From Deltaproteobacteria bacterium (GTDB lineage: Bacteria; Desulfobacterota; Desulfuromonadia; Desulfuromonadales; Geothermobacteraceae), in the NCBI GenBank assembly GCA_003695205.1, contig RFIO01000174.1:1-41852 (forward strand): DNA of 41,852 bases, in the 5' to 3' direction. This document shows positions 1 through 41,852 of the stretch, piece by piece. How positions within the stretch are numbered: the stretch's first letter is position 1; each line of letters starts with the position of its first letter. Both the position numbers and the translations under genes were made by a program. Below the pieces are notes generated by a model that worked only from the letters and a program-made list of their open reading frames with translations, was not told where the DNA came from and ran no database searches.

Positions 1-574
1 CCCTGAGGTCATCGGCCGGGTAGATTACCCGCGTCGGATTGTTGGGGGAGTTGACGATCACGGCGCAGGTTTTGGGCGTGACGGCGGCAGCGACCGCCTC
101 CAGGTCGAGTTGGAAGTCGGCCCTGGTACTCACTTCGACCGGCACCCCGCCGTGATTGTCGATGTAGAATTTGTACTCGACGAAATAGGGGTTGAGAATG
201 ATGACTTCGTCGCCGGGGTTGATCAGGGTTTTCAGGACAACGTTGAGAGCGCCGCCGGCGCCACAGGTCATGACCACCTGTTCGGCACTGACTTCGAGCC
301 CAGATTCCCTGCTCAGGCGCTCGGCGACGGCCCGGCGGGTTTCCGGGTAGCCGGCATTGGGCATGTAGCGATGCATGCCGGGCTCGGGGTTGGCGGCGAG
401 CCGGCGAAGCTGCTCGTGAAAGGCGGGGGGCGGCTCGACGGTTGGATTGCCGAGGGTGAAATCGTAGACGTTCTCGGCGCCGAATTCCTCCCTCAAGCGG
501 GCGCCTTCCTCGAACATCTTGCGAATCCAGGATGCGCGGTCGATAAAACTCTGGATCTTGTCTGCGATCGGCAT
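1..574 (-). CDS. PLP-dependent aminotransferase class I/II (aspartate aminotransferase-like), 3' end runs off the window
   Basis: Not in the ORF track. Manual translation from ATG 574 gives MPIADKIQSFIDRASWIRKMFEEGARLREEFGAENVYDFTLGNP...VNSPNNPTRVIY, open to the edge; AAGGAGA RBS upstream. Confidence 0.88.
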   Translation of the reverse strand, partial: MPIADKIQSFIDRASWIRKMFEEGARLREEFGAENVYDFTLGNPTVEPPPAFHEQLRRLAANPEPGMHRYMPNAGYPETRRAVAERLSRESGLEVSAEQVVMTCGAGGALNVVLKTLINPGDEVIILNPYFVEYKFYIDNHGGVPVEVSTRADFQLDLEAVAAAVTPKTCAVIVNSPNNPTRVIYPADDLR

Positions 575-616
575 GGGGGGTCTCTCCTTGATGGTCGCAT
601 TGCTGGTGTGAACGGC

Positions 617-645
617 AGTGTACGAACACCCCCCGGGGAAATCAA
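617..645 (-). promoter_or_regulatory. Putative sigma70 promoter of the aminotransferase
   Basis: TTGATT-17 bp-TACACT on the minus strand, about 40 bp upstream of the ATG. Confidence 0.5.
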
Positions 646-722
646 GCCGAAGAGGGTTGTCAGGGCCTGTGGCCAGCGCCGTCAAACCTCTTTTCCGTCG
701 TATGCAACCGGGCGGCTGGCGT

Positions 723-751
723 TTGCTTTTTGCAGGGCAATCGGCTAATGT
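723..751 (+). promoter_or_regulatory. Putative sigma70 promoter of the pheA operon
   Basis: TTGCTT-17 bp-TAATGT, 32 bp upstream of the pheA ATG. Confidence 0.5.
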
Positions 752-782
752 TTCCTTCCACTTCCGCGGAGGAAAGGGAATC

Positions 783-1856
783 ATGGACAAGGATCTGCTC
801 CAGGGGCTGCGGGCCCGCATCGATGCCATCGACGACCGCATTCTCGAACTGCTCAACGAGCGCGCCAAAGTCGTCATCGAGGTCGGAAAAGCCAAGAAGG
901 GGGCCAGTGCCGACTTTTACGTTCCGAGCCGGGAGAAGGCGATCTTCGACCGGCTGACCGCCGGAAATCCCGGTCCCTTTCCCCGGGAAGGGGTCAAAAG
1001 AGTCTTCCGCGAGATCATCAGTGCCTCCCTTTCGCTCGAGGAGCCGATGAAAGTCGCCTTCCTCGGCCCCCAGGCGACCTTCACCCACGTCGCCGCCATG
1101 CAGCAGTTCGGGCACTCCGCCCGGCTGGTGCCGCAGAAAAGCATTCCGGCCGTGTTCGAGGAGGTCGAGCGCAAACGGGCCCATTACGGCGTTGTTCCGG
1201 TGGAAAATTCCAACGAGGGCATCGTCAATCATACCCTCGACATGTTTCTCGATTCCCGGCTGCACATCATTGCCGAAATCCTGCTGGAAATCTCTCACGA
1301 CCTGCTTTCGAAATCGGGTGATCTGCGCGATATCCGCAAGGTGGTTTCCCATCCGCAGGCCCTGGCGCAGTGCCGGGGGTGGCTCGAGGAAAACCTGCCC
1401 GGTGTGCCTCTGGTCGATGTTGCCAGCACCGCCCTGGCCGCGCAGGTCGTGGCGGAGGATGACAGTGCCGCCGCCATAGCCAGCGAACAGGCCGGCAATC
1501 TGTACGGTCTGAAGGTGGTCAAGAAGAAAATCGAAGACAACCCCAACAACTTCACCCGGTTCCTGGTGGTTGGACACAACACGCCGCCGCGCAGCGGCAG
1601 GGACAAGACCTCGCTGATGTTCAGCGTCAAGGATGAGCCGGGTATCCTTTACCGCATGCTGCAGCCCTTCAGCAGCCGCGGCATCAACCTGTGCAAGATC
1701 GAGAGCCGGCCGCTGCGAAAAAAAGCTTGGGAGTACATCTTCTTCCTCGACCTCGAAGGCCATATCGAGGATGATCCTGTCGCCGCGGCGATCAGCGACC
1801 TGGGCGACTACTGCCAGTTCCTCAAGGTGCTCGGCTCCTATCCGAGGATCATGTGA
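783..1856 (+). CDS. pheA: Chorismate mutase/prephenate dehydratase (P-protein)
   Basis: AroQ N-terminus (LRARIDAIDDRILELLNER), PDT motifs (VPVENSNEG, SHPQALAQC, NFTRF), ACT domain (KIESRP); GGAGG/AGGGA RBS before ATG 783. Confidence 0.96.
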   Translation: MDKDLLQGLRARIDAIDDRILELLNERAKVVIEVGKAKKGASADFYVPSREKAIFDRLTAGNPGPFPREGVKRVFREIISASLSLEEPMKVAFLGPQATFTHVAAMQQFGHSARLVPQKSIPAVFEEVERKRAHYGVVPVENSNEGIVNHTLDMFLDSRLHIIAEILLEISHDLLSKSGDLRDIRKVVSHPQALAQCRGWLEENLPGVPLVDVASTALAAQVVAEDDSAAAIASEQAGNLYGLKVVKKKIEDNPNNFTRFLVVGHNTPPRSGRDKTSLMFSVKDEPGILYRMLQPFSSRGINLCKIESRPLRKKAWEYIFFLDLEGHIEDDPVAAAISDLGDYCQFLKVLGSYPRIM

Positions 1857-2725
1857 TGGCCGCCGCGTTCCATATCGACCGTCTCGCTGTTGTCGGCGTC
1901 GGCCTGATCGGCGGCAGCCTTGCCCTGGCCCTTAAACAAGCCGGCGCCGTCGGCGAAGTTCTCGGCATCGGTCGGGGGCTTCCCAACCTGAACCTGGCAC
2001 TCGAGCTCGGCGTTGTCGACCGCATCAGCCGCGACCCGGTCGAAGGCGTGCGTGATGCCGATGTGGTCTTTCTGGCCACGCCGGTCAACAGCCTCGGTGT
2101 CATAGCATCCCAGGTTCTGCCTGCCATGAAGCCGGGATCGATCCTGACCGACGGCGGCAGTGTCAAGGGCGCCGTTATCGAAGCCATCGAGCCTCTGGTC
2201 CCCGAGGGCATCGCCTTCGTTCCCGGACACCCGATTGCCGGGACCGAAAAGAGCGGCGCTTCGGCCGCCTTTGCCACCCTCTATCGGGATCGCCGCTGTA
2301 TTCTGACGCCCACCTACCGGACGCCTGTCGAAGCCCTGGAGAAAGTCAGGCTCATGTGGCAGGTTGCCGGCAGCGAGGTCGTCGTCATGGACGCCGACAA
2401 GCACGACCGGATTCTGGCCGCCATCAGCCACCTGCCGCACATGATCGCCTATTCGCTGGTCAACGCCGTCGGTTCCTACGATCATTTCGAGGAGAATATT
2501 CTCGAGTATTCCGCCGGGGGCTTCCGCGACTTCACCCGCATCGCCTCCTCCGATCCGACCATGTGGCGCGATATTGCCTTGGCCAACCGCACGGCGCTGC
2601 TGGAAATGATCGAGCGCTACGAGTCCTTCCTCGGCGAACTCAAGGAGGACATTGCCGCGGGGGACGGCCAGAAATTGTTCGAGTTTTTTCTCAATTCCAA
2701 GACGTTAAGAGACGGCATTCTCTAG
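1856..2725 (+). CDS. tyrA: Prephenate/arogenate dehydrogenase
   Basis: GVGLIGGS Rossmann motif, DGGSVK, HPIAGTE, HD...SHLPH, GGFRDFTRIA; TGATG overlap with pheA. Confidence 0.93.
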   Translation: MAAAFHIDRLAVVGVGLIGGSLALALKQAGAVGEVLGIGRGLPNLNLALELGVVDRISRDPVEGVRDADVVFLATPVNSLGVIASQVLPAMKPGSILTDGGSVKGAVIEAIEPLVPEGIAFVPGHPIAGTEKSGASAAFATLYRDRRCILTPTYRTPVEALEKVRLMWQVAGSEVVVMDADKHDRILAAISHLPHMIAYSLVNAVGSYDHFEENILEYSAGGFRDFTRIASSDPTMWRDIALANRTALLEMIERYESFLGELKEDIAAGDGQKLFEFFLNSKTLRDGIL

Positions 2726-2735
2726 GAAATTTGGC

Positions 2736-4028
2736 ATGTCACAAAACCAGATCATCGAACCGGCCGGCTGCGTGCGGGGCGAAATGAGCGTCCCCGGCGA
2801 CAAGTCCATTTCCCATCGCTCCATCATGCTCGGCGCCCTGGCCGAGGGCCGTACCCGGGTTACCGGCTTTCTGCACGGCGAAGACAACCATGCCACGCTC
2901 AATGCCTTTCGTGCCATGGGCGTTCCCATCACTGAGCAGGAGGGTGGCGTCCTGGACATCGACGGTGTCGGACTCGATGGGCTGCGGGAACCGGCCGACG
3001 TCCTCGACTGCGGCAATTCCGGTACAACCATGCGCCTTATGACCGGGCTTTTGAGCGGTCAGTCGTTTTTCAGCGTGCTGACCGGCGACCAGTACCTGCG
3101 CCGTCGGCCCATGCGCCGCGTCACCGTGCCCCTGAGGGCGATGGGGGCTCGCATCGACGGCCGGGAAGGAGGCGAAAAGGCGCCTCTGGCCATATCTGGC
3201 GGCCCTCTCAGGGCCTTCACCTGGAATTCGCCGGTGGCCAGTGCACAGGTTAAATCGGCGCTGTTGCTCGCCGGGCTCTATGCCGACGGCCCGGTTGAAG
3301 TGACCGAGCCGCACCTGTCACGCGACCACAGCGAGCGGATGCTCAACCATTTCGGTGCAAGAATTGAGAGGTTCACGGGCGGTGTGCGCATCGAGCCGCG
3401 GCCGCGTCTTGCCGGTGGCGAAATCGATGTGCCCGGGGATATCTCCTCTGCGGCCTTTTTCCTCGTGGCAGCCCTGGTTGTTCCCGGTAGCGAACTGCTG
3501 ATCCGCAATGTCGGCGTCAACCCGACCCGTAGCGGCATTATCGACATCCTGCGTGCCATGGGGGGGCGGATTGATCTGCTTGACACCAGGGAACAATCCG
3601 GAGAACCCGTGGCTGACCTGCTGGTGCGCCACAGCGACCTGAAGGGGATCGATATCGGTGGCGAGCTGATCCCGCGCGCTATCGACGAAATGCCGGTGGT
3701 CAGTGTCGCCGCAGCCTTTGCCGAAGGGACGACCCGTATCACCGAAGCCCGTGAACTGCGAGTCAAGGAGACCGACCGAATTGCCGCCATGGTCAGCGAA
3801 CTGGGGAAACTGGGAGCCCGGGTCGAGGCCTTCGAAGACGGCATGGTGATCGAAGGGGGCGAAGCTCTGTCAGGTGGCCAGGTCGAATCCTGGGGGGATC
3901 ACCGCATCGCCATGAGCATGGCCGTCGCCGCCTTGCGCGCCAGCGGTCCCGTCACTATCCGCGATACCGGCTGCACCGCCACCTCGTTCCCGAATTTCTG
4001 GCCCCTGCTCCATTCGGTTGTGCAATGA
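2736..4028 (+). CDS. aroA: 3-phosphoshikimate 1-carboxyvinyltransferase (EPSP synthase)
   Basis: PGDKSISHR, DCGNSGTTMR, SAQVKSA, RVKETDRI, DHRIAMS motifs. Confidence 0.97.
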   Translation: MSQNQIIEPAGCVRGEMSVPGDKSISHRSIMLGALAEGRTRVTGFLHGEDNHATLNAFRAMGVPITEQEGGVLDIDGVGLDGLREPADVLDCGNSGTTMRLMTGLLSGQSFFSVLTGDQYLRRRPMRRVTVPLRAMGARIDGREGGEKAPLAISGGPLRAFTWNSPVASAQVKSALLLAGLYADGPVEVTEPHLSRDHSERMLNHFGARIERFTGGVRIEPRPRLAGGEIDVPGDISSAAFFLVAALVVPGSELLIRNVGVNPTRSGIIDILRAMGGRIDLLDTREQSGEPVADLLVRHSDLKGIDIGGELIPRAIDEMPVVSVAAAFAEGTTRITEARELRVKETDRIAAMVSELGKLGARVEAFEDGMVIEGGEALSGGQVESWGDHRIAMSMAVAALRASGPVTIRDTGCTATSFPNFWPLLHSVVQ

Positions 4029-4741
4029 CGGACAGGAAAAAACTGATAATTGCCATCGACGGGCCCTCCGGCGCGGGCAAGAGCACTGCCAGCCGTCTGC
4101 TGGCCGAGCGTCTCGGCTACCTGAATATCGATACCGGAGCCATGTACCGCTCCGTTGCCCTGGCGGCCCATCGAGCCGGCATCGACCCGGAGAACCACAC
4201 GGCCCTGGAGGAATTGTGTGACCGTATCGACATCCGGCTCGAGGTTGACCCGCGGGGGGGGCTGCGGGTTATGCTCGATGGCGAGGATGTCTCCATGGCG
4301 ATCCGCACCCCCGAGATCAGTCGTCTGACCCCGCTGGTGGCGGCGGTGCCGGCGGTCCGGCGCGCCATGGTGACATTGCAGCGGCGGCTTGGGCGCGACG
4401 GCGGCGTCGTTCTAGAGGGGCGCGATATCGGTACGGTTGTCTTTCCGGATGCCGACCTGAAGGTCTTTCTGCATGCCTCGGCCCGGGAGCGGGGTCGCCG
4501 ACGCTGGCTGGAACTGAAGGAAAAGGGGGTCGAGGTCGACCTGGAGCAGACGGTGCGCGAGGTTGTCGAACGCGATCGGGTCGACATGGAAAGGGAAGAG
4601 GCCCCCCTGGTGAGGCCTGACGGTGCCGTCGACATCGACAGTGGAATGCTCGATGTCGACCAGGTTGTTCGTCTCCTGCTCGACGAAGTCGACCGGACGC
4701 TGCGAAAACGGCGAGACACCGGGGCGGCACGAAAGGGCTGA
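4025..4741 (+). CDS. cmk: Cytidylate kinase
   Basis: IAIDGPSGAGKST, DTGAMYR, EGRDIGTVVFPDA. Confidence 0.96.
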   Translation: MTDRKKLIIAIDGPSGAGKSTASRLLAERLGYLNIDTGAMYRSVALAAHRAGIDPENHTALEELCDRIDIRLEVDPRGGLRVMLDGEDVSMAIRTPEISRLTPLVAAVPAVRRAMVTLQRRLGRDGGVVLEGRDIGTVVFPDADLKVFLHASARERGRRRWLELKEKGVEVDLEQTVREVVERDRVDMEREEAPLVRPDGAVDIDSGMLDVDQVVRLLLDEVDRTLRKRRDTGAARKG

Positions 4742-4747
4742 TGGAAC

Positions 4748-5590
4748 ATGGCTGAAATACTGCTGGCCAAAAGTGCCGGTTTCTGTTTCGGAGTCAAGCG
4801 GGCCACCAGCATGGCCTTCGAATCGGCGGATACCGAAGCCTCTCTGGCCTCGCTCGGGCCGATCATTCACTCCCCCCAGCTGGTTCGCCGCCTCGAGGAG
4901 AAGGGGGTGCGTGTGGTCGACCATCCTGACGAGGTTGTCGAGGAGGCGGTGATTGTTCGTTCCCATGGTGTGACCTCGGGCGAAATGGCCGCCCTGGCCG
5001 AAAAGAAGGTCCGGGTTGTCGATGCCACATGTCCCTTTGTCAAAAAAGCCCAGGAATATGCCGCCAGCCTGAGTGACGAGGGCTACCACCTGGTTGTCGT
5101 CGGTGAAGCGGAGCACCCGGAAGTGCAGGGGATTGTCTCCTATGGCGCCCATGGACAAGTGTCGGTTGTTGCCAATGCCGACGAGGCGGCCTCGCTCGGC
5201 AAGTTTTCCCGCCTGGCGATCATCGCCCAGACCACCCAGTCCTTCGACAACTTCCGCCAGATCGTCGATGTCTGCCTGAAGCACGCCCGCGAACTGCGCG
5301 TCTACAACACCATCTGCAACGCCACTTCGGTGCGCCAGAAGGAAGCCCGCAAGATTGCCGGTCAAGTCAGCCTGATGCTGGTAATTGGTGGTTACAACAG
5401 TGCCAATACCTCCAGGCTGGCGCAGATCTGCCGCGACATCCAGCCAAACACTCACCATGTGGAGACCGCCGACGACCTGGATCCCGACTGGTTCAGGGGC
5501 GCTGATCGCATCGGCATTACGGCCGGGGCCTCGACGCCCGACTGGCTGATCGAACAGGTGCTGGAGCGTGTCGGTGCCCTGACGGCCTGA
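4748..5590 (+). CDS. ispH: 4-hydroxy-3-methylbut-2-enyl diphosphate reductase
   Basis: AGFCFGV, RSHG, DATCPFV, NTICNAT, SANT, ITAGASTP. Confidence 0.96.
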   Translation: MAEILLAKSAGFCFGVKRATSMAFESADTEASLASLGPIIHSPQLVRRLEEKGVRVVDHPDEVVEEAVIVRSHGVTSGEMAALAEKKVRVVDATCPFVKKAQEYAASLSDEGYHLVVVGEAEHPEVQGIVSYGAHGQVSVVANADEAASLGKFSRLAIIAQTTQSFDNFRQIVDVCLKHARELRVYNTICNATSVRQKEARKIAGQVSLMLVIGGYNSANTSRLAQICRDIQPNTHHVETADDLDPDWFRGADRIGITAGASTPDWLIEQVLERVGALTA

Positions 5591-5673
5591 CCCCGAACGG
5601 CGGTCCGGCAAGGTCCGCGTTTTCCCGTTCCTTTTTCTCACCGCTGTCACTTTGCCCGCGAGTCGAATTCTAT

Positions 5674-5702
5674 TTGTCTTTTGCCGGGTGCTGTGCTAAT
5701 TT
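5674..5702 (+). promoter_or_regulatory. Putative internal sigma70 promoter of rpsA
   Basis: TTGTCT-17 bp-TAATTT with extended -10 TG. Confidence 0.45.
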
Positions 5703-5777
5703 CACGATTTCCGGGTGGAGGACAGACTCCGGCCGGGCTGCCAGCCGGCAGAAAAATTCCAGGGGGTAATTGGGTTA

Positions 5778-7526
5778 ATGGTGGACAACAACGAACTGAC
5801 CAACCAGAAAGACGAACTGCTCGAAAACGAAGAGGTTGAAGAAACCGAAGAGATGGAAGACTTTGCCCAGCTCTTCGAGGAAAGCCTCAAGGACAAGGAG
5901 ATCCGGCGCGGCAACGTCGTGCAGGGAACCGTTGTCCAGATCAACTCCGATTCTGTCATCGTCGATGTCGGCGGCAAGTCGGAAGGCGTTATCAACGCCA
6001 GCGAATTTGCCGGTGAAGACGGTGAAGTCAATATCAAGGTCGGTGACACTTTCGATGTCATGATCGAAAGCACCGAGAATGATTCCGGCCTGATCAGCCT
6101 GTCGAAGGAAAAGGCGGACCGGCAGAAGGTCTGGGCAACCCTCGAGGAGGGGGCCGTGGTCGAAGGCCGGATCGCTTCCCGGATCAAGGGGGGGTTGACC
6201 GTCGATATCGGCGTGCACGCCTTCCTGCCCGGGTCCCAGGTAGACCTGCGCCCCGTGCGCAACCTCGACAAGCTGATCGGCGAGACCTACCAGTTCAAGA
6301 TCATCAAGCTCAACAAGCGTCGCGGCAACATCGTTCTGTCACGCCGTGTCCTGCTCGAGGAGGAGCGCGCCAGCCAGAGGGAAGTGACCCTCAAGGAGCT
6401 GGAAGAGGGCAAGGTGATGGAGGGTGTGGTCAAGAACCTGACCGACTACGGTGCCTTCATCGATCTCGGCGGTATCGACGGCCTGCTGCACATCACCGAC
6501 ATGAGCTGGGGACGGGTCAACCATCCCTCCGACATTCTCGCTGTCGGTGACAAGGTCAACGTCAAGGTCCTCAAGTACGACCAGGAGAAGGAGCGTGTCT
6601 CCCTCGGCCTGAAGCAGATTTCTCCCGACCCCTGGCTGACCGTTTCCGACAAGTACGAGATCGGCAACAAGGTCACCGGCAAGGTCGTCAGTCTGACCGA
6701 CTACGGTGCTTTCGTTGAACTTGAGGAGGGTGTCGAAGGCCTGATCCACGTTTCGGAAATGAGCTGGACCAAGCGTATCAAGCACCCGAACAAGATCCTC
6801 AACATCGGCGACGAGGTCGAGTCTGTGGTGCTCGCGGTTGATACCGAGAACCGTCGCATCTCCCTTGGCCTCAAGCAGGTTGAACCCAACCCCTGGGACG
6901 TTGTCGGTGAGAAATTCCCGGCCGGCACCATCATTGAGGGTCAGGTCAAGAACATCACCGACTTCGGTATCTTTGTCGGTGTCGACGAAGGGATCGACGG
7001 CCTTGTGCACATCTCTGACCTGTCCTGGACCAAGCGCGTCAAGCATCCCTCCGAACTCTACAAGAAGGGGGATGTCGTCAAGGCGGTGGTTCTGAACATC
7101 GATCGCGACAACGAGCGTTTCTCTTTGGGCATCAAGCAGCTGGTTCCCGATCCTTGGAGTGAAATCCCCCGCCGCTACGCCCCCGGCACCATTATCAGGG
7201 GACAGGTGACGTCGGTGACCGATTTCGGCATCTTCCTCGAACTGGAGGAAGGAGTCGAGGGCCTGATCCACGTTTCCGAAATCAGCCATGAGAAGATCGA
7301 CACTCCCAAGAGCTTCGCGCAGGTGGGTGACGAGCTTGAGGCCTGCGTGCTCAACGTCGACACCGAGGACCGCAAGATCGCCCTGTCGATCCGGCAGCTC
7401 GACGAACAAAAGCAGAAAGCCGAGATCAACGAGATGATCGGGGCTCAGAAGAGTGCCACGTCCAACCTGGGCGAACTGCTCCAGGGCGCCCTCGGCAAAA
7501 ACGGTCAGGACAACAGCGAAGACTGA
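5778..7526 (+). CDS. rpsA: 30S ribosomal protein S1
   Basis: Six S1 repeats (FLPGSQ, DYGAFIDLGGIDGLLHITDMSW, GVEGLIHVSE...). Start chosen at ATG 5778; the exact start is uncertain. Confidence 0.97.
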   Translation: MVDNNELTNQKDELLENEEVEETEEMEDFAQLFEESLKDKEIRRGNVVQGTVVQINSDSVIVDVGGKSEGVINASEFAGEDGEVNIKVGDTFDVMIESTENDSGLISLSKEKADRQKVWATLEEGAVVEGRIASRIKGGLTVDIGVHAFLPGSQVDLRPVRNLDKLIGETYQFKIIKLNKRRGNIVLSRRVLLEEERASQREVTLKELEEGKVMEGVVKNLTDYGAFIDLGGIDGLLHITDMSWGRVNHPSDILAVGDKVNVKVLKYDQEKERVSLGLKQISPDPWLTVSDKYEIGNKVTGKVVSLTDYGAFVELEEGVEGLIHVSEMSWTKRIKHPNKILNIGDEVESVVLAVDTENRRISLGLKQVEPNPWDVVGEKFPAGTIIEGQVKNITDFGIFVGVDEGIDGLVHISDLSWTKRVKHPSELYKKGDVVKAVVLNIDRDNERFSLGIKQLVPDPWSEIPRRYAPGTIIRGQVTSVTDFGIFLELEEGVEGLIHVSEISHEKIDTPKSFAQVGDELEACVLNVDTEDRKIALSIRQLDEQKQKAEINEMIGAQKSATSNLGELLQGALGKNGQDNSED

Positions 7527-7536
7527 ACCTGAATGG

Positions 7537-7575
7537 AAGGGACCGGTCCCTCAGGGAGGGGCTGGTCCCTTTTTG
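7537..7575 (+). terminator. Intrinsic terminator after rpsA
   Basis: AAGGGACCGGTCCCTC / GAGGGGCTGGTCCCTT stem followed by a T-tract. Confidence 0.8.
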
Positions 7576-7635
7576 TCTTTTCAGTGACCCCGGGCTGCCA
7601 GTAACAGCGGCAAGGGGTCAGGTCAGGGAATCACG

Positions 7636-8523
7636 ATGAGAAAACATCCCTTTCTGATGGCCCTGTTCCTGGTTGGCTGCGTCTTCGTTTTCTTTTTCGT
7701 GTCCGTCATTGTTCTTGCCCTGATTTTCGGCCGACCGACGACATTTCCCGTGGGCGAGAAGGTGGCGGTTGTGGAGATTCAGGGGGTGATCGACTCCTCC
7801 CGCTCCCTGATGGAACAGCTGGTTGACTACCGCGAAGACCCGACCGTCAAGGCCGTTGTGCTGCGGGTCAATTCTCCAGGCGGAGCTGTCGGGCCGGCAC
7901 AGGAAATTTACGAGGAAGTCAAAAAGCTCGCCCGTGACAAGCCGGTGGTCGTCTCCATGGGAACCGTCGCGGCCTCCGGCGGCTACTATGTCGCCGTACC
8001 CGCCCGGCGGATTCTTGCCAACCCGGGGACCCTGACCGGCAGTATCGGCGTGGTGATGCAGTTCACCAACATGGAGGAACTGCTGGCCAAGATCGGCCTG
8101 AAAAGCCAGGTGGTCAAAAGCGGCGCGCACAAGGATATCGGCTCGGCAACCCGCGAGATGACCGACGAAGAAAAGAATATCCTTCAGGGTCTGATCGACG
8201 ACGTCCACCTGCAGTTCGTGTCGGCCATCGCGGAAGGTCGCAAGATGGACCTGAAGCGAGTCAAGGAACTGGCCGATGGCCGTATCTACACCGGACGACA
8301 GGCCTTGAAAATCGGCCTGGTCGACGAGTTGGGCAACCTGCAGGACGCCATCGCCCTTGCGGGCAAGATGGGTGGTATCCAGGGCAAGCCGCAGGTGATC
8401 TATCCGGAGCGGCATCGTCCCGATTTTCTGCGCTATCTTGTTGAGGAAAGCAAAGCCCGGCTGGGCGAGGTTCTGAGCAACCGTGATCTCCCCGGCCTCC
8501 AGTTTGTCTGGTATGGATTCTGA
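7636..8523 (+). CDS. sppA: Signal peptide peptidase SppA (36K type, S49)
   Basis: N-terminal TM, RVNSPGG, VAASGGYY, TGSIGV, DGRIYTG, GLVDELG. Confidence 0.93.
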   Translation: MRKHPFLMALFLVGCVFVFFFVSVIVLALIFGRPTTFPVGEKVAVVEIQGVIDSSRSLMEQLVDYREDPTVKAVVLRVNSPGGAVGPAQEIYEEVKKLARDKPVVVSMGTVAASGGYYVAVPARRILANPGTLTGSIGVVMQFTNMEELLAKIGLKSQVVKSGAHKDIGSATREMTDEEKNILQGLIDDVHLQFVSAIAEGRKMDLKRVKELADGRIYTGRQALKIGLVDELGNLQDAIALAGKMGGIQGKPQVIYPERHRPDFLRYLVEESKARLGEVLSNRDLPGLQFVWYGF

Positions 8524-8536
8524 TCAGGAGGTAGGC

Positions 8537-8830
8537 ATGACCAAGAGTGAGCTGATTGAGCGACTCTCCTACACGGCGGGTGGCCTGAACAAGAAGGAAG
8601 CGGAACTGGTGGTCAATACCATCTTCGATTCCATCGGTAGCGCGCTGGCGGAGGGTGACCGGGTCGAGATTCGCGGATTCGGTTCCTTTACCATCCGTGA
8701 ACGCGAGGCGCGTCAGGCGCGCAACCCCAAGAGTGGCGAAGTCGTGTCGATCCCCTCGAAGAAGACCCCCTTCTTCAAGACCGGCAAGGAGCTCAAGCTC
8801 AGGGTCAACAACGGTAACGGTTCGGCCTGA
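8537..8830 (+). CDS. ihfB: Integration host factor beta subunit
   Basis: MTKSELIE, RVEIRGFGSF, ARNPKSGE, PFFKTGKEL; AGGAGG RBS; lies downstream of rpsA. Confidence 0.92.
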   Translation: MTKSELIERLSYTAGGLNKKEAELVVNTIFDSIGSALAEGDRVEIRGFGSFTIREREARQARNPKSGEVVSIPSKKTPFFKTGKELKLRVNNGNGSA

Positions 8831-8854
8831 CCGGTGATGGCCCGCGCAGACCTG

Positions 8855-8887
8855 CAAAAGGCCCCGACTTTGCTTCGGGGCCTTTTG
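8855..8887. terminator. Bidirectional intrinsic terminator (ihfB / 6S-like RNA)
   Basis: CAAAAGGCCCCGA-loop-TCGGGGCCTTTTG with A- and T-tracts on both sides. Confidence 0.8.
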
Positions 8888-8891
8888 TCGT

Positions 8892-9081
8892 ACGGCGTTT
8901 CCGGGATGCCGGTTGCGACTGGGGGCATGAGCCCTTATCCGGTCCGGACCAGCCCCGCCCGGCAACCTGCTTCAGGCTTCCCGCTACCTGGGCGGGCCTG
9001 CTCACCGCAGGCCGACACGGGCAGGATCAGATAACGTGTTGGTCATGCCTCCGGCCAGCGTACCGCGCATCCCAGAACCGT
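8892..9081 (-). ncRNA. ssrS: 6S RNA (ssrS)-like non-coding RNA, about 190 nt
   Basis: Minus-strand rod fold: closing stem UUCUGGGAUGC/GCAUCCCGGAA, GGCAUGA/UCAUGCC, a central bubble, then CCUGCCCG/CGGGCGGG, GGCCUGC/GCAGGUU, CAGGC/GCCUG, CCGC/GCGG. Motifs GGUGAGCA..., GGGAAGCCUGAA, AAGGGCUCA and CGGCAUCCCGGA resemble E. coli 6S as recalled. Flanked by a promoter and a terminator; no credible ORF. Confidence 0.78.
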
Positions 9082-9102
9082 TAATTTTTCGTATCTTTTT
9101 TC

Positions 9103-9130
9103 AAGCTACCACGCCGGAGAAGCTTGTCAA
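9103..9130 (-). promoter_or_regulatory. Sigma70 promoter driving the 6S-like RNA
   Basis: TTGACA-16 bp-TAGCTT with extended -10 TG on the minus strand. Confidence 0.6.
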
Positions 9131-9160
9131 CCGGCGGGGTGACAGACTGCGACCGGGGCC

Positions 9161-10162
9161 ATGTCCAACCTGAACAAGCGACACCTGCATCTGACCGTAT
9201 CACAGGAGACTGCCGGCGAACGGATCGATCGTTTTCTGGCTGGCGCCTGTCCGGATATAAGCAGGGAATGCTGGAAAAAGGTCATTGCCACCGGCGGTGT
9301 TCATCTGAATGGCCGTCGCTGGCGGCAGTGCTCAACCTGTTTGCGGCAGGGTGACCGGGTAGAGGTCTTTATTGACGGCCGACCGCTTGAGCCGTGGCTG
9401 CCCGGGGCAGAGCGCATTCTTTATCGGGACCGGTGGTTGCTGGCACTTGACAAGCCGGCCGGCATTGACTGCCAACCGACTCCGGCCAGGTTCCAGGGAA
9501 CCGTTTACCAGGGAGTGCTGGACTACCTCGGTCGCCGTGATCGGCGGCATGGACGCAAACCCGATATCGGCATGGTTCAGAGGCTGGACCGGGACACCAG
9601 TGGCGTCATGGTGTTCAGTATTCACCCCCAGGCCCACAAGGGACTGACGAGGCAATTCACCGAACACCGGCTGCGCAAGTTCTACCTGGCCTTGGTCAGC
9701 GGCACAATGCCGGATCAGGCCGGGGTTCTGCGATCAAACCTTGCGAGGTCCAGGGCCGACAACCTTGTGCGCTCCGTATCCAAAGGTGGTCGCGGGGCTG
9801 TCACCCGCTACCGGGTATTGGCCAGGGAAGGGGAGGTCAGTCTTGTTCTGGTCGAGCCCGTGACCGGACGGTCGCACCAGATACGCGCCCATTGTTCCGA
9901 AGCCGGTTGCCCGCTGGTCGGAGACCTGCCCTATGGCGGTCCGGCCGCCGCAGCAGGGGTGGCTGTGCATGGACAGCTGTTGCACGCCTGGCAGTTGCAC
10001 CTGAAACACCCTGTCAGCCTTGCCGACTTGCGCATCCGCTCCGGACTGCCCGAACAGTGGACTTCGGTCCTCTCCCAGGTCGGGATCCGGTTCGATCAAG
10101 CCTGGTCGCCTGAGCAGCTTTTGCCCTTTTGCGAAAATGGAGCTTGCATTGAGGACTGCTGA
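9161..10162 (+). CDS. RluA/RluD-family pseudouridine synthase with S4 domain
   Basis: GERIDRFLA (S4), LDKPAG, QRLDRDTSG (catalytic Asp), TGRSHQIRAH, PLVGD..YG, LHAWQL. Confidence 0.92.
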   Translation: MSNLNKRHLHLTVSQETAGERIDRFLAGACPDISRECWKKVIATGGVHLNGRRWRQCSTCLRQGDRVEVFIDGRPLEPWLPGAERILYRDRWLLALDKPAGIDCQPTPARFQGTVYQGVLDYLGRRDRRHGRKPDIGMVQRLDRDTSGVMVFSIHPQAHKGLTRQFTEHRLRKFYLALVSGTMPDQAGVLRSNLARSRADNLVRSVSKGGRGAVTRYRVLAREGEVSLVLVEPVTGRSHQIRAHCSEAGCPLVGDLPYGGPAAAAGVAVHGQLLHAWQLHLKHPVSLADLRIRSGLPEQWTSVLSQVGIRFDQAWSPEQLLPFCENGACIEDC

Positions 10163-10947
10163 TGCTGAACTATCCTGATATCGATCCGGTTCTTTTCAGA
10201 GTAGGGCCGCTGGCGGTACGATGGTACGGGCTGATGTATCTGGCCGGTTTCGGTGCCGCCTGGCTGCTTATCCGGCGGCTGGCCGACCGGAAGGGCCTGC
10301 CTCTTGGCCGCGACGACCTTTCCGATCTGCTTTTCTACGCCGTGATAGGGGTCATTCTCGGCGGTCGGCTCGGCTATGTTCTCTTCTACAACCCGGCGCA
10401 CTTTTTCAGCCACCCTCTGGATATCCCGGCGGTCTGGCAGGGGGGGATGAGTTTTCACGGCGGATTGCTCGGTGTGATCCTGGCCAGCCTGCTCTTCTGC
10501 CGACGACGCAGTCTGCCGGTGCTTCAGCTCGGAGATATCATTGCCAACAGCGCGACTATCGGGCTTGGACTCGGTCGGCTCGGCAATTTCATCAACGGCG
10601 AACTCTGGGGGCGTACCACCGATGTCCCCTGGGGCATGGTCTTTCCCCAGGCCGGCCTGCTGCCGCGTCATCCCAGCCAGCTGTATGAATTCCTGCTCGA
10701 AGGAGTCGTCCTCTTCTGTCTGCTGCTCTGGCTCAACCTGCGTGGCTCCAGGGCCGGGGTCCCCCTCTTTGTCTTTTTCGCCGGCTACGGTCTGTTCCGA
10801 TTCCTGGTCGAGTTCGTGCGTGAACCCGATCCTCAGCTCGGCTTTTTGTGGTTCGGAGCTACCATGGGTCAACTGCTCTCTTTACCGATGATTCTGTTGG
10901 GTATCGCAGGCCTCTGGTTTGTGCTGCGGGGCAGGACGGCCAGATGA
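10162..10947 (+). CDS. lgt: Prolipoprotein diacylglyceryl transferase
   Basis: RWYGLMY, GGRLGYVLFY, GGMSFHGG, GRLGNFINGELWGR, RHPSQLYE. Confidence 0.97.
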   Translation: MLNYPDIDPVLFRVGPLAVRWYGLMYLAGFGAAWLLIRRLADRKGLPLGRDDLSDLLFYAVIGVILGGRLGYVLFYNPAHFFSHPLDIPAVWQGGMSFHGGLLGVILASLLFCRRRSLPVLQLGDIIANSATIGLGLGRLGNFINGELWGRTTDVPWGMVFPQAGLLPRHPSQLYEFLLEGVVLFCLLLWLNLRGSRAGVPLFVFFAGYGLFRFLVEFVREPDPQLGFLWFGATMGQLLSLPMILLGIAGLWFVLRGRTAR

Positions 10948-11576
10948 CGATTGCGGGTGTCATTTTTGACTGTGACGGTGTCCTGTTCGAGAGTCGCAGG
11001 GCCAACCTGGCCTACTACAACGCCATTCTCGCCCGCTTCGATCTTCCGCCGGTCACCGAGGATCAGCCTGACAAGGCGCAGCTGTGTCACACCGCCGACA
11101 GCCGTACCGTGCTGACCAGCCTGTTGGAACCCGGCCTGGCGGAACGGGCGCTGGAGATTGCCGCCGGGCTTGACTACCGGCAGTTCCTTCCATTCATGGA
11201 CCCTGAACCCGGGATGATCGAGGGGTTGCGGCGCCTGAGCAGTGCATGGCCGCTGGCAGTTGCTACCAACCGCGGCAACAGCATGACGGACATACTGCAT
11301 CATTTCGGCCTGGCTGAATGTTTCAGTGCTGTGGTCACCAGCAGGGATGTCGCCCGTCCCAAGCCGGCGCCCGACATGCTTTTCAAGGCTGCGCAGAGCC
11401 TGGAGATCGATTCTTCCCAGCTGGTTTTTGTCGGTGACTCGGAGCTGGATCGCCAGGCCGCCGACGCGGCCGGCATTCGGTTTGTTGCCTATGGCGAGAG
11501 GGTGTCCGGAGACTGGCAGGTTCGGTCTCACGGTGAGCTGGAACAGCTGCTGGCGCTTGTCAGTTCAGATCCTTGA
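10944..11576 (+). CDS. HAD-family hydrolase (phosphoglycolate phosphatase-like)
   Basis: FDCDGVL motif I, VATNR, KPAP, FVGDS..D; ATGA overlap with lgt. Confidence 0.88.
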   Translation: MTIAGVIFDCDGVLFESRRANLAYYNAILARFDLPPVTEDQPDKAQLCHTADSRTVLTSLLEPGLAERALEIAAGLDYRQFLPFMDPEPGMIEGLRRLSSAWPLAVATNRGNSMTDILHHFGLAECFSAVVTSRDVARPKPAPDMLFKAAQSLEIDSSQLVFVGDSELDRQAADAAGIRFVAYGERVSGDWQVRSHGELEQLLALVSSDP

Positions 11577-11979
11577 TCATTTCAAGCACGTGCCCCGAAT
11601 CGGTCTGGCGATATTCGACGCTGTCCATCAGGGATCGGATAATGTAGACCCCGCGGCCGTGCTCGTCGAGGGATCGGAACTCGGGGCTTGAGCGGTCCTT
11701 GAAATCGAACCCGGCCCCCTGGTCGAAGACCCGGATTATCAGACGGCCCCGGTCGACGCTGATCGATACCCGGATCTCCTTGTCCGGATCATCTTCGTTG
11801 GCGTGTCGGATGGCGTTGGTAATGGCCTCGGTCAACACTAGGTTGACATGGTAGGCCAGTTCCTCGCGGTCGCCCCTGTACCCCCTGAGGGTGTGGGCCA
11901 CATCCTCTCCAACCCGGCCGATCAGTCCGAGATAGCGGGTCTGGTTGGGAACCCTGATGTCGATATCCAGCTTTTCCAT
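11560..11979 (-). CDS. RsbW-like anti-sigma factor / Ser kinase (HATPase_c_2)
   Basis: LTEAITNAIRHA N-box, DQGAGFD, EHGRGVYIIRSLMD. Confidence 0.88.
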   Translation of the reverse strand: MEKLDIDIRVPNQTRYLGLIGRVGEDVAHTLRGYRGDREELAYHVNLVLTEAITNAIRHANEDDPDKEIRVSISVDRGRLIIRVFDQGAGFDFKDRSSPEFRSLDEHGRGVYIIRSLMDSVEYRQTDSGHVLEMIKDLN

Positions 11980-12024
11980 CTGTCACGGTCGGCCGGAGGC
12001 GGTGTGCCTCCGGCCCGATTCCAG

Positions 12025-12363
12025 TCAACTGAAACTGGCAAGCGCCTCATCGACGTTGGGAAAGATTTCGAACACCCGATGCAGCCGGGTCAGTTCGAAC
12101 ATCGATTTGACCTGGGGCTGCAGGTTGCAGAGCTTCAGGCTGCCGCTGCGCGCGCTGGCGTTCTTGAAGCCCGATACCAGGGCTCCAAGGCCGGAGGAGT
12201 CGACAAAGCGCACCTCCTCAAGATTGACAACCAGGCTGTTCTTGCCTTCCTCGAACAGGTTAAGCATCTGGGTCTTGAGCTCGCCGCTGTTGTGAGCGTC
12301 GAGGCGCTCCTCCTTGACCGTAATCAGGACGGCGGTGTCTTTTTCCTCAATCTGAACGATCAT
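12025..12363 (-). CDS. STAS-domain anti-anti-sigma factor (RsbV-like)
   Basis: RLDAHNS, VRFVDSSGLGALV (phospho-acceptor Ser), FELTRL; AAGGAG RBS before ATG 12363. Confidence 0.9.
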   Translation of the reverse strand: MIVQIEEKDTAVLITVKEERLDAHNSGELKTQMLNLFEEGKNSLVVNLEEVRFVDSSGLGALVSGFKNASARSGSLKLCNLQPQVKSMFELTRLHRVFEIFPNVDEALASFS

Positions 12364-12447
12364 GTGACTGGCTCCTTGGTCTGGTTTGGCCCGTCGGGCG
12401 GGCCGCTTTAGCATAGCATAACTGACCCCGACGACCTCAGGTTCGGG

Positions 12448-15400
12448 TCAGCTTTCCCGTTTCATGACCACCAGGGAAATGTCATCCCTGAAGTTCTGGC
12501 TGCCGGTAAACAGGCGCAACTGCTGCAGCAGCGTCTCGATCAGTTCCTGCGGCTGCAGATGCCTGTTGTCGATGAGCATCTGTACCAGTCTCTCCTCCCC
12601 GAAAAACTCGCCGGCGCGGTTTTCCGCCTCGGTCAGGCCGTCCGTGAACATCAGCAGGACATCGCCAGGCTCAAGTCGGTCGCGACAGCAGTCGAAGGTG
12701 ACTTCCGGGCGCACCCCGAGGATCAGTCCTTCGGCGTCAAGCCGGTCGATCGTGCCGCTGGCGTGCCTGTAGACCAGGGGCGGGTTATGCCCGGCGCTGG
12801 CATAGACAAGGTTTCCCGTTTCGGGCTGGAATCGAATGTAGACCAGGGTGATGAACAGTTCGGCCTGGGTCAGATCGTCGTAGAAGAACCTGTTCAGGGC
12901 ATCCAGAACCTGGTCCGGTGCGTCAAGCTTGCTGGCGCGAGCGCGAATGAAGGTCCGGGTTTCCGCCATGATCAGTGCCGAGCCGACGTTGTGCCCCGAC
13001 ACGTCAGCCACGACAAGATCGAGGTTGCCGTCGGCGCGCTCCAGGTAGTCGTAGTAATCGCCGCCGACCTCACGGGCCGGAACGCACAACCCGGCCAGGG
13101 AAATCCCCTCTATTCTGGGCGTGGCCTGGGGCAGCAGGCTCAACTGGATGGTTTTGGCGATTTCCATCTCCTTTTGCTGTTCCCGGGCGGCGATCAGGTC
13201 GCGGGTCTGCTGGTTGTTGCGCCAGGCGACACCGACCTGGCTGGCGAGGCTGGTGAACAGCTCGACGAATTCTTCGGTGAAGATGCCTCGAACCGATTTG
13301 GAAAATGCTGACAGAACCCCGATCGGTTCCCCCTCCATGGTGATGGGGGCGTGGGCGAAGGAGAGAATCCCTTCGCGATGTACGATCTGGCTGGTTTGCG
13401 GTTTGTCCTTCAGTTCGTCGGTGTCATTGACGACAATGGCCTGGTTGGTCAGGAAGACCTCGCCGATGGTGGTTTCCATGGTCAGTTTGCGAGCCGAGTG
13501 GCCGAAATGCTCCGAGCTCATGCCTTTCTGGCTGCGAACCGTCAGGGTCATGCTGTCCTGGTCCAGCAGGCGGATTACCACCAGATCGAACTTGAACTGC
13601 TGGATCAGCAGTTCGAGGATGTTGTCGAAGATGGTCTGCAGCGGCGCACCGCTGGCCACAACGCGCGCCGCCTCGTACAGGACGGAAAGCTGCTCGCGGC
13701 TTGAGGTGCGGCTCAGGGTGACCGAGCCGAAGATATCGAAAACCTTCTCCATGCGGCTGCCACGGGTCGACAGGTAGTTTTCGACGATGATACTCGCCGC
13801 CGCGGCCCCGACCGAACCGGCGAGGGTGCGTTCGGTAAAGCGCTTCAGGTTGGGCAGTTCGTATTCCGACAGACTGCCGTGCTGGTCGATGGTCGCCTCC
13901 CGGTCGCCCAGATAATCGGCGATGGCGGCATGAGCCTGTTTCTCCCCGATGAACTTGGACATCAGATCGACGAACTCGAGGATGGACGGGGCGCGGCTGA
14001 TGCGCTGGCGCTCCTTGGGCAGCAGGCTGCCGGTATAGACGCCGACAAACTTTTCAGCCTGTTCGCGCTCGCGCTCATCCGGGGCTGTGAGCAGCGACAG
14101 GGTCAGAAAGGCGCCAATGTTGAAAAAGAGGGTCCAGAACAGGGAATGGCTCCAGATGTCGAAACCGCTCAGCCCGAACAGTTCAAGGGGGCGCAGCAGG
14201 CGGATGCCGAACAGGCCTTCTTCAAGGATGGCACTGTGCAGCCAGCCCGAACGGACAAAGGACGGAATGATCAGGGTATAGAACCAGACCAGGAACCCGA
14301 GGATCAGGCCGGTGGCGGCTCCCTTTCGGGTGGCACGCCGCCAGTAGAGGCCGCCGATCAGGCCCGGGGCGAACTGGGTCGCGGCGATGAAGGAGATCAG
14401 TCCCATGTTGACAAGGGCGTAGGATTCGCCAATGGCCCGGTAGAAGAGGTATCCGAGAAAAACGACAACGAAGATGGCCAGGCGCTTCAGGTTGAGCAGG
14501 ATGAGATAATAGTTGTCGACGACGATGCGGAATTTCAGGATCAGCGGCGTAATCAGCTGGTTGAGAACCATGGTGGCCAGAGCGACCGAGGAGATCATCA
14601 CCATCCCGGCCGCGGCCGACAGGCCGCCGACAAAGGCGAACATGCCAAGCCAGTAGTGTCCGGTCTGCATCGGCAGGGACAGTACGAAGTAATCGGCCTG
14701 ACTGGTGTCTCCGCCGTTGAGCAGCAGGCCGCCCAGGGCGACGGGGAGGACGAACAGATTGATGGCGAAGGCGTACAGGGGAAAGCGCCACATGGCCTGG
14801 CGGATATGACTTTCATCCGAGTTTTCGATGACCATGATGTGAAACTGGCGAGGCAGGAACATGAAGGCCATCATCGAGATGAAGGTAAGGCTGAACCAGG
14901 TGATATAGGGGATCTGTTCGGTGTCGATCAGCAGCAGATGGATCCGTTCAGGAAAATCATGAAGGAATTGACCGAAAATATCTGTGAACCCGTCGAAAAG
15001 GCCATAGGTCACAAAAAGGCCGACGGCGAGAAAGGCGACCAGCTTGATGATCGATTCCAGGGCGATGGCTGCGACCATGCCTTCGTGGCGTTCCGAAGCG
15101 TCGAGGTTTCGGGCTCCGAACAGCACCCCGAACAGGGCAAGAGTCAGGGCGATGATGAAGGCGGTGTCGAGGGTTTGCGGCAGCTGTGGCAGATAGTGAC
15201 CGAGCCCTTCACTGCGTTGCGGAGGCGGCAGGGTGAGCAGATCAAAGGTCTGGGAGACCGCCTTGAGCTGCAGGGCAATGTAGGGCATGATGCCGACCAC
15301 CGAAAAGATGGTGACCAGCCCACCCATGTAGGCCGATTTGCCGTAGCGGCTGGAGACGAAGTCGGCGATGGTGGTGATGTTCTGTTCCTTGCTGATCCGC

Positions 15401-15672
15401 ACCATGCGTCGCAGCAGGAACCACCAGGCAAAGGCAATCAGCGTCGGGCCCAGGTAGATGGTGAGGAAGTCGAGGCCGATGGTGGCGGCGCGGCCGACCG
15501 AACCGTAGAAGGTCCAGGACGTGCAGTAGACTGCCAGCGACAGGGAGTAGATGGTCGGATTGGAAATCAGGCTTTTGCCCTGTTCGTGTTTCCGGTCGGC
15601 GTAATAGGCGACCAGAAACAGCAGCCCCAGATATCCCAGGGTGACCAGTGCGACCAGCTTGACCGAAATCAT
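12448..15672 (-). CDS. SLC5/SSS transporter-like sensor - STAC - GAF - PP2C (SpoIIE/RsbU) phosphatase fusion
   Basis: aa ~1-530 polytopic with CbrA/CrbS-type motifs (YSLSLAVYCTSWTFYGSVG, IADFVSSRYGKS, PYIALQLKA, LPRQFH..VIEN); aa ~563-633 STAC-like (FIGEKQA...ERTLAGSVGAAAA); aa ~660-820 GAF; C-terminal PP2C with GGDYYD, ADVSGH, FTDGLTE, DDIS. Confidence 0.88.
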   Translation of the reverse strand: MISVKLVALVTLGYLGLLFLVAYYADRKHEQGKSLISNPTIYSLSLAVYCTSWTFYGSVGRAATIGLDFLTIYLGPTLIAFAWWFLLRRMVRISKEQNITTIADFVSSRYGKSAYMGGLVTIFSVVGIMPYIALQLKAVSQTFDLLTLPPPQRSEGLGHYLPQLPQTLDTAFIIALTLALFGVLFGARNLDASERHEGMVAAIALESIIKLVAFLAVGLFVTYGLFDGFTDIFGQFLHDFPERIHLLLIDTEQIPYITWFSLTFISMMAFMFLPRQFHIMVIENSDESHIRQAMWRFPLYAFAINLFVLPVALGGLLLNGGDTSQADYFVLSLPMQTGHYWLGMFAFVGGLSAAAGMVMISSVALATMVLNQLITPLILKFRIVVDNYYLILLNLKRLAIFVVVFLGYLFYRAIGESYALVNMGLISFIAATQFAPGLIGGLYWRRATRKGAATGLILGFLVWFYTLIIPSFVRSGWLHSAILEEGLFGIRLLRPLELFGLSGFDIWSHSLFWTLFFNIGAFLTLSLLTAPDEREREQAEKFVGVYTGSLLPKERQRISRAPSILEFVDLMSKFIGEKQAHAAIADYLGDREATIDQHGSLSEYELPNLKRFTERTLAGSVGAAAASIIVENYLSTRGSRMEKVFDIFGSVTLSRTSSREQLSVLYEAARVVASGAPLQTIFDNILELLIQQFKFDLVVIRLLDQDSMTLTVRSQKGMSSEHFGHSARKLTMETTIGEVFLTNQAIVVNDTDELKDKPQTSQIVHREGILSFAHAPITMEGEPIGVLSAFSKSVRGIFTEEFVELFTSLASQVGVAWRNNQQTRDLIAAREQQKEMEIAKTIQLSLLPQATPRIEGISLAGLCVPAREVGGDYYDYLERADGNLDLVVADVSGHNVGSALIMAETRTFIRARASKLDAPDQVLDALNRFFYDDLTQAELFITLVYIRFQPETGNLVYASAGHNPPLVYRHASGTIDRLDAEGLILGVRPEVTFDCCRDRLEPGDVLLMFTDGLTEAENRAGEFFGEERLVQMLIDNRHLQPQELIETLLQQLRLFTGSQNFRDDISLVVMKRES

Positions 15673-15920
15673 GGAGCGCCGCGGTCCCGTCTTCCGGTGT
15701 CGTCGTCACTGCGGCCGAGCTGCAGGGAAAAGAACCAGATGATCAGGATGGAGACGGGCCACCCCACCAGCAGATAGAGCACCAGCACAGGGATGCCCAG
15801 AAGGGTGTCTGCCTTGTTGAAGATATGGATGAAGGGATAGTTGAGCATGATGCAGCCCAGCAGGAAACAGAGAATCCAGGCTTCGCGCAGACGGTGAGGT
15901 TCAGTCGGTTTCATGCTCAT
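15669..15920 (-). CDS. Small two-TM membrane protein, putative SSS accessory subunit
   Basis: Two hydrophobic segments (AWILCFLLGCIMLNYPF; LLGIPVLVLYLLVGWPVSILIIWFF); ATGA overlap with the sensor start. Start is 15920 or 15914. Confidence 0.75.
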   Translation of the reverse strand: MSMKPTEPHRLREAWILCFLLGCIMLNYPFIHIFNKADTLLGIPVLVLYLLVGWPVSILIIWFFSLQLGRSDDDTGRRDRGAP

Positions 15921-15992
15921 GCCGTTGTTGACCGGGCCCGGTTGTTTCGTCCGGGCGGCTGGTTGAAGCCCGCAAAGAAATCCGAACCGGAC

Positions 15993-16021
15993 TTGCTATC
16001 TTAACCCGTTGAATTTACAAT
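15993..16021 (+). promoter_or_regulatory. Putative sigma70 promoter of the TPR operon, overlapped by an IHF-like site (16002-16014)
   Basis: TTGCTA-17 bp-TACAAT; TAACCCGTTGAAT is the reverse complement of ATTCAACGGGTTA, one mismatch from WATCAANNNNTTR. Confidence 0.45.
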
Positions 16022-16122
16022 TAGATTAACATACCGATGACAGCTGTAAAGCTGTCTTTTTATTTTCGATTTTTACCCGCCGGGAGCGAAGTGGCCGCCC
16101 CCTTCGGTCCTGGAGAGAATTC

Positions 16123-17841
16123 ATGCCTCGAAATCGGCTCTGCAATATCTTGCTGCTTGTCATTCTGGCTGCCGGAATTTCAGGTTGTCTGTCCCCCCCG
16201 CGCGGGGCCGCGCCGGGGAGCGTCGAACGCCCGGTCGCCAGCCGGGACCCGGGCAGCGAGGCCCTCTACCATTTTGCCCGTGCCCAGATGCTGATGCAGG
16301 ACCAGCGCTACGCCGAGGCGGCTGCCGCCCTCGAGCGGGCCAGGGAGTTTGATCCCCGCTCCGACAAGCTCAGGCTGGCCACAGGGCAGCTGCGACTGCG
16401 CATGAAGGATGTTGACGGTGCCGCCCATGCAGTCGAAGAGGCACTGATCGAAAACCCGGATTTCGTTGAGGGGCATCTCTTTCTAGGGGGGCTCTACTTT
16501 AACCGCGGGGACTATGCCGGAGCTGTCGGCCATTTTCAGGAGGTGCTGCGCCTCGACCCTGAACGGGATGCCGTCTGGCTGCACCTTGGCATGAGCCATG
16601 CCCGGTTGAATCAGCACGACAGGGCCATCGAAGCCTTTCGGACCTTTGTCGAACGCCGGCCCGAATCGGTGGCCGGATGGGCCCAGCTGGCCCGCTCCTG
16701 CCAGCTGGTCGGGGATGGCGCATGTGCTGAAGAGTCTTACCGGCGCATCATCGAACTGCAGCCGGACCAGCCCGGGGGGTACGTCGAGCTGGCGCAGTTG
16801 CTGGTCGAACAGGGGGATCCTGTTCGGGCCGAAGAGGTCCTGCGCCTTGGAATCGGGCGGTCCGGACAGGCCGGCCTGTTGCGGCATGATCTGGTCGGCG
16901 TTCTGGTGCGGCAGAAGAAATTCGACGAGGCGATGGCGGTCCTTGAGCTGCTCAGGGATGCGAACCCGGATGACCTCGAGGCGCGGCGCAAAATTGGCCT
17001 GCTTCTGATGGAGAAGGGCGATTTTGCCGGTGCCGCGGAGATGTTCGAGGCCATTCTCGATCAGAAACCGGATCTTGACCGTGTGCGTTATTTCCTGGGG
17101 TTGGCTCTTGAGCGGCTTGAAAGCTGGGAGGATGCGCTTGAGGCTTTCAGCCAGGTGCCCCCCGGTGGAGAACTGGGCATGGATGCCGGCTACCACAGGG
17201 CCTTCGTACTGCAACAGCTGGACCGTCTGGACGAGGCGGCTGATGCCCTGAAGGAAGTGCTTGACCGGGGAGCGCAGCGGCCCGACATCTATGACTATCT
17301 CGCTGCCCTTTACGACCAGCTGGGCAAGATGGATCTTGCCCTCGATATTCTCAGGCAGGGTTACGCCCGGTTCCCCGAGGATATCGACCTGCTTTACCGC
17401 CAGGGGGTCGTCTACGAACGTAACGGCATGCGCAAGCTGGCCGTCGGTATCATGCGGCAGGTGCTGGAACGGGACCCGGAGCATCCCGAGGCGCTCAACC
17501 ATGTCGCCTACGGCTATGCCGAGGAGGGCACCAACCTGGAGCAGGCGCTCGAAATGGTCAACAGGGCGCTGGCCAGGCGCCAGGCCCCGCATATCTACGA
17601 TACCCTCGGCTGGGTTCTTTTCCGTCTGGGGCGGTACCCTGAGGCGCACGCCGCGATGGAAAAGGCGGCCGAAGGTCTGCCCTCCGATCCGGTGGTACTC
17701 GATCATTTTGCCCGGGTAAAACAGGCAATGGGGCAGGACGAAAAGGCGCGGGATCTGTGGTTGCAGATTCTCGAAATCGATCCCGAATACCTGCCGGCTC
17801 GTCAAGCTCTGGGCTCGCCCGAGGGTGGTGGCGCACAATGA
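16123..17841 (+). CDS. Tetratricopeptide-repeat lipoprotein
   Basis: Signal peptide with lipobox ISGC; many TPR units; C-terminal ALNHVAYGYAE...YDTLGWVLFRLG...DHF typical of exported TPR proteins. Confidence 0.88.
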   Translation: MPRNRLCNILLLVILAAGISGCLSPPRGAAPGSVERPVASRDPGSEALYHFARAQMLMQDQRYAEAAAALERAREFDPRSDKLRLATGQLRLRMKDVDGAAHAVEEALIENPDFVEGHLFLGGLYFNRGDYAGAVGHFQEVLRLDPERDAVWLHLGMSHARLNQHDRAIEAFRTFVERRPESVAGWAQLARSCQLVGDGACAEESYRRIIELQPDQPGGYVELAQLLVEQGDPVRAEEVLRLGIGRSGQAGLLRHDLVGVLVRQKKFDEAMAVLELLRDANPDDLEARRKIGLLLMEKGDFAGAAEMFEAILDQKPDLDRVRYFLGLALERLESWEDALEAFSQVPPGGELGMDAGYHRAFVLQQLDRLDEAADALKEVLDRGAQRPDIYDYLAALYDQLGKMDLALDILRQGYARFPEDIDLLYRQGVVYERNGMRKLAVGIMRQVLERDPEHPEALNHVAYGYAEEGTNLEQALEMVNRALARRQAPHIYDTLGWVLFRLGRYPEAHAAMEKAAEGLPSDPVVLDHFARVKQAMGQDEKARDLWLQILEIDPEYLPARQALGSPEGGGAQ

Positions 17842-18590
17842 GATGGATGTGGCTCTTTCTGTTGATTGCGGCCTGCGCTCCGGTCGCGGCCCCGCGACAG
17901 AGGGTCGAGGTTGATCCGGAGCTGTTGCTTCAGGCGCTGACGCGCGCGACCGGGCAGGCTGAGCGGCTGCGGGGGCTGGCCGTGGTTAGCATCAAGTCTC
18001 CGGAAGGTGATTTTCGCGGTCGCCAGGCTCTGGTGGCCGCCCGTCCGGATCGACTCAGGGCTGAAGCTTTGAGTATGTTCGGCCCGCCTCTGATGGTGGT
18101 CGCAACCGACGGTGAACGCCTGCAGGCCTGGTTGCCAGGGCAGAACCGTTTTTATTTCGGTCGTGCCGACGGTAATGGCCTCAGCCGCGTTCTGCGCCTG
18201 CAGGCTACGCCTCGGCAGCTTGTCGCACTGGTGCATCATGCTCCGGGGTACGATAACGCCGATTGGCGCGCGTACCGGGAAACATTTGGTTTTCGCCTGC
18301 TCTCCGACAGGGATGGACTGGCCCGTTCCCTGCTGTTTGACGACCGGATGCGCCTGGTCGGGCTGGAGGTTGAAGCTGAAGGTGCTATCCTGATGAAGGC
18401 GGCCTGGAGCCGCTTTGATGAACAGGACGGTTTTCCCCGCGACCTGACTCTCGAATGGCCGGGCACCGGCAGAAGCCTGCGATTGAGCTTCAAGACCCTG
18501 GAGTTGAATCCTGAGATTCCGGATGGGCTGTTCCAGCTCACTCCGCCCGCCGGGTCGTCCCTCTACCTCATCGACGGAGATGATACATGA
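17838..18590 (+). CDS. Lipoprotein with probable LolA/LolB-like fold (DUF4292-like)
   Basis: MRWMWLFLLIAAC lipobox; RPDRLRAEALSMFG, TDGERL and C-terminal LNPEIPDGLFQLTPPAG recall Lol-fold proteins; ATGA overlap with the TPR gene. Confidence 0.6.
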   Translation: MRWMWLFLLIAACAPVAAPRQRVEVDPELLLQALTRATGQAERLRGLAVVSIKSPEGDFRGRQALVAARPDRLRAEALSMFGPPLMVVATDGERLQAWLPGQNRFYFGRADGNGLSRVLRLQATPRQLVALVHHAPGYDNADWRAYRETFGFRLLSDRDGLARSLLFDDRMRLVGLEVEAEGAILMKAAWSRFDEQDGFPRDLTLEWPGTGRSLRLSFKTLELNPEIPDGLFQLTPPAGSSLYLIDGDDT

Positions 18591-20212
18591 TCAAGTTACG
18601 TCTGACCCTTCTGCTTCTGGTCGCCGTCCTTGTGCTGGTCGGGTGCCAGCAGAAAACCGAAGAGACTGTTGTCCCCGCCGCTGATGCCGGGCCGGCCTAT
18701 GGCGACACCTTCATCGAAGGTTCGATCGCTGAACCGAGCAACCTGCTGCCGATTCTCGCGACCGATGCCGCCTCGGCGGATATCAGTGGACTGGTTTACA
18801 ACGGTCTGGTCCGTTACGACAAGAACCTGGTCCTGGAGGGGGAACTGGCCGAGTCCTGGGATATCTCGCCCGACAACCTGACCATCACCTTTCACCTGCG
18901 CAAGGGAGTCAAATGGCATGACGGCGCGCCCTTTACCTCGGCCGATGTGCTGTTTACCTATCAGCTGTACATCGACCCCGATACTCCGACAGCCTACGCC
19001 GAGGCCTACAAGCAGGTCCGCAGGGCCGAGGCGCCAGATCCCTATACCTTTCGGGTGACCTACCCGAAACCGTACGCGCCGGCTCTGGGCAGCTGGGGAC
19101 TGAACATTCTTCCGAAGCATCTGCTTGAAGGCAAGGACATCACCAAAAGCCCGCTCTCCCGAAGCCCGATCGGTACCGGTCCCTACAGGTTCGTTGAATG
19201 GGTCCCTGGAGAAAAGGTGGTGCTTGAGGCCAACGAAGATTACTTTGAGGGTCGTCCCTACCTGAAACGGGTCGTCTACAGGATCGTTCCAGACCAGTCG
19301 ACCCAGTTCATGGAATTGCAGTCTGGGGGGCTCGACCTGATGGACCTGACCCCGATTCAGTACACCACCCAGACCAACACACCGGCTTTCGCTCGCAACT
19401 TCAACAAGTATCGCTACCTGGCCTTCAGTTACACCTACCTGGGCTACAACCTGGAACGCCCCCTGTTCCAGGACAAGAGGGTGCGCCAGGCGATCTCCTA
19501 CGCCATTGACAAAAAAGAGATTATCGACGGGGTGCTGCTGGGCCTGGGCCAGGCGGCAACCGGGCCCTACAAACCCGATACCTGGGTTTACAATCCGAAA
19601 GTAAAGCGTTACAGTCACGACCCGGACAAGGCCCGAAAGCTGCTGGCCGAGGCAGGATGGACAGACAGTGACGGTGACGGAGTGCTGGACCGGAACGGCA
19701 AGCCCTTCAGGTTCACCATCGTGACCAACCAGGGGAATGACCTGCGCGTCAAGTCGGCGGAGATCATCCAGCGCCGGCTCAAGGAGGTCGGCATCCAGGT
19801 CAAGATCCGGGTGGTCGAGTGGGCAACTTTTCTCAAGGAGTTCATCCACGCCGGCAACTTCGATGCCTGTATTCTTGGCTGGCGCGGAGGGCCGGAACCT
19901 GATCAGTACAACATCTGGCATTCGTCCAAGACAGGTCCCCGGCAACTCAATTTCATTCACTACAAGAACGCCGAGGTGGACGAGCTGCTCGAGAAGGGGC
20001 GGCGAACCTTTGTTCAGGCCGAGCGCAAAAAGATCTACGACCGCTTCCAGGAAATTCTGGCCGAGGAACAGCCCTACACCTTTCTTTACGTCGGTGAGGC
20101 TTTGCCGGCGGTGGCAAAGCGTTTTCGCGGTATCGAACCTGCCCCGGCGGGCATCCTGCACAATTTCATCCGCTGGTACGTACCCGAAGGCGAGCAGAAG
20201 TACGCCCAGTAA
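18587..20212 (+). CDS. Peptide/nickel ABC transporter substrate-binding lipoprotein (family 5)
   Basis: LVGC lipobox, LAESWDIS, FHLRKGVKWHDGAPFTSADV, PIGTGPYRF, VRQAISYAID. Confidence 0.94.
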   Translation: MIKLRLTLLLLVAVLVLVGCQQKTEETVVPAADAGPAYGDTFIEGSIAEPSNLLPILATDAASADISGLVYNGLVRYDKNLVLEGELAESWDISPDNLTITFHLRKGVKWHDGAPFTSADVLFTYQLYIDPDTPTAYAEAYKQVRRAEAPDPYTFRVTYPKPYAPALGSWGLNILPKHLLEGKDITKSPLSRSPIGTGPYRFVEWVPGEKVVLEANEDYFEGRPYLKRVVYRIVPDQSTQFMELQSGGLDLMDLTPIQYTTQTNTPAFARNFNKYRYLAFSYTYLGYNLERPLFQDKRVRQAISYAIDKKEIIDGVLLGLGQAATGPYKPDTWVYNPKVKRYSHDPDKARKLLAEAGWTDSDGDGVLDRNGKPFRFTIVTNQGNDLRVKSAEIIQRRLKEVGIQVKIRVVEWATFLKEFIHAGNFDACILGWRGGPEPDQYNIWHSSKTGPRQLNFIHYKNAEVDELLEKGRRTFVQAERKKIYDRFQEILAEEQPYTFLYVGEALPAVAKRFRGIEPAPAGILHNFIRWYVPEGEQKYAQ

Positions 20213-20242
20213 CAGGCGCAATCAGGGAAGCGAAGGACAACC

Positions 20243-21217
20243 GTGCTCAGGTACATCGGCAAACGTCTGCTGCTGATGATCCCGCTGCTGATCGGGATCA
20301 CTCTGATCTCCTTTGCCGTCATCCATCTGGCGCCAGGAGAGCCAACGGATCTGCAGACCGAGCTCAACCCCGAGGCGAGCGTGGAGTTGCGCGATCGCCT
20401 GAGGGCCCAGTACGGTCTCGATCGGCCTCTGTATGTCCAGTACGCTGACTGGATTGGCCGGCTGGCGCGCCTCGATTTCGGTCGCTCCTTTGCGGGTGAC
20501 CATCGGCCTGTTCTTGACAAGATCGCCGAACGTCTCCCCGTGACCATCCTGATCAACGTCCTGTCGATTCTGGTTATCCTGGCGGTGAGTATCCCAATCG
20601 GCATCCTGTCGGCGATCCGGCGCAATTCCCTGTTTGACCGGTCGACCACGGTCTTTGTCTTCATCGGATTTGCCATGCCGTCCTTCTGGCTGGCCCTGCT
20701 GCTGATGGATGTTTTCGGGGTCCGGCTCGGTCTTTTTCCCATTGCCGGGTTGCGCTCTTTGGGACATGAGTATCTCGACTGGTTTGGTCGCCTGGCCGAC
20801 TATGCAAGCCACCTGGTGATGCCGGTATTCGTTTCGGCTTTCGGTGGATTGGCAGGGTTCAGTCGCTACATGCGGTCCAACATGCTTGAAGTGGTGCGGC
20901 AGGACTATGTTCTGACCGCGCGCGCCAAGGGACTGCCCGAGCGGGCCGTCATTCTGCGGCACGCCCTGCGCAACGCGCTTTTGCCGGTCATTACCATCCT
21001 GGGATTGTCGGTGCCCGGGCTGATCGGCGGCAGCGTAATCTTTGAGACCATCTTCGCCATCCCGGGGATGGGCAAACTGTTTTATGACGGTGTCATGATG
21101 CGCGACTATCCGCTGATCATGGGGGTCCTGGTGCTCGGGGCGGTCCTGACCCTGGTCGGCAACCTGCTGGCCGATGTCGGCTATGCCCTGGCCGACCCGC
21201 GCATCCGCAAATCATAA
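20243..21217 (+). CDS. Peptide ABC transporter permease (OppB/DppB-like)
   Basis: [34 protein letters not shown] (EAA loop), [19 protein letters not shown]; GTG start. Confidence 0.94.
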
Positions 21218-21232
21218 CGGGAGGACAGTTTC

Positions 21233-21988
21233 TTGAACGCGAGGAATTTGTCAATCGTCCTGCTACTGGCAATGCTTCTGGGCCAGCTGACCGGCTGTTC
21301 CGGCGGCCAGCCGCGCCAGGTGGCCATTGTCGATTCAGACGGAGACGGCATCATCGATGCCCTGGACCGCTGCCCGGAGTCGGCATTCGGAGCGAGGGTC
21401 GACAGTTACGGTTGTTCGGATGATGCTGATGGCGACGGCGTTTTCGACAGCCTTGATCGCTGTCCTGAGACACCGCGTGGTGTTCTGGTCGACCTGGCCG
21501 GGTGCCTTCGGGACAGCGATGGCGATGGTGTCGCCGACGGGCTTGACCGCTGTGCCGGGACTGATGCGGGGGTGGCCGTGGGCGCCGACGGCTGCCCGCG
21601 ACCAACCGTCGCCACGCAGGACTCGGCTCCTGAACCCGCACCTGTCCGGCTGGAACTCGATCTGCATTTCGCTACCGGCACCTGCCGGCTGCTGCCCGGC
21701 AACGAGGCGGTATTGGCCCGAGGTGAAAAGTTTCTGCGGCGCCATCCCGTCACCAGGGTGGTAGTCGAGGGGCATACGGACAGTGTCGGGCCCGCAGCCT
21801 GGAACCGCACCCTGTCCTGGAAACGGGCCGAGACGGTCGCCGCTATAATGTGCCGGAAACTGGGCTTGCCTCTGGAGAAATTTGAAATCATCGGCTATGG
21901 CGAGAGCCGTCCGGTGGCTGATAACGCAACCCAGGCCGGGCGGGAACGCAACCGCCGCGTGGTTCTTCGCCTGGCTGAAACCCGATGA
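21233..21988 (+). CDS. OmpA-family lipoprotein with thrombospondin type-3-like Ca-binding repeats
   Basis: TTG start after GGAGGA; LTGC lipobox; three DxDGDG repeats; OmpA_C motifs EGHTDSVG, NRTLSWKRA, GYGESRP, NRRV. Confidence 0.88.
   Translation: MNARNLSIVLLLAMLLGQLTGCSGGQPRQVAIVDSDGDGIIDALDRCPESAFGARVDSYGCSDDADGDGVFDSLDRCPETPRGVLVDLAGCLRDSDGDGVADGLDRCAGTDAGVAVGADGCPRPTVATQDSAPEPAPVRLELDLHFATGTCRLLPGNEAVLARGEKFLRRHPVTRVVVEGHTDSVGPAAWNRTLSWKRAETVAAIMCRKLGLPLEKFEIIGYGESRPVADNATQAGRERNRRVVLRLAETR
21332..21601 (+). repeat. Three tandem 90-bp (30-aa) coding repeats DxDGDGxxDxLDRCx...GC
   Basis: Units start at 21332, 21422 and 21512. Confidence 0.85.
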
Positions 21989-22022
21989 AGTTCTTTGACC
22001 TGCGCATATGGAATGAATCTTT

Positions 22023-22649
22023 ATGGCACGAAAAAACCTGAAACTTGGCGAGATGCTGGTCGCTGCCGGCATCATCGATGAATTTCAACTCAATTCGGCG
22101 CTGTCGCTGCAGCGCAATCTCGGCGGGCGCCTGGGGCAGTCGCTGATCCGGCTCGGCTATATCAGTGAAGACAGGCTGCTCAGTTTTCTTTCAGAACAGC
22201 TCAACTGCCCGCGGGTCGACCTGGCGACGGAAAAGATTGCTGGCGACCTTAAGGAACTGATACCGGAAGAGAAGGCACGGCAGTTCAATGTCCTGCCGAT
22301 CCGACGCGGTGCCATGTCCGGAACCGCCTACCTGCTGGTAGCGATGTCGGACCCGACCAACCTGATGGTGATCGATGCCCTGCAGTTCATGACCGGTTGC
22401 CGGATTCGTCCTGCCATTGCGCCGGATGGGCAGATTCGTGAAGCGATCGACAGGTACTATCGTGGTGCTGCTCCCGTTCAGGCCGCACAGGCGCCCGCGG
22501 ACGAAAAAAAAGCGGCTGTTGCTGAATCTGCCGAATCTGGCGTACCCCCACGGCGCTCCCGCAACACGGAGCAGAAGCTGCAAGCCCTTCTGGACAAGCT
22601 GTACGACCTTGGTGTGCTGACCAGGCAGGAATACGAAGAGCTGAGGTAG
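22023..22649 (+). CDS. Stand-alone MshEN / T2SSE N-terminal domain protein (c-di-GMP receptor-like), no ATPase domain
   Basis: KLGEMLVAAGII....LNSALSLQ - RLGQSLIRLGYI....LLSFLSEQ tandem MshEN motif; VAMSDP N1/N2 domain; short C-terminal helical tail (LYDLGVLTRQEYEELR). Confidence 0.85.
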   Translation: MARKNLKLGEMLVAAGIIDEFQLNSALSLQRNLGGRLGQSLIRLGYISEDRLLSFLSEQLNCPRVDLATEKIAGDLKELIPEEKARQFNVLPIRRGAMSGTAYLLVAMSDPTNLMVIDALQFMTGCRIRPAIAPDGQIREAIDRYYRGAAPVQAAQAPADEKKAAVAESAESGVPPRRSRNTEQKLQALLDKLYDLGVLTRQEYEELR

Positions 22650-22663
22650 GCGGACGACGGGAC

Positions 22664-23509
22664 ATGGCACGGGGATTCTTTCGCGATATTGTCTGGCAGC
22701 GTCTGCGGCGCAACCGCATGGCCATGGCCGGTGCAGGTCTGGTGCTGCTGATGTGCCTGCTCGCCACCGCCGCGCCCCTGTTTGGTGTCGATCCCGGTGC
22801 CATCGACATATCCGCCCGGCTCCAGCCTCCCGGCCCCGGCCATCTGCTCGGCACCGACGACCTCGGGCGGGATGTGCTGGTGCGCCTCTGCTACGGTGCC
22901 CGCATCTCCCTGCTGGTCGGTTTTGTCGCCGTCGGCATCGCCACAGCTATCGGCATCATCTTCGGCGCCCTGGCCGGTTACTATGGCGGCGCCTGGGACG
23001 CGGTCATCATGAGGTTCGTCGATATCATGCTCTGCTTCCCATCCTTCTTTCTGATCCTGGCGGTGATCGCATTTCTCGAACCGTCGATCTGGAACATCAT
23101 GATCATCATCGGTCTGACAGGCTGGATGGGGGTGGCGCGTCTGGTGCGCGCCGAATTCCTCTCCCTGCGGGAGCGCGAATTCGTCCTCGCCGCGCGGGTT
23201 CTCGGTGCCAGCGACCTGCGCGTGATCCTGCGCCATATCCTTCCCAATGCCATGTCGCCAGTGCTGGTGCATGCCACCCTCGGGGTGGCCGGCGCCATCC
23301 TGACCGAAAGCGCGCTCTCCTTCCTCGGTATCGGCGTTCAGCCGCCAACTCCGTCCTGGGGCAACATGCTGATTGCCGGCAAGCAGACCCTGGGCACTGC
23401 CTGGTGGCTGTCGGTCTTTCCGGGTCTGGCCATTCTGCTGACCGTGCTCGGTTACAATCTGCTCGGCGAGGGGATTCGCGACGCTCTCGACCCGCGTCTG
23501 AAGGATTGA
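22664..23509 (+). CDS. Peptide ABC transporter permease (OppC/DppC-like)
   Basis: HLLGTDDLGRD, GARISL, EFVLAARVLGAS, RHILPN, ESALSFLGIG, PSWG, GIRDALDPR. Confidence 0.94.
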   Translation: MARGFFRDIVWQRLRRNRMAMAGAGLVLLMCLLATAAPLFGVDPGAIDISARLQPPGPGHLLGTDDLGRDVLVRLCYGARISLLVGFVAVGIATAIGIIFGALAGYYGGAWDAVIMRFVDIMLCFPSFFLILAVIAFLEPSIWNIMIIIGLTGWMGVARLVRAEFLSLREREFVLAARVLGASDLRVILRHILPNAMSPVLVHATLGVAGAILTESALSFLGIGVQPPTPSWGNMLIAGKQTLGTAWWLSVFPGLAILLTVLGYNLLGEGIRDALDPRLKD

Positions 23510-23513
23510 GACC

Positions 23514-23939
23514 ATGCGCGTGGTTCCCTTTGATGCTGATCCGGAAACCCTGATACGCCAGAGAATCGACGCCTTTCGTCGCGGCGAATTCGGTTTCATC
23601 TACGACAGCTACCACTCCGAAGCCCCATTTCTGCGGCAGTTTCCCGACCGGGCGGACTATCTGTCCTACGCGCGCAGTGAGATTGCCGGAAGGATCACCA
23701 TCGAGCGCTTCCGACTGCTGCGCAGCCGGTCATCCGGTGACCGGGCCGAACTGATCTTTCATCAGTTGCTTCGCGGCGAGGGAGGCTATCAGGAGAGCTT
23801 CGAGATGGCGGTCCTGTTGCGGGAGGGCGGCCTGTGGCGCTACCTTGGCAGTAGCAGGATGGACCGCAGTCACTACCGCGGCCGGGTCGAGGATCTCGAT
23901 TTTGACCATTTCGACCAGGGTGGGGTGGTTTTTTTCTGA
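23514..23939 (+). CDS. YchJ-like NTF2-fold protein lacking the SEC-C motif
   Basis: PETLIRQRIDAF..GEFGFIYDSYH and E...LLREGGLWRY resemble the YchJ core. Confidence 0.6.
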   Translation: MRVVPFDADPETLIRQRIDAFRRGEFGFIYDSYHSEAPFLRQFPDRADYLSYARSEIAGRITIERFRLLRSRSSGDRAELIFHQLLRGEGGYQESFEMAVLLREGGLWRYLGSSRMDRSHYRGRVEDLDFDHFDQGGVVFF

Positions 23940-24751
23940 TGCCGGAGTTGCCCGAGGTCGAAACAACCCGCAGAGGGCTGGAACCGCATCTGGCCGGACG
24001 CCGTGTCACTGGCGTGACCGTTCGCAACGGCAGCCTGCGCTGGCCGGTCGAGCCCGACCTGGTCGAACGCCTGGTCGGCGCCCGGCTCAAGGGTATCGGC
24101 CGCCGGGCCAAGTATCTGCTGTTCAACTTCAACTCCGGTACCCTGCTGGTGCACCTCGGCATGTCGGGCAGCCTGCGTCTGGTCGACTCAAGCGTGGCCG
24201 TCGGTCGGCACGACCATGTCGATATCGTTTTTCACCAGACGATTCTGCGGTTGAATGATCCCCGGCGCTTCGGTGCCGTCCTCTGGGCCGGGCGAAATGC
24301 CCGGCAGCACCCGCTGTTGGCCAATCTCGGGGTCGAACCCCTTGGTTCGGACTTCACCGGCCATTGGCTGTACAAGCAGGCCGGGAGGACCAGCCGACCG
24401 GTCAAGCATCTGATCATGGACCAGAAGATCCTGGTCGGTGTTGGCAACATTTACGCCTGTGAAGCGCTCTTCAGGGCCGGCCTGCACCCTGAACGCCGCG
24501 CTTCGGATCTTGATATGGATGAGTGTCGGCGACTTGTCGCGGCCGTGAAGGCTGTTCTTGAAGAAGCCCTTGATGCCGGCGGCACCACCCTCAAGGATTT
24601 TACCCGCGCCGACGGTCGGCCCGGTTACTTCTCCCAAAGCCTGGCGGTTTACGGGCGCGCCGGGCAACCCTGCACGAGCTGTTATCAACCGGTCGCGGTA
24701 ACGCGCATGAGCAACCGCTCGACCTTTTTCTGTCCCCGTTGCCAGAGGTGA
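23939..24751 (+). CDS. mutM: Formamidopyrimidine-DNA glycosylase (Fpg)
   Basis: MPELPEVE, RRAKYL, HLGMSG, DPRRFG, GVGNIYA, zinc finger CTSC...CPRCQ. Confidence 0.97.
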   Translation: MPELPEVETTRRGLEPHLAGRRVTGVTVRNGSLRWPVEPDLVERLVGARLKGIGRRAKYLLFNFNSGTLLVHLGMSGSLRLVDSSVAVGRHDHVDIVFHQTILRLNDPRRFGAVLWAGRNARQHPLLANLGVEPLGSDFTGHWLYKQAGRTSRPVKHLIMDQKILVGVGNIYACEALFRAGLHPERRASDLDMDECRRLVAAVKAVLEEALDAGGTTLKDFTRADGRPGYFSQSLAVYGRAGQPCTSCYQPVAVTRMSNRSTFFCPRCQR

Positions 24752-24753
24752 TC

Positions 24754-25179
24754 ATGAGTGACTTTCATTTCAGCATGCCCCTGAGGGTCAGGGTACGCGA
24801 CCTCAACTATGGCGGCCACGTCGGCAACGACGTGGTTCTGGGTTATTTTCAGGAAGGGAGAGCCGGCTACCTGGGCCGAATTGGCGGTTTCAGCGAGGTC
24901 GATATCGGCGGGTGCGGTATCATTCTGCCGGAGGCCCACGTCAACTACCGGGCAGAGATGTTTCTTGGAGACGAACTGGAACTGAAGGTACGCATCGGCG
25001 AGCTGGGCCGTTCATCCATGCGCATGGAATACCGTTTGGAAAGGGCAGGGGAGGTGACCGCCGACGGCTGGACGGCACTGGTTGCCTTCGACTACGGCCG
25101 CCGCCGGCCGGTGCGTCTGCCTCAGGGGTTCGTCGAGGCGGTCACGCGTTTCGAGACCGGGGAGAAGGACAATGAATGA
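24754..25179 (+). CDS. Hotdog-fold acyl-CoA thioesterase (4-HBT/FadM-like)
   Basis: RVRVRDLNYGGHVGN...YFQEGR; ELGRSS; RRPVRLP. Confidence 0.85.
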   Translation: MSDFHFSMPLRVRVRDLNYGGHVGNDVVLGYFQEGRAGYLGRIGGFSEVDIGGCGIILPEAHVNYRAEMFLGDELELKVRIGELGRSSMRMEYRLERAGEVTADGWTALVAFDYGRRRPVRLPQGFVEAVTRFETGEKDNE

Positions 25180-25354
25180 AATCAGGGTGTGTCAGCAGTG
25201 CGGCTATCAGCGGGGATTTCACGTCAGCGTGCGCCTGTCGGGTGACCAGGGTCGGCTGGTTTTGATCTGTCCCGGCTGCGGTCAGAGCTATGATCCCGGC
25301 TGGAAGGTTGCCCTGGAACAGGTGCCGCCGAAGCCTCTGGTTCAACACATGTAA
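25172..25354 (+). CDS. Small zinc-ribbon-like protein (60 aa)
   Basis: CQQCGYQRGFH...ICPGCGQSYD; GAAGGA RBS; overlaps the thioesterase stop. Confidence 0.7.
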   Translation: MNEIRVCQQCGYQRGFHVSVRLSGDQGRLVLICPGCGQSYDPGWKVALEQVPPKPLVQHM

Positions 25355-25355
25355 A

Positions 25356-25397
25356 ACCGGGAGCGGGCAGACCGTACGCGGTCCGCCCGCTCCCGGT
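25356..25397. terminator. GC-rich hairpin between convergent genes
   Basis: ACCGGGAGCGGGC / GCCCGCTCCCGGT perfect arms with an inner GACC/GGTC; T-tract on the minus strand. Confidence 0.7.
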
Positions 25398-25402
25398 ACT
25401 GG

Positions 25403-25870
25403 TCAGTGCGCCGGCACGATGGAATCGAGTGTCAGTTCGTAGCGCAGGTCCTCACCTGCGAGAGGGTGATTGGTGTCGAGGGTGACGAAGTCGGCCTCGA
25501 TGCCGGTTATCCAGGCAGGGTAGACCTGGTCATCCTCCCCCTCGAGTTCGAGCATCATGTGTTCCTCAAGGTCGAAATCGTCGGGAAATTCGCTGCGCGG
25601 CACCGCGACCACTCCACGCTCATCCCGCTGCCCGAAAGCCTGGTCGGCGCTCAGTTCGACCACCCTGGTTTCTCCTACCTGCATGCCGATAATGGCCTGC
25701 TCCAGGGCCGGAAAAACTTCGTCGCCGCCGATGGTGAATTCCAGCGGGCCATCGCCGCCGCAGCCGCAGTCGTCCCCGTGCGGGTCGCTGGAAGAGTCGA
25801 ATACGGTCCCGTCCTTCAGGGTGGCGACAAAGGTAAAGCTGACCCGGTCGCCCTGCTTGATTCCGCTCAT
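25403..25870 (-). CDS. FKBP-type peptidyl-prolyl isomerase (SlyD/SlpA-like)
   Basis: GTVFDSS, PLEFTIG, LEQAIIGM, AFGQRD, LDTNHPLAG; AAAGGA RBS before ATG 25870. Confidence 0.9.
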   Translation of the reverse strand: MSGIKQGDRVSFTFVATLKDGTVFDSSSDPHGDDCGCGGDGPLEFTIGGDEVFPALEQAIIGMQVGETRVVELSADQAFGQRDERGVVAVPRSEFPDDFDLEEHMMLELEGEDDQVYPAWITGIEADFVTLDTNHPLAGEDLRYELTLDSIVPAH

Positions 25871-25920
25871 TCTCGTTCTGTCCTTTCTCGGCCCCTTCGG
25901 GCCTCCTGATCGTTTTCCCC

Positions 25921-25949
25921 AGCCTACCCTGAATGGGTACCGGCCGCAA
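25921..25949 (-). promoter_or_regulatory. Putative sigma70 promoter of the FKBP gene
   Basis: TTGCGG-17 bp-TAGGCT. Confidence 0.4.
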
Positions 25950-25955
25950 GCGCAC

Positions 25956-25990
25956 AAAAAAAGCGGGCTCCGGCAGAGACCGGAGCCCGC
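25956..25990 (-). terminator. Intrinsic terminator after the fumarase gene
   Basis: GCGGGCTCCGG/CCGGAGCCCGC stem followed by T7 on the minus strand. Confidence 0.85.
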
Positions 25991-26013
25991 GCTGGTTGAT
26001 GAATGAATTCGCC

Positions 26014-27636
<1,623 letters not shown>

Positions 27637-27699
27637 GATCATCTCTCCTTTTCGATCAGATCGGGGAGGGCCTGTTCGCCATCCCATTGCAACCCCGGC

Positions 27700-27728
27700 A
27701 TTATAGGAAGAATGGTATACGCTTGCAA
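27700..27728 (-). promoter_or_regulatory. Sigma70 promoter of the fumarase gene
   Basis: TTGCAA-17 bp-TATAAT on the minus strand. Confidence 0.7.
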
Positions 27729-27827
27729 AGTTAAAAACGGTTTCATCTCGCTGCATCCGATTCGGCTTTGTTTTGCCAACAGGGTCGGTTTTGGTTAAGG
27801 TGTTTGCTGGTTTGCCAGGAGGGTGCC

Positions 27828-29336
27828 ATGCAGAAGATTCTTCGCAACATACTGACCTCAAAGGTCTATGAGGCGGCCGAAGAGACGCCGCTGGAACCGG
27901 CTGTCAACCTGGAAAAGCGGCTTGGCTGCCGGGTGCTGCTCAAACGGGAGGATTTGCAGCCGGTCTTTTCCTTCAAGATTCGCGGCGCCTACAACCGCAT
28001 CGCCCACCTCGATGAAAGTGAGAGGGCGCGCGGGGTGATCGCGGCCTCCGCCGGCAATCACGCCCAGGGCGTTGCTTTTTCCGCCCGGAAGCTCGGTATC
28101 TCGGCGACCATCGTCATGCCGGCCACGACGCCGCAGATCAAGGTCGACGCCGTGCGGTCCATGGGTGCCGAAGTCGTCCTGCGCGGCGACAGCTATTCCG
28201 AGGCCGCCGACCACTGCATGCAGCTGGTCGCATCGAGTGGCCGGGTTTTCATTCATCCCTTCGATGACGAGCTGGTCATTGCCGGGCAGGGGACGGTGGC
28301 GGACGAAATTCTGCGCCAGAGTTCGGGCAATATCGACGCCGTCTTCGTTCCCGTCGGCGGCGGCGGGCTGATATCGGGCATGGCCGCCTACTTCAAGGCC
28401 CTTCGCCCCGATATCCGCGTGATCGGCGTTCAGCCGAAAGACAGTTCCGCCATGACCCGCTCCTGCAGGGAAGGACGCCGGGTCGAACTGGAGAGCGTCG
28501 GTATCTTTGCCGACGGCGTCGCCGTGCGCAAAGTCGGAGGGTTGACCTTTCGCGCCTGCCGGGACTACGTCGACGATTTCGTTCTGGTCGACACGGACGA
28601 GATCTGCAGCGCCATCAAGGCGATTTATCAGGACACCCGGTCCATTGTCGAACCGGCCGGCGCTCTCGGTGTGGCCGGCATGGTCCGTTATGCCGGGGAA
28701 CATGGCCTGTCCGGCAAGTCCCTTGTTGCCGTCAATTCCGGTGCCAACATGAACTTCGAGCGGCTGCGCTACGTTGCCGAGCGCACCCAGGTCGGTGAGG
28801 GGCAGGAGGCCCTGTTCGCCGTTACCATCCCGGAAAAGCCCGGTTCCCTCAAGCGCTTCTGTCAGGAGGTGGTCGGTGACCGCAATATCACCGAATTCAA
28901 CTACCGTCTCGCCAGCCGGGCCGAAGCGCAGATTTTCGTTGGGATCTCGGTACGCAGCCTCGAGGAGCGGTATGCCTTTGCAGAGGACCTCGAGCGTGCC
29001 GGTTTTCGCAACGTCGATCTGACCGACAACGACCTGGCCAAGACCCACGTGCGCTACATGGTCGGCGGACGATCGGAGGCAGCCGTGGACGAAGTCCTGT
29101 TCCGTTTCTGGTTTCCCGAACGGCCGGGTGCCCTGGGGCGGTTTCTTGCCGCCATGGGGCAGAACTGGAACATCTCACTGTTCCATTACCGGATGCAGGG
29201 AGGGGATTTCGGCCGGGTGCTGGTCGGGCTGGAGATTCCGGCTTCCGAAAAGGGGCAGCTTGGCACTTTTCTCAAGCAGCTGGGTTACCGTTACCTGGAG
29301 GAAACGGACAACCCGGCCTACCGTCTTTTTCTGTGA
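27828..29336 (+). CDS. ilvA: Threonine dehydratase, biosynthetic
   Basis: [40 protein letters not shown]; two C-terminal ACT-like domains (PEKPGS, PERPGAL); AGGAGG RBS. Confidence 0.95.
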
Positions 29337-29439
29337 ACCCTCATGCTTTGGTTGCAAAATTTGCCACATCGCCTGCCTTGGAGTGTCACCGGGACGGAAG
29401 CCCGGAAACGGTTATTGGCCCATTGACCCGGCATACGAC

Positions 29440-29456
29440 TTGGCACGTCTGATGCA
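29440..29456 (+). promoter_or_regulatory. Putative sigma54 (-24/-12) promoter of the hybrid kinase
   Basis: TTGGCACGTCTGATGCA: GG-N10-GC with TGGCACG; palindrome GCAAA-A-TTTGC at 29354-29364 is a possible enhancer site. Confidence 0.6.
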
Positions 29457-29489
29457 GATTAATATGGTTGAATAAATGTTGTTTACTCC

Positions 29490-31535
29490 ATGGAGGGGTT
29501 CGTGGGCGCCTACGTCCTTATTGTCGATGATGACAACTTCATACGACGCATCCTGGTCGACCTGCTGCAGGATCGGGGCTTCACGGTCCTCGAGGCCGAA
29601 TCGGGCGAGCGGGCGCTGGAACTCTGCCGCGACCGGCGACCCCAGGCGGTCATTCTTGACCTGGTGATGCCGGGCGTCGATGGGGCCGAAGTCTGTCGGA
29701 CCCTGCGCGCCGACCCGGCCTGCCGGTACCTGCCCATCCTGCTGCTTACCTCGCGTGCTGACCGGGCCGCAAGCATCAATCCCTTTGAACTGGGCGCCGA
29801 TGATTATCTTGCCAAACCCTTTGACCCGGAAGATCTTGTCACGCGGCTGAAGGCAGCCATCTTCAAGCAGAATGCCCAGGAGGCAATGGCGGTCCGAACC
29901 GGCGACTACAGGGCCCTGGTCGACATTTCCGAATCAATCGCCGACAGTGTTGAAACCGGCCAGATCCTGCGGCGTATCGTCGGCAAAATCGCCGGCCATA
30001 TCAGCGATATCGAGCGTTGCAGTATCGCGGTGATCCAGGAGGACAGCGCGGTCGGCTATGTCCTCGCTTCCAGTGATGACGCCTCCGTCGAGGAACTGCG
30101 CATCGATCTCGACAACTACCCGGAGATTCGGCGCGTACTCGAAACCGGCGAGCCGCTGCTGGTTTCAGATGTCGATCGAGACCCGCTGCTCGACCCGGTG
30201 CGGGGACGTCTGGCAAACCGGCAGTTCAATGCCATTCTTGTGGTTCCGGTTCACCACCAGCAACGCGTGGTTGGCGTCATGGTTCTGCGGGCCCTGCGCA
30301 GCAGGCCGACGTTGTCGCCGCGGGAAATCGAATTCTGCCAGCTGGTAGCCGATGTCGCCTCTGGTCCGCTGTGCAATGCCCGTTTTTTCACCAGGTTGCG
30401 GCGGGAATCCGCCGCGTTGCGCCAGGCCAAACAGCTGCTTGAGGATGAACTGCGTATCAAGGCGATCTATGAGGAGTTGTTCGACAATGCCTCGGACGGC
30501 CTGATCGCTGTAAACAGTGATGGCCTGGTTGAATTCGCCAACCGGAGGGCGCTGCAGCTGATCGGACTTGATCGTGACGACCTGGTCGGGCAGCTTTTGC
30601 AGGGTGTGGTCGGCCGTACAACCTTCGGGCGGGTTCTGGTCGGCTGGCAGAGACGGGGACGATCGGATGGAACCGACCGGGTCCGTTTCGACCTGGCCAT
30701 GCCGACCGCCCATGCCGGCCGGCGGCTCTTTTCGGTCAGTGCCAACGCCAGCCCGGTCCTTGGAAACCTTTACATCGTTGCCATTCGCGATGTGTCCGAA
30801 AAACGGCGCATGGAGAGAGAGCTGACCGCCAGCAACCGGCGCCTGCAGCAGCTTGATCGTTTCCGGGCCGAATTTCTCAATACCGCCACTCACGAACTGC
30901 GGGTGCCCGTGACCATCGTACACGGATACTGCAGTCTGTTGCGCGACAGCCTGGGCAATGGCCTCAGGGGCGCTGAGGCCGAATACCTTCAGGCGGCCTG
31001 TGACAGCAGCGAGAAACTGGTCGATCTGGTCAACAACATGCTCGACCTGTCAAGGTTCGAGGCGGGTAAAATGGGTCTCGAACTGCTGCCCCGTCCGATT
31101 GAGGAGACGGTGCGGGAGGTCTGTCGCGAGCTCGCCCCGGTTGCCGAACAGTCCCGCCTGGCGATTCAGGTCGGCTCCGTCCCCGGACGTCCGGTACTCC
31201 ATGACCGCCATACGGTCCAGAGGGTTATCGCCAATCTGCTCAGCAATGCCTTCAAGTTCACACCCGAGGGAGGGCGGGTCGAAATCGAGTTCGAGGAGGT
31301 CGGCCAGGATCTTCTTGTCTCGGTCAGTGACACCGGCAAAGGCATACCACCAGAACAGCTGCCGCATCTGTTCGACGAATTTACCCAGGTCGGACGGGAG
31401 GATGCCCGGCGCGGCAGCGGTCTGGGACTGTCGATCTGCCGCAAAATAGTCGAATCGCACGGCGGTCGCATCTGGGCTGAAAGCCAGCCTGGCATGGGGA
31501 GCCGCTTCTGCTTCACCCTGCCGTTGGCTCACTGA
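29490..31535 (+). CDS. Cytoplasmic hybrid histidine kinase (REC-GAF-PAS-HisKA-HATPase)
   Basis: VLIVDDD / ILDLVMP / KPF receiver; GAF; PAS (LFDNASDGL); THELRVP H-box; NLLSNAFKFT, DTGKGI, GSGLGL. The start may be GTG 29502. Confidence 0.92.
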   Translation: MEGFVGAYVLIVDDDNFIRRILVDLLQDRGFTVLEAESGERALELCRDRRPQAVILDLVMPGVDGAEVCRTLRADPACRYLPILLLTSRADRAASINPFELGADDYLAKPFDPEDLVTRLKAAIFKQNAQEAMAVRTGDYRALVDISESIADSVETGQILRRIVGKIAGHISDIERCSIAVIQEDSAVGYVLASSDDASVEELRIDLDNYPEIRRVLETGEPLLVSDVDRDPLLDPVRGRLANRQFNAILVVPVHHQQRVVGVMVLRALRSRPTLSPREIEFCQLVADVASGPLCNARFFTRLRRESAALRQAKQLLEDELRIKAIYEELFDNASDGLIAVNSDGLVEFANRRALQLIGLDRDDLVGQLLQGVVGRTTFGRVLVGWQRRGRSDGTDRVRFDLAMPTAHAGRRLFSVSANASPVLGNLYIVAIRDVSEKRRMERELTASNRRLQQLDRFRAEFLNTATHELRVPVTIVHGYCSLLRDSLGNGLRGAEAEYLQAACDSSEKLVDLVNNMLDLSRFEAGKMGLELLPRPIEETVREVCRELAPVAEQSRLAIQVGSVPGRPVLHDRHTVQRVIANLLSNAFKFTPEGGRVEIEFEEVGQDLLVSVSDTGKGIPPEQLPHLFDEFTQVGREDARRGSGLGLSICRKIVESHGGRIWAESQPGMGSRFCFTLPLAH

Positions 31536-31605
31536 CCCCTGCCGTAACAGCCCGGCCCGCAACCATCTCCACGCTTTCTGTTATCCCTGCGGATTTACAA
31601 CCGAA

Positions 31606-31655
31606 TTGTCTTACTTTTTTTGTCGGAAAAATAATTGACAGGAATGCTCAGGTAT
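31606..31655 (+). promoter_or_regulatory. Tandem IscR type-1-like operators overlapping the cysE-iscR promoter
   Basis: ATAATTGACAGGAATGCTCAGGTAT (31631-31655, contains the TTGACA -35) preceded by a weaker 25-mer TTGTCTTACTTTTTTTGTCGGAAAA. Confidence 0.6.
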
Positions 31656-31696
31656 GCTAGTTCTGGCCTCGAACAAATGAGTAACGGGAGGCGGCC

Positions 31697-32392
31697 GTGC
31701 TGAAGACATTGCGTGAAGATTTCAAGGTGGTATTTGAGCGGGACCCCGCGGTTCGCAGTGTGCTGGAAATCATTCTTTGCTATCCGGGTTTTCACGCGGT
31801 GCTCTTCTACCGCCTGGCTCACTGGCTCTGGGTGCGCAAGTTCTACCTGCTGGGACGTTTTGTCTCCCACCTCGGCCGGTTTTTCACCGGCATCGAGATT
31901 CACCCCGGAGCACAGATAGGCAAGGGTTTCTTCATTGACCACGGCATGGGCGTTGTCATCGGCGAGACAGCCGAGATCGGCGACAACTGCACCCTCTATC
32001 ACGGCGTCACCCTTGGTGGGACCTCCTGGGCGAAGGAGAAGCGCCATCCGACCCTGGGCAACAATGTCATCATTGGCTCGGGAGCCAAGGTCCTCGGACC
32101 CTTCCGGGTCGGCGACAACAGCAAGGTCGGCTCCAACTCGGTTGTGGTCAAGGAAGTACCCGACAATTCCACCGTGGTTGGCATCCCCGGCAAGGTGGTG
32201 ATTTCAGAAGGCAAAAAAGCCGAACCCAAGGTCGACCTTGAACACGGCAAACTGCCCGATCCCGAGGCCAAGGCCATTGCCTGCCTGTTCGACCAGATTC
32301 GCTCCCTGGAGAAACAGGTCAGGGATCTGACCGCCGAACAGGAGCGCCTCAGGGCCGAGCTCGACCGGGAGACGGAAGCCAAAAGTGCCTGA
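31697..32392 (+). CDS. cysE: Serine O-acetyltransferase
   Basis: [46 protein letters not shown]; GGGAGG RBS, GTG start. Confidence 0.96.
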
Positions 32393-32414
32393 CCCGGGTC
32401 AGGATGGATGAATC

Positions 32415-32837
32415 ATGCGACTTTCCACCAAAGCACAGTATGCCGTTCGGGCCATGGTCAGTCTCAGCCTGCACGGCGATGAAGGACCGGTTTCAATCAA
32501 GGATATCTCGGCGCGCGAGTCGATCTCGCTTCCCTACCTCGAGCAGCTGTTCGTCAAACTTCGCCGGGGCGAGATCGTCACAAGCGTGCGTGGCCCCGGA
32601 GGCGGTTACCGGCTTGCCCGGCCGGCCGACCAGATACGGGTCGACGAGATCATCGATTCGGTTGAGGAATCTCTCGTGCCGGTTTCATGCATGGACGAAA
32701 AGGGGCGTTGTGTCTGCGATGACCACTGTGTCACCCACAACGTCTGGCAGGGGCTGGGAGAACGTATCCGTTCCTTTCTGGCATCGATTACCCTCGACGA
32801 TCTGACCCGGGAGGCCCGGGAGAAGGTCCACAATTAG
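32415..32837 (+). CDS. iscR: Rrf2-family Fe-S cluster regulator (IscR-like)
   Basis: MRLSTKAQYAV, YLEQLFVKLR, SVRGPGGGYRL, C-terminal SCMDEKGRCVCDDHCVTH ligands. Confidence 0.85.
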   Translation: MRLSTKAQYAVRAMVSLSLHGDEGPVSIKDISARESISLPYLEQLFVKLRRGEIVTSVRGPGGGYRLARPADQIRVDEIIDSVEESLVPVSCMDEKGRCVCDDHCVTHNVWQGLGERIRSFLASITLDDLTREAREKVHN

Positions 32838-32882
32838 GATATCAGTCAGCCCGGCCCCGAGATGGCCGGCAGGAGGTCCAAG

Positions 32883-34094
32883 GTGAAACAGATTTACCTC
32901 GACAACAACGCCACCACCCCGGTACATCCAGAGGTGCTGGAGGCCATGCTTCCCTGCTACCGTGACCAGTTCGGCAACCCGTCCAGCGTTCACTGGGCCG
33001 GGCGGGCCGTTGCCGGCGCGGTTGAGAAAGCGCGCGAACAGGTTGCATCCCTGATCGGGGCCTCTCCTGCGGAGATTGTTTTCGTTTCCTGCGGCAGCGA
33101 GGGGGACAATATGGCCCTCAAGGGGACGGTCGACGCCCTGCGCGACAAGGGGAACCACATCATCACCACTTCGGTGGAGCACCCGGCGGTACTCGAAACC
33201 TGCCGTTACCTGGAAAAGACCGGCTGCGAGGTCACCTACCTGCCGGTGGACCGAGACGGCATGCTCGACCTTGCGCAGCTCGAGGCCGCCATTACCGAAA
33301 AAACCATCCTGATCTCGGTCATGTGGGGCAACAACGAAACCGGCAACATCTTCCCCATCGAAGAGATCGGCAAAATCGCCCGCAAGTACAAGGTTCGTTT
33401 TCACACCGACGCCGTGCAGGCGGTCGGCAAGGTGCCGGTCGACGTCAAGGCGGCCGGGGTCGACATGCTGGTGCTGTCCGGTCACAAGATCGGCGCTCCC
33501 AAGGGGGTCGGCGCCATCTATATCAAGCGCGGCACCCGGCTGACGCCGCTTATGCACGGCGGGCACCAGGAGCGCAACCGGCGTGCCGGAACCCACAACG
33601 TTGCCGGTATCGTCGGACTGGGCAAGGCCTGCGAGATTGCCGGACGTGATCTCGAAAAGAACGCCGCCCACATGCGGCGGCTGCGCGACAAGCTTGAGGA
33701 GGGGATCAGGAAAAACGTTCCACAGATCAAGCTTAATGGTCACCCCGACCCGGCCATGCGACTGCCCAATACCCTCAACGTCAGCTTTGCCTTCATCGAG
33801 GGGGAATCGCTGCTGCTCAATCTCGACATGTACGGCATAGCCGCCTCGAGCGGTTCGGCCTGCACTTCGGGGTCCCTGGAGCCGTCACACGTACTCGGGG
33901 CCATGTGTGTCGAGGTGACCCTGGCTCATTCGAGCACCCGCTTCTCCCTCGGCCCGAACAACACCGAGGAAGAGATCGACTATGTCCTGGACGTGCTGCC
34001 CAAGACGGTGCAGCGCCTGCGGGAGATGAGTCCGTTGTACAATTGCAGTAACGAGGAACAGTGCGAAACCTGCGAAACCATCCGCAGAATCTGA
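32883..34094 (+). CDS. iscS: Cysteine desulfurase (IscS/NifS group I)
   Basis: YLDNNATT, GNPSS, HTDAVQ, SGHK, SSGSACTS; AGGAGG RBS before GTG 32883. Confidence 0.93.
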   Translation: MKQIYLDNNATTPVHPEVLEAMLPCYRDQFGNPSSVHWAGRAVAGAVEKAREQVASLIGASPAEIVFVSCGSEGDNMALKGTVDALRDKGNHIITTSVEHPAVLETCRYLEKTGCEVTYLPVDRDGMLDLAQLEAAITEKTILISVMWGNNETGNIFPIEEIGKIARKYKVRFHTDAVQAVGKVPVDVKAAGVDMLVLSGHKIGAPKGVGAIYIKRGTRLTPLMHGGHQERNRRAGTHNVAGIVGLGKACEIAGRDLEKNAAHMRRLRDKLEEGIRKNVPQIKLNGHPDPAMRLPNTLNVSFAFIEGESLLLNLDMYGIAASSGSACTSGSLEPSHVLGAMCVEVTLAHSSTRFSLGPNNTEEEIDYVLDVLPKTVQRLREMSPLYNCSNEEQCETCETIRRI

Positions 34095-34122
34095 GTCAAC
34101 AGCAGACAGGAGATCGACACCT

Positions 34123-34497
34123 ATGTACACCGATAAAGTCATGGACCATTTCCAGAACCCCCGCAACGTCGGCGAGATCCCCGATGCCAATGGCGTCGGC
34201 GAGGTCGGCAACGCCTCCTGCGGCGACATCATGAAAATCTTTCTCAAGGTCGAGGACAACGTCATCAAGGACGTCAAGTTCAAGACCTTCGGTTGTGGTG
34301 CCGCCATCGCCACTTCATCGATGGTAACCGAGATGGCCATCGGCAAGACGATTGACGAGGCGCTGGAGCTCTCCAACCAGGCGGTGGCCGAGGCCCTTGA
34401 CGGCCTGCCCGCCCAGAAGATGCACTGTTCCAACCTCGCGGCCGACGCGCTGCACGAGGCAATCAAGGACTACAAGGCCAGGCAGCAGGCCGGCTGA
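34123..34497 (+). CDS. iscU: Fe-S scaffold protein (IscU/NifU N-terminal type)
   Basis: DHFQNPRNVG, CGDIM, FGCGAAIA, KMHCSNL. Confidence 0.93.
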   Translation: MYTDKVMDHFQNPRNVGEIPDANGVGEVGNASCGDIMKIFLKVEDNVIKDVKFKTFGCGAAIATSSMVTEMAIGKTIDEALELSNQAVAEALDGLPAQKMHCSNLAADALHEAIKDYKARQQAG

Positions 34498-34653
34498 GCC
34501 TGCCGGGCTGCCGACAGAAACGGAACAAGGGGAGGGTGGGCCGCAGGTGGCCGACCCTCCCTGCTGTTTGGGGCCGGGGCATATCTGGTCTTTTGTCGCC
34601 TGATCGGGTATAGTGCCGCCTTTCCGAACGCCCGCAGGGAGAATGGTTTTTTC

Positions 34654-35748
34654 ATGTCTGATCTTCTCACATCCAGTTGCAGGCGCATCGTTGTCGCCAT
34701 GAGCGGTGGTGTCGACTCCTCGGTGACCGCCGCCCTGCTGAAGGAGGCCGGCCACGAGGTGATCGGCATGACCATGCAGATCTGGGACTACAGCAAGTTC
34801 GAGGCGCCCGACGGTGAGACCTTTGGCACATGCTGCAGCCTGGATGATGTTTACGACGCCCGCCGGGTGGCTGAGCAGGTCGGCATCCCCTTCTACGTGG
34901 TCAATTTCGAGGATGATTTCCAGCAGGCGGTCATCGATCCCTTCTGCGACGCCTACTTTTCCGGCCGGACCCCCAACCCCTGTGTGCTGTGCAACCAGGT
35001 TCTCAAGTTCGAACGCCTGCTGCGCCGGGCGCGTGAGCTTGAGGCCGACTACCTGGTGACAGGTCACTACGCTGTTGTTACGGGCGGGGAGGGGGATTAT
35101 CACCTGCGCAAGGGGCGGGACGCCGGCAAGGACCAGTCCTATTTCCTCTTCACCTTGACCCCTGAACAGATGCGCATGGTGCGCTTTCCGCTTGGTGGCA
35201 TGACCAAGGCCGAGGTGCGTGCGCACGCCGACCGTCTCGAGCTGCGGGTGGCGGAAAAGCCCGAGAGTCAGGATATCTGTTTCGTTCCTGACGGAGACTA
35301 TGTCCGCTTCCTTGAGGAAGAACGGGGGCCGGGCAGGCTGGATGGCGATATCGTTCATGTTGACGGCCGGGTGCTTGGCCGCCACCAGGGCACCTACCGC
35401 TATACCATCGGCCAGCGCCGTGGCCTGGGGCTTTCCTGGCCGGTGCCGCTCTATGTCGTAGGCATCGATGCCGGCGAACGCAGGGTGATTGTGGGTGAAA
35501 AGGAACATCTGGAGGTGCGCGAGCTGGTGATTGACGGGGTCAACTGGATTGTTGCGCCCGCTTCAGACCGGTTCCGGGCTGCCTGCCGCATCCGCTACCG
35601 GCACAGCGAACAGCCGGCCGAGATCCGCCTGCTCGGCGATGGCCGGGTCGGCATCCGCTTCGACCAGCCGCAACGAGGCGTGACGCCGGGGCAGGCAGCG
35701 GTGATCTACCGTGACGACGAAGTTCTGGGGGGAGGATGGATCGCGTGA
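34654..35748 (+). CDS. mnmA: tRNA 2-thiouridine(34) synthase
   Basis: [49 protein letters not shown]. Confidence 0.96.
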
Positions 35749-37037
35749 GCCAGACTGTTGCCATTGCCACGCTCGGCTGCAAGACCAACCAGTTCGAGTC
35801 TGCGGCCATCGAGGAGCAGCTCAGGGGAGCTGGCTATACCATCGTCCCCTTCGAGGAAGGGGCCGACCTGGTGGTGGTCAATACCTGCACCGTGACCGCG
35901 CGCACCGATGCCCAGAGCCGCAACCTGATCCGCCGGGCCCGGCGGCTGAACCTGCAGTCGCGCATCATTGTCACAGGCTGCTACGCGCAGGTGGAGCCCG
36001 AGGCGTTGCGGCGTATACCCGGCGTCGCCATGGTGATCGGCAATGATGAGAAGAAAGATTTGCTACGCTACCTGGCCGAGGAGCGGGAGCGCCAGCTGGT
36101 GGCGACCGACGGCCTGGCCAGGGGCCGTGGAGGCGTTGCCCTGTCGCTGACCAGCTTCACCGATCGCAGCCGGGCCTTCCTGCAGATACAGAACGGCTGC
36201 GATGCCTTCTGCTCCTACTGCATCATTCCCTACGCGCGCGGCAGCAGTCGCTCTGTCCCCTTTGACGAGGTGGTTGAACGGGTCGAACGCCTGGTCGGGT
36301 CCGGATATCACGAAGTGGTGCTGACCGGCATCCACATGGGCGCTTACGGCCTCGACCTCGATCCAAAGTCCAGCCTGACCGAACTTGTTCTTGCCATCGA
36401 GGAGCGTACCGAAATTCCCCGGTTGCGTCTCGGTTCCATCGAGCCGAATGAGATTACTGACCGGCTGATCGAACGGATGGCCACTTCGGATCGGATCTGC
36501 CCGCATCTGCATATCCCGATGCAGTCTGGATCGGACAGTGTTTTGAAGCGTATGAACAGGCACTATGACGCCGGCTTTTTCCACCGACTGGTCGAAAAGA
36601 TTCACCGAAGCGTGCCCGAGGTGGCCATCGGCGTCGATGTTATCGCGGGCTTTCCGGGAGAAACTGAGGAAGAGTTTGACCAGACCTGGCGCCTGATCGA
36701 CCATTTGCCCCTGTCGCACCTGCATGTTTTCCCCTACAGCCGACGCCCGGGCACCCCGGCGGCAGAAATGGCCGAACAGCTCGACGGAGCCCTGATTCGC
36801 GAACGGGCCGCGAAATTGCGCAGCCTGGGCGAGGCGAAGGCGCGGCGCTATGCCGAGCGTTTCGTTGGCCGGGTGCTGGAGCTGGTGGTCGAAGGGGGCG
36901 AAGAGGATGGGTGGCGCCGTGGGCTGTCGCGCAATTACCTTGGAGTGCAGTTCAGGGGCGAGGCCGAGCCCGGTGATCGGGTCTGGGTGCGTGTCGAGGA
37001 GTGGACGGCGGCTGGTCTGCGCGGCAGTCTGATGTGA
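35745..37037 (+). CDS. mtaB: Radical SAM methylthiotransferase (tRNA t6A37 MtaB)
   Basis: [45 protein letters not shown]; GTGA overlap with mnmA. Confidence 0.9.
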
Positions 37038-37058
37038 GGCGTGACCAGTATATTCCCT

Positions 37059-37805
37059 TTACCGTTCCGGCTTGCGAGCTGACAGGAAGGTCCAGTTTTC
37101 CAGGAATGACGGCACGGCCACCTGCTGTTCCCTGATGTCGGTAAAATGTCGTGCCGCCTCGGCGCGAATCTCCCGCAGCAGTTCACCGCTTTCCCTTGCC
37201 AGATCGGCATTGCCTTCCCCCTCGCCACAGCACTGCATGCTGAAAACCCCTCCCGGTTTCAGGGCTCTGGCTATATGTGCCATGGTTTCGGCCATGAAGG
37301 CCTCGCGGCTCTGACCGGAGCGTATCGGGTCCATGGTCAAATCGTAAATGACGCCATCCAGATCGCGTGCCCCGGCAATCCATGCGAAGGCGTCACCGGT
37401 GACAATTTCAGCGCGGGGATGTTCCCTGACATCTCCGGCCAGCTTCGGCAGGTACCTCCGGCACAGGCGCAGGACTTCGGGGTCGATATCGATCTGCCAG
37501 GCTTTTTCAAGAGGCAGGCCGATACGTTCGCAGGATCGGATCAATTCCCACAGAACGCCGCCGTCACCGCCACCGAGGATGGCAACCCGGCCGGTGGCAC
37601 CGTGCCTGAGCAGAGGCGCCACCATGGCGCTTCCATAGATGCTGTCGCTTTCGGATATCTGCAGGTCGCCATCAATGACCAGCTGGCAACCGAAGATGGA
37701 GTGGCGGGTAATTTCGATGCACTGGTAATTGCTGATGGCCGAGGCAATGATTTCCGCCTGCAGGTGGCTGGCGAATTCGGGGTTGCGTTGATCCTTCGTC
37801 AGCAT
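37059..37805 (-). CDS. Polyamine aminopropyltransferase (spermidine/spermine synthase family)
   Basis: SNYQ...IDGDLQISESD, ILGGGDGG, DID, GDA, IYDLT, LKPGG, VPSFLENWTF. Confidence 0.82.
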   Translation of the reverse strand: MLTKDQRNPEFASHLQAEIIASAISNYQCIEITRHSIFGCQLVIDGDLQISESDSIYGSAMVAPLLRHGATGRVAILGGGDGGVLWELIRSCERIGLPLEKAWQIDIDPEVLRLCRRYLPKLAGDVREHPRAEIVTGDAFAWIAGARDLDGVIYDLTMDPIRSGQSREAFMAETMAHIARALKPGGVFSMQCCGEGEGNADLARESGELLREIRAEAARHFTDIREQQVAVPSFLENWTFLSARKPER

Positions 37806-37823
37806 GGTTTGTCGCACACCAGG

Positions 37824-37862
37824 AAAAAACAAAAGGCGGGTACCCCGTGGGTATCCGCCTTT
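37824..37862 (-). terminator. Intrinsic terminator after the PxxKW gene
   Basis: AAAGGCGGATACCC/GGGTACCCGCCTTTT followed by GTTTTTT on the minus strand. Confidence 0.75.
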
Positions 37863-37883
37863 CGTGATTGTCGCGTTCGGGGA

Positions 37884-38162
37884 TTACTTGCCGCCGCGCT
37901 TGGAAGCCTTGAGCGGGTTGATACGCTGCTCGACCACCTTCTTCTCCACCTTCTGGTGCGTGGCGAAGTTGCAGATGGTTACGGCCCATTTCTGCGCCGG
38001 GGAGGGGGCGACGGAGCAGACCTTGCCGATCTTGCTCTCGATGATGCGTTCGCAGCCCTCGCACTGCTCAACGATCGGCTGGCAGGAATTGCCCTCGTAA
38101 ACACAGCCGTTCTTGCTCCAGAAGGTGCACTCGACACCGGGCTGTACTGTCTGACACTGCAT
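37884..38162 (-). CDS. PxxKW-family cysteine-rich protein
   Basis: 8 Cys, PAQKW motif, CNFATH, basic tail INPLKASKR; AAGGAGA RBS. Confidence 0.85.
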   Translation of the reverse strand: MQCQTVQPGVECTFWSKNGCVYEGNSCQPIVEQCEGCERIIESKIGKVCSVAPSPAQKWAVTICNFATHQKVEKKVVEQRINPLKASKRGGK

Positions 38163-38221
38163 GATGACAAATCTCCTTGAAGATTCGGTTATGATTCAGC
38201 GGTTCAACTCAAAGACCACAC

Positions 38222-38250
38222 TTCATAACCGAAGTAGTGGTTTTTGTCAA
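38222..38250 (-). promoter_or_regulatory. Putative sigma70 promoter of the PxxKW gene
   Basis: TTGACA-17 bp-TATGAA; the -10 overlaps one arm of an 11-bp inverted repeat. Confidence 0.45.
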
Positions 38251-38270
38251 TCCCTTTTCCCACCGCCCCC

Positions 38271-38299
38271 TTGACCGGGGGTGGGTTGAAGTTTAGGCT
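38271..38299 (+). promoter_or_regulatory. Putative sigma70 promoter of the YcgN-like gene
   Basis: TTGACC-17 bp-TAGGCT, ending 8 nt before ATG 38308. Confidence 0.5.
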
Positions 38300-38307
38300 T
38301 GCACCCC

Positions 38308-38601
38308 ATGGACAGACTCAAGCCCGGCAGTCCCGAATGGGAGGCGGTTTGCGAGCGTTGCGGCCGCTGCTGCTGTGAAAAGATTGAATACGAAGGTGTG
38401 GTTTACTATACCGACCGCCTTTGCCCCCACCTCGACCCCGAGACCCGACAGTGTCGGGTCTACCCTGACCGTCGCAAGGTTCAACCCGACTGTGTCGCTC
38501 TCGACCAGAGCCATCTCGATCTGGGCATTTTGCCGCATGACTGCCCCTATGTCGCGGGGCGCTCAAACGCACGCAAACCGCTGCCCTGGCCGGAAGACTG
38601 A
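38308..38601 (+). CDS. YcgN/YkgJ-family cysteine-cluster protein (CxxCxxCC)
   Basis: WEAVCERCGRCC...CPHLD...CRVY..R....PDC...LPHDCPYV. Confidence 0.82.
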   Translation: MDRLKPGSPEWEAVCERCGRCCCEKIEYEGVVYYTDRLCPHLDPETRQCRVYPDRRKVQPDCVALDQSHLDLGILPHDCPYVAGRSNARKPLPWPED

Positions 38602-38756
38602 AATCACGCGTGCGTGCGTACCCTTCCTCTCCTGACGGATTTTTCGGTCGACAGCATGACTTTCCATTTTTTCGGGAACTGGTATTGTAATTCCTGTGTC
38701 GGGTTGCCAAATTGCTGCTTCGGTTTCCCGATTCCCTGCCACAAGGAGGCTCACAT

Positions 38757-40181
38757 ATGTCATTCATCAGCTTCGGCACCTCGGGCTGGCGCGGCATAAT
38801 TGCCGAGGACTTCACCTTTGACAGGGTGCGCGTCGTTACCCAGGCCATTGCCGACCACCTGCGCGATGCCGACCTGACCGGTGGTGGTGTGGTCGTTGGT
38901 TACGATGCCCGTTTTCTCGGCCGGCGATTTGCCGAGGAGGCCGCCCGGGTTCTGTGCGGTGCGGGCCTGAAGGTCTTTCTGTGCGACCGGGACACCCCAA
39001 CCCCTGTGATTGCCCACGAAATTCTGGCGCGCAAGGCCGATGGCGGAATCAACTTCACGGCGAGCCACAACCCGGCCGAGTACAATGGACTCAAGTTCTC
39101 TCCCGCCTGGGGCGGACCGGCGCTGCCGGAGACGACCCGTGACATCGAGCAGCGCGCCAATGCCATGCTCGGGGAAATCACTTTCCGTGAAATGCGCCTG
39201 GAGCATGCGCGCGAGCAGGGATTGCTTGAAGATATCGACCCAGGCACGAATTATCGGGATACCATCAGGTCGCTGATCGATCTCAAGGCGATCAAGACCT
39301 CCGGCATGCGCGTCGCCGTCAATCCGCTCTATGGCACCGGTCGTGGCTATCTCGACAAGCTGCTGTTCGAGGCCGGCGTCGCTGTTTCCACCATTAATGC
39401 CCAGCCCGATCCGACCTTTGGCGGCCTTCCGCCCGAACCGGCGGAAGAGAACATCCAGGATTTTATCCAGTTGGTACGCGATGACGAGGGCATCACCCTG
39501 GGGTTGGCCACCGACGGTGACGCTGACCGTTACGGGATTGTCGATGGGGATGGCAGCTATATTCAGCCCAACGCCGTGCTGGCCCTTCTGGCCGACTACC
39601 TGCTCGGCGTCAAGGGGGAAAAAGGGGCTGTTGCTCGTTCGGTAGCCACATCGCACCTGCTCGACGCCGTGGCCCGTTATCATGGGGTTGAACTGCTGGA
39701 AACCCCGGTTGGTTTCAAGTACATCGGCGAATACATCCGCGACAACCGTATCATCATCGGCGGTGAGGAGAGTGCCGGTCTTTCCATCGGTGGGCATGTC
39801 CCAGACAAGGACGGCATCCTGGCCTGTCTGTTGGTTGCCGAGATGGTTGCCGTGACCGGTAAATGCCTCGGTGAACTGTTGCGCGAACTGTATGAACGGG
39901 TCGGGGTGGTTTGCAGCCGCAGGTTGAATATCCGGCTGACCGATGAGCTCGACCAGGGCTATGACCAGCGCATCGGCCAGTTGCCCGGGACCTTTGCCGG
40001 CCGCAAGGTTGTCGATGTGGTCACCATGGATGGACACAAGTGTCTGCTGGAAGGGGATGCCTGGCTGTTATTCAGGAAATCTGGCACCGAACCGGTTGTG
40101 CGTCTCTACGGTGAAGCCAGGGACGACCAGACCCTGCAGGAGATTCTGGATGCCGGAAAGGCCTTTTTGCTCGGGGAATGA
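38757..40181 (+). CDS. Phosphoglucomutase/phosphomannomutase family protein
   Basis: FGTSGWRG, TASHNP, DGDADR, GEESAG, KDG, RKSGTEP; AAGGAGG RBS. Confidence 0.94.
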   Translation: MSFISFGTSGWRGIIAEDFTFDRVRVVTQAIADHLRDADLTGGGVVVGYDARFLGRRFAEEAARVLCGAGLKVFLCDRDTPTPVIAHEILARKADGGINFTASHNPAEYNGLKFSPAWGGPALPETTRDIEQRANAMLGEITFREMRLEHAREQGLLEDIDPGTNYRDTIRSLIDLKAIKTSGMRVAVNPLYGTGRGYLDKLLFEAGVAVSTINAQPDPTFGGLPPEPAEENIQDFIQLVRDDEGITLGLATDGDADRYGIVDGDGSYIQPNAVLALLADYLLGVKGEKGAVARSVATSHLLDAVARYHGVELLETPVGFKYIGEYIRDNRIIIGGEESAGLSIGGHVPDKDGILACLLVAEMVAVTGKCLGELLRELYERVGVVCSRRLNIRLTDELDQGYDQRIGQLPGTFAGRKVVDVVTMDGHKCLLEGDAWLLFRKSGTEPVVRLYGEARDDQTLQEILDAGKAFLLGE

Positions 40182-40247
40182 CAGAAGATGACCTGCAGCA
40201 GAGAGACACAGGCAGGCAAAAGGTAAAAGGTAAAGAACAGAAATAGG

Positions 40248-40288
40248 AAAAGGCCGCCAACCTGTTGGGTTGGCGGCCTTTTCTTTTG
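40248..40288. terminator. Bidirectional intrinsic terminator
   Basis: AAAAGGCCGCCAA/TTGGCGGCCTTTT between convergent genes. Confidence 0.8.
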
Positions 40289-40323
40289 GGTTGTTCCGGG
40301 GCACGCCCGGAGCTTCATCAGCC

Positions 40324-40512
40324 TCAGGTAAACCCGGAACCTGCCGGTGCGGCACAGGACGTTGCGGTTCCCGCCGTCGTACGCGCGGGGATAGATACGG
40401 CCTTTGGTGCCGGTTCTTTACAGTCAGGGCAGGGGTATTCCTTTTTGGCCGTCCGCAAAAGTTTCTCGAAGGTTCGGTCGCACCTCGAACAGTGGAACTC
40501 AAACAGCGGCAT
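40324..40512 (-). CDS. FmdB-family zinc-ribbon protein
   Basis: MPLFEFHCSRC...FEKL...CPDC...; TTTGGAGGA RBS. Confidence 0.85.
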   Translation of the reverse strand: MPLFEFHCSRCDRTFEKLLRTAKKEYPCPDCKEPAPKAVSIPARTTAGTATSCAAPAGSGFT

Positions 40513-40637
40513 CAGAGATCCTCCAAAAGGGAGTTTGGTTTAAAGATATATACAAAATATGCGCCGTAGCGTTTCCGGTCAAGGGGACTGCAGGCAGGAT
40601 TTGACTCGACCAGCCATTTCCGATTTAAAGACCATGG

Positions 40638-40665
40638 TTGACAATTTTAGAAAAATCCCGATAAT
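40638..40665 (+). promoter_or_regulatory. Putative sigma70 promoter of the HTH-EIIA/hyfB operon
   Basis: TTGACA-16 bp-GATAAT in an AT-rich island. Confidence 0.5.
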
Positions 40666-40708
40666 GTCCAAAAATGTCTAAATGGATAGAAAAATTACTG
40701 GTATTTTC

Positions 40709-41434
40709 ATGAATTTGTCAGTCAAAGACGCATCCTCGCTACTGGCTGTCTCTGAGAAGACCATCTATCGCTGGATCCAGCAGGGTTCCATCCCGGTTTA
40801 CAAGGTCCACGGCAGTTATCGATTCAATCGTGCCGAACTGATCGAATGGGCCACGTCTCGGCGTCTTGGTGTTTCGGCCGACGCTTACACCGAACCGGTC
40901 CAAGATGCTCAGCCACTGCCCGGTTTAAGCGAGGCTATGGAAGCAGGTGGAATTATATACCGTCTTGATGGGCGAGATCGGGACGAGGTGCTTCGCTCAC
41001 TGGTCGACCACCTGCGCCTTCCTGAAGAGGTCGACCGCGGTTATCTGCAAGAGGTGCTGATCGCCCGCGAGGAACTGGCGTCGACCGCTTTCGGCGGCGT
41101 CGCGCTACCCCATCCGCGCAATCCAGGGCTGCTCAACCTGAGTCAGATGACCCTGACCCTGGCGTTTCTGGAACACCCGGTCGATTTCGATGCCATCGAC
41201 GGTCAACCGGTCCAGGTACTGTTCGTTCCCCTGGCGCCGACTCTGCGCGGACATTTGCACCTGCTCAGACAAGTCGCCTTTGCCCTGCACGACGCCGAGG
41301 TCCGAGCCGTGCTGCAGCAACAGGGGAGCCGCGAGGAGATTTTCAGGGTTTTCGAAAAAATCAGTGAAGCCCTTGGAAAAAACGGCTACGGAACCGGGGC
41401 TGATTCCGCCACAGATCAAGGAGGCAAAGCCTGA
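40709..41434 (+). CDS. Excisionase/MerR-like HTH fused to a PTS EIIA (Ntr/Fru-type) domain
   Basis: LSVKDASSLLAVSEKTIYRWI...YRFNRAELIEW; REELASTAFGGVALPHPR (phospho-His); FDAIDGQPV; HLHLL. Start is 40709 or 40682. Confidence 0.88.
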   Translation: MNLSVKDASSLLAVSEKTIYRWIQQGSIPVYKVHGSYRFNRAELIEWATSRRLGVSADAYTEPVQDAQPLPGLSEAMEAGGIIYRLDGRDRDEVLRSLVDHLRLPEEVDRGYLQEVLIAREELASTAFGGVALPHPRNPGLLNLSQMTLTLAFLEHPVDFDAIDGQPVQVLFVPLAPTLRGHLHLLRQVAFALHDAEVRAVLQQQGSREEIFRVFEKISEALGKNGYGTGADSATDQGGKA

Positions 41435-41436
41435 CC

Positions 41437-41852
41437 ATGAGTATGAACCTTTCTTTTGTCGCGGTCGGTGCGGCGCTTCTTTCCAGCCTGCTGCCCCTGC
41501 TCTGGGGGCGCAGTCCTGGGGCAGTTCGCACCACGGCCTTTGTGTTGCTCGGCCTCTCCGGCCTGGCTGGAGTGGTCGGCGGTGTCCAGGCGTTGATTGT
41601 CGACCAGCATGTGTCAGTGGTCCTGCCTGTCGGCCTGCCCTGGCTGCATTGCCATCTTGCACTCGATCCGCTCTCCGGTTTCTTCTTCGCCGTTGTCAGC
41701 CTGGTGGCCCTGGTTGCGGCTGTTTACGGCCCATTCTACGTGCGAGAGTACGAAAATGGGCCTCAACCGCTTCTGCCGCTGACTCTCTTTACAGGGTTGT
41801 TTCTGGCAGGCATGGACATTGTGCTGCTGGCCAGAAACAACCCTGTAAAGAG
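41437..41852 (+). CDS. hyfB: Hydrogenase-4 component B / Ehr antiporter-like membrane subunit (5' part only)
   Basis: Not in the ORF track. Manual translation gives MSMNLSFVAVGAALLSSLLPLLW...GLPWLHCHLALDPLSGFF...VYGPFY...LFLAGMDIVLLA, open to the edge. The last 23 nt look artefactual. Confidence 0.75.
   Translation, partial: MSMNLSFVAVGAALLSSLLPLLWGRSPGAVRTTAFVLLGLSGLAGVVGGVQALIVDQHVSVVLPVGLPWLHCHLALDPLSGFFFAVVSLVALVAAVYGPFYVREYENGPQPLLPLTLFTGLFLAGMDIVLLARNNPVK

Follow-up and report, generated by a model that had tools for sequence, protein, structure and literature searches.

The question raised by this locus was whether a transporter-like membrane domain could set the serine phosphorylation of a small STAS protein, and what the resulting switch would control. 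The window, which is the whole stretch of DNA analysed, was 41,852 nucleotides from a deltaproteobacterium of the Geothermobacteraceae. The original prediction was that four of its genes form an undescribed system, in which binding or transport of a solute, plausibly acetate, sets a PP2C phosphatase and so toggles an RsbW-type kinase.

Composition of the four-gene block

An ORF check placed all four genes, co-oriented and with complete motifs as predicted, on the minus strand at 11560..15920. The block and its features are listed below.

11560..11979, minus strand: RsbW-type GHKL Ser kinase, 139 aa (Bacillus RsbW match and kinase motifs)
11991..12015, minus strand: 10-bp GC-rich hairpin in the rsbV-rsbW spacer, lineage-specific
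12025..12363 (ORF to 12414), minus strand: RsbV-like STAS protein with DSSG motif (Ser56), 112 aa when read from the probable start
12410..12418, minus strand: extended -10 promoter-like motif TGCTATGCT upstream of rsbV, a predicted internal promoter
12448..15672, minus strand: SLC5-STAC-GAF-PP2C fusion, 1074 aa, transceptor-type Ser/Thr phosphatase (Pfam, CbrA alignment, motifs, model and Foldseek)
12457..13122, minus strand: PP2C/SpoIIE phosphatase domain of the fusion, aa 851-1072, with all four metal-binding Asp motifs
13225..13644, minus strand: GAF domain, aa 677-816 (Pfam; PDB 2QYB match)
13765..13983, minus strand: STAC four-helix bundle, aa 564-636 (model helices and CbrA STAC alignment)
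14086..15663, minus strand: SLC5 domain, 13 TM, aa 4-529, with pocket residues Y49, T51, W53, T54, F69, Y73, S266 and F428, and Lys210 at the Na2 site
15669..15920, minus strand: two-helix membrane peptide, 83 aa, two TM segments, ATGA overlap with the fusion gene, weak DUF3311 match

The four-gene block of membrane peptide, transporter-fused phosphatase, STAS protein and kinase was thereby confirmed as real. The best PDB match of the kinase was Bacillus RsbW (6m36_A, E=1.4e-13). It contained the N, G1 and G2 boxes of a GHKL Ser kinase. Its EAITNA, DQGAG and GRG motifs were intact, as was the DSSG of the STAS protein, and residues E51, N55, D86, G88 and G90 were invariant in 50 rows.

The STAS gene most likely starts at ATG 12363, not 12414, because its orthologues are mostly 111-113 aa long and a strong Shine-Dalgarno sequence precedes 12363. 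The candidate phospho-Ser is then Ser56. The DSSG motif was found in 102 of 102 orthologue rows, and its Ser aligned with the Ser replaced by Ala in SpoIIAA chain 1tid_B.

In the fusion, Pfam recognized SSF (47-136), GAF (677-816) and SpoIIE (881-1072). Residues 5-637 matched the cryo-EM chain of the CbrA SLC5-STAC module (10ed_A, E=2.4e-73). Hydropathy at a threshold of 1.3 gave 13 TM segments in the fusion and two in the peptide. An AlphaFold2 model (mean pLDDT 81.8, pTM 0.61) retrieved SLC5 transporters (NIS, SGLT), PP2C domains and one GAF with Foldseek. The predicted SSF, GAF and SpoIIE domains were all recovered in this way. STAC gave no Pfam match; its assignment rests on the CbrA alignment together with four model helices after TM13 (564-575, 577-594, 606-621 and 623-636).

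The G. sulfurreducens GAF structure 2QYB matched the GAF domain at E=2.5e-29, and a family member from another order at E=2e-74. The phosphatase motifs were GGDYYD (870), ADVSGH (889), TDG (1010) and DDISL (1063). Pfam found no HisKA or HATPase in the C-terminus. The output of the fusion is GAF plus SpoIIE, not a histidine kinase.

The 83-aa peptide appears to be a DUF3311-like small subunit, analogous to CbrX in position and topology. Of 50 family members, 12 gave a weak DUF3311 match (best E 5e-4). Against the CbrX chain of 10ED, neither the single sequence nor a 50-row profile gave a match at E<=10, a search in which short hydrophobic peptides are easily missed. The peptide was absent together with the fusion from 8 of 8 genomes of family f14 and from G089 and G117, and its gene was missing from 11 of the 12 counted stand-alone fusion copies. 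No sigma-54 motif was seen upstream of the peptide gene or of rsbW.

Every part of the block is already known, and the architecture is annotated in the UniProt name of GSU1429. No experimental study of the locus was found in the literature, mostly that outside subscription journals. The STAC paper of Korycinski et al. 2015 may list PP2C fusions. An actinobacterial SSS-GAF-PP2C-HATPase form (Streptomyces P0137), with the same SLC5-GAF-SpoIIE order in one chain but an extra C-terminal HATPase, is noted in a review (PMC7918813), where it is described from domain surveys only. The term undescribed thus holds for the function, not for the architecture.

Conservation across the Desulfuromonadia

The fusion was present in 131 of 150 class genomes (best match E<=1e-230). 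RsbW was matched in 145 of 151, with a single match in each except one. Of 46 GTDB loci fetched, 32 extended far enough downstream, and in 29 of these the rsbV and rsbW genes followed the fusion. They did so as well in all 27 top genome loci, the two sets overlapping in some genomes. The block is a core locus of the class, and the four genes do co-occur, as the original prediction supposed. An upstream AAA_33 kinase, considered as an obligatory fifth gene, was rejected because it was absent from the present window and from many loci.

RsbV had the highest cross-order identity in the block (65%), and STAS proteins outside the class reached at most 47%. Within the fusion the values were 56% for SLC5, 59% for STAC, 48% for PP2C and 35% for GAF. 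Any argument from the SLC5 and STAC figures is weakened by the general conservation of membrane transporter folds.

The membrane module was dropped, and rsbV-rsbW kept, in f14, G047, G063, G089 and G117. This loss by whole lineages suggested that the module is one detachable input. A PP2C-only remnant lay before rsbV in G117 (254 aa) and G089 (267 aa).

The 45-nt rsbV-rsbW spacer folds at -26.3 kcal/mol. A class-wide role for this hairpin was rejected because, of 60 spacers with at least 20 nt, just 11 reached z<-2.

Transporter domain and its possible ligand

The pocket was mapped by the 10ed_A alignment to CbrA Y51, S53, W55, A56, F71, Y75, F248 and F406, with K196 at the Na2 site. A Lys at this site marks the proton-coupled type of SLC5-STAC transceptor, to which the fusion may belong, as K210 aligns with K196. 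All 50 core rows and all 12 stand-alone rows in the count had K210; L098, which lay outside the count, had Val. Ten pocket sites carried 0.26 substitutions per sequence in the 50 core proteins versus 2.6 in the 12 stand-alone copies; the core count leaves out L058 and L077, and also L098 and L114, which sit in the core position but have a degenerate pocket.

By phmmer, the hybrid kinases L117, L118, L121 and L122 scored 376-490 bits over the first 660 residues of each, versus 250 bits for 10ed_A. No hairpin gene was found upstream of these four. L117 is a P. aeruginosa hybrid kinase which we take, by its architecture, to be CrbS/MxtR. It shares the YCTSWTF and LPRQFH motifs with the fusion, and CbrA lacks them. 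Judged from these residues, the transporter pocket is of CrbS type and near-invariant in core copies.

The fusion has an SLC5-STAC sensor module but is an orthologue of neither CbrA nor CrbS. It has in common with the Pseudomonas CbrX-CbrA pair (10ED), as described, 13 TM segments and STAC, the Na2-site Lys, aromatic pocket residues and an overlapping upstream two-helix peptide. It differs in its GAF-PP2C output, which replaces a PAS-histidine kinase, in T54 and S266 at the positions of A56 and F248, and in the peptide, which gave no sequence match to CbrX. The hybrid kinases CrbS/MxtR and RpuS are reported to act by a His-Asp relay on a LuxR regulator and an acetate or pyruvate regulon (PMC5715377, PMC9100948). 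Neither acs nor actP was seen next to the core block.

The stand-alone copies adjoined catabolic genes, and their pocket residues changed together. They nested within the fusion family in a FastTree tree of 67 rows, which was used only for this placement, since its rooting is unreliable (long branches among the outside kinases). Elsewhere in the phylum the SLC5-STAC-GAF cassette was also joined to histidine kinase outputs.

Pocket conservation makes the predicted solute signal plausible. On the other hand, CbrA and CrbS are reported to signal without substrate transport, a chimera of CrbS SLC5 and CbrA kinase still to support growth on histidine, and STAC deletions to have little effect in Pseudomonas (PMC5715377). 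Overexpressed CbrA without its SSS domain is also reported to signal (PMC7918813).

The CrbS-like pocket is in favour of acetate. Against it, insertion mutants grew normally on 20 mM acetate, and the fusion level was the same on acetate as on H2 or propionate. Insertions in GSU1426, GSU1427, GSU1429 and GSU1430 were plentiful (14-21 sites/kb), and on acetate, with either fumarate or an electrode, their Tn-seq log2 ratios stayed within +/-0.45. Acetate as the ligand is unproven, given these normal mutants and the signalling of CbrA in the absence of its own transporter.

Output of the proposed switch and alternative explanations

Upstream of rsbV, TGnTAnnnT occurred in 53 of 97 distinct regions; the reverse strand gave 10, and dinucleotide shuffles 10.1 +/- 3.0. 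The base preceding the -10 hexamer was C in 18, A in 14, G in 11 and T in 10 of the 53. This indicated a generic extended -10 motif, and an RpoS-type promoter was rejected. A strong Shine-Dalgarno sequence preceded rsbV in 96 of 96 rows and rsbW in 68% of 94.

In published proteomes RsbV was about 100-fold above the phosphatase; on acetate, log10 iBAQ was 6.95-7.07 for RsbV and 4.64-4.99 for GSU1429 (PMC7894505 supplement 2). RsbW is absent among the proteins listed there and in PMC8691401 supplement 2. The absence of so small a protein from these tables may reflect poor detection.

No sigma gene lay in the block. FliA gave no match in 34 of 151 genomes, including the single-contig G022, G034 and G044, in which fusion and kinase are side by side; FliA/FlgM as sole target was rejected on this loss. 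RpoS as sole target was likewise rejected. In G015 and G025 rpoS-nlpD was cleanly deleted between pcm and apt while all four block genes were kept, possibly as a relic. The rpoS misses in G063, G065 and G075 also lack apt and may be assembly gaps. RsbV rather than RsbW is probably the output, because FliA and RpoS have each disappeared from genomes that retain the block, a promoter-like site of its own and a strong ribosome-binding site precede rsbV, and RsbV is in large excess with RsbW unlisted.

These losses bear on the canonical partner switch, in which RsbW would be an anti-sigma factor holding either RpoD (the Chlamydia case) or RpoS (the Pseudomonas case) until unphosphorylated RsbV binds it. 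In its favour, RsbW/SpoIIAB and RsbV/SpoIIAA are the nearest relatives of known structure, conservation of RsbW across the class includes its N-terminal helices, RpoS occurs in 145 of 151 genomes, the same number as RsbW, and no loss contradicts RpoD or RpoH. Chlamydia RsbW is reported to bind housekeeping sigma 66 (PMC11619594), and P. aeruginosa HsbR-HsbA to regulate RpoS (PMC6482189). However, only two Sigma70_r2 matches were found in G025, which lacks both FliA and RpoS; the level of RsbW seems insufficient to titrate RpoD, whose log iBAQ reaches 7.55; and Arg23, Asp42 and Lys44 of Bacillus RsbW align with Gly21 (invariant), His44 and Asn46 of the block kinase. A predicted complex of an RsbW dimer with RpoS residues 56-325 scored 0.00 and was weighed neither for nor against. 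We regard this explanation as unlikely. Of the predicted toggling of RsbW, the phosphatase-STAS-kinase pairing stood, while an anti-sigma role became the weaker part.

A switch could also be real but read its signal in the cytoplasm, by GAF or through energy state, with SLC5-STAC as an anchor, a dimerisation scaffold or a separate transporter. The CbrA/CrbS chimera and deletion work, the lineages in which rsbV-rsbW and sometimes PP2C outlast the membrane module, and the constant low level of the fusion all agree with this. But GAF is the least conserved domain, the pocket is near-invariant in core copies and co-shifts in the stand-alone ones, and the cassette is reused with other outputs; we consider such an arrangement improbable. 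That the genes are mere neighbours in a conserved region, the fusion acting on another substrate and other phosphatases serving RsbV, seems very improbable. The flanking TPR, SBP5 and lgt housekeeping genes are equally syntenic and most genomes checked contain other SpoIIE proteins, yet the block genes share one orientation with little space between them, the PP2C remnant has held its position, the fusion is the only SpoIIE match in G025, and the present genome has a single STAS and a single RsbW of block type.

We favour, at a probability of about 0.5, a switch in which the PP2C domain would remove and the kinase add the phosphate on Ser56, a solute bound by SLC5 would tune the phosphatase, and abundant RsbV would act on a putative target. 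The hairpin peptide would, quite likely, pack on SLC5 as CbrX, by analogy, does on CbrA; CbrX is reported to bind CbrA (bioRxiv 10.64898/2026.03.10.710862) but not to be needed for growth in Pseudomonas. A small organic acid would be bound, or carried with a proton, through the Lys210 pocket; a short carboxylate is the best guess, at slightly under even odds. Control of the phosphatase by SLC5 is somewhat favoured, and STAC, GAF and the helix before PP2C would relay the signal. With the motifs in place, it is highly probable that this phosphatase and this kinase erase and write the phosphate on RsbV. We lean slightly towards a model in which RsbV, supplied in large excess by a predicted promoter of its own, binds a downstream protein according to phospho-state, by analogy with SypA, RbaV and SiaC.

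Known switches offer partial parallels. Bacillus RsbU-RsbV-RsbW-sigmaB and SpoIIE-SpoIIAA-SpoIIAB-sigmaF share the PPM phosphatase, the STAS Ser56 and a GHKL kinase with catalytic Glu, as reported (PMC7340262), whereas the block lacks a cognate sigma gene, differs at several RsbW-RsbV contact residues and has a transporter-like input. In Chlamydia RsbU-RsbV-RsbW-sigma66 a membrane phosphatase is reported to sense a metabolite and the output is unlinked, as here, but its sensor is a periplasmic alpha-ketoglutarate domain, not SLC5, and its sigma target is known (PMC11619594). SypA/SypE, RbaV/RbaW, BtrUVW, HmpUVW (PMC8256260) and SiaABCD are described as phosphatase-STAS-kinase trios with STAS output, as proposed for the block. 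Their described sensors are not SLC5-STAC, and the Sia target is the cyclase SiaD, whereas the block has no linked target gene.

The stand-alone copies with altered pockets may feed further solutes into the same single RsbV. We suggest, tentatively and as a doubtful extension, a hub for carbon sensing that would work across the class independently of sigma factors. In it, a proton-coupled transceptor phosphatase and its re-tuned paralogues in catabolic islands would set, by transporter occupancy or turnover, the Ser56 phospho-state of one abundant effector STAS protein. If true, metal-reducing bacteria would have a multi-input nutrient integrator, and a Ser/Thr phosphatase output would be seen for the first time in a transceptor.

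For the question of how transporter and enzyme are coupled in SLC5-STAC transceptors, CbrA among them, the fusion family gives a simpler measurement, a single phosphoserine on a 12-kDa protein, which a Phos-tag gel can follow. The block is present in the genetically tractable Geobacter sulfurreducens, which has abundant RsbV and whose GAF domain has a crystal structure; frameshifts at the locus are reported in a 2009 paper. Nature also provides controls in the loci that lost the sensor, in the PP2C-only remnant and in the additional copies whose pockets differ. The locus is kept across nearly the whole class of acetate-oxidising metal reducers, yet rich laboratory medium reveals no phenotype. 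It may control how the cells behave when nutrients are scarce, as in sediments and electrode biofilms.

Block genes, domains and distribution

The four-ORF block was found on the minus strand at the positions originally predicted (11560-15920), and the domain order assigned to the 1074-aa fusion was borne out. Pfam gave SSF, GAF and SpoIIE matches. For STAC, residues 1-637 aligned with 10ed_A, the cryo-EM SLC5-STAC chain of Pseudomonas CbrA (E=2.4e-73), and the STAC helices were visible in the AlphaFold2 model of the fusion (pLDDT 81.8). Foldseek with this model returned SLC5 transporters, PP2C domains and one GAF. Hydropathy indicated 13 TM segments in the fusion and two in the 83-aa peptide. 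The catalytic motifs of the phosphatase, STAS protein and kinase, predicted to be intact, were all so and also conserved: DSSG was kept in 102/102 STAS rows and the kinase G1 motif in 101/101, with the N-box pattern in 94/101. The STAS protein most likely starts at 12363, hence the phospho-site is numbered Ser56.

The nearest named relatives were Geothermobacter records (75-89% identity), by which the window is assigned to the class Desulfuromonadia. At its 3' end rsbW overlaps that of a convergent HAD hydrolase gene by 17 bases (window 11560-11576), where no terminator-like site was called. Three window ORFs, 25933-27798, 37146-38180 and 17757-18590 (+), of 621, 344 and 277 aa, had no Pfam match at E<=0.001; the 277-aa ORF is conserved next to a TPR gene in relatives. 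The single other PP2C match in the window's genome came from contig C445 (4 kb), putatively part of this genome; the protein is 26% identical and its N-terminus is receiver-like.

Among the 150 genomes of the class with completeness of 90% or higher, the fusion had a best match at E<=1e-230 in 131 and only partial matches in 19. RsbW was matched in 145 of 151 genomes, one of them (G131) by a distant copy at a different locus. The synteny survey across the class that had been proposed with the original prediction upheld the block. Of 46 GTDB loci fetched, 37 included the phosphatase end and 32 reached 1.1 kb or more downstream; rsbV and rsbW lay 3' of the fusion in 29 of these 32. They did so too in all 27 top genome loci and in 27 out of 35 hand-picked regions, the misses being second copies or copies off the core locus. 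The position was constant: in both orders, the second presumably Geobacterales, a TPR/peptide-transport cluster flanks the block on one side and, at most loci, lgt flanks it on the other. Cross-order identity was 56% for SLC5, 59% for STAC, 35% for GAF, 48% for PP2C, 65% for RsbV and 56% for RsbW.

Outside the class, a draw across the phylum covered 194 genomes, and no match in them spanned both SLC5 and PP2C. Many carried an SLC5-STAC-GAF cassette ending near residue 844, and the representatives scanned were histidine kinases. Nine among the best 150 cluster representatives had a PP2C match, one being a Streptomyces SLC5-GAF-PP2C-HATPase; a review (PMC7918813, section 5.1.1) records proteins of SSS-GAF-PP2C-HATPase architecture from Actinobacteria.

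In the second order, and in some other genomes, the gene immediately upstream of the block codes for a protein of ~530 aa whose C-terminal domain is an AAA_33 P-loop, at the following loci among others. It is absent from the window, and in several genomes of the family f14 it stands directly before rsbV.

L077:10783-12366, AAA_33 protein gene
L087:10523-12118, AAA_33 protein gene
L058:38-1165, AAA_33 protein gene
L127:7389-9134, AAA_33 protein gene

Natural variants and stand-alone copies

In f14 (8/8 genomes) the peptide and fusion genes were both missing with rsbV-rsbW still in place; at its locus L134 the absence was read from the ORF list, which leaves no room for the fusion. Genomes G047 and G063 were similar, and in G089 and G117 a PP2C of 254-267 aa alone was left before rsbV. 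These losses and remnants link the peptide with the membrane domain, and the PP2C with RsbV. In losing the sensor and keeping rsbV-rsbW, all these genomes also show it to be a detachable input.

Stand-alone fusion copies branched inside the family in the tree and mostly lacked the peptide gene. They often adjoined catabolic genes (thiolase/enoyl-CoA hydratase, acetyl-CoA transferase, molybdo-hydroxylases, glycerol kinase with a TRAP transporter); others adjoined unrelated genes (L100, L106, L108). Two full-length stand-alone genes with differing pocket residues stood in tandem at L100:6829-13418. The fusion gene was split by a frame change near residue 852-856 at a core locus (L077:7295-10544) and near 661-677 in a stand-alone copy (L083:6970-10232); these may be either real breaks or sequence errors. 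A 1081-aa SLC5-STAC-GAF protein from inside the family (L110:6540-9785) had a C-terminal part, a putative output domain, with neither Pfam match nor PP2C motifs.

SLC5-STAC-GAF-histidine kinases with their own hairpin peptide were encoded at L111:727-11096, L112:5981-16822 and L113:246-7593, neighboured by genes for DUF294 nucleotidyltransferases, a HAMP-exonuclease, a lone receiver and an ActP-like symporter with its DUF4212 partner. A similar set was present in Paracoccus (L119). In Azoarcus (L120:6724-10120) an SLC5-STAC protein with EAL output also had an upstream hairpin peptide, so the peptide family accompanies several outputs.

Ligand pocket and output

The CbrA residue list, transferred through the fusion/10ed_A alignment, predicted a pocket of Y49, T51, W53, T54, F69, Y73, S266 and F428, with K210 at the Na2 site. 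Substitutions over ten sites averaged 0.26 in 50 core proteins versus 2.6 in 12 stand-alone copies; excluded from the counts were L058, L077 and two genes at the core position whose pockets are degenerate, L098 and L114. The motifs were those of L117, a P. aeruginosa hybrid kinase of CrbS architecture, not of CbrA, a likeness that makes a small carboxylate a better candidate for the ligand than histidine. Published studies of Pseudomonas describe kinase activation without need for substrate transport and little effect of STAC deletion (PMC5715377, PMC7918813, PMC9100948); these results count against a transport-driven signal.

The main rival for the output is that RsbW sequesters a sigma factor, RpoD or RpoH; both are present, with RpoS and FliA, in the window's genome (84% complete). 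FliA was not found in 34/151 genomes, some of them single-contig with the block kept. In G015 and G025, small genomes (2.3 and 1.8 Mb; L156, L157) rated 100% complete, rpoS and nlpD were deleted between pcm and apt and all four block genes were kept; G025 had two sigma-70-type matches only and no other SpoIIE match. An extended -10 motif preceded rsbV in 53/97 regions versus ~10 by chance. The SD was always strong at rsbV and often weak at rsbW (-7.7 and -1.7 kcal/mol in the window). Supplement rows for acetate gave log10 iBAQ of 4.6-5.0 for the G. sulfurreducens fusion (GSU1429), 7.0 for RsbV, 6.0-6.5 for RpoS and 6.5-7.6 for RpoD; RsbW was not among the rows covered, a part of each of these two supplements (PMC7894505, PMC8691401). 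These published tables agree with an RsbV excess. The sigma factor losses, the -10 motif, the SD strengths and this excess point to RsbV as the probable effector; RsbW would be its writer and the fusion its eraser. In published rows RsbV was ~4.5-fold up on formate and did not differ between acetate and H2; on propionate the rows showed no significant change in the four block genes, the peptide GSU1430 being named DUF3311 (PMC13274346).

Published record and overall reading

In G. sulfurreducens all four block genes tolerated insertions, and fitness on acetate was unaffected, whether with fumarate or with an electrode. The GAF structure 2QYB came from structural genomics, and one sentence of a 2009 genome paper (PMC2700814) mentions an 'anti-anti-sigma factor gene' that has phosphatase and kinase domains and contains frameshifts. 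A literature search for a functional study of the block found none; the 2015 STAC paper and bioRxiv supplements, outside its scope, might bear on novelty. The block is apparently uncharacterised.

The fusion falls outside the CbrA/CrbS kinase family, and a canonical anti-sigma switch is the less likely reading of the block. The block is a real, class-wide signalling system made from known parts, which by analogy would work like a CbrA/CrbS sensor joined to an RsbU/V/W-type phospho-switch.
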